DNA of 64,000 nucleotides, taken from Paragordius varius. Taxonomy: Eukaryota; Animalia; Nematomorpha. Position numbers and translations under genes: made by a program. Location: assembly GCA_964247055.1 (NCBI GenBank), contig OZ176052.1:3348001-3412000 (forward strand), read 5' to 3'. Shown here one piece after another: positions 1 to 64,000 of this stretch (the first letter of the stretch is position 1; each line of letters starts with the position of its first letter). Under the pieces are notes generated by a model. It saw only the letters and a program-made list of their open reading frames with translations. It made no database searches and was not told the DNA's origin.

Positions 1-444
1 TTCAAATTAGCCTGTCAGTTATCACTCTAACAAAAGTATATATAAAAAGTAAAATAATATATTTATAAATTTTATTTTTATCCGAAAATCCCAAATTTTG
101 GTCCATGGCTAGTTCAAAATAAACGAAAAAATGCCGAGATTGTATGATAAAAATTTTAAAAAATACTAACATAAAAAAAGTTTTCCCCGAAAAAATGGAT
201 ATTTTGTCTAAAAATTAAATAAGCAAAATTTTGTTGAAGCGTACCTCATTCCTTTTTTGGGATGATGAAAACGGGTTAAAAACACCTTGTTAAAAAAACT
301 TTTTTTATAATTGAATGCCTGCACATTTTTATCACCTAAAAATTTAAATTTATAGGTTTGCCTGCTTTCAAATTTGGATAAATTAACACACAATTTATAA
401 TTTATTAAATAAATTAAGCGAACAAAAATTTTGATCAATGTTTT

Positions 445-586
445 AAAGTGATAGAAATTTTCAGCATCATCATATTACATAGAAACAGTGTTTTATAATA
501 TGCCATTTGCACTTCAAAGTGATAGAAATTTTCAGCATCATCATATTACTTAGAAACAGTGTTTTATAATATGCCATTTGCACTTC
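445..586. repeat. 71-bp tandem duplication (2 copies)
   Basis: AAAGTGATAGAAATTTTCAGCATC...GCCATTTGCACTTC starts at 445 and again at 516, with one mismatch. It includes the terminus of the foldback-like family. Confidence 0.9.
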
Positions 587-1086
587 AAAAGTGTTTTTGA
601 ATACTTCAAGTTGGTTCTGAATATTTCAAGTTAATCTTTAAACACTTCTAGTTGCTCTTAAAATAATTTAAGTTTGGATCCAACCATAATTTTTGCATCA
701 TTTTTCCGTAGACGCTGGTTTAGAAATATAAATAAATCTTTTAAGTTTAATTCTACCAGCAAATCTTTTAATTTATTTATTTTAAAATCAGCGGTTTGCT
801 TCTATCATGTTTTAAACCAATTCGAGGTCAAGATTATAAATAAATAATAAAAATAAAAGCATTATCCAATGAGAAAAAATTTAACACTCCTTTACTTTCT
901 GGGGTTGATTATATCGAAAAATGATTTAAAATTTGACTATTTAAAAAAATATTAAGATTAAGCCGAAAAAATATGCTTTCTTCAGCCGTTTAACCGCATT
1001 ATACAAAATAATTAAAAAAATTTTAACAAAAATCCTCATCTCAATTTTTTTTGCCGCCATTTTTATATCTAATTTTTTTAAACTAA

Positions 1087-1641
1087 CACTTGGTTCATTT
1101 CCATCCTTCAATTTAAATTGGGGTAGTTGGATACCCCATGTCTGTTTAAAATTAATACATCAGAAAATATGGAAGGAATTAAACCCAGGCAAAAGTTTGC
1201 ACTTATATAACATTAAAAACCAAAATATAAATTTAATTACTTCAAAAATACTTGATATTACTTATTTTTATGTAAAACCCAAAGTTAAAAATTAAGACAA
1301 GCTAAATATAAAAAATAATGCAAAATATACCACTTTTTCTGTTTATATTAAGGTTAAATGTGATTTCAATTTAAAAGTAAACTTAATTAAAGCCTTAAAA
1401 TCAAATAAACACGATATTTTGCAAAAGTGTTGTATAAAAATGGCATCCAAATAGTTTAAGACGGAACTTTTTTTCCAAAACTAAATTTTATTTAGTTATT
1501 TAGGCTTTTAGGCTCATTTATAAGATTTTTTTAGGATAGAAGCATAATTTCAAATTGGGATCGTTTCTTTCAGTAGTTATTTAAAAATATCAACTTAATT
1601 ATAATCTGGGGTATATAGATACCCTAATTTAAATCGAAGTG
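1087..1641. mobile_element. piggyBac-like non-autonomous element (MITE, about 555 bp)
   Basis: Begins CTAA|CACTTGG and ends CGAAGTG|TTAA. It has subterminal AAATTGGGGTA..TACCCC motifs and is homologous to the copies at 42.7, 44.7 and 46-52 kb. Confidence 0.75.
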
Positions 1642-2504
1642 TTAATGCCTTAGGCAATGTTTATTATGGTTAGATAATGTAAATAATTAAGTTTAAAAAA
1701 GCTTTCAGGCTCATTTTAATTACAGCTGCATGTTTCAATCGTGTTTTGAAAATGTCCCAATTTTAGACCTAGAAATCACAAAACTGGAAAAAAATATAAG
1801 CCTTTTTATCTAATACATGAAAACAAGGTTTAATAACAAATTTCAACAAAATTTCAAAACTATAGTTTATTTACAAAATTAAGTATGGGATATAAAACTA
1901 ACCCAAAAGTTAAACTGAGACAAAAAATTTAAAGGTAATTAAATGTTTACTAACTTTAAATACCGTAGTTTATTTAAAGCTCTAAAGTGATAAATGTCAT
2001 TACAAAAAAATAAATGTAAATTGTAAATTACAAAAAAATTCTGTCAAAAAATCACGCTAATAGTTAAATCTAAATATTTTCCAATTATTTTACTTATTTT
2101 AAAAAACCAAAAAATCTGTCGGTTTGAGAACTTTTTATAAATTTCACAGTTTAAAAATTTTCTCTATCGACTAGAGAATATTAGGCATTTTGACCGGATA
2201 TCACAGAGATTTTTTATATTTAAAATGCCATAGGATAGAAAAATACAATTGGTAATGAGAAAGTATATGATTGACCACGTAATAAAAAATTAAAACAGCT
2301 ATCTGCTAAATCAATTATACTTTTTTAATATCTAATGTTTAATTATTGTGAAAATATATCTTTTTCAGAGTGATCCAATATTTTAAAAAATTTACTTAAT
2401 AACAGCTATATATACCTGCATTAACATTCAAACAGGCGGACCACCGTTTGTGGGTTTGGATTTTATTGTGTGTATTCGAAATTTTTAAGTCAATTAGCTA
2501 TGAA

Positions 2505-5500
2505 ATGTGTGCAATTTATTTTATATATTTGATTGGTATTTTTTTATTATAATATAGTTTTACCTTATATTTACTGTACACTTACCTATATTAATCATTA
2601 TGAAACTTTGAATTATGCAACAAACCGCAAAAAAAGAGATCTTACTAGTGAAAATCCTCATATATCATTTAATGCATTTAACAAGTTAGTTGTTGTTTTA
2701 CTATATTAGATCATTTGATATAATATTATCCTACAATAATTATGAAATGTCACCAAACCTCATAATTACTAGTGAATATAGTCACAAAAATGAGACTCAA
2801 TATATTTCTGATAACATTTTTGTCAGTGGATATGTATTAGGTAAACGTTTTTCTTATGTATAGGGTACTTAAATTCTCACGCCGAAGGAAATTTATTAGA
2901 TGGCGTTTTTGCAGGAGTTATTAAATTATCTATTCCTAACCAAATTGATCTCGAGTTATATTATGTGGAAAGGGTTGGACCGTTTTATCCAAATAAACAC
3001 CATTCTATCATATATAAATCTGAAGATATAAATGATTTACATCTCCTATCTTCATTACCTTCAAATTATAAAAATTTTAAATTTTATAAAACTAAATCAT
3101 CATCAACAACCAAAAACACAAAGATAACAAAAAATAATACTCATTTTTCAATAGATTCTTCCTTGAAGCACAATTCACATAATCACAGGTAAAAAAATTA
3201 AATTCGCAACATTTATTAAAGTTATTTAATATAAATAATTTCCTTATTTCCAACTTAGTTTTCAACTGTTTACTAAATCATTATCATGAATTTAGATGTT
3301 TGTAATGAAAAAATACCATTAATCTTTATTATTTTTTTTGATTTTTTAAGCTGTGGGTGGATTATTCAAGAAATATACGTTTAATCTCAAAGTTTGCAAT
3401 TTAGTTTTTTTTATTTTTTTTGAAGAGAACCCCTAAAAACCAATTTATATTATAATTGGTATGGGAAAATATTTATTCATTTGTTTTTTTGTATATTTTT
3501 GACAAGTTTAAAATTAGGCTATCACATATAACTTATATTTTGTATTTTTTTTTATAATCATTTAAAGATAATCCCGAATTTAATATATTTTTGTCTTATG
3601 ACTATGTACCCATTGTTTAATTTTTTGACATAATCTATAGTTTGTAGATAGCGTGCTGTTTTCATTATATTAGTTAGATACATAATATTTTAGTTTTCAT
3701 CTACCTTAAAAATATTTATTTTTTTTAATATAAGAACGCTTATTAAATTTATTTAGTGTTATGTAATATTGGGGTCAAAACTCGGCTCACTATTTTATTT
3801 TTCATATGTGGTTAACAATTTTTTTTCTTTTCATTTTTTTGAAGACGATTACATTTTGGGGTGGTTTGTACCCTAGAAAACCTGGTCAATAAACTACTCC
3901 TTTGAAAGTGTTCCTCTTAAATATAAGACATTGTTTTCTTGTATTACATAAAAAGTCTTTTTTCATTACAGTTTTTGAGTTTTAGCAAATTTAACAATTC
4001 CGAAACAATTCAAAAACAGCTGATTTATATCATAAATATCAATTCTTGTTAAATGTAATTTGATTGGAATTATTTACATTTTTCAACCATGGTTGCTTGC
4101 CTGTTGTATCAGCTATTTAAAAAAATTAAAAAATGGCGACGAAAGAGTTTTGAAAAGATTTTTTTGCAATTTTACATTTTTGAAAAGTTTTTTTGACAGA
4201 TGCGCCTAAAAGGCTAAAGAAAGCATATTTTTTTGGCTTTATATATTATACTTTTTCAGATATTTGAGTTATTTAAAACTACTTAAAATATTTTTAGCGA
4301 CCATTGATAGAAGTATTGATTAGTAAAAAAAAAGTTTATTGACATATTCCTAATATGCTGTTTTATATTATTTTTCAGGTTTATATTCAGTTTGAAAAAC
4401 GTACCAGGCCCACAACTTGTAATCTCATAAATTTTTGCGAATATTATTTTTACTCGAGATTTACACATAATAATTAATTTTAATTTAAATTTCACAAGGT
4501 ATAATAGTGCAATATGCTTTTAAGTGGTTTTAGATTATTTATACCTTTTTTTGTGAAATAAAACATATAAATGACCTCAATTACTCACTTAATATTACTA
4601 GTTTTTTAGTCTATTTGTTTTGTTCTAAATTTATACTCAATAAAAATAGGTAATGAACTATATTAAATATTTTATTATTTTTTTATGTTTTCAAGTTCAG
4701 CCAATATTGTGGTGTGATTGTAATAATATGGGTTTTTTTGTAAAAAGTTTAATTGGACCCTTGAGGGTTTTTATACATATAGAGTTGTAATAAATTTTTT
4801 TTTAAATATTAAAATCCATACATTTTTTTATCGATAGCGATTTAACATACTTTACTAAGTTTTAGCTTTTATATATATATGGGATATTATAAATTTACTA
4901 TAATAACTCGTTCATTATTTAAATAAATTTCTTGCTCTTTTGTGTTTCTTAAAATTTTGATTAATTGGTGGACAAATACATTAATATATAATTTCATAAG
5001 TTGTCCGTTATTTTTGGACACAAATTTGAGTTAATTTTTCAAAATATTATTGTAAATTATAAATTAAATTAGGGATAGTTTATACGATGTGAGTAAAGCT
5101 CAGGAAGCACCACATGAATACTCTTGGTGCGGACTCAGTAATGAACGCATTCGAGATTGGATGATGTCCCATTATGCTCAAATACCTTCTTCTCCTCAAT
5201 CAGACACAAATATCAAACAAAAACAACTACAAGTAAATCATTGAAACGTTTATATAAATAAGTATTACTCAAATGGTTTCCTGAGCCGTATTTTTACAAA
5301 ATCTAGCGGGCTCGCACATCAAAGACTACTTAAACTATATATTTATAATAATATTGACAATAAAAGCAACAGCTTTTACAATTAAATTCATAATAAAAAT
5401 GTTTTTTACAATAGTTCGTTAATAATTTGCATTGAATTGATTACCGTCTGCGTGCATATATAGACAAAAGCACATGATGCGTTTAAATATTTTCCTCCCG

Positions 5501-6238
5501 TTTCAATTTACGGTTTAATAATTTATCATTATTGCACATGAATTTAATAAAAGGAATTTATACTAAATTATTTTATGGAAAGAAGCAAAATAATTTATAT
5601 ATATATAATTGTAAACATGCAATAATGGTTAATTTAATTTAAAAAATTGCCGCAGTGAATAATGGTCGCTTTAGTTTTTGTTTGATTTGTTAATTGTTTT
5701 AATTCCTTTTTTTGGTATTAAAATCCTTGTGTTTTTAGGTTTCAAAGTATGATGCATCGCCAAAATGTGTGATAAGACAACAAAAATCATTCAGTAAATA
5801 TTTTTCGTTTACGCAAACATCCAATAACAACAATGATTCCAAGGATATTTTGAATTGCAATCCCTTAAATACTGAGCCAAGGGATAGTTTATTAGTCAAC
5901 ACTGATAAAGAATCTCCAAAAAATATTTTCAATATCAATGATAATATTCCAAACGATATTTATGATAATGACCATCAAACTTCTAAAGTAAAGAAATCAA
6001 AATCAAAATTTTTGCCAAAACGTTTAAATAGACGATCAATTGACACTTTAAACCTTTTCGATCGGGATCAATCAAATGGTAAATATGCCATATACAAATT
6101 TTTTAATATCGCACATTTCTAAAAATTGTTATTCTATTATTAATTTTTTGGAAACTGAAAATGATAATAGAAATAGTTAATTCTAGGTAATTATTTTATT
6201 TATAAATTATATATTATTACTCTTTTAAGGTTTACCAG

Positions 6239-6281
<43 letters not shown>

Positions 6282-9200
6282 TTTCCACTGCCATATATAA
6301 TATAATCTAATATTTTAAATAATTAGTACCCACGGACGGACCTCTAACTCATAAAATATATTGTTTCTACACTACAAATATATACCGTTTTAATTTAAAT
6401 GTTGCCTTAAAATGAGCTTTCCGCTCCCAAAATGTCTTTTACAAATTATCTAATCCTGATTATATTAAAGTGGTTTTTACCCTTAGGATTTATTACATAC
6501 ATTTTTTTTATTATTTCACACAAAAATGGTTTTATACTAGGTATGCATAAAAGAGATGCCACATTTTTTAATGTTAATGATGATTTGTTTGGAAAAGGGA
6601 GTTTTAACACTAAAGAAGGAACACAATCTACAATTTCTAATGCAAACACCAATATGAATAATGCTGAAAACTTAAATAAAACCAAATCCTACATACCCAT
6701 ACGCAATACCTGTTCATTGTTTATACAAACGGATACATTTTTGTGGAAACATGTGGCTAAAAAACATGGAACCCAAGAAAAGTATATTGAAACATAATTA
6801 ATTTTGAATTAAATTTGTTTGTGTGTGTTTGTCACAATTATTCAATTTGTTAAAATTGTATTATAAATTATTTTGGGTAAATTATATAATTATAAAACAA
6901 AATCATATGGAAAAACCAGAAATAATATTTGGCGACAAAAGGTTTTGAACGAAATAAATTTTTTCATATTTAATTTTTCTAATTCGCTTAAATATAATAT
7001 TTATTTTAAAATTCGGTAAAATATCATCGATTAGTTCAAAATATCCAAATTTGAAATCATTCGGAGGTAGAAAACAATTTGAATATTAGGGCGTTTAGAT
7101 AAAATTGATTTTTTTTTGTATTTTTTTTTCAATTTCAATTTTTAGACGGAAAATAAGGGAAGAAATTATTGGAATGATATCTTCTCACATTAAAGCTGTG
7201 AATCATATATATGGGTCCACTGAATTTGGAAACATTAAGGGCATACAATTTGTTGTTCAACGGATTAAGGTATAGTATTATTTTTAAATATTTTATATTT
7301 TATCGCTATCCTACTTTTACAAAATTTTAATTAAATTTCCGTAAAATATCTTATTTTTAATTATTTATTGGTAGTTTAAGGAGTTTTAGGCATAATACAT
7401 CCGATTTTAATGGGAAAATAAAAAATTTCAGTCATTTATTTCAGAATTTCACATGAGTTTTTTTGAAAAATCATATAATGTAGAAAAAAGCCACGATGTA
7501 ATCATGAAAAATTAGTTTTGAGGCCACTTAAATATCTTACCCCACTACAATTGTCATTGTGTTATATAGATTTTGGAGGATACGTATTGTGACACAATCA
7601 TTGATAAACGACATGAAAGTTATTGTAATTCCAACCTTGATGTTAGTAATGTGCTCAACCTTTGGTCCCTTGAGAATCATGATGATTTTTGCTTGGCTTA
7701 CCTTTGGACCTATCGAGATTTTGTGGGCGGTACGCTGGGTTTAGCATGGGTCGCCGCACCTGACCGAGAAAGTGGTGGCTTGTGTGAAACATACAAACCT
7801 TACAGTGATGCTATTTTACCCTCAAACACTAATATAAATACCATCATCACAAATAAAAATAAAAATAATGTCCGCAATGGATTGAAAACGTTTAATTTTG
7901 GAGGGGAAAAGGGTAATTCTCCAATGGTGGAGGATAGTAAAAAACATTACAGTGAACATGATGGTGAGGATATGAAGCAATTCTTGCATGGTATTTTGTT
8001 TTTTTTTTGTTTTTTAAATGATAAAAATATTAAAAACGAGACAAAATATACCCCATATAATCTATGTTAACCAATATTTATTACAATATTTTTTATTTGA
8101 TGTCAGCTATTTAACGTGCTCCACAATTTTTTTGTGACAGTTTTGTTTTTTCCTAGCATTTGAGTCGTTGCTAAATGTACATTTGTAAGTTGAAACTTTT
8201 TCGCACATGTTAACCAAGCATGTCAATTTTTATTGAACAGAGATTGACATGTCACGGTTGGTTGGATGGTTATTAAAAGAGCATTTGTAAGTGCATTGTT
8301 GACCGTGATTGTGACCGCCTTTAATAACAAATGGAAAAAAAGAATATGTTTATTAAGTAAGATCATCATTCTTAGGGATCAATAATAATTTTTTCTTCCA
8401 TATTTTGGGGTTGTAAGCGTCTTTAATACCAATTTTTTCTTTTTCAAAATTCTTTACGATTGTTCTCTGCCAATTTTTGTGGGCAGCCTGGTAAAACTTT
8501 TAAGTTATATAACGTAATATTTTAAATAATTAATACATATTTCAATTTAATGTAAATATAGCAGCACATTTTTATAAAAAAAACTTTGACATTGATACTA
8601 TTTTAACAACTATTATCTAATTTTGTTGTATTTAGCTCTAACAATTTGCATTAGTATCTTACGATAGCATTGCATTCTTAAGTTGTCAACCCGGTTATTG
8701 TGATTTTGACCATGCGATAAATTTGCTATAATATATTTTGTGATTAGTTATAATTGAATATATTGATAGAACATATATTTTTTGTTTGGCAGAGTTTATT
8801 GTTTGCATTTATCATATTTTTAGAGCAATCTCTATCACAACGCATGAATAGAGATGTAGATAGAGATCCTATCCGTACTCGGGAGTTCTATGATGTTAAA
8901 AGTAAATAAAACACATTATTTATCTATAAATTTTTAATTATACAGTATATATTCTCGGCTATGTGCCGGATAAAAGTTAAATTAATATATTGGTCGGGAG
9001 AAATTACGATATATATTTTATATCATTATGAAATCAACATTAATTAACTTAAGTTTTTTCTTTAGCCCATGAAAGTTATAATATGGGTACAACTCATAAC
9101 GTAATTTATATCTATCTATAAAAATATGGCGCAAAATATTGACATTATTAAAGTTACAATCTATATTTTATGGTTGTTTAAAAAAACGTTCAGACTTTTT

Positions 9201-12200
9201 TTACGTTTAAAGCCATAAATTTTTAATTTATACTGTCATATTATAAAACCTTGGTTTTTATATCCTCTGTAGATCGACAATCATCAGCCAAATATATAAT
9301 CAATCGAGATGGAACGTCAGCCGGAATGAATTTGAGACAAACGACGTTTAAAAGCCTAAATACAGGTATTATAACATCACTGAATTATGCGACGGAAGTT
9401 TCACCTGCCGTTTCCCATTTAACATTGGCTCATGAGATTGGCCACAATTTGGGATCACCGGTAAAAAATGATTAAAATCAATAGTATTTTTGTTTATCTG
9501 CAAAACTTTTTTTTATCAAATATCTTACTCTTTAATTTAGGCAAAATTTCGATATTAATCTTAAGCATCTTTTGGAATCGTTTTTTTTGTGAAATTGGAA
9601 TTAGTTTTTTTCACCGTCTGAAACACTATAAAACTGATCTGAAACGGACAGAACTTAGATACCAGACGGTCTCTAAAATGTCATTTTTGATTTTTTTCTA
9701 TTTAAAGGAAAAGTCGCTAATAAAATTTTTGTATATATATATTTTGGCTATTTATATATATTCGCATTGTATCTAAAATATTATTAGGGTTCAAAAAGGA
9801 AATAATTTCTCAAATACTTGACCAAACTATAGAACCGGAAACATTTGATTTTAAAGAGTTTTTAACAATTTTACAACCGGATTAAAAAAATAGTTGACTA
9901 AAACATAAGTAACCGTATCCATTCAATTATTGTCATAAATATGTTAAACCACACCTAACCGAAAATTTAAATTTTCTTTTTTTCTAAAATATATTTTATT
10001 TTTGTATTTAGCATGATTACCCCCCAATGTGTAGGCCTGGACAAGCTTTTGGCGCGCGCCTTGGCAATTACATTATGTTTAGTTCGGCCACTTCAGGTGA
10101 CAAACCCAACAATGATAAATTTTCTGAGTGTAGTAAGCGCAATATTTCACGCATCTTGGATGCCATAATCAATGAAAGATATGGGAAAACGAATTGTTTG
10201 ATAAGTAAATATCTTAAATTATTTTGCGGTTTTTAATTTTTGATTCATTTATAATTATTTTTTATTATCGATGCTTATTACATCTCTCTGAAATTGTAAT
10301 ATACATATAAATTAAAATCTTGTTGCCTGTGTTTTTTAATTATGATTAGGTAAATATATAAAATTATAGAAAAAAAATTAGTTTTGCAATGACCCATTTA
10401 ATCAATAATTTATGATTTGATTTCACAATCCTTCATGATTGGAAGAAAGACAATATTTCATTTTGAAAAATTAAAAAATCTATATTTCGCAAAAAAATAC
10501 TGTTTCATTCATTCAGAAAACGATGGTGCTTTTTGTGGCAATGGCTTGAAGGAGGATGGGGAGGAATGTGATTGTGGTTACATGGAAGAATGTCAAGCAA
10601 ATGGGGAGATTGCTTGTTGTTACCCTAGAACAGAGGACTCCACCAAATCTTGTAAACGAAAACCTGATGTGACTTGTAGGTAAAATGTATTGGCGTTGCT
10701 TACTAATGGTTCTTATGTATTTGTGAAAAAATTTCTAAATTTTTCAAAAGAATCTAACTTTTCCTCATGTCTTTGCAACGGGCAGCAAATTACCAATTTT
10801 TAGAATAAAAAATATTTATTCATTACACTATTATAAACATTTTTACTTAGTTTTCCCTTATCATTGGATTGGTTTCGGATAAACTTTTATCCCTTCATTA
10901 AATTTGGAATTTAATCCTTTTATTTTGTAATTGTATTGAAATAAAATCTACTTAAAGTGCGAACGATATCTAATCGCAATTGAGAGCAAAAATTACATAC
11001 AACTCTCTAAATATTACATTAATTTTTTTTAATAAATATGTTACAAACATATGAACGTTATAATTATTCATTTCCCTTTCCTTTGGTACTACTATATAGT
11101 CCATCAGAAGGCCCCTGCTGTACTAAACAGTGCAAACATGTAACCTCGGGCTCGCTATGCGCTACAGAAACTGAATGTTCACATCGTTCTTATTGTGATG
11201 GTCGAGGTGCTCAATGCCCTACACCTAGGCACAAACCTAATCGCACCACGGCTTGTAATGGCAACACTCAAGTTTGTTGGAATGGAGTATATTATTATAA
11301 TTTTTTATATAACTTTGAATATTTTTTTTTTGTAAATTATATGCATTCAAGTTTGGTTTGGAGTATCATTTATATATATATATCTTGATTTTTTTCGTAA
11401 ATATGCTGATAAATTATTAAGGATTGGAACAGAAACGGTTTTGTTAAACTTGTAGTACATTGGCTTTAGAAAACCGATTTTAAATGGATAAGAAATTAGG
11501 AGATTTTAATATAAAATTCCTTTTTTTATATTTTATATTGCTTTTTATATGTAAAATATAATAAGAGTCAGGAAGGAAACCGTTAACCGTTTCGAAATTA
11601 AAAAATTTCAAAAACCTGTTTATAATCGGAATCGTGGTTCCACAAAATATAATTTTTATTTTTTTTTCTTGTATTTTTAATACAATGTCGTTTACCAATA
11701 TATTACAATAATTTTTAAATTGCAAACAATTAATTGGGCTATTTGTGAATTAAAAAAAAGTTGAACCCGACCAGAAACAAAAAAGTAGCCAAAATTGGTT
11801 GCACTTTTAATCCCTTTTGAATTCCCATAAATTTTTATGCTCTAATCTTTATTCCATGACATAACTTATAATAAAATAGCAATGCACCGGTTCAATCTGT
11901 GAAAAATTCAATCTTGAGCGGTGTTTTATTACGGCTGGGCGTGATGATAAACACATCGATAGGGGTAAATTGTGTCAACTGGCTTGTCAATTAGTTAATC
12001 AACCTGAAACATGTCGCAGTAGTCATGAGTATCCAGCCCTTCGAGCCATTAATAATGGCCAAGGAATGAATCTCAAACCTGGATCCCCTTGCAATAATTA
12101 TCAAGGTACGTACCACATTGATAAACTAATATGTTTTGGTTATACATGTACCTATGGCGGCTTTATAAATTTATATTGTGGGTGATTTTTTTACAGAGAC

Positions 12201-13550
12201 TGGTGTTTTTAAAAAGGTATATCAAACAAATATTTGTATAATAAGAACAATATTAACGTGTTTAAGTTTTTTAGATAATTTTTGTAAACACCCATATGCT
12301 ACTGTATATCAACTTGGTTTAGGCATTTATATTTCCTCTAAGAAAAATTGTTGGTAAAATTTATGATTTAACCATTAGAACACAATTATGTGCTAGTTTT
12401 TCATTATAATTATCTCTGCCGATATGCTTTGTTCATATTGGATTATTACTAATAATGAATGCATGTATTGTATAGGTTATTGTGACATACTACTCAAGTG
12501 TCGTGAGGTTGACCCTGAGGGACCATTGACACGCCTGAAAAATTTGGTGTTTAATGATAAAACGATTGCACTGTTCCAAAGCTGGATAACGGAACGTTGG
12601 TGGATTTTGGCTTTAATTTTGCTCGTTCTCATGCTTGTCATGGGACTTTTCATACAATGTTGCGCAGTCCATACACCCTCATCTAACCCTAAAAAACCAC
12701 CAGCTAGGAGTTTTAGCGATACAGTTTCTCGGACAGCTCATACCTTGCGACAAACGAGTCAACATATGTTACACCCTGGTGATACACTGAGAAGACTCTC
12801 TTTCTATAATCATCATTACCCAAACAATAACGCAATTTTAACTAGTACTATGGGCGCCTATGAAATAAATCACCAGCAACGTAGAAGGTATATATATGTG
12901 TATATATGTGTGTAAAAATTGAAACTATACTATACTACCAAAACAATATATTTTGATAGAGGCCCGTAATTTTAAATAATGTTTTTTTCTAAATACTTGT
13001 AGAGCTGAGGCAAAATGAGGTATAGAGATTTAATAGTACCATACTCAAAATTATACATTTCAAAATCGTAATGTTATATAGTATTAAGGTTTTGAAAATA
13101 TGGCTGTTTTTTAAGGTAAAAAAAAACAAGGTTTTAAAAGTATGACCTTTTTTATATGTAAAAAAATATTTGTCTTTTAGCTTTTACGCTTTTTCTTTAT
13201 GATTTAAATTTTTACTGCGTGTTAGTAGATATGAAGCCTCCAGAGATCGGAGTAGAGATGCAAGGCGTCGAAAAAGTAGTAAGGATGCTATTAGAAAAAA
13301 TCAAAGTAGTTCCTCTTCTGCCGGAGGGGGACACAGAAATAGTAATGGTAATAATCCGAAAAAAGGTACATCAAAAAAGAATGGAACACAACAAACAACC
13401 ACCCTTTCAAATGTTGGTAATAATTATCAGGTGTGGGACCAAGAAAATATGTCACAACCGAATTTTGAGGTATTTTTTTGCTTTATTTAGAACTATTTTG
13501 GTGATGTTTCACCAAAATAGTTGTTTGCTTTGATTTTCTTGTTTATAATG

Positions 13551-13593
<43 letters not shown>

Positions 13594-16584
13594 CCTGATA
13601 AAAATTAAGCTTTAAGCTATATGTTGGCTGCTTTCTTAAAATTTCTTACTTGTATTCAAGAAAATATCTGCTCACCCAAAGATATAAAATGAATACAGTA
13701 GCAAGCTGAATACATTACATAAGTGTTAATATTTTATAGCATTGTATGTAAATGATGACGATAAAATATAACACTTTTTTTCGATTTAATAGGCATCATC
13801 ACAGGACTATCCAATGCGTCTAACCTATAAACAACATAAACGCCAAATTAAATTACTTCAACAACAACAGCTATACCGTCAACAAATGGAAAGGAAAAGC
13901 AAATCTACCAATGGAAGAAATAAATATAAAAATGAGAGTTCTTCCTCAAATTTTGCAAATACATCAGTGAGTTTAATCGCGCATTTGGATAATATTTTAA
14001 TATAAATTTACGAATATTTTTTTTTCTAAACCCTCTATAATTTTCATATTGTTCTGAACCATTTATTATAAAAACGTTAAATTTAAGAATTTCATTTAAT
14101 TTATTTTCTTTATGTTTGCTTTTTTAGGATAATGTTCTAAACACTAGTAACGGAGGACCGCCAAGGGAGAAAAAAGATAAGAGGGATAAACGTTTAAATC
14201 AAAACGGTAACAACAATCCAAATTTAGTTCGGGGTACGAATTAAATTAATATTTTTCATTTTCCAAAAAATGGTAATTATTATAAAAAAATTTTTGAATG
14301 ATTGTCAATAGGGTCCTCATCACAACCTTTGCAAATTGTATCAGGAACCGAGCATGTCCTTAAACATAAAAATCAACAATCTAGGAAAACCGCTGGCAAT
14401 CATTATTCACACCAATTATATCAACACCCAAGTCATTACAATTATCATTACCCTGTTCAACAAAGCGGTTCTCAACATCAAAATGAAAAAATCAATCATA
14501 AACGCCAAAGTAATATATTTTATTTCCAAAAACATTTTTTATTGTGTGTATAGGATTTATTTAAATGCTAAAATTTACAATTAAAAAATGTTAAAATATA
14601 TCAGCTTGTTTTACTGTTTCAAAAGTTAATTTCTAATTATTTAATTTCTTATAACCAGATCGTAATAGTGCAGCAAACTTACCAACAAATGAATCGCTAC
14701 CAAAACCTACTTTTTGGGCCAACCTTTTTTCCACCTCGTCAAAACATGGCGTCACGAAAATGGATGATAATAACGTGAATCAAATGTCCACACAGTTTAC
14801 TGATAACCCCAAGGCCACTTCCAAGTATATGTCATCAAACCATCATAACTTTAATAACGAAAAAAATCGAATAGAGCAGACTACGAATAGAATTAGCAAT
14901 AATAATAGATTAGATTTAAATTTGGCTTACAAAGAGGATTGTGACATAACTCACCAACAACCATTACAACCGGTTAACGGTAAAAATAGGCATGGGCCAA
15001 AGAAAAAAAAGGTTTCACCCTCTCAAATAGAACCAATGATTGTTTTGAGTGGTGAACAGCCAAATAATCCAGGTAACTTAATTTTTAGTCATTATGAGTT
15101 TTAAGGAGTTATAAAAAAATATTTTTAACGTATAAAAATATAAAAAATTTACAATTATTTATACCTTAATATATCATGGGAATAATATATTTATAAAAAT
15201 TTTGCGCTTCTACCTATACATATATATGATTCACTTTTTTCATTTTTGAGAGAATATTCTTCACCAATCAAACAATATTTTAACTTTAATTTACATTGTA
15301 CAAATTCTAAGTTATACCATACATTATTGTAAGTACATATATTTACATTTTATAAGTTACTGAGTCATTTGGTTTTCTTGGAATCCAAACAATTTTTAAA
15401 CAAAAAAATTTGTCCCTACATTTTAACTTTTAATTTTATTATTGACGCACACATTGCTCTAATTTCATATATTCTATATCTTTTTTATTCTATCTTGCAG
15501 AATCAGGTCTTAACAAAGTGTGTGAACGCGATTTATTGGTTTTAGCGAATAGAGGCGTAACTAAAGAGGAACATCCCAACCCAACAGTTTCATCAGATGT
15601 TGAGGTATTTGAATCTGCTACGAATTGCTTCGTACCTTCAACTACAACAATGGGCTTAGAACCGCCCCCTTATGAACTGTGTGTTAAAAATAGCAAAGAT
15701 TTTAACAATAACATTGATGTGAATGTCAATAAAATAATTGAACCTAGTGCACCAATATTATCCACATCGATATTTGAAGCGGAAAACGAAATGACATCTA
15801 AACATGAGAATGGACACAAGACAAAGTAGTTTACCTTGGATAATATTTATAATACTCAAGCGGTCGCTTAATGAATTCATTAGATAATTTTATTTTCAGT
15901 TTTAGTATAATACCCTGATTAGAAAAAATACATTATCATTTACGTTTTTCCCGTTATTATTTGGCGCATTTTTAATTTTCAGCGGTGAATTTGAAGGAAA
16001 AATTCACATAAACTAAATTTAATTAGACCAAAAATATTTTTACACATATAATTTAGCATTAGTACTTTAATCATATAATGGTAAAATATATTTTCCATAC
16101 TTATTATTCAATTGATTGATCAATAAAAATGTTTACTATTAGTTTTATTGAAAACACCAACAAGGCTAACCCGCAATTACAAAATGCTCAAACAATACAA
16201 ACTTCACTGCCAACATCGCATGCCAATCAAACCACTCAAAATTTTGCTGCATTTGAACCGTTAGGTCATCCACATTTTAATTCTGCAGGGTTCATTGGTG
16301 ACAAGCATAAGTATAAATTAATTTTAATTTATCCATATTTTATAGATCCATTCTTTTTTAATGCTTTTTTGGTCATTTTTTCAAAAAATAAATTTATAAA
16401 TAGGTTGCCTAAACCAGGCTTTGGTAAAAATCGTGAAACCGTTTACAAAAATTTTGAGGATAGAAAACAGCGCAAACAAAAAGGCATTTCTCCACAAAAG
16501 GCAAACGCTAATATGAATAATCCTCATTCAACAAACAGTATTTTTAATGGACTTTTTAACATTAATAAGGCTTACAAGGGTTGA
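2505..16584 (+). CDS. ADAM10: ADAM10/Kuzbanian-like disintegrin metalloprotease, 24 coding exons, about 1709 aa
   Basis: Exons (all GT-AG, phases consistent): 2505-2535, 2558-2684, 2710-2840, 2864-3188, 5073-5232, 5739-6078, 6541-6781, 7146-7269, 7570-7990, 8824-8901, 9273-9460, 10012-10204, 10517-10679, 11100-11286, 11880-12105, 12476-12887, 13226-13469, 13793-13966, 14128-14206, 14312-14509, 14659-15072, 15501-15825, 16143-16310, 16404-16584. Domains: signal peptide [17 protein letters not shown]; prodomain [14 protein letters not shown]; Cys-switch-like SWCGL; [11 protein letters not shown]; [23 protein letters not shown]; zinc motif [10 protein letters not shown]|HD split across 9460/10012; disintegrin [16 protein letters not shown] and SPSEGPCC; Cys-rich domain; [21 protein letters not shown]; ADAM10-typical [11 protein letters not shown]. 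Tail exons rest on splice signals and open frames only, and a shorter form could stop at TAG 15827-15829. Confidence 0.93.
2536..2557 (+). other. 22-nt GT-AG micro-intron (ADAM10 intron 1)
   Basis: GTATTTTTTTATTATAATATAG. The unspliced frame hits TAA; removal joins a hydrophobic signal peptide to the prodomain. Confidence 0.75.
2685..2709 (+). other. 25-nt GT-AG micro-intron (ADAM10 intron 2)
   Basis: GTTAGTTGTTGTTTTACTATATTAG. Removal gives ISFNAFNK|SFDIIL, matching the ADAM10 prodomain (LDFHAHGRHFNLRM). Confidence 0.88.
2841..2863 (+). other. 23-nt GT-AG micro-intron (ADAM10 intron 3)
   Basis: GTAAACGTTTTTCTTATGTATAG. Removal gives VSGYVLG|[17 protein letters not shown], matching [24 protein letters not shown]. 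Confidence 0.9.
6243..6278. repeat. (TA)n microsatellite
   Basis: Pure TA run in ADAM10 intron 6; a similar run lies at 13555-13589. Confidence 0.95.
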
Positions 16585-17857
16585 AGATATTCCAATGCTA
16601 AATATTACTTCCACACTCTACTTATTATACATTTTTTGCTCATCGATAATGAATTAGAAGAAAATGGGCACAAAATTGTAATAGACCTTTTCAAAACGGA
16701 GCAAAAGATATTCCAAAAATTATCTGTAATAGTATTAAAATTTGTCCTTTGATTTTGCATTTTACCTGGATTTTACATAGTTTTTATATTTATTTAATAC
16801 ATATATATTCTAACCATATTGTATGAATTGTTATCTTTGCAAATACTATAATCTCAATAACATATATTCTTGTGGTCCATTTTTTGTGATTTTACTTTTT
16901 TTGCTATATCTTTTAAAACTGCTAATTTTATTGTATGTTGAGAATGTTTTTATATATTTTGATTTTATATTTTTAATAAATTAAACCTAATATTATTTAA
17001 AGAGGTTACATTAATTGATTAGAATTAACAATGATTTTTAACACCATTTTTTGAACATCAAACCATAAGAATTTGTGGTATTAACCAACTTCTAAGATAT
17101 GTATTGTAATTTAATTTTTTTAAAGGATTAAAAAAGAATATATTTATTATTATGAAGCTATATTTAAGTCATGACGATTGGTAGAAACCAATGCTATAGC
17201 CTCATCCCATGTTATATTCGTTAATGTCTTTATTTTTTAACATAATTCAGTAAATTTTTTTGTTAATAGATGGTTTTTCAGAAAAAGGCCAACTCAGGAG
17301 CTAATACGCTTTTTATCACTGCTTAATTTAAATTTATAAAAATCTGAACGGTTTCACACGTGGAGCGGAAAATTTTAAGGTCGAATAAATTTTACCTCCA
17401 TAAACATCACGGATTTTTGGGCCACGATTTAAATCTCACTTGCATAATCGGGAAACTCGTATTTTGCGTAACTAAACCCAAAAATTAATAAAAACACTGT
17501 TTTGCTTTCAGAAATGAAATATGAATGGTCATATTTTAAATGGTTTAATACCTTTTTGAAAATATTTTTAAGCACTGTAGCTTTTTGCCATATATGATAT
17601 GGGTGAAGCGTATATTTAATTTATAAAGGTTGGTAACGTTCTTTGGAATCATAAAATGTTACCATTGTTGAATTGGATTGATGCAATATGCTCCTGCTAA
17701 AAATTCTTTAAAACCGCTGTCTATCTGATACTACCATATAACTAAGCTAAATGCAATTGAAAAAAAGTAGGTTACTCTTGTAAACTAAGTTGAAATATAA
17801 ATTGTCATTTCAAATGTTAGCCCAATAAGTTCCCGTAAAAAATATTATAGCTTACAT

Positions 17858-18108
17858 CAGGGGTGGTAAACACGCGGCCGATATTATGTGCGCCCCGTAA
17901 TCTTTTATAACATCAAATAGTGTTTCCATAATCTTCAAAAATACGCTGATAAAACCTTAGTAAAATTTAAACAAATTTCTCAATACATCATTAAAATTGG
18001 CAACGAAATGCAAAAATTGGTGAAATATATAAATCGTATTGTACTTTCCATTTTTACCCATATTTTTTTCAAATGCGTCCTGCGAAACCATTTGTGTGAA
18101 CACCCCTG
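17858..18108. mobile_element. hAT-type MITE (about 250 bp)
   Basis: TIRs CAGGGGTGGTAAACAC / GTGTGAACACCCCTG. The 8-bp flanks GCTTACAT / GTCTACAT (6/8) fit a decayed TSD. A relative lies at 54230-54523. Confidence 0.75.
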
Positions 18109-19160
18109 GTCTACATTATATTGGTACGTAAAATACATGGGGTTAAATATTTCATATCTAGAACTAATTAAGAGTTTTAGAACAATGCTGGTTAAACAGT
18201 ATTGATAAGATTCCAAGCTATAAATGTTTTGCCGTTATTAGTTTCTAGTTTGAAATAGATAATACATCATAGCAAATTTTCTCCATTTTATCCAAATTAT
18301 CACAATTTTTAATGCATTCTGGTGTCATGCCAAAATATTTTTTTGATTAAATTGGATAGATCAATTTATTATATATGTCAGAAAAAACATTTTGTTTATT
18401 GTTACCCTTATATTAAATGCAAGATTTTTAATATAGTTTGAATCGGGAATAATTGATATTATTGCATTATTCATACATTTTTTATAAGATATAAAATTCT
18501 ATCTTCGGGATATTCGTAAATTTTTAATTTTTTTTACAAATCATTCATTTTTTATAGTGCGTAAAGCTTATTACATCTTTAATTGGATGTTAAATCTAAG
18601 TAAATATATATTTTAACCATACCATAATCTTGATAAAATCATGCCGGAATAAATTAAACATTGTATAGTCGTTTAAATACATTAAAATGTTATAAAAACT
18701 AAAGATAAAATTAACAATACCAAGGGTTAGACTGAAAAAATGGTTTTTTTTACCTAATAAAATAATCAATATGGTCATTATATCATTTCATATCTTATCA
18801 GTATTCATTATGTAGATGGACTTTTCTATTCAAAAGTCCTCACATCTCTTTCACTCTTTTGATCCCTATCAAAATAAAAATTGGTCATTGGAATATTAGG
18901 TATATTCTAAATGAATTAATTTATTTAAATAGGAACAATTAAATATTAATAAATATTTGAATATAAAAATTAAAATATTTTCTACTTTATCATAATAAAT
19001 AGAATATAGAAAAAATTGCTTTATATATACAAGTAACTATATGTGATGAAACTAATAATATAATTTATACAAATCAATAGCAAAAATTTAACTAAGACAT
19101 TTAAACTTTTTATATGTAATCAATCCATTTTTTAAACAATATAAATAAGTATCTATAAAT

Positions 19161-22100
19161 TTAGCAATTGCCACGTTTATTCTTTCTTACATTGTGATGT
19201 ATTTCCTTTTTACTCTTATTATTTGAATTTTCACCCCCTTCTTTATTATTAAAATTTTTGTTGTTAATATTTGCATCAAAATCATTATTCTCATTTTCGT
19301 AATTTATTTTAGGGCCATTGTAAAAAGGCATTTGGGTGAGATCCTCTTCGGGTAGCCTTGCTTTCAAATCCAACAAATGTTGGGGCGGATTATCGCCATA
19401 TTTGCGTTTGAGCAAAGATGTATACTGGGATTGTGATAATGGCGGTTCATAAGCCTGTATATATATATATATAGTTCAAATTCACCCTTCAACAATTCAA
19501 ATCCCCCTAATAAAATTGTGTGTTTTCAAACTAATATAACTCATCATTAATATAAAATATATCTTTATGGCATAGTTTATTATTATTTGAACATTATTTT
19601 AATTTTAAACTTAATTTTATTTTTCAAAAATATATAAAAATATAGGTAAATTTTAATTATAAAAAACAATAATTAATTTGAGGTTAAATATGAAATGTTT
19701 AAGGGTGAATTTGAATTGTTATGGGTGAATTTGAATTGTTTAAGGGTGAATTTGAATTGTTCGAGGGTGAATTTGAATTGTTTAAAGGTAAATTTAAATT
19801 TTAAATGGTATATTATTATCCACAATAGTTTGACTAAAAAAAGAGTTAATTTATGCATAACTACCCAAATACTAAGAAAAAATAAAGTATAAATATATTA
19901 ATTACCAAATATCGCCAATAAGGTTTATATTAAATAAATATCCATACACTTCTTTTAACATATTAGTTAGTAAATATATTTCATATAAACAAAAGATAAA
20001 AAAAACTAAAAATGAATCAAAATAATTTAGTAACAACCTTAGGCAGTACATCAGGGTTCGTTAGATAACAATCAGCTTCAAGCGAAGATGTTATGTGACG
20101 ATGAGTAGTAGTTTGTTCAGCATTAATGCTACCATTATTGAGTACAACTTGAGTGTGTGAAACTTTACCCTGTATAGTCGATGTGTCTTCAAAAGCCTCC
20201 TGTAAAGGCGAGCCACTGTAAACCCCTATGGGTGTTGCCGACGTATAAATTTTGGTAACGGCTTTATTAAATACGGGCAATAATTCACTAGCATCGGATG
20301 GAAGGACCTATGATCATTAAAAGATATTATTAGCATGTATAAAACGCGATTTTTAATTTTTTAGATTTTATTTATCTTTCAATTAATGGATAAATGAATG
20401 ATGCGCCATATTTATTACTTTTGAGAATGAAAAGTTAGGAAAAACTATATGTAAACTTTGTCCGATAAAGTTAATAAAAATTATTGTAAATAAATGGATA
20501 ATTATTGAAGCATTTATCCAGTAAAATACGCAATTTTTCCATCATCACCAACCCTGAGCAGGCGAGTGTTAAAGCTCTCACATGTCCGGATACAATTTAA
20601 TCCTTACCCTTTAATAAAAAAGGAAAAAAGAGACTCCAAACTGTATATTTTTTTTTATTTTTTTTTGTCCGATAAAGTTAAAAATTAATTGTAAATAAAT
20701 GGATAATTATTATAGAATCATTTATCCAGTAAAATGTATGTTATAAATTAAATTAAAACTATTATATCAAAGATAATTATATATATTTATATAGCAGTTT
20801 TACTTTTAAATAGACAATAGCATCCATGCCATACCCTTCAACCGTTACAAGCTTAAGATCGCCTTGGAAATATCGTGCGTATAAACGTGATAACGGCAAA
20901 CCAAATCCATAACCAGCCTACATTATTATTAAAAAATTATTTTAATATAAAAAAATGTTTATATATAGTGAAAATTGAAACTATAAAGACAGAAGGTAAG
21001 GATCAAAAGACAAATATATATATTAATAAGAACATTGATACTATTTTTTTTAATATAAACTATCGTTTTAGGTGATAAAGCTAAAGAAATAAATTGAAAC
21101 AGGCGAGTACACACATATATATATATATATATATATATTAAAATTGATATTATAAAAACTTAAATTAAAATTAACTAATTTATTTAAAATATTAAAGTTT
21201 AAAAAAGCCTGACGGTCTTTTGACAAAAATATTTGTCTTTTAGTTTTTTTGTCCTTATACTTTTTAATTTTACACTGTACATATATTATACCAATGGTGA
21301 ACTTATGGATGAATCTTTAATAGATGGTCTAGGGGCAGTTGAGTATGTGTATTGAAATAAATTCCCATATCTTGATAAAGGTACACCTCCTCCCTGATCA
21401 CTGATTTTAATGGTTAAATCTTCCTTACCTATAATTAATTTAATGTGTTAATAAAAAAGAGGACAGATATTGTAATATAATATCGTGAGTTTAATGCGAT
21501 ACTATGGAGGCAGATGTTGCAATATTTTGTTGAATAGTGAAAAAATCACATAAATTTAATGTCATAAAAGTGAGGCTAAAATAATAGTTTCTTATTTGAG
21601 TCATTTTTTGCCCGTAAAATTTTTGTATATATTAAAATACTTAAAAACAATAAGTGACAACTCAAATAAGACAAAAAAATTAAATTATTAAAAATAGTAA
21701 AATTTAATTCATAACATATTTAGTATTGTAATGATAAATTATAAATTAATAATGTTTTGTATAAACGTTCGTTTACATCGTTATTTTAAAACAGATTTAA
21801 CAATTGTTAATATTTGATTAAACTTTAAACCTTTGACAATCAAAGCTTTTATGGGTGGGAATGTTTCGGTTTCAACTCCATTAAATTCAATTGTTGCCCG
21901 CAACGCATTCTGCAAACATTAATTACACAATTTTAAGAGGCATTATTAAAAAAAGTTTTTAAAATATACCATTTACACCTCAAATTTATATTTAAACACT
22001 TAAAATTAATAAATTTTAAATATTATCACCCTTGATTCAACTTACCTTTGAAAACTTCACCTAAACTTTTATAACATTTATTCGCCGCAAAAAGAAATAT

Positions 22101-25100
22101 TACTGAGATATATAAGCTCATAATTATAGAATATTTGTTTTTGACATAATTTTTCAGCTTTTTAGGTTTACCCTATTCATTTTAAATTATTATTAAATGG
22201 TATCACAAAATATATAATAAAAATTATGCATACACAAGCGTTCTAAAATTAATAATTGTCTAATTTTTTTGATATTTTTGATAAGTGATATAATTATATA
22301 AATTAACGAGAGTTGATTGATAAACTTCCAACACAATTTATCTAAGTTTATTTACCCCATACACAAAAAATTTATTAGAGTGAAAAATGTTCAGGTTGTA
22401 TATGAAATATTTAAAGGTGAACTAAAATGTTAAAGGGTATTTTATGTCAAAGAAATTTGAAGTTTTTAAGGGTGACTTTGAGATTAAATGAGTATATTTA
22501 CAAAAAGACAATTAAAAAAAGATAAAGCCTAACTTTAAACAATTCAAAAAGCATATGGTAAAGATGGGACGGTACATGAACCACTTGTATTGAATTTCCT
22601 TTTTCTCGTACTAAATAGTAATGTTAAAAAAATTAAAATTAAATAAAAATTAAAACGACTATAAAAAATTTTATGTATAAAAAACAATATTGTTCGATTT
22701 TTTCTATAAAATTAAAATATGAAATTAAGGATGATACAAATTTACATTTCAATTTTAGATTTCGAAGCCCAAAACAATAGGTTAGATTTAAAATTAAAAA
22801 TATGATTACTTTAAAAAAAATAGGTTCTTTAATTTTAATATTTATTATTAAGAGTTTTAGTTTACATTGCACTAAAAATTTTTAGCGAAAATGACTATTT
22901 TATATACAAAATATATACCGTTAAGCGTTTCAATTTCAACATTTGGAGCAACCAGGTAATGGTTCTCACATACAAACCGAGCATTTTCAAAAGCATCTAA
23001 AAATATCATCACTGGAATTCATATTGGCGCAAAATGGGATATTATTAGGTAAAACAATAAAGACTTACCAATATTTTATAATCAAAAATAAATATAGAAG
23101 ACCCTTACTTTCATTTTGATTTTTTTGTATAAAAAGCACTTAACAATTAACTATAGCTAATTAACATAGATTGTTCCATTTTTGGGTAGTTTAAAGTGAG
23201 TAAGAGCTCAAAACTAAAAAAATATATTAATGTCATTTTTCCTTCTATATATAAAATCTTACTGAACTAGAAGAAAAAAAACCTTGCAAAACTGCCTTAA
23301 CATCACAATGCGGATCAATGCAACCAACATTTCGTGGGTGATCCGGTCTAATACCACCAAACATCATAGCTATAAATGAATAAAGAATGTAGTATATAAA
23401 TAATATAGTTTGGATATTTTATTAACATATGAATAAATTAGATAAATTATCTTCACTAATTTTTAATCAAATATCAGCAACTTTTAATCTAATGATGCAG
23501 GTATTATAAGTATACAAATCTTAATTACATTAGTGACTAATTAATAATAAAATATCTGATTTATATTGAAACTAAATGACAATATTTTTAATTATGAAAA
23601 AAAACTTTATGTTCTTAACACCTAAATACTCCCATTTTTATTTAATCCTAAATAATTTCTTATCCTAACCGTTTCAAAAGAAAATGAGAATTACTGTGTT
23701 GAGTGATAAGCATACGTATACTTATACGGCTTAGAAAAAATCTATCCAAAAAATATTGAATATTTCCATCCATTTTAGCATTATCCCCGTAAGTTTCTTT
23801 CATTTCATTCAATCCCTGGGCCATAGTTTCAACCACATTCATGTGCCGAGTACGAATCTTAAGCAAGGTATCAACAAATCTAAAAGAATCGAAACAAACA
23901 CTTTTGTAAAATATTGAAAACCTAATCTTTCTAGAGATTATATTTTATAAATGTGCAAACATTTAAAAATAGGGCAGTTATAATAAATTATTTCTAATTT
24001 ATTGTTAAAATTTTCTTTTTTTATCATTTCTAATTAGTGGTAATGATTTCATTGAAACACAAAAAAATAATTTGTTTTGTACTGAAATATCTTAAAAAAT
24101 AGATGATGTTCTTATAAATACGTAATAAAACCGATAAATAACATTCTGATTAGTATTATATTTTTAAATAGAAAGGGCTCTCACGAATTGAGTGTGGAGA
24201 GCAAAAGTGATAGATCATATAAAAATTCAATAATTCTAATAAATAAATTATGGGGTATATTTTAACCGTATATAAAAAAAGAATCAAAACTCAGAAAGTA
24301 TTTTGTGGTATAAATTTATTATATTTTTTTTTCTTGTATATTATAGATTTATTTTTTGTCAAAAATAGTTAAATTAGGTAATGAACATATAAGTGCCAAA
24401 TAAGTTTTATATTGTAACATTAAAAAAGCAATTTCTTTCTAACTTTTATGGTGTGAACTGCACTTGTAAGGTGAATACGAGAAACACTCTATAGTCTATA
24501 TTATAAAATAATTTGCAAAAACAAGCTTAAAATTTTCAAACCATTTTTTCGATTATGCTAAAATAAAGTTAAAAATCCATAGTTAAAAATCCATAGTTAA
24601 AAATTAAATATGTCCATATTTTTTTTACTGTTAATAGTTGTCTAAATTTTACAAACAAAAAACTTTACATTAAAAATAATATTTAAAAGGCATGTAAACT
24701 CTTGGAAAAAAAATAAATATTTTATGTAGATTAAAAATAATTATACAGTACGTATGGTATATCAAAATTTATTGCCGTCATCCAGATAATTTTAAATTAA
24801 CATATTTTGCAAACAGACCAATATAGACACAATACACCACTGTATAATTATTTTTACTTCTGCACCCTAACATGGTTAAACAATGTGGTATTTTTTTACA
24901 AAAACATATAATAGCCTATATTTGCATAACAATAAGTCATGTGATGAACACACCTCCTAATAAAAAAATATTATACTCTTGTTTAATTTGTGCTGATAGT
25001 GGTTGAACGTTTTCGTATTTAAGAATATCAATAAAGCTTTGTTTATACCTAATATATTAAATACAAAACTGACCAATTTTTAACCATTTCGATTGATGGC

Positions 25101-25344
25101 ATTTTAAGTAAATTCTCGGGTAAATAATTTATTTCTCTCATCATATTGGCTAAGCGAACAGGTATTTCCTTTTGTAAAAACATAAAAGACATGTTTTCGC
25201 TGGGGTTTGTTTGACCTATATAATAATAAAAAAATTACCAAAATCTACAAACTGCTTAATCGACAGAGCGGATGGTGCAAACTGGGAATAATGTTCCAAC
25301 ATCTTAGCATAATGCCTAAGACAGGCGTTCGTGACAAAAACCAT
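19161..25344 (-). CDS. PDK: Mitochondrial pyruvate dehydrogenase kinase, 11-12 coding exons (455-546 aa)
   Basis: Exons in transcription order: 25344-25239, 25215-25074, 25048-24977, 23879-23695, 23369-23283, 22996-22919, 22610-22534, 21909-21831, 21428-21292, 20917-20804, 20307-20038 (or reading through to the stop at 20017), 19454-19161 (less certain). Motifs: [81 protein letters not shown] (N box), KISDQGGG (G1 box), [27 protein letters not shown] (G2 box), EGYGMDA. Confidence 0.95.
19475..19812. mobile_element. Foldback-like element with ~21-bp subterminal tandem repeats (last PDK intron)
   Basis: About 4-5 copies of TTAAGGGTGAATTTGAATTGT on the right arm and inverted TTCAAATTCACCCTT on the left. 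The right terminus AAATGGTATA is shared with the elements at ~21965 and 39643. Confidence 0.6.
25049..25073 (-). other. 25-nt GT-AG micro-intron (PDK intron 2)
   Basis: GTCAGTTTTGTATTTAATATATTAG. It splits the Trp codon in MVKNW|YKQSFIDIL, matching the conserved VQSWYVQSLLDI. Confidence 0.92.
25216..25238 (-). other. 23-nt GT-AG micro-intron (PDK intron 1)
   Basis: GTAATTTTTTTATTATTATATAG. It splits the Gly codon in KQFVDFG|[10 protein letters not shown], matching KQFLDFGSSNACEKTSF. Confidence 0.92.
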
Positions 25345-28099
25345 TTTAGGAATAAATTTAAATTCACGATCCTTGTGTTAAAATGTGCATCATACGCTTA
25401 AAGTAAATTTAATATATTGGTGCAATGAACTTTGGAAATCATAACTACTTAATAAATTAAAACTATACATAGTTATAATATCAAAATATGAGACTCATTT
25501 TTATAATTTTATTTTATATATAAATAAGACGATTTAAATGGTATTTATTGCAATAAGAATTACTTCCTAAACATTACCTTTTCACCTTTTTGTCATGCCT
25601 TGACGGCAGGTGGCCGTCGATCTTCCGACACTACAACCTTTACTTGTTTACTTGTCATAGTTTACCTTTTGGGTTGATTTTATTTATCAGAGTTCAATTT
25701 TGTGCATTACAATTTTGAGAGTTAATTTAGTTAAAATTTAATTATCAAACATTCTGATGTATTAGATTAAAAACATATTTTTTACAATTTTGTGACTTCT
25801 GGTGTTTTAAATTGGGACAGCTATAAGCACAATTGAAATAGAGAGCTGACTTAAAGGTTAAAGTTAATTTTAAGCATTTTCTAACCATAATATACATTTT
25901 GTCTGTTGCAATAACGCTTTAAATATTTATAGATGACAAAAAGATTTGTGAATGAGTAATTTTTAAAATTTCACATTTTCCTTAAAGATTAGAATAATGC
26001 GCCAAAAAGATCAAATGAAGCATATTTTTAAATTTATCTTAATACCTTAAATACTTTTTAATATATTCGAATTTCAAATGGCTCTGGAATATTAACCTAT
26101 CCCAAAAGGTATCTATAAATACGATCTGCCAAATTGTGCATTTCATTTTTCTGATAGATTAATTTCAAATTAAAAAGGTTTATGCGCTGATTATCATGTC
26201 ATTTTTACTTGTATTTAGCTTGATCTTTAATTTAATATAAATTGAATATTTATCTTAATTTACCCTAACTAAAGGCTTCATTACAAATCCATTAAATAAA
26301 CACTATATAAGAAATCGTATAGAGGCATTCGATTCACTATTGCGCAATCGGAGTGAATAAAATTATCCTGATCAAATTTTTCTGATTACCGGGATTCTCA
26401 TGGAGCTGTAAATTTTGGACTTAATCTTGGGTACAAGAAAGTTATATTGCCTTTTTTAACTGCTCTATAAAATCGGAATTTCGCCTAACTAAACAAAATT
26501 TTATTGGTAATAGTTAATTGCTTCATGATGATATTAAAATATATAATATCCAATAAAAGCAAACAATATTGTTATATAATTTTTTAGATCCATCCAAAAA
26601 TACCAAATTTCAACCACCAAGTAGATTTAAATAAACGCAAAAATGCCGATTCTCACTAAGATTATTAAATATAGGTTCAATTATGGCAGAAAAAATATTT
26701 TTGAAAAATTGCATACTTTGTTCAAAAATTTAATTTTAGAAATCCCTTTTAAGTGTATTTTGAAAAATACGGTAGAAAAATACTCAAAGATATAATTTGT
26801 ACACTTTTTATATATAACTAATAAATGGTGTTATCACCTCAGATTTTGGTCAAAACATTTTTTCGATTTTAAATTATATATAATGTTACCAATCTCCAAA
26901 TTTGAAGACGAACAGTTTAAATCAAATTTGAGAGATATTTTATCGTCATCGAATAGACTAAAAGTGTTTATGTCTTAAAATTTATACATTTTTATCCATG
27001 TTTAAATACGGTTAATCAAAATTTATGTAATGAATTTATTAGCAAAATATCTTTTTTAATGTCCTAATCTAATATATCTTAACAATTTATAAAAAATGGG
27101 TTTATTACGAGAAAGCCCCATAGAGACAGTCAAATTTTTCAAAAATATAAAAATTATGTTTTCTATAACATAATTTATGATGTAATGATTATATTGGATT
27201 AAAGTATTGATTTCTTTTATTTTGCGATTTTGGATATGGAATAAAATTTTTCTTAAATGACTTGTATGGCCAACCAAGAATACCAAATAATCCAGGTGCA
27301 GTTTATTATCGAAAAATATTAACTCTTCAATATAATATTTTTGTGTGCACTGTGTAATGGAAAATAAAGGGTTAAAAAAGTTTTTATACAGTTTTAAGCC
27401 TGCTTAGACGCACCACAAAAAATTAGCCTTAGCATATTTTGATGATGTAACCCTATAAGGAAAGCTGCTTTTGTCAAAAAAATATCTTGGCAAGAATCAC
27501 GGTTATATAATAAAATTTTAACAATTTTAACAGGTGATAAGGTACTCTTGAAATTATTTTAAAAAAATAAACATTTTCAAAATTTAACAATATTTGTTTT
27601 AAGCTATAAACTTTCATATTCGAAATATGTGTGCTAAATTTGCCATCTTTTATCGGACACACTTGCTAAGTAATTTATTAAAAAGTGTCGAGACTTACTA
27701 AAGAGACAGACTCAAAATACTTATAATCCTTTATAAAAATTTTAAACATAATTTAACTTTATGTATTATTTTTGGCTAATAAGATGGAGAAATATTAAAA
27801 TGCATGTAAAAATCAGATTTTTTACAGATCAAATTTATTACTAAAATTTTAATATTTATGTCGATTAATTTCATTGTCGAATTTGACCAGATCGTCTTTT
27901 TAGATGATGGGCAGTATATAAAAAATCAAGGTTTGGACAAACAAACTAAAAACGTTTTATGCTTTTAACATAGTTACGCAATGTAACAGTTCTATACACA
28001 CATATTAAAAGTCAACTGACATATTCTAATTAGTAGTATGTATAATTTTTTTATGATTTTGCTGTAAAAAACATGAATCAAAAGCTATAGAAAGGATAT

Positions 28100-31000
28100 A
28101 TGAACAATGAATCTGAACCACTATTAAACGATTCCGTTATCGCAACTACAGCTAATTACACCAACAATTTTACTAACATTAGCCTTGACGGCGGTCCGCC
28201 GGGAAAGAAAAAGGCAAAATTTACCAATGGCATCAGCCCAGAACAAATTATTATACTAAATTTAATTAAGAATGGAACATTGGATGAAATAACGAATTAT
28301 TTGAAAGTTTGTTGTCACTTATATTTTCTAAAATCACGGCCCTTGCAACTAAATTCTATAATCAAATTAGTTTTTATATTTATAGGAAAAATCATAAATT
28401 TTTTATATTAGCTTAAATAAAAAATCCCATTTTTGTGTAATAGATTTTAAGCCCTCATGAAAATTGTCAACCCTTATATAAATAATTACAAATAATATAT
28501 GGTCTTCGGATTTAATCTAATGTGTCCATTGCTATTATTAAGCAAATCACAAAAATCGTTAATATTAGATCTATTGCTAACTCTTTCATAATATTTGATT
28601 ATATTTATGATTTTAAAAAAGGATTAAAACCACAAAAACATATTTTTAACAATCATTTAGGTGTCACTTTTAATAATTTAAGTGGCTATTATAGAAGTTA
28701 GGAAATTATTAAAAAAAACTTTTGGTCTAATATTATATGTCGCAGTCTACAAAATATTTTAAGATAATATTAGCAAACGTTTTTAATTTTATTCAATATT
28801 ATTGGATAGAATATAAAAATCTTATAATGTACTGTTAGGATAAATCACTTTTAAAATACTATTATTTGATTATATTCGATATCTTTAGGGTTAAAAATTA
28901 TTTTAATTTTAAGGCCAATCCTGATAATTGCAAATAATAAAAAATATTTGAGATGTGACATTTTAGTTTTCGTACAACTTAGTATTATATTAAAAAAAAT
29001 ATTCCATCAATATTTTTAAAAGAGTAGGGCTAGGTGGAACGGGAACTAGATTAAAATAAATTACACATTTATTATTTACTCAACATTGAAAAATAATTGT
29101 TTGGGTTAAATTTTACTCCCACAACGCTTTCTATTTGCGTCCTTTAGCAAATCTCATTTTTCCATTATTTTTATTGGTGTATGAAATAGTTTGTTATAAT
29201 TTTTTTACGTATTTTAATTATCTATACTAGGCCACAAACATAGAAACTTCGTCCAAAAGTCATATAAATGTCCTTAACTTTTTCGACTGGGAAGGCAATA
29301 CTTTAATTCATCATGCCATTCGCAGAGTGGATGACCCAAGGATATTGCGTAAATTATTGGATCTCGGACTCACATATCAAACCGATTTACTTTTGAAATG
29401 CATAAAATATGGAAATTTGGCCATTCTCAAAATATGTATACAGCATTTAGAGTAAATGCGAGATCATTTATTTAGGATAAATTATATTATTGTAGAAAAA
29501 CAAATCCAAAATTGGAATTCATGCCATGTACCGATACATTAGAGTTTCCGGCCTATATGAACCCACTCATGTTGGCTTGTCTTTTGGGTGCAGATGATAT
29601 TATCAAATATTTGCTTGAAAGAATGCATTATATTGAGAAACCGCATGTAGATCTATGTAATTGTTTTATTTGATAAAAATTAAAATATTTGAATCGTTAT
29701 TTTTTTAAAAATGGGCTGCTTTTTACAATCAAAGCTTGAAGTGACTAATGTAAATGGCTTTGTAAGTTTTGACTCAAAACAATCCGGCGGGCCACATTTT
29801 ACAGATATAGGGGTATTCATAAATAATTTTTTCAAGAGCGGGCGCCATCACGGATTCGTACACCGGGCGCTAGAAATGCAAACTATGCCTCTGATTGGAT
29901 AAACTTATTTGCTTAAGAAATATCGATTCTAATAAGATTCTGTGATATTTTTGCAAACTATAAAATTCCAAATTTTTCGCAGGCCGCAAATAAATTGGTA
30001 TGAAATATTAATGGCAAAAAATATGAATTATATTTTCCTAATACTGATATTCGAAAAGCGCCATGAGCCTGAGAGTCAGTACCGCTTATATATTTTAAAA
30101 AATTATTATATCATACATCTTATCAATTCACTAATTCAGGTAAATGTCAAAAGTGTAAGGAACCAAATCAACATAAATTGGATGCATCGATGGAAAAACT
30201 AAATATTTATCAAAGTTTAACTGATGAAAGTTATCTCTGCCTTACTTCTACGGATCCAATGTTGGAAGCCTTTCTTTTATCCAATGAACTCGATAATTGT
30301 GCAGAAAACGAGCCCGAATTACGTGTATATTAATTTTATTCTAGATGTTGTGCAAATTCTGTTGACTAGTAAACGTTACTAAATTAATTTTTAGGGTAGA
30401 ATCATTAAAGACATAATCCTTACTTGATTAACTTGTTAAGCGTTAATCTTATTATACACTTTTAATTGAACCCTATTTGTTTTAATAAATCCCAACACTA
30501 GGTGTTGACATAAGTCTTTACCGGTTTTTGGCGAAAAATCCGTAATTTTGAAGGGAAATAAAATATTTATTTTATATAATATATTGTTATTCGGCTTCTA
30601 TAAATTTTACCCATGTCTCAGGTAGAACATAAATCAATGCTAGAAAAACCGATAGATATTTGAGGCAAACCATTCGTAGAGCCATTTTCCAATATCTTCG
30701 AAAGATTGAAGGGTTGCCCTGCCAGCATATTCACCATTAATGCGAAGAGGTAGTAGTCATGAGGCCAGGTCAGGAAAGTATAGTTGACGCAGAAAAATTT
30801 CCCATCGAATCGATCTTAAGATGTTTCCTACTCGTTTTTCTGTGTGAGACGGAGGATTGTTCCATATCAAAATAATTTTGCCATGCCCTCAAATCAGTGG
30901 CGGAACTACAAATTGTGGGCCCCTTCCCGCAAGATTATACTGCCCCCCCCCCCCTTCCTCCCAAAAAAATCGTTTGTAATTATCTTTTCACCTGGCGCAT

Positions 31001-34000
31001 CACTTTGATTCGTAAAGAAATATTATATTTAAAAATGATAATATTTACATAACTTGGCATCCCGAGTCTAAAAGTTTTGCGTTCCTGGTATTTTTATATA
31101 AAATGATTAGTACCCACCCACCCTAACCACCGCCAATTCCTTAATTTTAACGTTCATTTTTACAGTATAAAATAATTAAATAACTTATTAAGAGCCTGTA
31201 TTAATTAGAAAATCATGTTTTAAAATTTCGTTTTCTCGATTTTGCGTGGGCAAATTATAATCCTTCATGTATAGAAATTTTTTTGGATAGCGCTTTCCAA
31301 TTCCTCACACCCTTTCTCCAAATGTTCTTACTGTCATTAGAGAACAGCCAGCACGGTCAATAGGCTGCATCCAAAATTATACTGTAACATATCCATGATC
31401 TTTTTGCAAGCCCAGATTTAGTGTTCTTTTTGTAAAAGGTTTCTGAAAAGCAACGATTTTCTTAAAAAGGATCTCTTTTAAAAGAACCGGGGGGACGATG
31501 TGAATTATAAACGATATCAGAATTCGCTTTTCTTCATTTGATAACTCTATATTTATATAATTACCAATATCGGAATTCTCTGAAATCAAACGGCTTAAAC
31601 TACGTTCCACATTAGTATGACTCGAACTATCCAATACATCAACTGTTTTTTGTTTTTCGTGTGAGCTAGCATCAAAAAACACATTTGTCGAATTGGGTTA
31701 TAAAAAATCTGTTATTTTTTTCATTTTTAAAACGCTTATTGCGTTTTCCTTCGCTCTTTTTCGTTTTTGCGCTCCGCTTAAGTTTGGCACTAAGAAATAA
31801 AAATATCACGTAGAATTTAAAATTTTGAAATAAACTTTTTTTCAACTATGCGATTATTGTTAAAAAATTATGCTAATATCCAAAATCTTATAGTTCAGCG
31901 GTCGACAACCTTTCTGTGCGGCCCCCAAGGTAGTGACCATAATATTTTTAAAATGAAACATAAACCACGCGCTGTCACTAACATGGGCATAATTATAAAC
32001 CTATTTAACTATGAAGACTTAATTTTTAATTCATGAATGGGACAGCTTGTTTAGTGAAGCTTTCTCTATTCCCGTCTGCATGCTCACATATTCGTTTTTC
32101 ATATAAACGCATTGTCAACATATGCGCGGAATACAAGCCAACCTAGGAATAGCAGCGGGGAAAAATATAAACTAATTGATAAAAGTTATATTTTCGAAAT
32201 TCGGATAAATCAAGGAACAGGAATCGGTTTTTAAAACAGGAACCAGGTTACGGTTCGAAGGCTTGATAGATTTGTATAAATGTATTGATTAAATGTAATA
32301 TGAATGTGCGGACCGCCAAGATTTTTACATTTTTAGAATGGCCTACTAAAAACAATTGCCGACCTCTTTTTTAGTGTGTGGTGAAAGTTTATGGAAAATT
32401 TTATGTTCTAGAACCAAAAATAAATTTGAAAATAACGTGCATCAAAGGTTAAAAACATTAGAAAAATAATGCACATTAATGTATACCAGCTAACAAATGT
32501 TAACCAATTCACTTTACCATAAAGTATGTGAAATAACAATCATTCTGTAAAATTTTAATGAATTTCATTTACGATGTACGCATTGAAAAACATTCTTTAC
32601 AAAGTTATTGTAATTTCTTATACTTAGATGTAATATGAATTGGCCAACATTGATATGAGTTGGCCTGCATTAAATTGCATATTGTATGATCAAAAAAATT
32701 GAGATTACTTGTTAGAGAATATTGTTGTGATATATGTTTTCTTTTTTCCCTCCTTTTTTTGTTCACTATTAAAACCGCCAGAAATTAATAAAGGAACAAA
32801 AATATCATTATGGCTAACATTTAATGGATAGTAAAAAAATGCATTTTTTGCCCTTTCTTCTTTTAACCCAATACTAAAATTTATACATGAACCCAATTAA
32901 ATTATATAAATTCTTTCATACTACATTTAAACACAAAATATATTATTCTTTATAATTATATTATTGCAAATGAGAATTTAGGTGTAATTATTTTAAAACA
33001 GAGGCATAAAAATTACTGTCTTGTGAATTCTCATAAAACTATAATATATAATTTTTAATACCAAAATAATTTAGAACTTGTAAATTTATAAGCTCCACTT
33101 AATTTTTGGTGCCAGCTATCTATACTCATTTATTTATTTTTAAACTATTTTCACTTTTTTAAGATGTTAACTGGAGAAAATTTAAAGGTGTTAATTAATT
33201 ATCAACTTATAATAAAACCGCATATGGAGATAGCAAAAAATGCATTTTTTGCATTTTCCTTCTTTCAATCAATAACAATTCTTTTTAATCTTTGCCAGTA
33301 TACTTACAATCAGGCAATCATTACTTACATTTCTGCAAATAAAAAAGTGTTTTGATTTTGGACCGCAATGCTCCCCCTAGCTCCCCGTAGTTTCGCCACT
33401 GCTTCAAATCCATTCAGGTTGTTTTTCGATTAATGCATAGTTTAGGTTATTATTTTTTGACTATAACGTTGCGCACTAAGGGTTTCACCAAGCTTCAAAA
33501 GTTCATCATACACAATATCACTCTGGTCTCCGGTCCTAGAGATTTTGGAGTTAAGACCGGCCTGGTAAAATGAAAGCCACGATTGTTTTCGCTTTGGATA
33601 CAAAATAAAGCCAACTCTCATAACCCATCACAATTTGAAGCAAAAATGACTTTCGTTCGTGACGTTGAAGCAGTTATCAAGTCAATTTGTGATTTTCGAT
33701 TTTACATTTACTCAAATTTATGACTCATTTATCAAGTTTATTGGTTTTTGCCACTAATATACCTGTACTAACTGTTTTTGCGTGTTGTGCTTCTGCCAAT
33801 TGGTGTAGGGGCTAAGCGCCCATTCTCATTAGAATCAAAGCTTTTAAAGTCTGTAAATTAATTGATGGAGCATGTTTTCCATATTTCTATCAGCACACGA
33901 TGATTTTCAACGCGCTATTTGTTTTAGGTGAATACCAGAAACAATACTTGCCACAAATGTTATTTTTCAAAAACAAAATGCGGCATGATTATTGAATGAT

Positions 34001-37000
34001 GGAAACAAGAAGCTAGTTTTTGGCGCACTAAACTTATAGGTGCTTGTCGTTTAATTCAGAATAATAAATTGGAGCCTGTGTCAAATAAAGAAATGCAGAC
34101 TTATTCCTGGCGTGTTCTCTCAAAACCGGTAATGACTCATGACTACACCTGGTTAATATAAAATAAAGACTCTTACGGATAATTTTTTATCGGCTTCCCA
34201 ACTTTTAATGTAGCTTACATAAAATTTAATCAGTTCATCCATTCCTTTTCCAATTTTATGGAACTTTAATTATAAAAAAATAAAACCTATATTTCCATGA
34301 AGGATTTAATAAACATGTGGCATAATACATATAGAAAGAATACGAAGAAATAAATGTAAAGGTAAGAACATTTGCTGTCGAATTGCTTTCTGAATGTCTG
34401 AACAGTCAAGAAGCCAAAATAATTCTTAATGAAAAGTACGGCTGCGAAAAAGTTGGAGAGAAAGCACAAGAACACTTTACACGCGTCAAAATTGCTCATG
34501 GTTTGGATCAAAAAGAGGTTTATTAAATAACTATGATTTCATTTTATTTATATATATACTTGAATATCTTAATTATCTCAAATATCATATGGAATTAGTT
34601 GTTTTAAGTGTGTGGATTCCAGATAGCAATTATCAAAATAAACTGATATAATTATAAGTATGATTCGGAGCTCTTGTTTGTCGAGTCCCTTGATAATATA
34701 AAGCGCTTATCGGTCTGCCACTAGCTGATTAAAAATAGGGATCACATTTTAAAATTGATCAAAATTTTATAATATAAAATTAATACAAAAATATTACAAT
34801 ATACATAAAACATTAAATAAAAATATCCATTATTTATAATATAGTTTATTGCGCATTCGATAACCCAAAGATTGCTGCATGTGAAATGGCTGGGAGAATG
34901 GTCAACCAATAAATCTCTTTCGATCACTGCCTACATATTTTTCTGGGTCGTAAAAATCATACTTCTACCATTCATCATATTATCATACTGCCTGCTACCA
35001 AATTTTAGGTAAGTAGTCTCTAACAAATATTGTAATTCAATCTATTTGATATTATATTTAAAGTGGAAGATGGGTTTTGTAATATATTTAAAGAAAATAC
35101 AGTTAAAAAGAGACCATTTTTTATAAAGATTTTCAAAGCAATTGAAGAGCCCAGTTAATAAATTTGTCAGTTATGTGGTATCATACATCATATTTCTCTC
35201 AATGCTGTTTCTACACAGTGAATTCAACGAGAATACACATCGTCATGGTCCACCTAATACAGGTATATAGTTTTCTAAAATAATGGTAATTATTTACCTA
35301 TTACCATGTAATATTTTCTTTTGTATCATATTTACCACATACTCAAAAATTTGCTTGCAAAGTTATTAAACGGTATATATTTTAACGATGATATTATCCC
35401 TGTTAGGACCCCTAATATGGCACAGGACTAAGTTTACTTTACATGTCTGATCGAATGTAGTTTTTTATTTTTAAGTGTTTAATTGTGAATAAAAAATACA
35501 ATGTTCAATTAAAGACGTAACTAATTCAGAGAAAAATCACTTACATGGTGACAGACATGTGAATAAAACTCCTCTGTTCCAATTAAAATACCGAAATGGT
35601 CAATAATCGCCTTCGTTAGAATTCCTGTAATGTAAAGATGAGATCCAAAAAAATACATTTAGGTCTATATGAATGTGCCGTTGTCCCGAGTTAATCCGAT
35701 CATATGAGTAAATGTGCATAAGCCGACTCAAGTAACTCCCATATTTTCCTCCAGTTTTTATTTTGTAATGTGTTGAAATATCTGCAAATAGTTGCTTAAA
35801 ATTTTCTAACCATTTTTACTATTTGCGCCATTAAGTTATTTAGTTTGAGCCGATATAATTTCCCAAAAGGCATATCTCAATGCTAATTCACATGACCCTT
35901 GATTAGCGTTAACAAGGAGGCCGATTTTTTAAAGTTTTTAATAAAAAATGTATATTTATTTCAGGTCTAGAACTGTTTATAATATTTTGGGTGTTTGGAC
36001 TCACGTGGCTGCTAATCAAAACGTTTCTTTTTCAGGGATCCCACAAATTTTTTAGTTTATGGTGGAACTGGTATGTAATGGACAATTCTTTTAATTAACT
36101 TCATAGCTAATTTTTATGTTCAATATATTTATCTAATTATATTTAAAAATATGTTTGTAAGGTATGACATACTTAACCTGATTATGTTTTATTCAACCTT
36201 TATTTTTTGGATACTTTCCTATCGAGAGCTGATTAATAAACATTCCAAAATTGAACGAAAATTTTGGGCCAGTTGGGATCCTACCTTGATTGCTGAAGGG
36301 AATTTTGCCGTCGCTAAGGTGTTAGCTTTCGGAAAACTATTAAATATGTTTCAAATCAACAAATCCCTGGGACCATTGCAGGTATTATTTATGAAATAGG
36401 ATTTCATAGCTAATACTAGGTTTGGGTCTAACCAGTTGTTTTGTGCATTTTTTGCTGAGACTATGATCGCTTATAAAAATAACCAGTCAAAAACTTTAAA
36501 ATGTTTCCTAGGTGATTAATATTAAATTGTGCTATAAAAAAATTAGACCCTATCAAAGCAATCGGGAAACTTTTGGCCATTCCCAGTTTTAATTAATTGT
36601 TATTAGTATAAATGAATTAAACAAAATAATATGAAAGGTTACCATATTAAATTTCAAATATTTTTCATTTGCGGTAAAGATGACCAGGTTTATAAGCGGT
36701 AATACCGGCTATTTTTTAATCTATCCAAACCAGACCATAGCCATTATTTATATATTTTTACATTATATTTATAACTTTCAAATGATAACAAAATTTCATT
36801 AACGTATATATCAATTTTAAAAAAATGGCAATTATAGGTGTCGTTGGGAAGAATGGCCAATGATATGATTATATTTCTTGTCGTGTATTTCTTGGTTTTA
36901 CTATCTTTTGCCACAGGATTAAACCATTTCTATTACTATTATGATGGTATGATCAAATTAGAAACGAATGGATTAAAGAAATATCAAATGTCATCTTTCA

Positions 37001-39262
37001 CAACGTAGTGATATTGGCAATAATTTAATTACTTCTACCTACTAAATATAAATTATTATAATTTATGTGGTTTTTACATTTTAGTGTATTAAAACCAAGA
37101 TATATACAGTGTGCATTTTAATGGTTGCTTATTTCAACTATAGGGCAATTCGCAACACAGTAGTATATAGCAAAACTATAAAATGTTGAATTAACAACAA
37201 AATGTTGAATTAACAATTATTTACTTTCTTTTTTCCATACACTTCTGTGTTGAAAATTACCATCCAATAGTTTGAAATAAGCAACCATTAAAATGCATAT
37301 TGTATGTGTTAAGATGATCCGTTTCATCAAAAAATTTAATAAATAATTTACGGATATAAGAAGCAATCTTAAAGCCGCATGTTACGCTTGGGCAGCGGGT
37401 TAAGTACCACTAAGCTGTGGAAAAAACATTACCCTACTTAATAATAATTTTATTTGATATTACCTTCATTCATCTCAGTTAGTATTATGATTACTTCCTT
37501 CTTACCCTTAAAAATATATTGTTACATTTTTAGACTTTCTCACACATATAAAACCCTTTTTTGGGCACTCTTTGGGATGTCACCTATAGAATCGGCTGAT
37601 GTGGTTATTGGGAACTTTGATGAAACGAATGCCAAGCTTATTGCTGGAGTAACTGAGGCCCATAGTTATACGCAAACCGTTGGTTATCTTCTTTTTGCCC
37701 TTTTCCATCTCATTGCCATCATAATATTCCTAAACATTATGATAGCTATGATGTCTAACTCGTTTCAAAAGGTGCAGGTAATGAGAAAGTCGTTTAAAAG
37801 AACATTATTTGAAAATTATATGATGCATATATAATATGGTTTAATGACATATATTGGTCGTTTTGCAAACAGAATCAAAAGCTAAAAAAATTATTTTCCA
37901 TCCAATGTTTACCTTGTTTTATAAGTTTTCATTTATTAAAATTATGTAATATTGGTTTTTCTGAAAATAATGTACCCCATTTTGGGTTATATATCAATGT
38001 TTTTTGCGGCTAATTTTATCAATTTAGGTAATATATGATAAAAAAATGATACCTATATCGTAACCATTTTAATGAAACTAAATTATTGCGGAACCGAAAT
38101 TATCCAGAGATCTAAAAAATATAATCGATAGGATTATCTTAAAAAATCAATCCTAATTTATTACTGATTTTCCTTTAAATTCCAATTTTAACATTTTATA
38201 TTAATAAATAGGATAATGCAGACGTTGAGTGGAAATTTGCAAGGACTGCAGTTTGGATGAGTTATTTTGAGGATGGTCGAACACTACCACCACCCATAAA
38301 TATGTTACCGTCTATGAAATCTATTATGAAATTACTTACGGTATTCTCTTATGACCCTCTAATCCAGGGGTCACAAATAGCTATGCGGGCCGTATTTTTA
38401 ACTTTTTTCTAGTTGTTCGTTGTCAATTGGATAGACCTATTCAAAAAATTTGTTCAATACATATCAATTTAACTACAATTGCTGGGCATTTTTTTTTTCA
38501 AAATATGGATTTCCAAATATCTAATGTCTTGGATGGCGGCGTGTTAAACAATCCTGCTTAACTAATTAAAAAATATGAAATATTACCTTTTAAATCTCGT
38601 ACTATTTATAGGGGCAAATGTTTCGGAAGAAAAAGGATAAGGGTTCGGGAGGAGCTTTTATAAACGATGATTACCAAGTTTTAATAAATATATTTTCTAG
38701 AAATTAATTACGGTAATTATTGGAAGGTATTCCAGGCGTAAAAACAAGTATTTAATTATATTATAAAGAATTTTCAATCACTTATCAACTAAATCTTTCT
38801 TATGATAAATTTTTTTATGATAATATAAAATTGTTTCCGATATTTTCAAAAAAAATTTAGATGCATATATTATTAAAATATTAGTTATATGAAACAAGCA
38901 ATTCACATATAAATTTATTCGGTAAAACCGATATTTTTGATATAAAAATATTTTAATTGGCGCTAAAAAAATTATTGTTGGGTAATTACTTATAATATAT
39001 CGTTTATTTGCTTATTTTCTAAAAAATAAATTATTGACATACCTTATTAAATCGTTAATGCTTAAAATATCGACATCAGTTATTATATATATAATATATA
39101 TATATATATAATGACTCTAATTTTTATATGCCATATAGAGATATATTGGGACCAACATTTCAATCAAATGCAAATTCTGACGCAACTTATTCCATTTTAG
39201 CCCCAGAAAAAGTATTTACTAGCGATGAATCAAGCACAGAAATATTGATTTTGTCAACCTAA
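28100..39262 (+). CDS. TRPC: TRPC-family (canonical transient receptor potential) cation channel, 15 coding exons, about 785 aa
   Basis: Exons: 28100-28306, 29231-29451, 29496-29656, 30140-30324, 34335-34517, 34845-35008, 35129-35262, 35965-36070, 36162-36381, 36838-37004, 37534-37777, 38212-38340, 38612-38677, 38701-38747, 39139-39262. Features: ankyrin repeats; Zn motif KPHVDL|CKCQKC; [13 protein letters not shown]; FAVELLSEC; [11 protein letters not shown]; six TM segments; S4-S5 LGPLQ|VSLGRM; pore LFWALFG; [17 protein letters not shown]; TRP box EWKFAR; [11 protein letters not shown]; rib helix YQ|[10 protein letters not shown]. Confidence 0.95.
30895..33401 (-). mobile_element. Internally deleted hAT element with a TTF-type zinc-finger transposase remnant
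   Basis: TIRs CAGTGGCGGAACTAC / GTAGTTTCGCCACTG; 8-bp TSD CCTCAAAT / CTTCAAAT (7/8). The minus-strand remnant at about 31680-31260 ([27 protein letters not shown]) resembles the hAT N-terminal ZnF_TTF. Confidence 0.85.
31896..32368. mobile_element. hAT-type MITE nested in the hAT element
   Basis: Ends CAGCGGTCGACAACC and ATTGCCGACCTCT, with internal GCGGCCC/GCGGACCG motifs typical of hAT (Charlie-like) MITEs. Confidence 0.6.
37107..37302. mobile_element. Tc1/mariner-type MITE in a TRPC intron
   Basis: About 35-bp TIRs CAGTGTGCATTTTAATGGTTGCTTATTTCAA / TTGAAATAAGCAACCATTAAAATGCATATTG, flanked by TA on both sides. Confidence 0.85.
38678..38700 (+). other. 23-nt GT-AG micro-intron (TRPC intron 13)
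   Basis: GTTTTAATAAATATATTTTCTAG. The unspliced frame reads GTT TTA ATA AAT ATA TTT TCT AGA AAT TAA (stop). Removal gives DDYQ|[10 protein letters not shown], matching the TRPC YQKVMKRLIKRY helix. Confidence 0.85.
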
Positions 39263-39642
39263 ATAGTTGTTTTATTATATCAAGCTGGCATCATTTTGAC
39301 TTTTTAATTTTAGGAACATAAAATATGCAATTAAATTAATCTCTAATAAAATAAACGTTTCAAAGCAAATCTTCTGTATTATATGAAAGAAAATATATGA
39401 AAATAACATTGAAAAATATCATGATTAATAGATTATGTTAATAAAAAGAATGATCAAACATGGGCAATTCTCATTATTTTTGGCCCTGCAAACACAGTAG
39501 CGTATAGATAAAAAACAACAAATGGTTTAAGTTACCATTTTATCCATCTTATCACATAATTTTATTTAATTATGGAGGAAATTTGTTTTATATTAAATGC
39601 TTTTGTATTAATTGGCCAACAATATGCGAATTAATCCACATA

Positions 39643-40276
39643 TATACCATTTGCACTTCAAGAGTGTCCTTGAACACTTCAAGTTGGTCCTTGAATTCAA
39701 GTTGGTCCCTGAACATTTCAAGTTGGTCCTTGAACATTTCAAGTTGGTCCTTGACCACTTCAAGTTGGTCCTTAAAATTTAATAATTTTGATTTAACCAT
39801 AATTTTTGCATTAATTTTTTATTTGATTATTTATTAACCTAATTTTCTTATTATCATATATTTATTCATTTAAAAATAAAAAAATTTATTGAAAAACCAC
39901 TTTTTATTTCAAAATATTTTTTTTCATATGAACAAAAGTATAAAGTTTTAAATGTTTTTAATGAAAAATTTTAATTAATAAAGCAGAAAACTTATATATT
40001 TTTTCATTTCGTGTTAAAAACTTATAAATATCCAAAATTATTTTAAAAAATAAACAAAGATATACGGTTTCTCAAAGATTAAAAGTTGATATCGATTTAA
40101 AATTTATGTTAAATAATAGAAAATAGGTTAAAAACAATAAAATAGTGAAAATATTTTCGATTTGATTGATAAAAGTTAAAAACAAAACAAAAAAATCAAA
40201 GGACCAACTGTGTTCAAGGACCAACTTGAAATGTTCAAAGACCAACTTGAATTGTTCAAGGACCAATTTGAAGTGT
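39643..40276. mobile_element. Foldback-like element with inverted arrays of a ~21-bp repeat
   Basis: Left arm: TATACCATTTGCACTTCAAG followed by about 6 copies of TTCAAGTTGGTCCTTGAACA(C/T). Right arm: about 4 inverted copies GGACCAACTTGAAATGTTCAA. An AT-rich spacer separates them. A decayed copy of the left arm lies at about 570-700. Confidence 0.7.
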
Positions 40277-40600
40277 ATGCAGACTGTAAGTTACGACTTG
40301 AAAAACACAGGGTGAAACCATTGGAAGGCACGCACGGGAAAGGGTTACAGGTTATTTTTGTCTAAAAATGGACGTGACGTAGCATTGGGAGCGATATAAA
40401 AAAGACACTATGCGATTAAAAAATTTTAGGAAAGTAAATATATCTTTTTTCTATTTTTTTAGGTATTTATTGATTAGGGTGACCCCGCTTTTTGGTATAA
40501 AAAAATAAATATATATTTTGTGTGATCACAATCAACGGTATATAAAAGTTTCTAAATTCATCAATCATTTATAATTTTTGTAATAGCAGTAATCACATGT

Positions 40601-41568
40601 TTAGTGCTCCATAAGTAACGGTTTCCCTTGCATAACGGTATTGAATAGAATTTTATGAGAAAAATTGAAAAACTCTTTAATCAAGGACATGTCCATAGTT
40701 TGAATTAATTCCAAAACTTGGGATAAATATTCCGTACCATCTTTTGGCATCTTATCAAATTCTTTAATCAACTTTCGTAGAAACAAATGTGCCGGATTTA
40801 ATTGCTGGCTATGGGGCGGCATCAATATTATTTTGCCAGAAAATGTGTCAAATGCCTGAGATTGGAAGTTTATAGTAATATTGGTAGGATCTATCATAAA
40901 AAAGAATTCAGCGAAATTTGGGTGATTCAAGTTTTTTAACAAAAAGCATTCATAGTTTTGAGCATCGTAAGGTTTAAGTCTAATATCATAACGAAGGATA
41001 CCATTTATTCCAATTATACAGAGCAAAAATATGCGATCCTTATCATACTTGAGGGTGAGAGGTTCATTTTCGCGAACCCAAACGCGTTTAAATATCCCAT
41101 TTGGATAAATTTCGACTTGGTTAAGGAAGACTAATTTTTCCATAGGTATATCCTTAATAAGCATAGAATAATGGTATCGTTGATCAATTATTTCGGTTGT
41201 ATTAACATTGGTTTCGACAAAAAACGGTAGCCTTTTGCTCACATAACCCATACTTTTAAGGTTTTGTAATATAGTTTTCCTACAACACTTGAGTGGCTCG
41301 GGTATAAACTGTTTCATTTGTTCGACCGGCATGGTATTATCCATAGCAAGTATTTTTTCCAAACAAGGTTGTAATTTAAGGTTAGGCCTTCGGCCTGACG
41401 GATGACGAACAAATTCTCGGCCATTGGCCAGATTTCGGCGAAATCTAATGAGACTTGTGGGAGACACACCGATTAATTTGGATAATTCTGCAGCAGATTT
41501 TTTGTTGTTTTCTGGTTCAGAAAAAATTTGATAGGCTAATCGAACCTTTTCTTCGGTCCATGGACGAT
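40601..41568 (-). CDS. IS630/Tc1-mariner-derived protein (HTH plus DDE_3-like fold, catalytic residues lost); probable domesticated transposase
   Basis: The open frame extends beyond the listed ORF to a TAG acceptor at 41569-41571, adding (D)RPWTEEKVRLAYQIFSEPENNKKSAAELSKLIGVSPTSLIRFRR (HTH). It then reads KTILQNLKSMGYVSKR, LVFLNQ (normally VFxDE), FFMID, and PPHSQQLNPAH (normally PPYSPxLNPIE). There are no stops or frameshifts over 968 nt. A possible 4-nt first coding exon ATGG lies at 41829-41826, followed by GTAAAA. Confidence 0.8.
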
Positions 41569-42669
41569 CTAAATATATATATATATATATTTATGAATAA
41601 AAAATCATTGAAATTTCATATGCATTCTTTCTGCTTTTTAACATTCTTAAATAAAAATAGACCAAAGCACTGTTTTGGTAGAGAAAATTTTCACCTTAAC
41701 AATATTATTAAAAAAAGGGAATTAATATGACAAACTTAATGCGTTTAAATCAGCTTGCAACAATTTAGAAATACTGATAAACATTTTTACAAAAGGTAAA
41801 TATTGTTCTAACATTTTGTTTTTACCCATACACTACTTGCCAATTGGCCAACAATAATGTGTATGGGCTAGCATAAATGTGGACACTGTAAATATCTAAA
41901 ATTATATTATAAAGTTTTGCATAAGAGATTTTTTAATTTGTTGTATACAGTGCGAGCTATTTGGGCCATTTCGGTATTTTAAATGGTTATATGTATATGA
42001 GATTTTTCGTATTATTCATAACATAGTGAAAATTATGGAAAAAAATAGTGTTCAATATGTAACTAATATAAAATGAAAAATCTCAATAGCAATAGACATG
42101 AAAATAACCCTTTGAGCCATTTAAAGTAATTGGCTAACAATAGTTCTCGTTACTGCATTTAGATAAAATAATTGTAAGATTTTATTGCGGGTACCACTGA
42201 ATTTTCATGATTTAATTAATGTAACTTATAAATCGAAAAATCTCAACATGACAACATTCATGTTATAAACCTTTTCAAGTCATTTAAAAGGTACTTAAAT
42301 GACCAATAGCAGATCTCTCTTACTGTGTTATGTGTGTCTTATATGCGTCTTTTAAAATGTTAATAGAGAAATGAATGTAAGGCATGTAGGTAAAAGCATA
42401 AAATTTATTGTTTTTTTTGCTTTAAATGTAAATAATATGAGAAAAAAAAGAAAAATAAATTTACTTGCACACATTTTTTACATTTGTTGCTGTAATAGCA
42501 AATTAAAATGCCTATATTACCAATAATATGACAAAAATTCATTGCCACTATTTATGGACCAATTAAAACACTTTGCAAGCCAATAATAATTGCTTTCTTG
42601 TAAACGAAAAATTTATACCTATTTATAATATCACACTAACGATCTCTGTGCAACATTTTTTTTAAATAT

Positions 42670-43374
42670 CACTTAGATACAACATGTTCAGTTCTTTGAT
42701 TAAAATTAGGGTCGTTGGAGACCCCAAACCTGTTTAAAATTAAATACTTGAAAAATATGGACGGAATCCATGGCAAAAGTTTGCACTTAATAACATTAAT
42801 AAACCAAAATATAAAAAATGAATCAAAAAACTTGATATTTCTTATTTTTAGTAAAACCCAAAGGTAAAAATTAAGTCAGCATGACGTGCAAAGCTAAATT
42901 AAAAATAATAAACCACCTTTTCTGTTTCTATCAATGTAAGATGTAATTTTGCAGTATGATTAAGTATATACTGCTAGAAAGTTATTAATTATTGCAAAAT
43001 AGCATATCAAAGAATTTTAATGGCTAATAATAAAAGTGAAAAAAATAACTATAAGTCAATAATATTGCCCTTTTGTACATATGCTATTTGGCAATAATAA
43101 CTTTCTAGTAATGTATACTTACTCATACTGTAATATAAAATTTGCTATAATATTAGCTTTAAAAAATGAACATGATATTTTGCAAAAATGTTGTAATATA
43201 AAATGGCGTCGAAGTAGTTTGAAATTATGCACCATATTTAGATATTTCGGCTTTTATATAATTTTTTTAAGATTGAAGCATAAATTTAAATCACAATCGT
43301 TTCTTTCAGAAGATTTTCATAAGTATCAACTTAAATGTAGTCTGCGGTCTTAGTACCCCAATTTGAATCAAAAG
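42670..43374. mobile_element. piggyBac-like MITE copy carrying a nested 179-bp MITE (42952-43130)
   Basis: Homologous to 1087-1641. The nested element has ~55-bp TIRs CAGTATGATTAAGTATA.. / ..TATACTTACTCATACTG followed by TA. Confidence 0.7.
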
Positions 43375-44695
43375 TTAAACAAGAATATGGTTACGTTAAA
43401 CAGTACGCACATTATGCAAGCCCAATCACATTATATAGGATGAATATTATAGTAGTATAAGGGTAAAGACAAAAAATTTTGAAATTAATTATTTTTTCCC
43501 ATCTTACATATTTTTTTCATAATTATGGACGAAATTTGTAAAACACATTACTGTATTACAAATTGGACAATAAACTTAGGCCAACAATAAGCCTGTATTT
43601 AAGCTAAAAATTTTGTTTAAGAGTCAGTACGCAAAAGTGCTCTAAAAAATGTTAAAAATGAAAAATTGGTTTTGATCAAATATTTACGATTATTTAGAAA
43701 ACATATCACCCAAAATTGAGCTTTATGATTAATAAAACAAAAATTATAAAAGAAACCCGCGAAGATATGTGTTGGACCTGGTTTAGTCAGAAATTATTTA
43801 ATAATAACAGATATTTTAATATTTCGTTTGGATATTGCCAGAAGCGTCAGGGCTAATATTTATAAAAGTGTCAATTTTTATTATATAATACATCCTACCT
43901 ACTGAGTAATGTTTAAATATTTAAAAACTTGGTTAATAACATTTTTCTCTTTTTTTGGTTGTCAAAGACTGAGATCCATTAAGGCTTGTTTCTGAATTTT
44001 GAGTCATATCCCCATTACTGACATATGAGGACTGCGCAATTTCATCCATAGTTATACTTTCAAGAACCTCCTTTTGACAACTGCTAAATTCATTCTCAGT
44101 ATCAGTTTTAGATGGCTCTAAAATGAAAATACATATATGAATGATTTAGATAATTATCTGTATGAAATTTAAACAATATATAAACAAACCTTGCATCACA
44201 CTAAGAATGTAATTAGATGAGTAAAATACAATGGATACCAATATATATCAATTACTAGTAAATGCAAAGATTTTCACGGATGATCTTGTAACACGCATAT
44301 ATACTGTTGTTTTATTTTATTTATTTGAAGCTATTCGCTTCATTATCTTTTAAAATTTACTCCCAAACCAATTAAATTTTAAAAATTTTTATTTCAGGTA
44401 TTTGAAAACTGTAAAGTGTATGATAACTTAACACTTCAATTCAAATTGGGATATCTAGTGTCAGACTATTAACACTTCGATTCAAATTGGGGTGTCAAAA
44501 TACTTCAGACTAAATTTAGTCAGGATTTTTAAAAAACTACTGTAGGGAACGATCCCAATATATATGCTTCTTTCCTAATAAAAATATTAAATATGCCAAA
44601 ATATCTAAATAAAATTTTGTTTTGAAAAAAAAGCTCCATGTCCAAATACTTCGACGCCATTTTTTTACAAAATTAGTTTTAACACTTTGATTTAA

Positions 44696-45256
44696 CACTT
44701 GGATACAACATAATCATTTTAGTCCTTCGATTAAAATTGGGGTAGTTAAATACCCCGGGCCTAAATTAAATTCTTTAAAAACTATGGAAGGAATTAAAAT
44801 AGGTTTTTTCATTTAGATAACATAAATAAACCAAAATATATAAAAATATTTATTCAAAAATACTTGATATACTTATTTTAAGCACAAATGGAAATGTAAA
44901 ATTAGTCAACGTGACATGTGTGCAATGGTAAAATTAAAAAATAATACAAAATAAACCGCTTTTTCTATTTCTATCAATGTTAGATGTAATTTAAATAAAA
45001 AATTAGTTTTAGTTTTACCCTTAAAATTAAATGAGGACGATACTTTGCAAAAAGTTTCTAAAATAAAAATGGCGTCAAAGTAGTTTCACATGGAACTTTT
45101 TTTCAAAACAAAATTTTATCTAGACATTTTGGCATATTTATATAATTTTTATTAGGATAGAAGCATAAATTTAAATTGGGACCGTTTCCTTCAGTAGTTT
45201 TTTAATTCTTACTTAAATTTGGTCTGGGGTATTTAGATACCCCAATTTGAAAAGTG
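44696..45256. mobile_element. piggyBac-like MITE (561 bp) with a perfect TTAA target duplication
   Basis: TTAA(44692-95)|CACTTGGATAC...GAAAAGTG|TTAA(45257-60). It is inserted in the terminus of another, oppositely oriented copy of the same family. Confidence 0.85.
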
Positions 45257-45349
45257 TTAAATTGGGGTATCTAAATACCCCAAACTAAATTTAATCCAGG
45301 ATTTTATAAACTGTAGGAAACGGTCCCAATTTATATGCTTCTATCCTAA

Positions 45350-45906
45350 TCTATATATTTATAAAAATGGAAAATGCTGGCTTTGTGATCTGGTACAGGA
45401 AAGCCGGTAGATCCATTCAAATCCAAACTTCTAAAAAATATAATCATTAATGAATGCCCCGACAATAGCTTCGCCCTTTTTTTGAAATAGCCCCCCAGTT
45501 CGGGCCCACCCCGTGTGAAAACAGGTTGAGACAATTTTCCGGAGAACGTGTTGGACTATTCAATTTCAAATATGATTTTTGTTTACTTATTTTTGATCGG
45601 GCCGAATATAGTCGACTTATTTTTTTGATTTAAGCCCTCTTTTTACCCGCTACCCCCGTAAAATGCCATTTTTTTCAAAAAACAAAATCCACAAAAATAA
45701 TTTTTTAAATCTATTTTTCCCCCAACAAACAATATATTAGTATGAATGCACCGTTTTAAAATTCCTATAAAATCATATTTAAATAATGTTTCGAAATAAT
45801 CCACATATGTGGATCATTTTATTGTCCCTTATTTCAACCCCCCCCCCCCCCCCAAGAAGTCCGAAGGACCTCCTCATGCTGCATAGCAGCATGAGATTTA
45901 CGCTAG
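45350..45906 (+). mobile_element. Non-autonomous Helitron (557 bp)
   Basis: Starts A|TCTATATATTTATAAAAATG. It has a 10-bp stem hairpin CTCATGCTGC-ATA-GCAGCATGAG (45873-45895) and ends CTAG|T, with no TSD. Removing it restores the host MITE sequence CTATCCTAA-TAAA seen intact at about 46141. Confidence 0.92.
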
Positions 45907-47569
45907 TAAATATTATATAAATATGCCAAAATATCTAAATAAAATTTTGTTTTGAAAAAAAAGTTCTATGTCCAACTTCTTCGACACCATTTTTATTTTA
46001 CAAAATATTTGTAAAATGTCGTCTTCATTTAGTTTTAACACTTTGATATAAATTGGGGTATCTAAATACCCCAGACTAAATTTGAGTTAGGATTTTTTAA
46101 AAACCAATGAATGGAACGGTCCCAATTTAAATTTATGCTTCTATCCTAATAAAAATTATATAAATATGCCAAAATATCTTTATAAAATTTTGTTTTGAAA
46201 AGAAAAGTTCCATGTCAAACTACTTCGACGCCATTTTTATTTTACAAAATTTTTGCAAAATATTGTCTTCATTTAATTTTAAGGGTAAAATTAAAGGTAA
46301 TTTTTTATTTAAATTACATCTAACATTAATAGAAATAGAGAGAGCGGGTGTATTTTGTATTATTTTTCAATTTTACTATTACACACATGTCACGTTGACT
46401 AAATCTTTACATTTGGGTTTTTCATTAAAATACAGTCATGTAGACTTTATTTTATCAAAGATTTACTTTTTTTCGTTAATTGTGTATTATTTGGTAAAGA
46501 ATATAAAACAAGAGCTATATGGTATACCGTATCATATTCTTTAAAAAATTAAAAGAAGTGTGGGGGAAGGGCGTCAGAAATCTATGAAAATCTTAAATAT
46601 TATTTAAAGGGGAATGGTAATATTTTTAATTTTTTGCAAAATTTAATTTTTTTTGATAAAATTTTTATTTAACAGCTAGATTCTAATTGGGGTATCTAAA
46701 TATACCCCAGACTAAATTTAAGTTAGGATTTTAAAACTAGTGAAAGAAACGGTCCCAATTTTTTATGAATCTTTCCTAATAAAAATTATATAAATATGCC
46801 AAAATATCTAAATAAAATTTTGTTCTGAAAAAAAGTTCATGTCAAACAACTTCGACGCCATTTATATTTTACAAAATATTTGCATGTCGTCTTCATTTAG
46901 TGTTAAGGGTAAAATTAAAGATAATTTTTTATTTAAATCACATCTAACCTTGATAGAAATAGAAGAAGCGATTTATTTTGTATTCTTTTTCAATTATTGC
47001 ACACATGTCACGTTGACTAAATTTTTACCTTTTGGTTTTAGCTTAAAAATGAATGTGTTGTATCCAGTAAAACAAATTAACCTCTTAAATATAGATTTTT
47101 ATGTATAGGTAAAAAAATATTTATTATAATTTTTTTAATAGGATATCACAATAAATACAACAAACATATAACGGACAAAATATAAGGATGTAATGAATTG
47201 TGTGTATATATAAGGGAAAACATAGGAAATGAATATGGATTGGGTAATTTATTGAGAATCACATCGACAGTCAATTCACACTATCGAGGATTGTTTTGAC
47301 CTGCCCGACTCCTTCATTGCATTTCGTTTTCCTACCCCTTTTCAATAGCTCTCTCTATTCCCAGAGTCATGCTTCGTCTCATAGCATTTTTGGAACTTAT
47401 AGACATGTCTAAATCATCTACAAAATGACGAGACGATACTTCGTAATTTCTGGGATTCCCGAAATTTTGTAGGCCTTAGACTTGTTTTCATCTGACCAAA
47501 AATGATATTCTAAAATTAACAAAAACGGTACTTTTCCTTTTTACTCTCCCGTTTAATGAAGTTGTCATA

Positions 47570-47870
47570 TTATCATTCCCGATCTCATTAACACCTAAAG
47601 TCTAAATGAATAAAAGCCATCGTTGCCAGGCACACTATTTTGTGTGGGTCTTATATTTTCGTCAACATAATCTGAATCTAACATTATAAAGGGAAAAAAA
47701 ACCATCAAGGACACCAGGACAAGTGTCTACTATCAATTCATTCCCGCCGATCTCATCAACACCTAAATTCTAAATGAAAAAAAACCATCGCTGCCAGGCA
47801 CAATATTTTGTGTGGGTCTTATATATTCGTCAACATAATCTGAATCTAACATTATAAAGGAAAAAATACC
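47570..47870. repeat. About 170-bp tandem duplication (2 copies)
   Basis: TTCCCGATCTCATTAACACCTAAA...GTGTGGGTCTTATAT..CAACATAATCTGAATCTAACATTATAAAGG occurs twice. Confidence 0.85.
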
Positions 47871-48137
47871 CGCAATACCAGGGTTATATCCTAACGAAAT
47901 TGGATCAAATTGATTATTTAATATAGATCTATCGTGAAAATCCCTTTTAAAATCGTTCCCATATCAAAACAAAAAAAAATTATAATTGAGATAAAAATTA
48001 CCATTTTCCCAACCCTTTTATACAATAATTTTAAGTGAAGGGTTAGTAGTTAGTGTATTTTCATTTTTTACCAAAGATTTCTGACGCCCTTCCCTCACAC
48101 TTCTTTTAATTTTTTAAAGAATATGATATGGTATACC

Positions 48138-51100
48138 TAAAGTGACCAGACGTCCCGCTTTTGGCGGGACAGTCCCGCTTTTTCACACTTTGTCCCGCGT
48201 CCCCCTGCGTTTTTGAAATGTCCCGCTTTTTCACGATTATATAAAAAAAAAATTTAAATACATTTAATTTTTTTATAAAAAATTTTAGATAAAAAAATTT
48301 GCTTTTTACCTCGAATCATCGTTCATTCCTAATAGTTTATGAAAGAATGGCTTCAAAACTAAATAATAGTTCAATGATAGCGCATTTTTAGGGTGTAAAG
48401 GGCCTATTTAACGGCTAATCCAAAAATCCGCTCGACTAAAATTTTTGAATTTTTACGGGTAATACTTTAAGCAGCTATTGAACTCATATGGCCTGATAGG
48501 CTTTCTGAAAAGCCCCAAAAGCACGCGATTGCGATATGACGGGTCAGTTTTTCGCGGGTAGCTCCTTACTCAGCAGCTATCATCAAAGTAATGCTTAACT
48601 AAAATATTTGCCTTTTAGCAGGGAATACGTGGAATCTTTATTGAATTTTTACGGTTTCATACCTTGGTCGAAAAATAGATTCAAAAAATATTTTTGTGGA
48701 CTTTGTTTTCTGAAAAAAATGGCATTTTACGAAGGGAGCGGTTAAAAAGAGGGACTAAATCAAAAAAGCGAGACGACTATGTTCGGCGCAATCGAAAATA
48801 AGTAAATTAAATAATCCAATACTTTCTCCAGAAAATTGTCTCAAAGACACGATTTTTGTGGATTTCTGTTTTCAAAAAAACCCGTTTTTTACACGGGGTA
48901 GGCCCGAATTGGGGACCTAATTCCAAAAAGCAAAAGTCGGGACATTTATTGATGATTATATTATTTGGATATTTGGATTTGATTGGGTTCACCGGTTTTC
49001 CGGAAACAGATCACAAAGTTACATGATGAATCAGTTTTTAGCGGGTAGCTCCTTACCCAGCAGCTATCATCAAAGAAACGCTTGACTAAAATTTTTGCCT
49101 TTTAACAGGGAATACGTGGAATCCATATTGAATTTTTACAGTCTCATACCAAGGGCGAAAAAAAGATTTAAAAAATTATTTTTGTGGACGATTTTGAAAA
49201 AAATGGCATTTTACGGAGGGAGCGGGTAAAAAGAGGGCCTAAATCAAAAAAGCGAGACGACTATGTTCAGCGCAATCGAAAATAAGTAAACAAAAATCAT
49301 ATTTGAAATTGAATGGTCCAACACGTTCTCCAGAAAATTGTCTCAAAGACACGATTTTTGTGAACTTCTGTTTTCAAAAAAAAAACCGTTTTTCACACGG
49401 GGTGGGCCCGAAGCTATAAATATTAAAAATATGGCCCACGATTTTACTGGAAGTGTCGGACTCAGCTTGGGAAAATTCAAGTGGTGAGTATTTTTGGGCC
49501 TTTTTCAAAAAAACTGCGAAGCTATTGTCGGGGCATTCATTAATGATTATATTTTTTCGAAGTTTGGATTTGAATGGGTCTACCGGTTTTCCGGTACCAG
49601 ATCACAAAGCCAGCATTTTCCATTTTTATATATATATGGATTAGTTTAAAATATGAGTACAAAATAAGGTTGTAAATTTAACGATGATTTAATGAAAGAA
49701 TTTCCTTTATCAAAAAAACGAAGAATGAATCATTTGTTAAATGCTTTATGTTAGGGGTTCACCCTACCACATGGCGGTAAGCATGATATTACAAAGCATA
49801 TGGAATCACAGAAACATAAAAAATGTTTAGATATGGTGGCATCATCTTACAAAATGAGCGATTTTATCGTAAAACCGCTTTTGGAGAGGAAGAAAAGAAT
49901 TTGGCACTCGCCCAAGGCGTTTTATCTTTTAACGCGTTAATCACAATCATTCCTTTAGATCTATGGATTGTACCTCACATGTTATTCGTGCCCGTACAAA
50001 GGCTGAAGCCATTGTATGCATTGTCCTTTCGCCACATGCATTTTCTGAATACAAAAAGATTTGCTGAAAATTAATTTCATATCGCCATACTCTGATGTAT
50101 CAAATCAGGAAACAAAAATATTTCCCACGTTAATAAAATATTTTGGTCCAGAAACCGGAGTAAAATTAAAATTTTATTTCTCTACCCGGTGCGAATTCCG
50201 ACATAATTTTACTTCAATAAATGAATATTCTAGGAAAAATAATTTAAAAGACAAAATCATCGCATATTGCGCTGACAACATCAATACGAACTTGGATGGA
50301 AAAGCAAGTAGGAGAACAAAAAATAAGTTTCAGTAATTAGCAGATAATCTTAATCCATTATTGACGTTGGGTGTGTAGCGCATATAACACACAACGCTAT
50401 TCAAACACCTGCTGATTTGTTACCCCTAGATGTGGAAAATGTAGGTGTTAAGGTATATTCCTATTTTTATATACACGGTACGCGTTGAAACGCTTGTGCA
50501 AATGCAGAAGTTCAATATTAAAAAATGCTTGGATATTGTAAAACTCGTTGGTTAGCTTTTATGCCAGCTATCGAAAGAGTTTTAAAAATGTATGATCCTT
50601 TAAAATCTTTTTTATCACAGGACAAATGTCCTACAACTTTGGAAAAGTTTTTTGAAAGTGATTCTTCAATATGGTTAGAGTTCCTACATAATCAAGCTTC
50701 TCTCTTTCAAAATGTTATTAAATTGATAGAAAGTGACAAAACTTCGGCAATCGAAGTAGCCAATGAAGTTAGTAACCTAAAATTCCAATGTTAAGATTAT
50801 AAAATAATTTTATACCAGTAACCATCCGCAATATTATAAATAATTTAGAAAAACAAGGCTTAATAAATCGCCAAGATATCCTGTACCATTAAAAATGTTT
50901 TATACAAACTGTAAAAATTATTGTACACTGGACGGTGCAACTTAATGAAATTGATCATTTTCATTGGATAACATTAAAACCAGAATTTAATTGGTGCGAT
51001 GTTCAAAAATCATTTCTGCATCTCCCAAAAATTCCCAAAAAGTAACCTTTCAGAAAATATCTTTTTTTTTAAAAATATCATTAGTTATAAAATATATTAA

Positions 51101-51591
51101 TAGAAAAACTTAAATTATGGACAACAGAAAAAAATACAGTAGAAAAGAAATGGTTAGAAATATTTCATCATTTTGAAACAAACTATGTTCCATACAATAT
51201 TTTAAAAATTGTAGAATTTGCATTATCTTTGCATGGAACCAACGCTGCCACTGAGCGCGTTTTTTCCACAGTAAATCAGATGTGGACATCGGAAAAATCA
51301 AATTTAAATGTTGAAACTTTACCATTTTATCTGTCAAATATAATTTGACAAATTCTTGTGAAGACTTCTACAATATTTTATAAAATGATGCCAATCTGCT
51401 AAAACGCATTTACTCAAATAAAAAATATACCAAGGAATTAAATATTTTTTTTATTTATAATGTATTTGTGTTAAAAATAAATAAATACTGCAATAAATTT
51501 TTTGTATAAAAATTTTTGGTTGTACACCCCCCCTCATAACCCCCCCCCTTTCTCAGATTTGTCCCGCTTTTTCCTTCAAAAAATCTGGTTA
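48138..51591 (+). mobile_element. Decayed hAT transposon with a transposase pseudogene (about 49653-51430)
   Basis: Perfect 8-bp TSD GGTATACC (48130-37 and 51592-99). The left end is TAAAGTGACCAGACGTCCCG with repeated GTCCCGC subterminal motifs; the right end is degenerate (ATCTGGTTA). Remnants with many stops and frameshifts: CKFNDDL, HGGKHDITKHMESQKHK, RTKAEAIV, GYCKTRWL, WLEFLHNQ, and the C-terminal dimerisation motif LSLHGTNAATERVFS. Confidence 0.9.
48377..49640 (-). mobile_element. Helitron-like insertion with an internal ~430-bp duplication, nested in the hAT
   Basis: The minus-strand 5' end A|TCCATATATATATAAAAATGGAAAATGCTGGCTTTGTGATC is nearly identical to the Helitron at 45350. Unit 48544-~48900 repeats at 49030-~49410. 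The 3' end is degenerate, so the left boundary is approximate. Confidence 0.65.
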
Positions 51592-54229
51592 GGTATACCA
51601 TATAGCTCTCGTTTTTATATTCTTTACCAAATATTAATACACAATTAACGAAAAAAGTAAATATTTGATAAAATAAAGTCTACATGACTGTAAGTAATAT
51701 CAAGTATTTTTGAATAAAATTTTTTATATATAACGGTTTATTAAAGTTATATAAGTGCAAGATTTTGCCATGGCTTCGATTCCTTCCATATTTTTTAAAG
51801 AATTTAATTTTAAACAGGCCTGGGGTATTAACTACCCCAATTTGAATCGAAGGACTAAAATGAATGTGTTGTATCCAAGTGTATCATGCTGAAAAATAGT
51901 AAGAAGTACGCTTCAACAAAAGTTTGCTGAATTTAGTTATTATTTAATTATATTTTTGATGTTAAATAGCTTGTATTTATAATTATTGAGAATTTCCGGC
52001 ATTTTTACGTTTATATTAAATATAACACGTTTTAACATATCAAAAAAATTTGCTTTTGGCCACATCTAAAAATTATAACAATATGCTTTTAATAAGTATA
52101 TATTTTAGTGAAATTTTTCGGAATGTGGCATCTTAAAAAATATCACAAAAAATATGGTCAAATTTTGTCATTTTCTGGTATGGAGCACTTAGCACAAAAG
52201 TGTATATAACTTTCGTATATCATTCGTAAGGGCCAAGAAGCGATAATCCTGATTTTCTATCGAATATATATATTGAGATATTTTTCGGTGAACCCCAATT
52301 TTGTTCATTGTGCTATTGAAATTTGTATAAATAAGCCAAAAATCTTTTGTATTTTAAGGCGAAAACTAAAGCTTCTTTATTTAAATCATATTTATATAAA
52401 CAGACAAGGGGTGTATTTTGCATCATTAAATTTAGGTAATGAACGAATTTCATGTTGACCAAATTTTTAGGTTAAGGTTTATCCATAAAATAAGATATTT
52501 AGTTTTTTGGAGATACTTTTTCTTTATTTCGGTTCACCAATGTTATATAGGTGCAAATTTTGCAATGGTTTTAATTAGCTCTATATTGGAAATATTTAAA
52601 TTTGAGCAGGTCTGGTGCCTCTAAGACCCCAATTTGATACGGAGGCTGAAATAAATGTGTTGTATCCAAGTAATTTTAACAACGAACATTTGAATGTTGT
52701 TTATTTATATATTTAAGATATGGACTTTCCCCAATCGAAAAAAGTAAAGCTAATCGTTTATAAATATAGAATAAATTAAAGTGAGATGTATCCTTTAAAT
52801 AAAATTTATTTCTTTTACAGAGCAGAATGATAAGTTACGAAAATGCACAATCCAAAAAATTGGTAGTAAAAATATCCTGATAATATATATTTATTAAAAA
52901 ATGCATCATTTTTATGGTGCCTTTTGTTTCAGATTAAAGTATGTTTAACACTTTATGACCACTTCACTATATTGGTAAAACGTATTGGGAATAGTTTTAT
53001 ATCACAGAGCTCAATCTTGTAAATAAACTACTGTTTGAAAATTACTTTGTTTAAAATTTAATTATCTACCCTACTTAGAATTATTACAGTTTTGTAACTT
53101 CCAGCTAGAGTCAAAAATTGGGACACTTCCAAAACATTTAACTTAATCCATCAATAAATATTAAGATATTGTAAAATGCAACCTCAAAGTTTTTAATGCT
53201 AATTATATACATTTTTTAACCATAATATGCATTTATGCCTATTGTATTAGCAATTTAAAACGCTTTAAGAAAAAATGGAGAAAGTTTAAGATGATGATTT
53301 TTCACAATTTTACATATTTATGTTTTTATTGTATTTATGCGCCTTAAAGGTTAAAGAAAGCATATTTTTAAATTTGGCCCAATACCTTTTTTACTTTTTA
53401 TGATAATTGAATTTCACATTACTTTGTTAAACTATCCAAATGTTAGAAAGTTATCGACTTTTTTGATATTTGCTCCATATCAAAAAATCGTAATATTTGA
53501 CACGTCATGCTAACATTACCAAAAGGACAACATTATTATATACAATTTTTGATATTTAGATATGGGCTTTTTTTACACTTTTGTGGTAACTGTTGCATAG
53601 TAAATGGCAGAATTTACCCACAATTTGTTAAATAAAAGTTTTTTGGAAGCTAAATATTCCAAATAAAAAACTAGATTTTTAATTTTTTTAATGTGAGTAG
53701 AAAGCCCACATTATGTAGTAGTGTTTTTAAAAAAAGGCAAAAATGCCGTGTATGTACTTAAATATTTTAACCATATGCTAAATATTGATATCAAAATAAT
53801 TTTTCTAGAAAACATATTTTGCTTAAACATATTTATAGCAAAATTTTGGTGAAGGCACTTTGATGGTATTCCGAAATATAGTGGCAAACGGTAAAAAATG
53901 TTTTGGATATTAATAACTTTTTATATATTTTATGATGCTGAACACTTCTATTATCTCACAATTTAATTTAAATGTGTTTGCCTTTAAATTTGTGTTAATT
54001 TTTGTAAAACAAAACAATTTATATTTCAAACAAATTAATATTAAAATCAATTTTATGAAGTAAAAGAAATGTTCAGCATTTTCAAATATATATAAAGTAT
54101 GATATTTCATGATTTATACCGTTTATGTCATGCTCAAAAGATCACGAAGTATAAGCCTCAAAATTTTTTGTTAACAATTAGATCTTAATAAACAAAATAT
54201 GCCTTTTTTTAAAAATATATAATTTACCT

Positions 54230-54523
54230 CAGGTGTGGCCAATACACGGCCCGCCGAGACTTTATATGCGGCCCACGAAAAATCTGGATATATAATTTGT
54301 AAAAATATACTCATAAAATCTTAGTAAAATCAACACTTTAAACTAATTTCTTATTTTCTAATTTTCTATTCAATTGGCAAGAGCTAGAAAAATTGTTATA
54401 TTTGCTTACATTTTACAGTCTTATGTTTGAAATCTAATAAATTATATATTAATGACCATATATTTATTTCTCGGTCAGCCGTTTTTAGAGAAAATGCCAC
54501 GCGAAACCATTTATGGTGCCCTG
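54230..54523. mobile_element. Degenerate hAT-type MITE
   Basis: Starts CAGGTGTGGCCAATACACGGCCCG and ends CGCGAAACCATTTATGGTGCCCTG; similar to 17858-18108. Confidence 0.55.
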
Positions 54524-56799
54524 ATCTAACATATAATAATAAATTTTATCGCTAAATCTCAAATTTTTTAGTTGTTTTTAAAGTGATGCATATTTTATGA
54601 TAACATAATTTTATAATTTGTTATTATTTTTAAAAAAATTAATATGCTGACCTCTTTTAAACTTATCCGATTGAAATGGAATTACCATGTTGACAATTTG
54701 TTGAAAACCTATACTTTAAAAATTGACACATATATAATTATATAGAGATATCTTTTATCTATAGATTAAAAACATTAACTTCATTAATTAATAAATAACT
54801 TCCAGCATATTTTTGGAAGAAATGACGATAATCCAGGTTATGACTTCACATAATTACTTCTAAAAATCAAGTATCTCTTTGAATTTTGCATAAACAAAAC
54901 CATTAGAGCGTCCATAATCAATGGCCCATAACGCAAAAAAATGAGTTACAGTATATTCAACGGGACTAAAAAGCGTCCCACGTTAGCATGAAACTCTCAA
55001 ACTTTCTGGCCACAATTTAGCAAAAATATTGTAATTTTATGATGTAAGGTTACATTAGAGGTACATATTGCGGTTAAGATAATATATGCATGAATTCAGT
55101 GCTAATTAGATAAAAAAAACAAGAACTCGCTATTCGATATAATGTGACACTTATTTCAACATATTGATGATATTGTTTTATTATTGTAATAAGAATGTTG
55201 CATGAAAATCAATTGATTAAAATTAGGAACCAAAATGAAACCGGTAGAAACCACCCCAATTTTATTTGAAATCTTAGGAACCAGGCCGGTTCCGGTACCA
55301 TTTTTTTGTCCCGGTTCGAAGCCCTGAATTAAATTAAAAAATTTTATGGAAAACTATTTAATAGATTTTTAATAACTATTTGAATGCCGATCCAACTGAA
55401 ATAGGTATGTTTACCCTGTTAGCTGTTAATGATCAGAGAAGTGCATTTATTATTTGAAAATAAAAATAGCTTAAAAAATTATTATAGTTTTAAAATTATG
55501 AGATATTGTCTTATGGTACTTTAATTAATAATCATATCTATTGTATATTTCAATTAAAACTAGAATAGTTTTTTTGGAAATGGTTTAAGGTTACTCATCA
55601 AGGAATATATGAATGAAAAATAAATGGGTACGCATTACATTGCTTTTTAAATTGCTTTAGCCTGTTTTTTAACCGATATGCATTAAGAATGTCAAATTTA
55701 ATCATCCATTTTATTTTTGGCTAACGATGTAATAACATTTTTTATATTCATCTTTTGTTGCACAAAAAATTAAATTAATATATCAAAATTTATACAACAA
55801 AATATGAAAGGAGAGCATAATAACTTCGACACTACTTTTTATTAAAACTTAACATATTATATTGGTTAGTCAACAATTATTATTACAATGTTGTAATCAT
55901 CGTTATTTACAAACTGTTTTTAGTGTACTCATTTATCTTCTAAATGTAAATCAACAAAAATTATACTGGAAAACGCGTCTATTAGCGGTGATGGTTATAT
56001 TCAGATGATGTATGGGACAATGCAAATAACTAATACAAGGTAGTTATATCTAGTTTATATGAGAGAGTTTCTATAGTCAAATTTCATATCCGCTAAAATA
56101 ATATGCCTTAATATGGGCTCATTTTTTTATACTCACTAAAATATATTCTAAATTGATTTTAAATAAATTGTGTTTTCTATAATTGCCATCCGATATCATA
56201 TTTTTAAATGGATGGATCTTTGTTATATTTATTTATATAATTATGTTGCAAAATATGTTAATGGTTTACAATAATAATAGAACTTTATTTTATATAAAAT
56301 CATGCAGTTTTTGATTGATTTTCATTGCTTATATTATAATAACCAAAAATGATTGAATTTTTTTTAATTTTTAGAAATTTGTAACAAGGTTATAAACAAA
56401 TAAATGAGAAGTTGCAGATATTGTATAAATATTTGTTTGTGATACCGAATTTTTAAGATATTATAAATGGATTTAATAAAATAGGATAGCCCAAATGTCA
56501 GAAATTAATATTTTATAGTTTTTATAATAAAAATGAAAAGGCATTCCGAGAAACAATACTGTTTGTCAACATAAATGTAAATTATTTTTAAATATACTAA
56601 GTTGTATCTATAAAACTTGTAACACCTAAATTTATTTTTCTATTAATTTTGTAATGTAGCATCTATCTGTATGTAAAATGTTATTTATTGAAAATGTTAT
56701 TTCAAGTGTGCGATTTAACCAACGAATTAAGATAAAATAAAGTGGAAAGAAACTCTAAAAACGGGTGAATTGGAAGGAGAAGGTATCTTGAGATAAGGT

Positions 56800-59700
56800 T
56801 AATGGAAAGAAGAAAATTAGAAAAGAAAAATTTGAAATTTTAAGAAAGGGTAAAGTGGACATAAGGGTGAAACTTTAGAAAAGGATGAGGGGTAAATTCA
56901 GATTTAAACGGATGAAGGGGAAATGAAGAAGGGTGAATCATTGTTAGAAACGGAAGAACTGGTAATGAAGAAGGGTGATAATGAACGGATCAAGTGGATA
57001 GAAGTAGGGTGAACCATTAGAAGAAACGGATGAAATGGATACGAAGAAGGGTGAAACGTTAGAAGAAACGGATGAAGTGGATATGTAGAAGGGCGAAACT
57101 TTAGAAGAAACGGATGAAGTGGATATGAAAAAGGGTGAAACGTTAGAAAAGGATGAACTGGATATGAAGAAGGGTTAAACTTTAGAAGAAAAGGAAGAAA
57201 TGGATATGAAGAAGGGTGAAACTTTAGAAGAATCGGAGGAAGTGATACGAATAAGGGTGAAAGCTTTGAAGAATCGGAGGAAAGGGATAATAAGAAGGGT
57301 TAAACTTTAGAAGAAACGGAGGAAGTGGATATGAAGTAGGGAGAAACTTTAGAATAAAAGGATGAACTGAATATAAAGAAGGGTGAATCTTTAAAAGAAA
57401 CGGATGAAGTGGATATGAAGAAGGGTTAAACTTTAGAAGAAACGGAGAAAGTGGATATGAAAAAGGGTGAAACTTTAGAAAAGGAGGAAGTGGATATGAA
57501 AAAGGGTGAAACTTTAGAAAAGGAGGAAGTGGATATGAAGAAGGGTTAAACTTTAGAAGAAAAGAAAGAAGTGGATATGAAGAGGGTTTACTTTAGAAGA
57601 AACGGATGAAGTGGATATGTAGAAGGGTGAAACTTTAGAAGAAACGGATGAAGTGGATATGAAAAAGGGTGAAACTTTAGAAAAGGAGGAAGTGGATATG
57701 AAGAAGGGTTAAACTTTAGAAGAAAAGGAAGAAGTGGATATGAAGAGGGTTTACTTTAGAAGAAACGGATGAAGTGGATATGAAGGGTGAAACTTTAGAA
57801 GAAACGGATGAAGTGGATATGAAAAAGGGTGAAACGTTAGAAAAGGATGAAGTGGATATGAAGAAGGGTTAAACTTTAGAAGAAAAGGAAGAAGTGGATA
57901 TGAAGAGGGACTTTAGAAGAAACGGATGAAGTGGATATGTAGAAGGGTGAAACTTTAGAAGAAACGGATGAAGTGGATATGAAAAAGGGTGAAACTTTAG
58001 AAAAGGATGAAGTGGATATGAAGAAGGGTTAAACTTTAGAAGAAAAGGAAGAAGTGGATATGAAGAGGGTTTACTTTAGAAGAAACGGATGAAGTGGATA
58101 TGTAGAAGGGTGAAACTTTAGAAGAAACGGATGAAGTGGATATGAAAAAGCGTGAAACTTTAGAAAATGATGAAGTGGATATGAAGAAGGATTAAACTTT
58201 AGAAGAAATGGATGAATTGGATATGAAGAAGGGTTAAACTTTAGAAGAAAAGGATGAAGTGGATATGAAGCAGGGTTAAACTTTAGAAGAAAAGGAAGAA
58301 GTGGATATGAAGAAGGGTGAAACTTTAGAAAAAAACGATGAAATGGATATAAAGAAGGGTGAAACTTTAGAAGAAACGGATAAAGTGGATATGAAAAAGG
58401 GTGAAACTTTAGAAAAGGAGGAGGTGGATATGAAAAAGGGTGAAACTTTAGAAAAGGAGGAAGTGGATATGAAGAAGGGTTAAACTTTAGAAGAAAAGGA
58501 AGAAGTGGATATGAAGAGGGTTTACTTTAGAAGAAACGGATGAAGTGGATATGTAGAAGGGTGAAACTTTAGAAGAAACGGATGAAGTGGATATGAAAAA
58601 GGGTGAAACTTTAGAAAAGGAGGAAGTGGATATGAAGAAGGGTGAAACTTTAGAAGAAACGGATGAAATGGATATGAAAAAGGGTGAAACTTTAGAAGAA
58701 ACGGATGAAGTGGATATGAACAAGGGTGAAACTTTAGAAAAAGATGAAGTGGACATGAAGAAGGGTTAAACTTTAGAAGAAAAGGAAGAAGTGGATATGA
58801 AAAAGGGTGAAACTTTAGAAGAAATGGTGAAGTGGATATGAAGAAGGGTGAAAATTTTGAAGAAACGGATGAAATGGATATGAAGAAGGGTGAAATCTTA
58901 TAAGAAACGGATGAAATGGAGATGAAGAAGGGTGAAACTTTAGAAAAAAACGATGAAATGGATATGAAGCAGGGTTAAACTTTAGAAGAAAAGGAAGAAG
59001 TGGATACGAATAAGGGTGAAAGCTTTGAAGAATCGGAGGAAAGGGATATTAAGAAGGGTGAAACATTAGAAGAAACGGATGAAGTGGATATGAAAAAGAG
59101 TGAAACTTTAGAAAAGGATGAAGTGGATATGAAAAAGGGTGAAACTTTAGAAAAAACGGATGAAGTGGATATGAAGAAGGGTTAAACTTTAGAAGAAAAG
59201 GAAGAAGTGGATATGAAGAGTGTTTACTTTAGAAGAAACGGATGAAGTGGATATGTAGAAGGGTGAAACTTTAGAAGAAACGGATGAAGTGGATATGAAA
59301 AAGGGTGAAACTTTAGAAGAAAAGGATGAAGTGGATATGAAGCAGGGTTAAACTTTAGAAGAAAAGGATGAAGTGGATATGAAGAAGGGTGAAAATTTCG
59401 AAGAAACGGATGAAATGGATGTGAAGAAGGGTGAAATCTTATAAGAAACGGATGAAATGGAGATGAAGAAGGGTGAAACTTTAGAAAAAAACGATGAAAT
59501 GGATATGAAGAAGGGTGAAACTTTAGAGGAAACGGAGGAAGTGGATATGAAAAAGGGTTAAACTTTAGAAGAAACGGATGAAGTGGATATGAAGAAGGGT
59601 GAAACATTAGAAGAAACGGATGAAGTGGATATGAAAAAGAGTGAAACTTTAGAAAAGGATGAAGTGGAAAATGAAGAAGGGTTAAACTTTAGAAGAAAAG

Positions 59701-62700
59701 GAAGAAGTGGATATGAAGAAGGGTTTACTTTAGAAGAAACGGATGAAGTGGATATGAAAAAGGGTGAAACTTTAAGAGAAACGGATGAAGTGGATATGAA
59801 GAAGGGTTAAACATTAGAAGAAAAGGAAGAAGTGGATATGAAGAGGGTTTACTTTAGAAGAAACGGATGAAGTGGATATGAAGAAGGGTTTACTTAAGAA
59901 GAAACGGATGAAGTGGATATGAACAAGGGTGAAACTTTAGAAAAAGATGAAGTGAATATGAAGAAGGGTTGAACTTTAGAAGAAAAGGAAGAAGTGGATA
60001 TGAAAAAGGGTGAAACTTTAGAAGAAACGGATGAAGTGATGAAGAAGGGTTAAACTTTAGAAGAAAAGGAAGAAGTGGATATGAAGAGGGTTTACTTTAG
60101 AAGAAACGGATGAAGTGGATATGAAGAAGGGTTTACTTAAGAAGAAACGGATGAAGTGGATATGAACAAGGGTGAAACTTTAGAAAAAGATGAAGTGAAT
60201 ATGAAGAAGGGTTGAACTTTAGAAGAAAAGGAAGAAGTGGATATGAAAAAGGGTGAAACTTTAGAAGAAACGGATGAAGTGGATATGAAGAAGGGTGAAA
60301 CTTTAGAAGAAACGGATGAAGTGGATATGAAGAAGGGTGAAACTTTAGAAGAAACGGATGAAGTGGATATGAACAAGGGTGAAACTTTAGAAAAAGATGA
60401 AGTGAATATGAAGAAGGGTTGAACTTTAGAAGAAAAGGTAGAAGTGGAAATGAAAAAGGGTGAAACTTTAGAAGAAACGGATGAAGTGGATATGAAGAAG
60501 GGTTAAACTTTAGAAGAAAAGGAAGAAGTGGATATGAAGAGGGTTTACTTTAGAAGAAACGGATGAAGTGGATATGAAAAAGGGTGAAACTTTAGAAGAA
60601 ACGGATGAAGTGGATATAAAAAAGGGTGAAACTTTAGAAAAGGAAGAAGTGGATATGAAGAAGGGTTAAACTTTAGAAGAAAAGGAAGAAGTGGATATGA
60701 AAAAGGGTGAAACTTTAGAAGAAACGGATGAAGTGGATATGAAGAAAGGTTAAACTTTAGAAGAAACGGATGAAGTGGATATGAAAAAGGGTGAAACGTT
60801 AGAAAAGGATGAAGTGGATATGAAGAAGGGTTAAACTTTAGAAGAAAAGGAAGAAGTGGATATGAAGAGGGACTTTAGAAGAAACGGATGAAGTGGATAT
60901 GTAGAAGGGTGAAACTTTAGAAGAAACGGATGAAGTGGATATGAAAAAGGGTGAAACTTTAGAAAAGGATGAAGTGGATATGAAGAAGGGTTAAACTTTA
61001 GAAGAAAAGGAAGAAGTGGATATGAAGAGGGTTTACTTTAGAAGAAACGGATGAAGTGGATATGTAGAAGGGTGAAACTTTAGAAGAAACGGATGAAGTG
61101 GATATGAAAAAGCGTGAAACTTTAGAAAAGGATGAAGTGGATATGAAGAAGGATTAAACTTTAGAAGAAATGGATGAATTGGATATGAAGAAGGGTTAAA
61201 CTTTAGAAGAAAAGGATGAAGTGGATATGAAGCAGGGTTAAACTTTAGAAGAAAAGGAAGAAGTGGATATGAAGAAGGTGAAAATTTTGAAGAAACGGAT
61301 GAAATGGATATGAAGAAGGGTGAAACCTTATAAGAAACGGATGAAATGGAGATGAAGAAGGGTGAAACTTTAGAAAAAAACGATGAAATGGATATAAAGA
61401 AGGGTGAAACTTTAGAAGAAACGGATGAAGTGGATATGAAGAAGGGTGAAACTTTAGAAGAAACGGATGAAGTGGATATGAAGAAGGGTGAAACTTTAGA
61501 AGAAACGGATGAAATGGATATGAAAAAGGGTGAAACTTTAGAAGAAACGGATGAAGTGGATATGAACAAGGGTGAAACTTTAGAAAAAGATGAAGTGGAC
61601 ATGAAGAAGGGTTAAACTTTAGAAGAAAAGGAAGAAATGGATATGAAGAAGGGTGAAACTTTAGAAGAATCGGAGGAAGTGATACGAATAAGGGTGAAAG
61701 CTTTGAAGAATCGGAGGAAAGGGATAATAAGAAGGGTTAAACTTTAGAAGAAACGGAGGAAGTGGATATGAAGTAGGGAGAAACTTTAGAAGAAAAGGAT
61801 GAACTGAATATAAAGAAGGGTGAATCTTTAAAAGAAACGGATGAAGTGGATATGAAGAAGGGTTAAACTTTAGAAGAAACGGATAAAGTGGATATGAAAA
61901 AGGGTGAAACTTTAGAAAAGGAGGAAGTGGATATGAAAAAGGGTGAAACTTTAGAAAAGGAGGAAGTGGATATGAAGAAGGGTTAAACTTTAGAAGAAAA
62001 GGAAGAAGTGGATATGAAGAGGGTTTACTTTAGAAGAAACGGATGAAGTGGATACGTAGAAGGGTGAAACTTTAGAAGAAACGGATGAAGTGGATATGAA
62101 AAAGGGTGAAACTTTAGAAAAGGAGGAAGTGGATATGAAGAAGGGTTAAACTTTAGAAGAAAAGGAAGAAGTGGATATGAAGAGGGTTTACTTTAGAAGA
62201 AACGGATGAAGTGGATATGAAGGGTGAAACTTTAGAAGAAACGGATGAAGTGGATATGAAAAAGGGTGAAACGTTAGAAAAGGATGAAGTGGATATGAAG
62301 AAGGGTTAAACTTTAGAAGAAAAGGAAGAAGTGGATATGAAGAAGGGTTAAACTTTAGAAGAAACGGATGAAGTGGATATGTAGAAGGGTGAAACTTTAG
62401 AAGAAACGGATGAAGTGGATATGTAGAAGGGTGAAACTTTAGAAGAAACGGATGAAGTGGATATGAAAAAGGGTGAAACTTTAGAAAAGGATGAAGTGGA
62501 TATGAAGAAGGGTTAAACTTTAGAAGAAAAGGAAGAAGTGGATATGAAGAGGGTTTACTTTAGAAGAAACGGATGAAGTGGATATGTAGAAGGGTGAAAC
62601 TTTAGAAGAAACGGATGAAGTGGATATGAAGAAGGATTAAACTTTAGAAGAAATGGATGAATTGGATATGAAGAAGGGTTAAACTTTAGAAGAAAAGGAT

Positions 62701-64000
62701 GAAGTGGATATGAAGCAGGGTTAAACTTTAGAAGAAAAGGAAGAAGTGGATATGAAGAAGGTGAAAATTTTGAAGAAACGGATGAAATGGATATGAAGAA
62801 GGGTGAAACCTTATAAGAAACGGATGAAATGGAGATGAAGAAGGGTGAAACTTTAGAAAAAAACGATGAAATGGATATAAAGAAGGGTGAAACTTTAGAA
62901 GAAACGGATGAAGTGGATATGAAGAAGGGTGAAACTTTAGAAGAAACGGATGAAATGGATATGAAAAAGGGTGAAACTTTAGAAGAAACGGATGAAGTGG
63001 ATATGAACAAGGGTGAAACTTTAGAAAAAGATGAAGTGGACATGAAGAAGGGTTATACTTTAGAAGAAAAGGAAGAAGTGGATATGAAAAAGGGTGAAAC
63101 TTTAGAAGAAATGGTGAAGTGGATATGAAGAAGGGTGAAAATTTTGAAGAAACGGATGAAATGGATATGAAGAAGGGTGAAATCTTATAAGAAACGGATG
63201 AAATGGAGATGAAGAAGGGTGAAACTTTAGAAAAAAACGATGAAATGGATATGAAGAAGGGTGAAACTTTAGAAGAATCGGAGGAAGTGGATACGAATAA
63301 GGGTGAAAGCTTTGAAGAATCGGAGGAAAGGGATATTAAGAAGGGTGAAACATTAGAAGAAACGGATGAAGTGGATATGAAAAAGAGTGAAACTTTAGAA
63401 AAGGATGAAGTGGATATGAAAAAGGGTGAAACTTTAGAAAAAACGGATGAAGTGGATATGAAGAAGGGTTAAACTTTAGAAGAAAAGGAAGAAGTGGATA
63501 TGAAGAGTGTTTACTTTAGAAGAAACGGATGAAGTGGATATGTAGAAGGGTGAAACTTTAGAAGAAACGGATGAAGTGGATATGAAAAAGGGTGAAACTT
63601 TAGAAGAAAAGGATGAAGTGGATATGAAGCAGGGTTAAACTTTAGAAGAAAAGGATGAAGTGGATATGAAGAAGGGTGAAAATTTTGAAGAAACGGATGA
63701 AATGGATGTGAAGAAGGGTGAAATCTTATAAGAAACGGATGAAATGGAGATGAAGAAGGGTGAAACTTTAGAAAAAAACGATGAAATGGATATGAAGAAG
63801 GGTGAAACTTTAGAGGAAACGGAGGAAGTGGATATGAAAAAGGGTTAAACTTTAGAAGAAACGGAGGAAGTGGATATGAAGAAGGGTGAAACATTAGAAG
63901 AAACGGATGAAGTGGATATGAAAAAGAGTGAAACTTTAGAAAAGGATGAAGTGGAAAATGAAGAAGGGTTAAACTTTAGAAGAAAAGGAAGAAGTGGATA
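56800..64000. repeat. Purine-rich satellite with a 39-42 bp monomer and ~4.3-4.4 kb higher-order repeat; truncated by the window end
   Basis: Consensus GAAACTTTAGAAGAAACGGATGAAGTGGATATGAAGAAGGGT (42 bp, 32/42 purine) with 39- and 40-bp variants. The left edge decays gradually. The rare variant AGCTTTGAAGAATCGGAGGAAAGGGA occurs at 57262, 59021, 61699 and 63308. Confidence 0.97.

Follow-up and report, generated by a model that had tools for sequence, protein, structure and literature searches.

SETMAR (Metnase) is a primate gene that arose from the Hsmar1 mariner transposase. It holds a full-length transposase module with helix-turn-helix (HTH) and RNase H-like domains, it is immobile, its catalytic triad is altered, and it is under purifying selection; in all of these points it is like the gene described here (hereafter the window gene), which lies in a stretch of 64,000 nucleotides (the window) of the horsehair worm Paragordius varius. 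However, SETMAR is of mariner (DD34D) origin, is fused to a SET domain and has only the third residue of the triad changed, whereas the window gene is of DD34E-type origin, has no detected fusion to a host domain, has lost two carboxylates and is one of three paralogues. The transposase domain of Metnase acts as a DNA-binding module (PMC13548663). Another group of known systems consists of the pogo-derived CENP-B, Jerky and TIGD genes and Abp1/Cbh of fission yeast, which, like the window gene, keep the whole architecture with a degenerate catalytic domain and form small families of DNA-binding paralogues. Unlike the window gene, they belong to the pogo branch with its DDxD motif and CENP-B-type HTH, have orthologs across large clades and are of known function. 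That domestication of this kind has recurred is described in PMC7386202.

In Drosophila, the genes CG14478, CG4570, cag, toy and LOC26532114 come, like the window gene, from a Tc1/mariner source; they, too, have lost their TIRs and TSDs and are under purifying selection (PMC13548663). The same study distinguished two routes of domestication, by which a gene either keeps the DNA-binding module only or keeps a catalytic domain with intact DDE fold and motif (PMC13548663). Unlike these genes, the window gene keeps both modules and has a broken triad. Domestication was recognised in that study by conserved microsynteny and expression as well as by TIR/TSD loss together with immobility, and by purifying selection; the latter two features are found in the window gene as well, the last of them being measured from paralogues. 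Domesticated transposases whose catalytic domain has degenerated are already well known from SETMAR, CENP-B, TIGD and the Drosophila genes, and among jumping genes that became host genes the window gene is a fairly ordinary example, though a well-supported one. Domestication of Tc1/IS630-type transposases outside the pogo and mariner branches has rarely been documented, and such events have been called "relatively rare" (PMC13548663). In addition, the locus would give the horsehair worms, a phylum that has been little studied, a host-gene innovation.

The open frame of the window gene probably represents the main exon of a host gene, one that came from a Tc1/IS630-type (DDE_3, DD34E-like) transposase, lost the transposon ends and the catalytic Glu, was duplicated, and has been kept by selection. 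The original prediction had read the locus as an exapted transposase, and this interpretation is upheld by its single copy, the lack of TIRs, the replacement of two catalytic carboxylates, the full predicted fold and the strong purifying selection. Moreover, the window gene is not a lone gene: it is part of a set of three old paralogues.

The window gene is read from the minus strand, where a stop-to-stop frame of 329 codons is open at 40604-41590. It is the longest such frame of the window (the runner-up has 246 codons), and it lies in a region of 27-31% G+C, in which stop codons are frequent. The homologous part comprises 321 codons at 41566-40604, of which the first conserved residue is Trp3. 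The stop-free, transposase-derived frame that had been claimed earlier was borne out, and the motifs named for it (HTH, VFLNQ, MID and NPAH) are all present, with 33 residues from D226 to H260. The HTH stretch that had been pointed out corresponds to residues 24-44, which lie inside the first HTH subdomain. The coordinates of all features are collected in Table 1.

Table 1. Features of the window gene, its candidate first exons and its two sister frames (window positions unless a contig is named).
Feature	Position	Strand	Remarks
Main coding exon	40601..41568	-	2 nt completing a split codon, 321 homologous codons and TAA stop at 40603-40601
Splice acceptor TAG, phase 1	41569..41571	-	8 nt before first Trp codon; no upstream in-frame ATG; family pattern
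Candidate first exon (a), ATG+G, then GTAAAA	41826..41829	-	257-nt intron; read directly; candidate
Candidate first exon (b), same ATG, 18 codons + 1 nt	41775..41829	-	donor TCA/GTATTT; candidate
Candidate first coding exon (c), 36 codons + 1 nt, ending KKREK	43941..44049	-	T/GTTATT, phase 1; intron of 2372 nt; candidate
First HTH subdomain, residues 5-47	41426..41554	-	helices 5-16, 18-22, 25-32 and 36-47 in model
GRRP linker, residues 58-61	41384..41395	-	between the two HTH subdomains; alignment
Second HTH subdomain, residues 65-112	41231..41374	-	helices 65-75, 81-87 and 96-105 in model
RNase H-like (former catalytic) domain, residues 140-321	40604..41149	-	strand/helix order in model and structural matches
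N149, codon AAC, first catalytic Asp position	41120..41122	-	D in 119/125 relatives
D226, codon GAT, second catalytic Asp, kept	40889..40891	-	D in 118/125 relatives and in all 3 paralogues
H260, codon CAT, catalytic Glu position	40787..40789	-	E in 113/125 relatives
Sister frame L003	C3:2232257-2233219		47% identical to window gene
Sister frame L004	C3:9587540-9588487		38% identical to window gene

All protein searches were performed with the main exon. In a Pfam scan, DDE_3 was absent from the window protein at E <= 1, and the only hit was a weak HTH_29 (E = 0.16); a word-indexed search of 5.8 billion proteins with the window protein as query returned nothing. The two sister frames score 15.3 bits (L003) and 16.8 bits (L004) against DDE_3 (PF13358), below its gathering cut-off of 28.6 bits. 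A six-frame search of the worm's own 110.6-Mb assembly gave 81 matches to the window protein, among them intact frames that are 25-29% identical to it (E 7e-30 to 7e-24) and in which DDE_3 is recognised at about 1e-21. A profile built from the three paralogues retrieved 324 proteins at E <= 1e-3 from 1.84 billion representatives and matched DDE_3 proteins at 3e-20, and the best 10 of the 324 carry DDE_3 according to a Pfam scan. The best profile score was 89 bits, and no ortholog of the window gene was found among these representatives. As for the type of transposase, the spacing of 34 residues from the second Asp to the Glu (DD34E), found in 101 of 118 aligned relatives, is that of the Tc1/IS630-like type.

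The AlphaFold2 model, computed from an alignment of 125 sequences, reached a pLDDT of 93.8 and a pTM of 0.80, and its layout consists of two HTH subdomains of three to four helices each, a linker and an RNase H-like domain. In a Foldseek search against the PDB, the best match was the Mos1 transposase, aligned over the full length (E 7e-11, probability 1.0), followed by matches to the catalytic domain of Sleeping Beauty and the transposase domain of Metnase/SETMAR. The structure prediction that had been proposed as a check thus returned a full transposase fold. The DDE_3 scaffold that had been read from the letters stands because of the intermediate sequences and the predicted fold, and not through a direct Pfam match; the HTH, in turn, is seen as a bipartite one in the model, with the Pfam profile contributing only the weak hit given above. 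Taken with the intermediates, the model firmly places the window gene among the descendants of the Tc1/mariner-IS630 (DDE_3) transposases. Between the two HTH subdomains, the aligned linker reads GRRP in the window gene and L003, and GRK(S/P)K in the mobile copies. It sits at the position of the GRPR-like motif of Tc1-type transposases, which is a minor-groove motif.

At the three catalytic columns of the same alignment the window gene reads N149-D226-H260. The claim that two of three catalytic carboxylates are gone is confirmed, since N149 and H260 stand at columns conserved in 113 to 119 of the 125 relatives. The triad is K-D-H in L003 and D-D-H in L004; NPAH is found in all three paralogues, and His occupies the Glu column in no other aligned sequence. 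Several near-invariant neighbours are altered in the window protein as well (E150Q, G152E, N227P, H231T, Y252H, P254Q and I259A), so that the signatures DE, DNAxxH and YSP have become NQ, DPTNIT and HSQ, respectively. With two residues of the triad and these neighbours replaced, the canonical two-metal site is gone, and the window protein would presumably be unable to cut DNA. D226, A259 and H260 are invariant among the three paralogues, and the block SxQLNPAHxFLxK is their best-conserved one. In Argonautes, whose PIWI domain is RNase H-like, a D-D-H triad supports catalysis. Since D226 and H260 are invariant and L004 keeps this very triad, the three-paralogue family may, with a small probability, have residual chemistry or an altered one.

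The window gene is a single-copy gene, with one DNA-level match in its own assembly. No inverted repeats were found around it within 38.5-44 kb of the window, whereas the same tool recovered the TIRs of a mobile relative used as control (L005), which are 216 nt long and 98% complementary; the copies of the L005 family, about 2.2 kb long and 98.4-99.3% identical, lie on three contigs. Probing the interval 36-47 kb with the L005 TIR gave nothing beyond a 30-nt AT-rich match, and no TIRs were found around L003 or L004 either. That is to say, a complete triad, flanking TIRs and multiple similar copies, which mark an active autonomous Tc1/mariner element, are all missing at the window gene. The absence of TIRs had been asserted in the original prediction and is supported by the control, and the proposed search for near-identical, TIR-flanked copies elsewhere in the assembly found none.

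The search of the worm's own genome revealed two intact sister frames, L003 and L004, on the same contig (C3) as the window gene. Each of them is unique, and apart from the paralogues themselves nothing in the genome exceeds 32% identity to them. The three paralogues have the NPAH motif and the 33-residue spacing in common. In a tree of the three paralogues, 48 external relatives and two resident mobile families, they form one clade (SH-aLRT 100), which adjoins the resident mobile families and a protein of Gordionus (SH-aLRT 96). The contig C3 measures 14.42 Mb, i.e., 13% of the genome, so the probability of finding all three paralogues on it is about 0.017; their co-location is consistent with copies that arose by duplication along a single chromosome or by local hopping that preceded immobilisation.

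Between the paralogues, pS is 0.76-0.79, that is, saturated, and pN is 0.34-0.43. A codon model on the three-taxon tree gave a maximum-likelihood omega of 0.08, which is imprecise owing to the synonymous saturation and measures selection on paralogues, not orthologs; fixing omega at 1 costs 215 units of 2dlnL, which rejects neutrality, and fixing it at 0.5 costs 100. The HTH part (residues 1-110) and the former catalytic part yielded 0.10 and 0.07, respectively, that is, the DNA-binding and the disabled catalytic domain are constrained equally, and strong purifying selection acts on the whole protein. Since the His is common to all three paralogues, the Glu was, most parsimoniously, lost before they diverged; the constraint would therefore have acted on a protein without the canonical triad, which is the core argument for domestication. 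The purifying selection expected of a domesticated gene is thus found among paralogues that share the Glu loss. With three old paralogues sharing a catalytic loss, selection can be measured without a second species, which makes this an unusually clean case within one genome.

The nearest relatives in the tree, i.e., the resident mobile elements L005-L007 and L008/L009, resemble the window gene in architecture, in the phase-1 intron before the first Trp codon and in the type of N-terminal leader. They differ from it in having an intact D-D-E triad and a DDE_3 match at 1e-21, and they are only 25-29% identical to it; the L005-L007 family, moreover, has 216-nt TIRs and multiple near-identical copies. 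These mobile relatives of the same intron and leader architecture provide a natural contrast, which has a bearing on the changes that turn a transposase into a host protein.

On the preferred reading, the history may be outlined as follows. An ancestral transposase would have lost its transposon ends and its catalytic Glu, which became His, and two duplications along the present contig C3 would then have followed. On the branch of the window gene and its closest sister, the first catalytic Asp would also have been lost and nearby signature residues changed. Both domains of the whole protein would since have been held by strong purifying selection. The protein, whose translation needs an exon further upstream to be joined to the acceptor at 41569, is predicted to bind specific DNA, its putative target, by means of the bipartite paired-like HTH and the GRRP linker, while the former catalytic domain may serve as a scaffold, e.g., for dimerisation or for contacts with DNA or protein. 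Cleavage of DNA by the canonical two-metal mechanism would not be expected of it.

The simplest competing explanation is that the window gene is a relic, that is, the sole intact survivor of a transposon subfamily that has died out, open by luck and of no use to the host. Tc1-type copies of every age abound in the genome (the 81 matches), no ortholog exists among the 1.84 billion representatives, and the start codon is only a candidate, all of which would suit a relic. However, three Glu-less paralogues stand at synonymous saturation with omega of about 0.08 and without any stop or frameshift in some 960 codons, whereas a neutral frame closes after a few percent of divergence: in simulations with substitutions only, 5% divergence left the frame open in 4% of the runs, and 10% divergence in 0.35%. 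Decayed copies are also missing, there being none above 32% identity for either sister or above 30% for the window gene, and the relic explanation is very unlikely. It is highly improbable, too, that the gene works at the level of transposons, as a repressor-type defective transposase kept for moderating a related mobile family. Young related mobile families are indeed present (the L005 copies with their TIRs are 98.4-99.3% identical), and the predicted fold retains a DNA-binding domain; but an identity of 25-29% to the resident mobile transposases makes shared DNA targets or heterodimers unlikely, the window gene is not carried within an element, and the synonymous saturation of the paralogues points to an age far exceeding that of the mobile families (dS 0.015-0.07). 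A role as repressor of related elements, which had also been suggested for the locus, is pure speculation.

The small chance of residual chemistry leads to a third explanation, according to which the family is still enzymatic through a re-tooled site (Asp-His, or D-D-H in L004) and acts as a host nuclease or recombinase, with the window copy as a catalytic or non-catalytic partner. The invariance of D226, A259 and H260, the strong conservation of SxQLNPAHxFLxK, the D-D-H kept by L004 and the omega of 0.07 of the former catalytic domain, the more constrained half, all speak for it, as does the domesticated PiggyMac excisase of Paramecium, which has dead paralogues as partners. Against it, the first Asp, without which no RNase H-like transposase is known to work, is missing from the window gene and L003, and the active-site neighbours have changed (E150Q, G152E, N227P, H231T), which leaves this explanation unlikely. 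A broader version, in which the paralogues would be a lineage-specific family whose re-tooled site does nucleic-acid chemistry, either as a heteromeric nuclease or recombinase whose partner subunits are non-catalytic, as in the ciliate excisases, or as a genome-defence factor against the abundant Tc1-type elements, is equally doubtful.

The start of the host gene has to be sought upstream of the main exon. No in-frame ATG occurs between the upstream stop and Trp3 of the window gene, and since residues 1-110 are constrained, that part must be translated, which calls for an exon further upstream. Throughout the family, the young mobile copies included, an in-frame ATG is likewise absent, and a phase-1 AG stands 8 or 11 nt ahead of the Trp codon. 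The phase-1 intron at this place has therefore been inherited from the transposon family, and the acceptor at 41569 is credible. The splice coordinates proposed for a minimal first exon are correct as read (ATG at 41829-41827, G at 41826, GT at 41825-41824 and AG at 41570-41569, with a 257-nt phase-1 intron). Of that first-exon model, however, it is the acceptor that stands, and the 4-nt exon is only one of three candidates.

In the two relatives L004 and L005, a leader exon is followed by a 23-nt GT-AG micro-intron and then by the main exon, and these leaders are rich in N, S, T, D and E, with a basic cluster at their end before the phase-1 GT. An analogous leader of L003 has 90 codons, lies 1.67 kb upstream and ends in KPKTPRR before A/GTATAC. 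Candidate exon (c) of the window gene is of a similar kind: it is 109 nt long, has the same bias towards N, S, T, D and E, occurs once in the genome and lies about 2.4 kb upstream. The parallel between (c) and the leaders of L003, L004 and L005 is suggestive, though without statistical support, and exon (c) is at least as plausible as the 4-nt exon (a). BLASTP between the leaders gave no alignment, and translated searches for a leader exon conserved between the paralogues returned only noise. Because leader-like ATG frames with a phase-1 donor arise by chance at a background rate of 0.26 per kb per strand, exon (c) is best treated as a candidate. Two further possibilities were considered and rejected. 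A micro-intron of 22-27 nt at the window gene's acceptor, as in L004 and L005, is absent, there being no GT within about 65 nt upstream and a (TA)n run in its place. A 296-nt block (about 300 bp, 42660-42955) common to the upstream regions of the window gene and L003, at 77% identity, is a high-copy repeat with 2354 candidates in the genome rather than a conserved exon or promoter.

Within the same transposon clade, the protein of Gordionus is the sole one from a named animal. This protein (CAK9300787, triad D-D-A) was considered as an ortholog and rejected, as it is closer to the mobile L005 (120 bits) than to the window gene (60 bits).

As regards the surroundings, exons of a TRP-like cation channel were read on the plus strand at about 34.3-38.4 kb of the window; the pore exon matches Ion_trans in Pfam, and 38212-38409 (+) contains an EWKFAR box. 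The channel gene and the window gene converge or overlap. A Pfam scan of the neighbouring hAT-like fragments gave no match. The host genome is that of an animal and is very AT-rich; its HSP70 gene is interrupted by an intron, and its COX1 carries TGA codons. The mitochondrial contig contains long perfect palindromes inside open frames, and coding palindromes in mitochondrial genomes are described for Nematomorpha in PMC6649704.

For L004, an intact sister paralogue of the transposase-derived gene, a clean two-exon model was obtained: a leader of 37 codons, with KRKRKHN at its end, is separated from the main exon by a GT-AG micro-intron of only 23 nt, which directly abuts the main exon. This layout of leader, micro-intron and main exon is common to L004 and the mobile L005 copies. 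In the second resident mobile family, L008 and L009 lie about 1.9 kb apart and together make up a palindromic Tc1/IS630 element. The annotated Gordionus sp. protein P0007 (NCBI CAK9300787.1, 364 residues) belongs to the same transposon clade, its triad being D-D-A and its N-terminal extension 40 residues long, and it could be either a decayed copy or an independent domestication.

The positions of the features are collected in the table. The putative long first introns of the main gene and of the sister paralogue L003 each contain a repeat of about 300 bp, which is present in thousands of copies genome-wide (2354 candidates, 76–81% identity) and whose distance to the coding exon differs between the two genes. 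Just downstream of the stop codon of the main gene are the two arrays of a ~20-bp repeat, with 63-nt arms that are 92% complementary and about 450 nt between them. The TRP-like channel gene is convergent with the transposase-derived gene (− strand); its pore exon (window 37448–37831) matches Pfam Ion_trans, and its TRP box was read within 38212–38409.

Positions of the features (G000, the window's own assembly; C3, C11 and C44, its contigs)
Feature	Position	Strand	Remarks
TRP-like cation channel gene, exons	window 34335-38409	+	Pfam Ion_trans, EWKFAR TRP box
Two short arrays, imperfect ~20-bp repeat	window 39654-39776 and 40210-40276		opposite orientation
High-copy repeat, ~300 bp	window 42660-42955; L003:928-1216		
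hAT-transposase-like open pieces	window 49755-51345	+	several, differing frames; by eye
42-bp purine-rich satellite	window 56906-64000		runs on beyond window end; at least 172 units, 86% matches
Further 42-bp satellite positions	G000:C3 2.753-2.758, 5.017-5.028, 5.924-5.928 Mb; L022:5350-6700		
L004 leader and micro-intron	L004:1364-1500 = G000:C3:9587403-9587539		
L008/L009	G000:C11:1383385-1387184		two transposase genes, 100% identical, inverted
Palindromes, mitochondrial contig G000:C44	L017:53-314 and 4064-4257		

The likeness of the open pieces to hAT transposases, judged by eye, lies in features such as a C-terminal ERVFS-type motif, and a Pfam scan of them gave no match; their state could be due to decay or to splitting by micro-introns. 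Over its final 7 kb the window shows an extreme GC and AT skew, which the 42-bp satellite accounts for; across the satellite array a single reading frame stays open, giving a 14-residue acidic/basic repeat. The genome search found several arrays, with every scored match on C3, and another array lies 3.6–4.9 kb upstream of L003.

On the mitochondrial contig, the two palindromes are perfect or near-perfect, with arms of 131 nt and 97 nt and a spacer of 0, and both fall within open reading frames under the invertebrate mitochondrial code. Upstream of COX1 on this contig, a palindromic unit is tandemly arrayed with a period of 72 nt.
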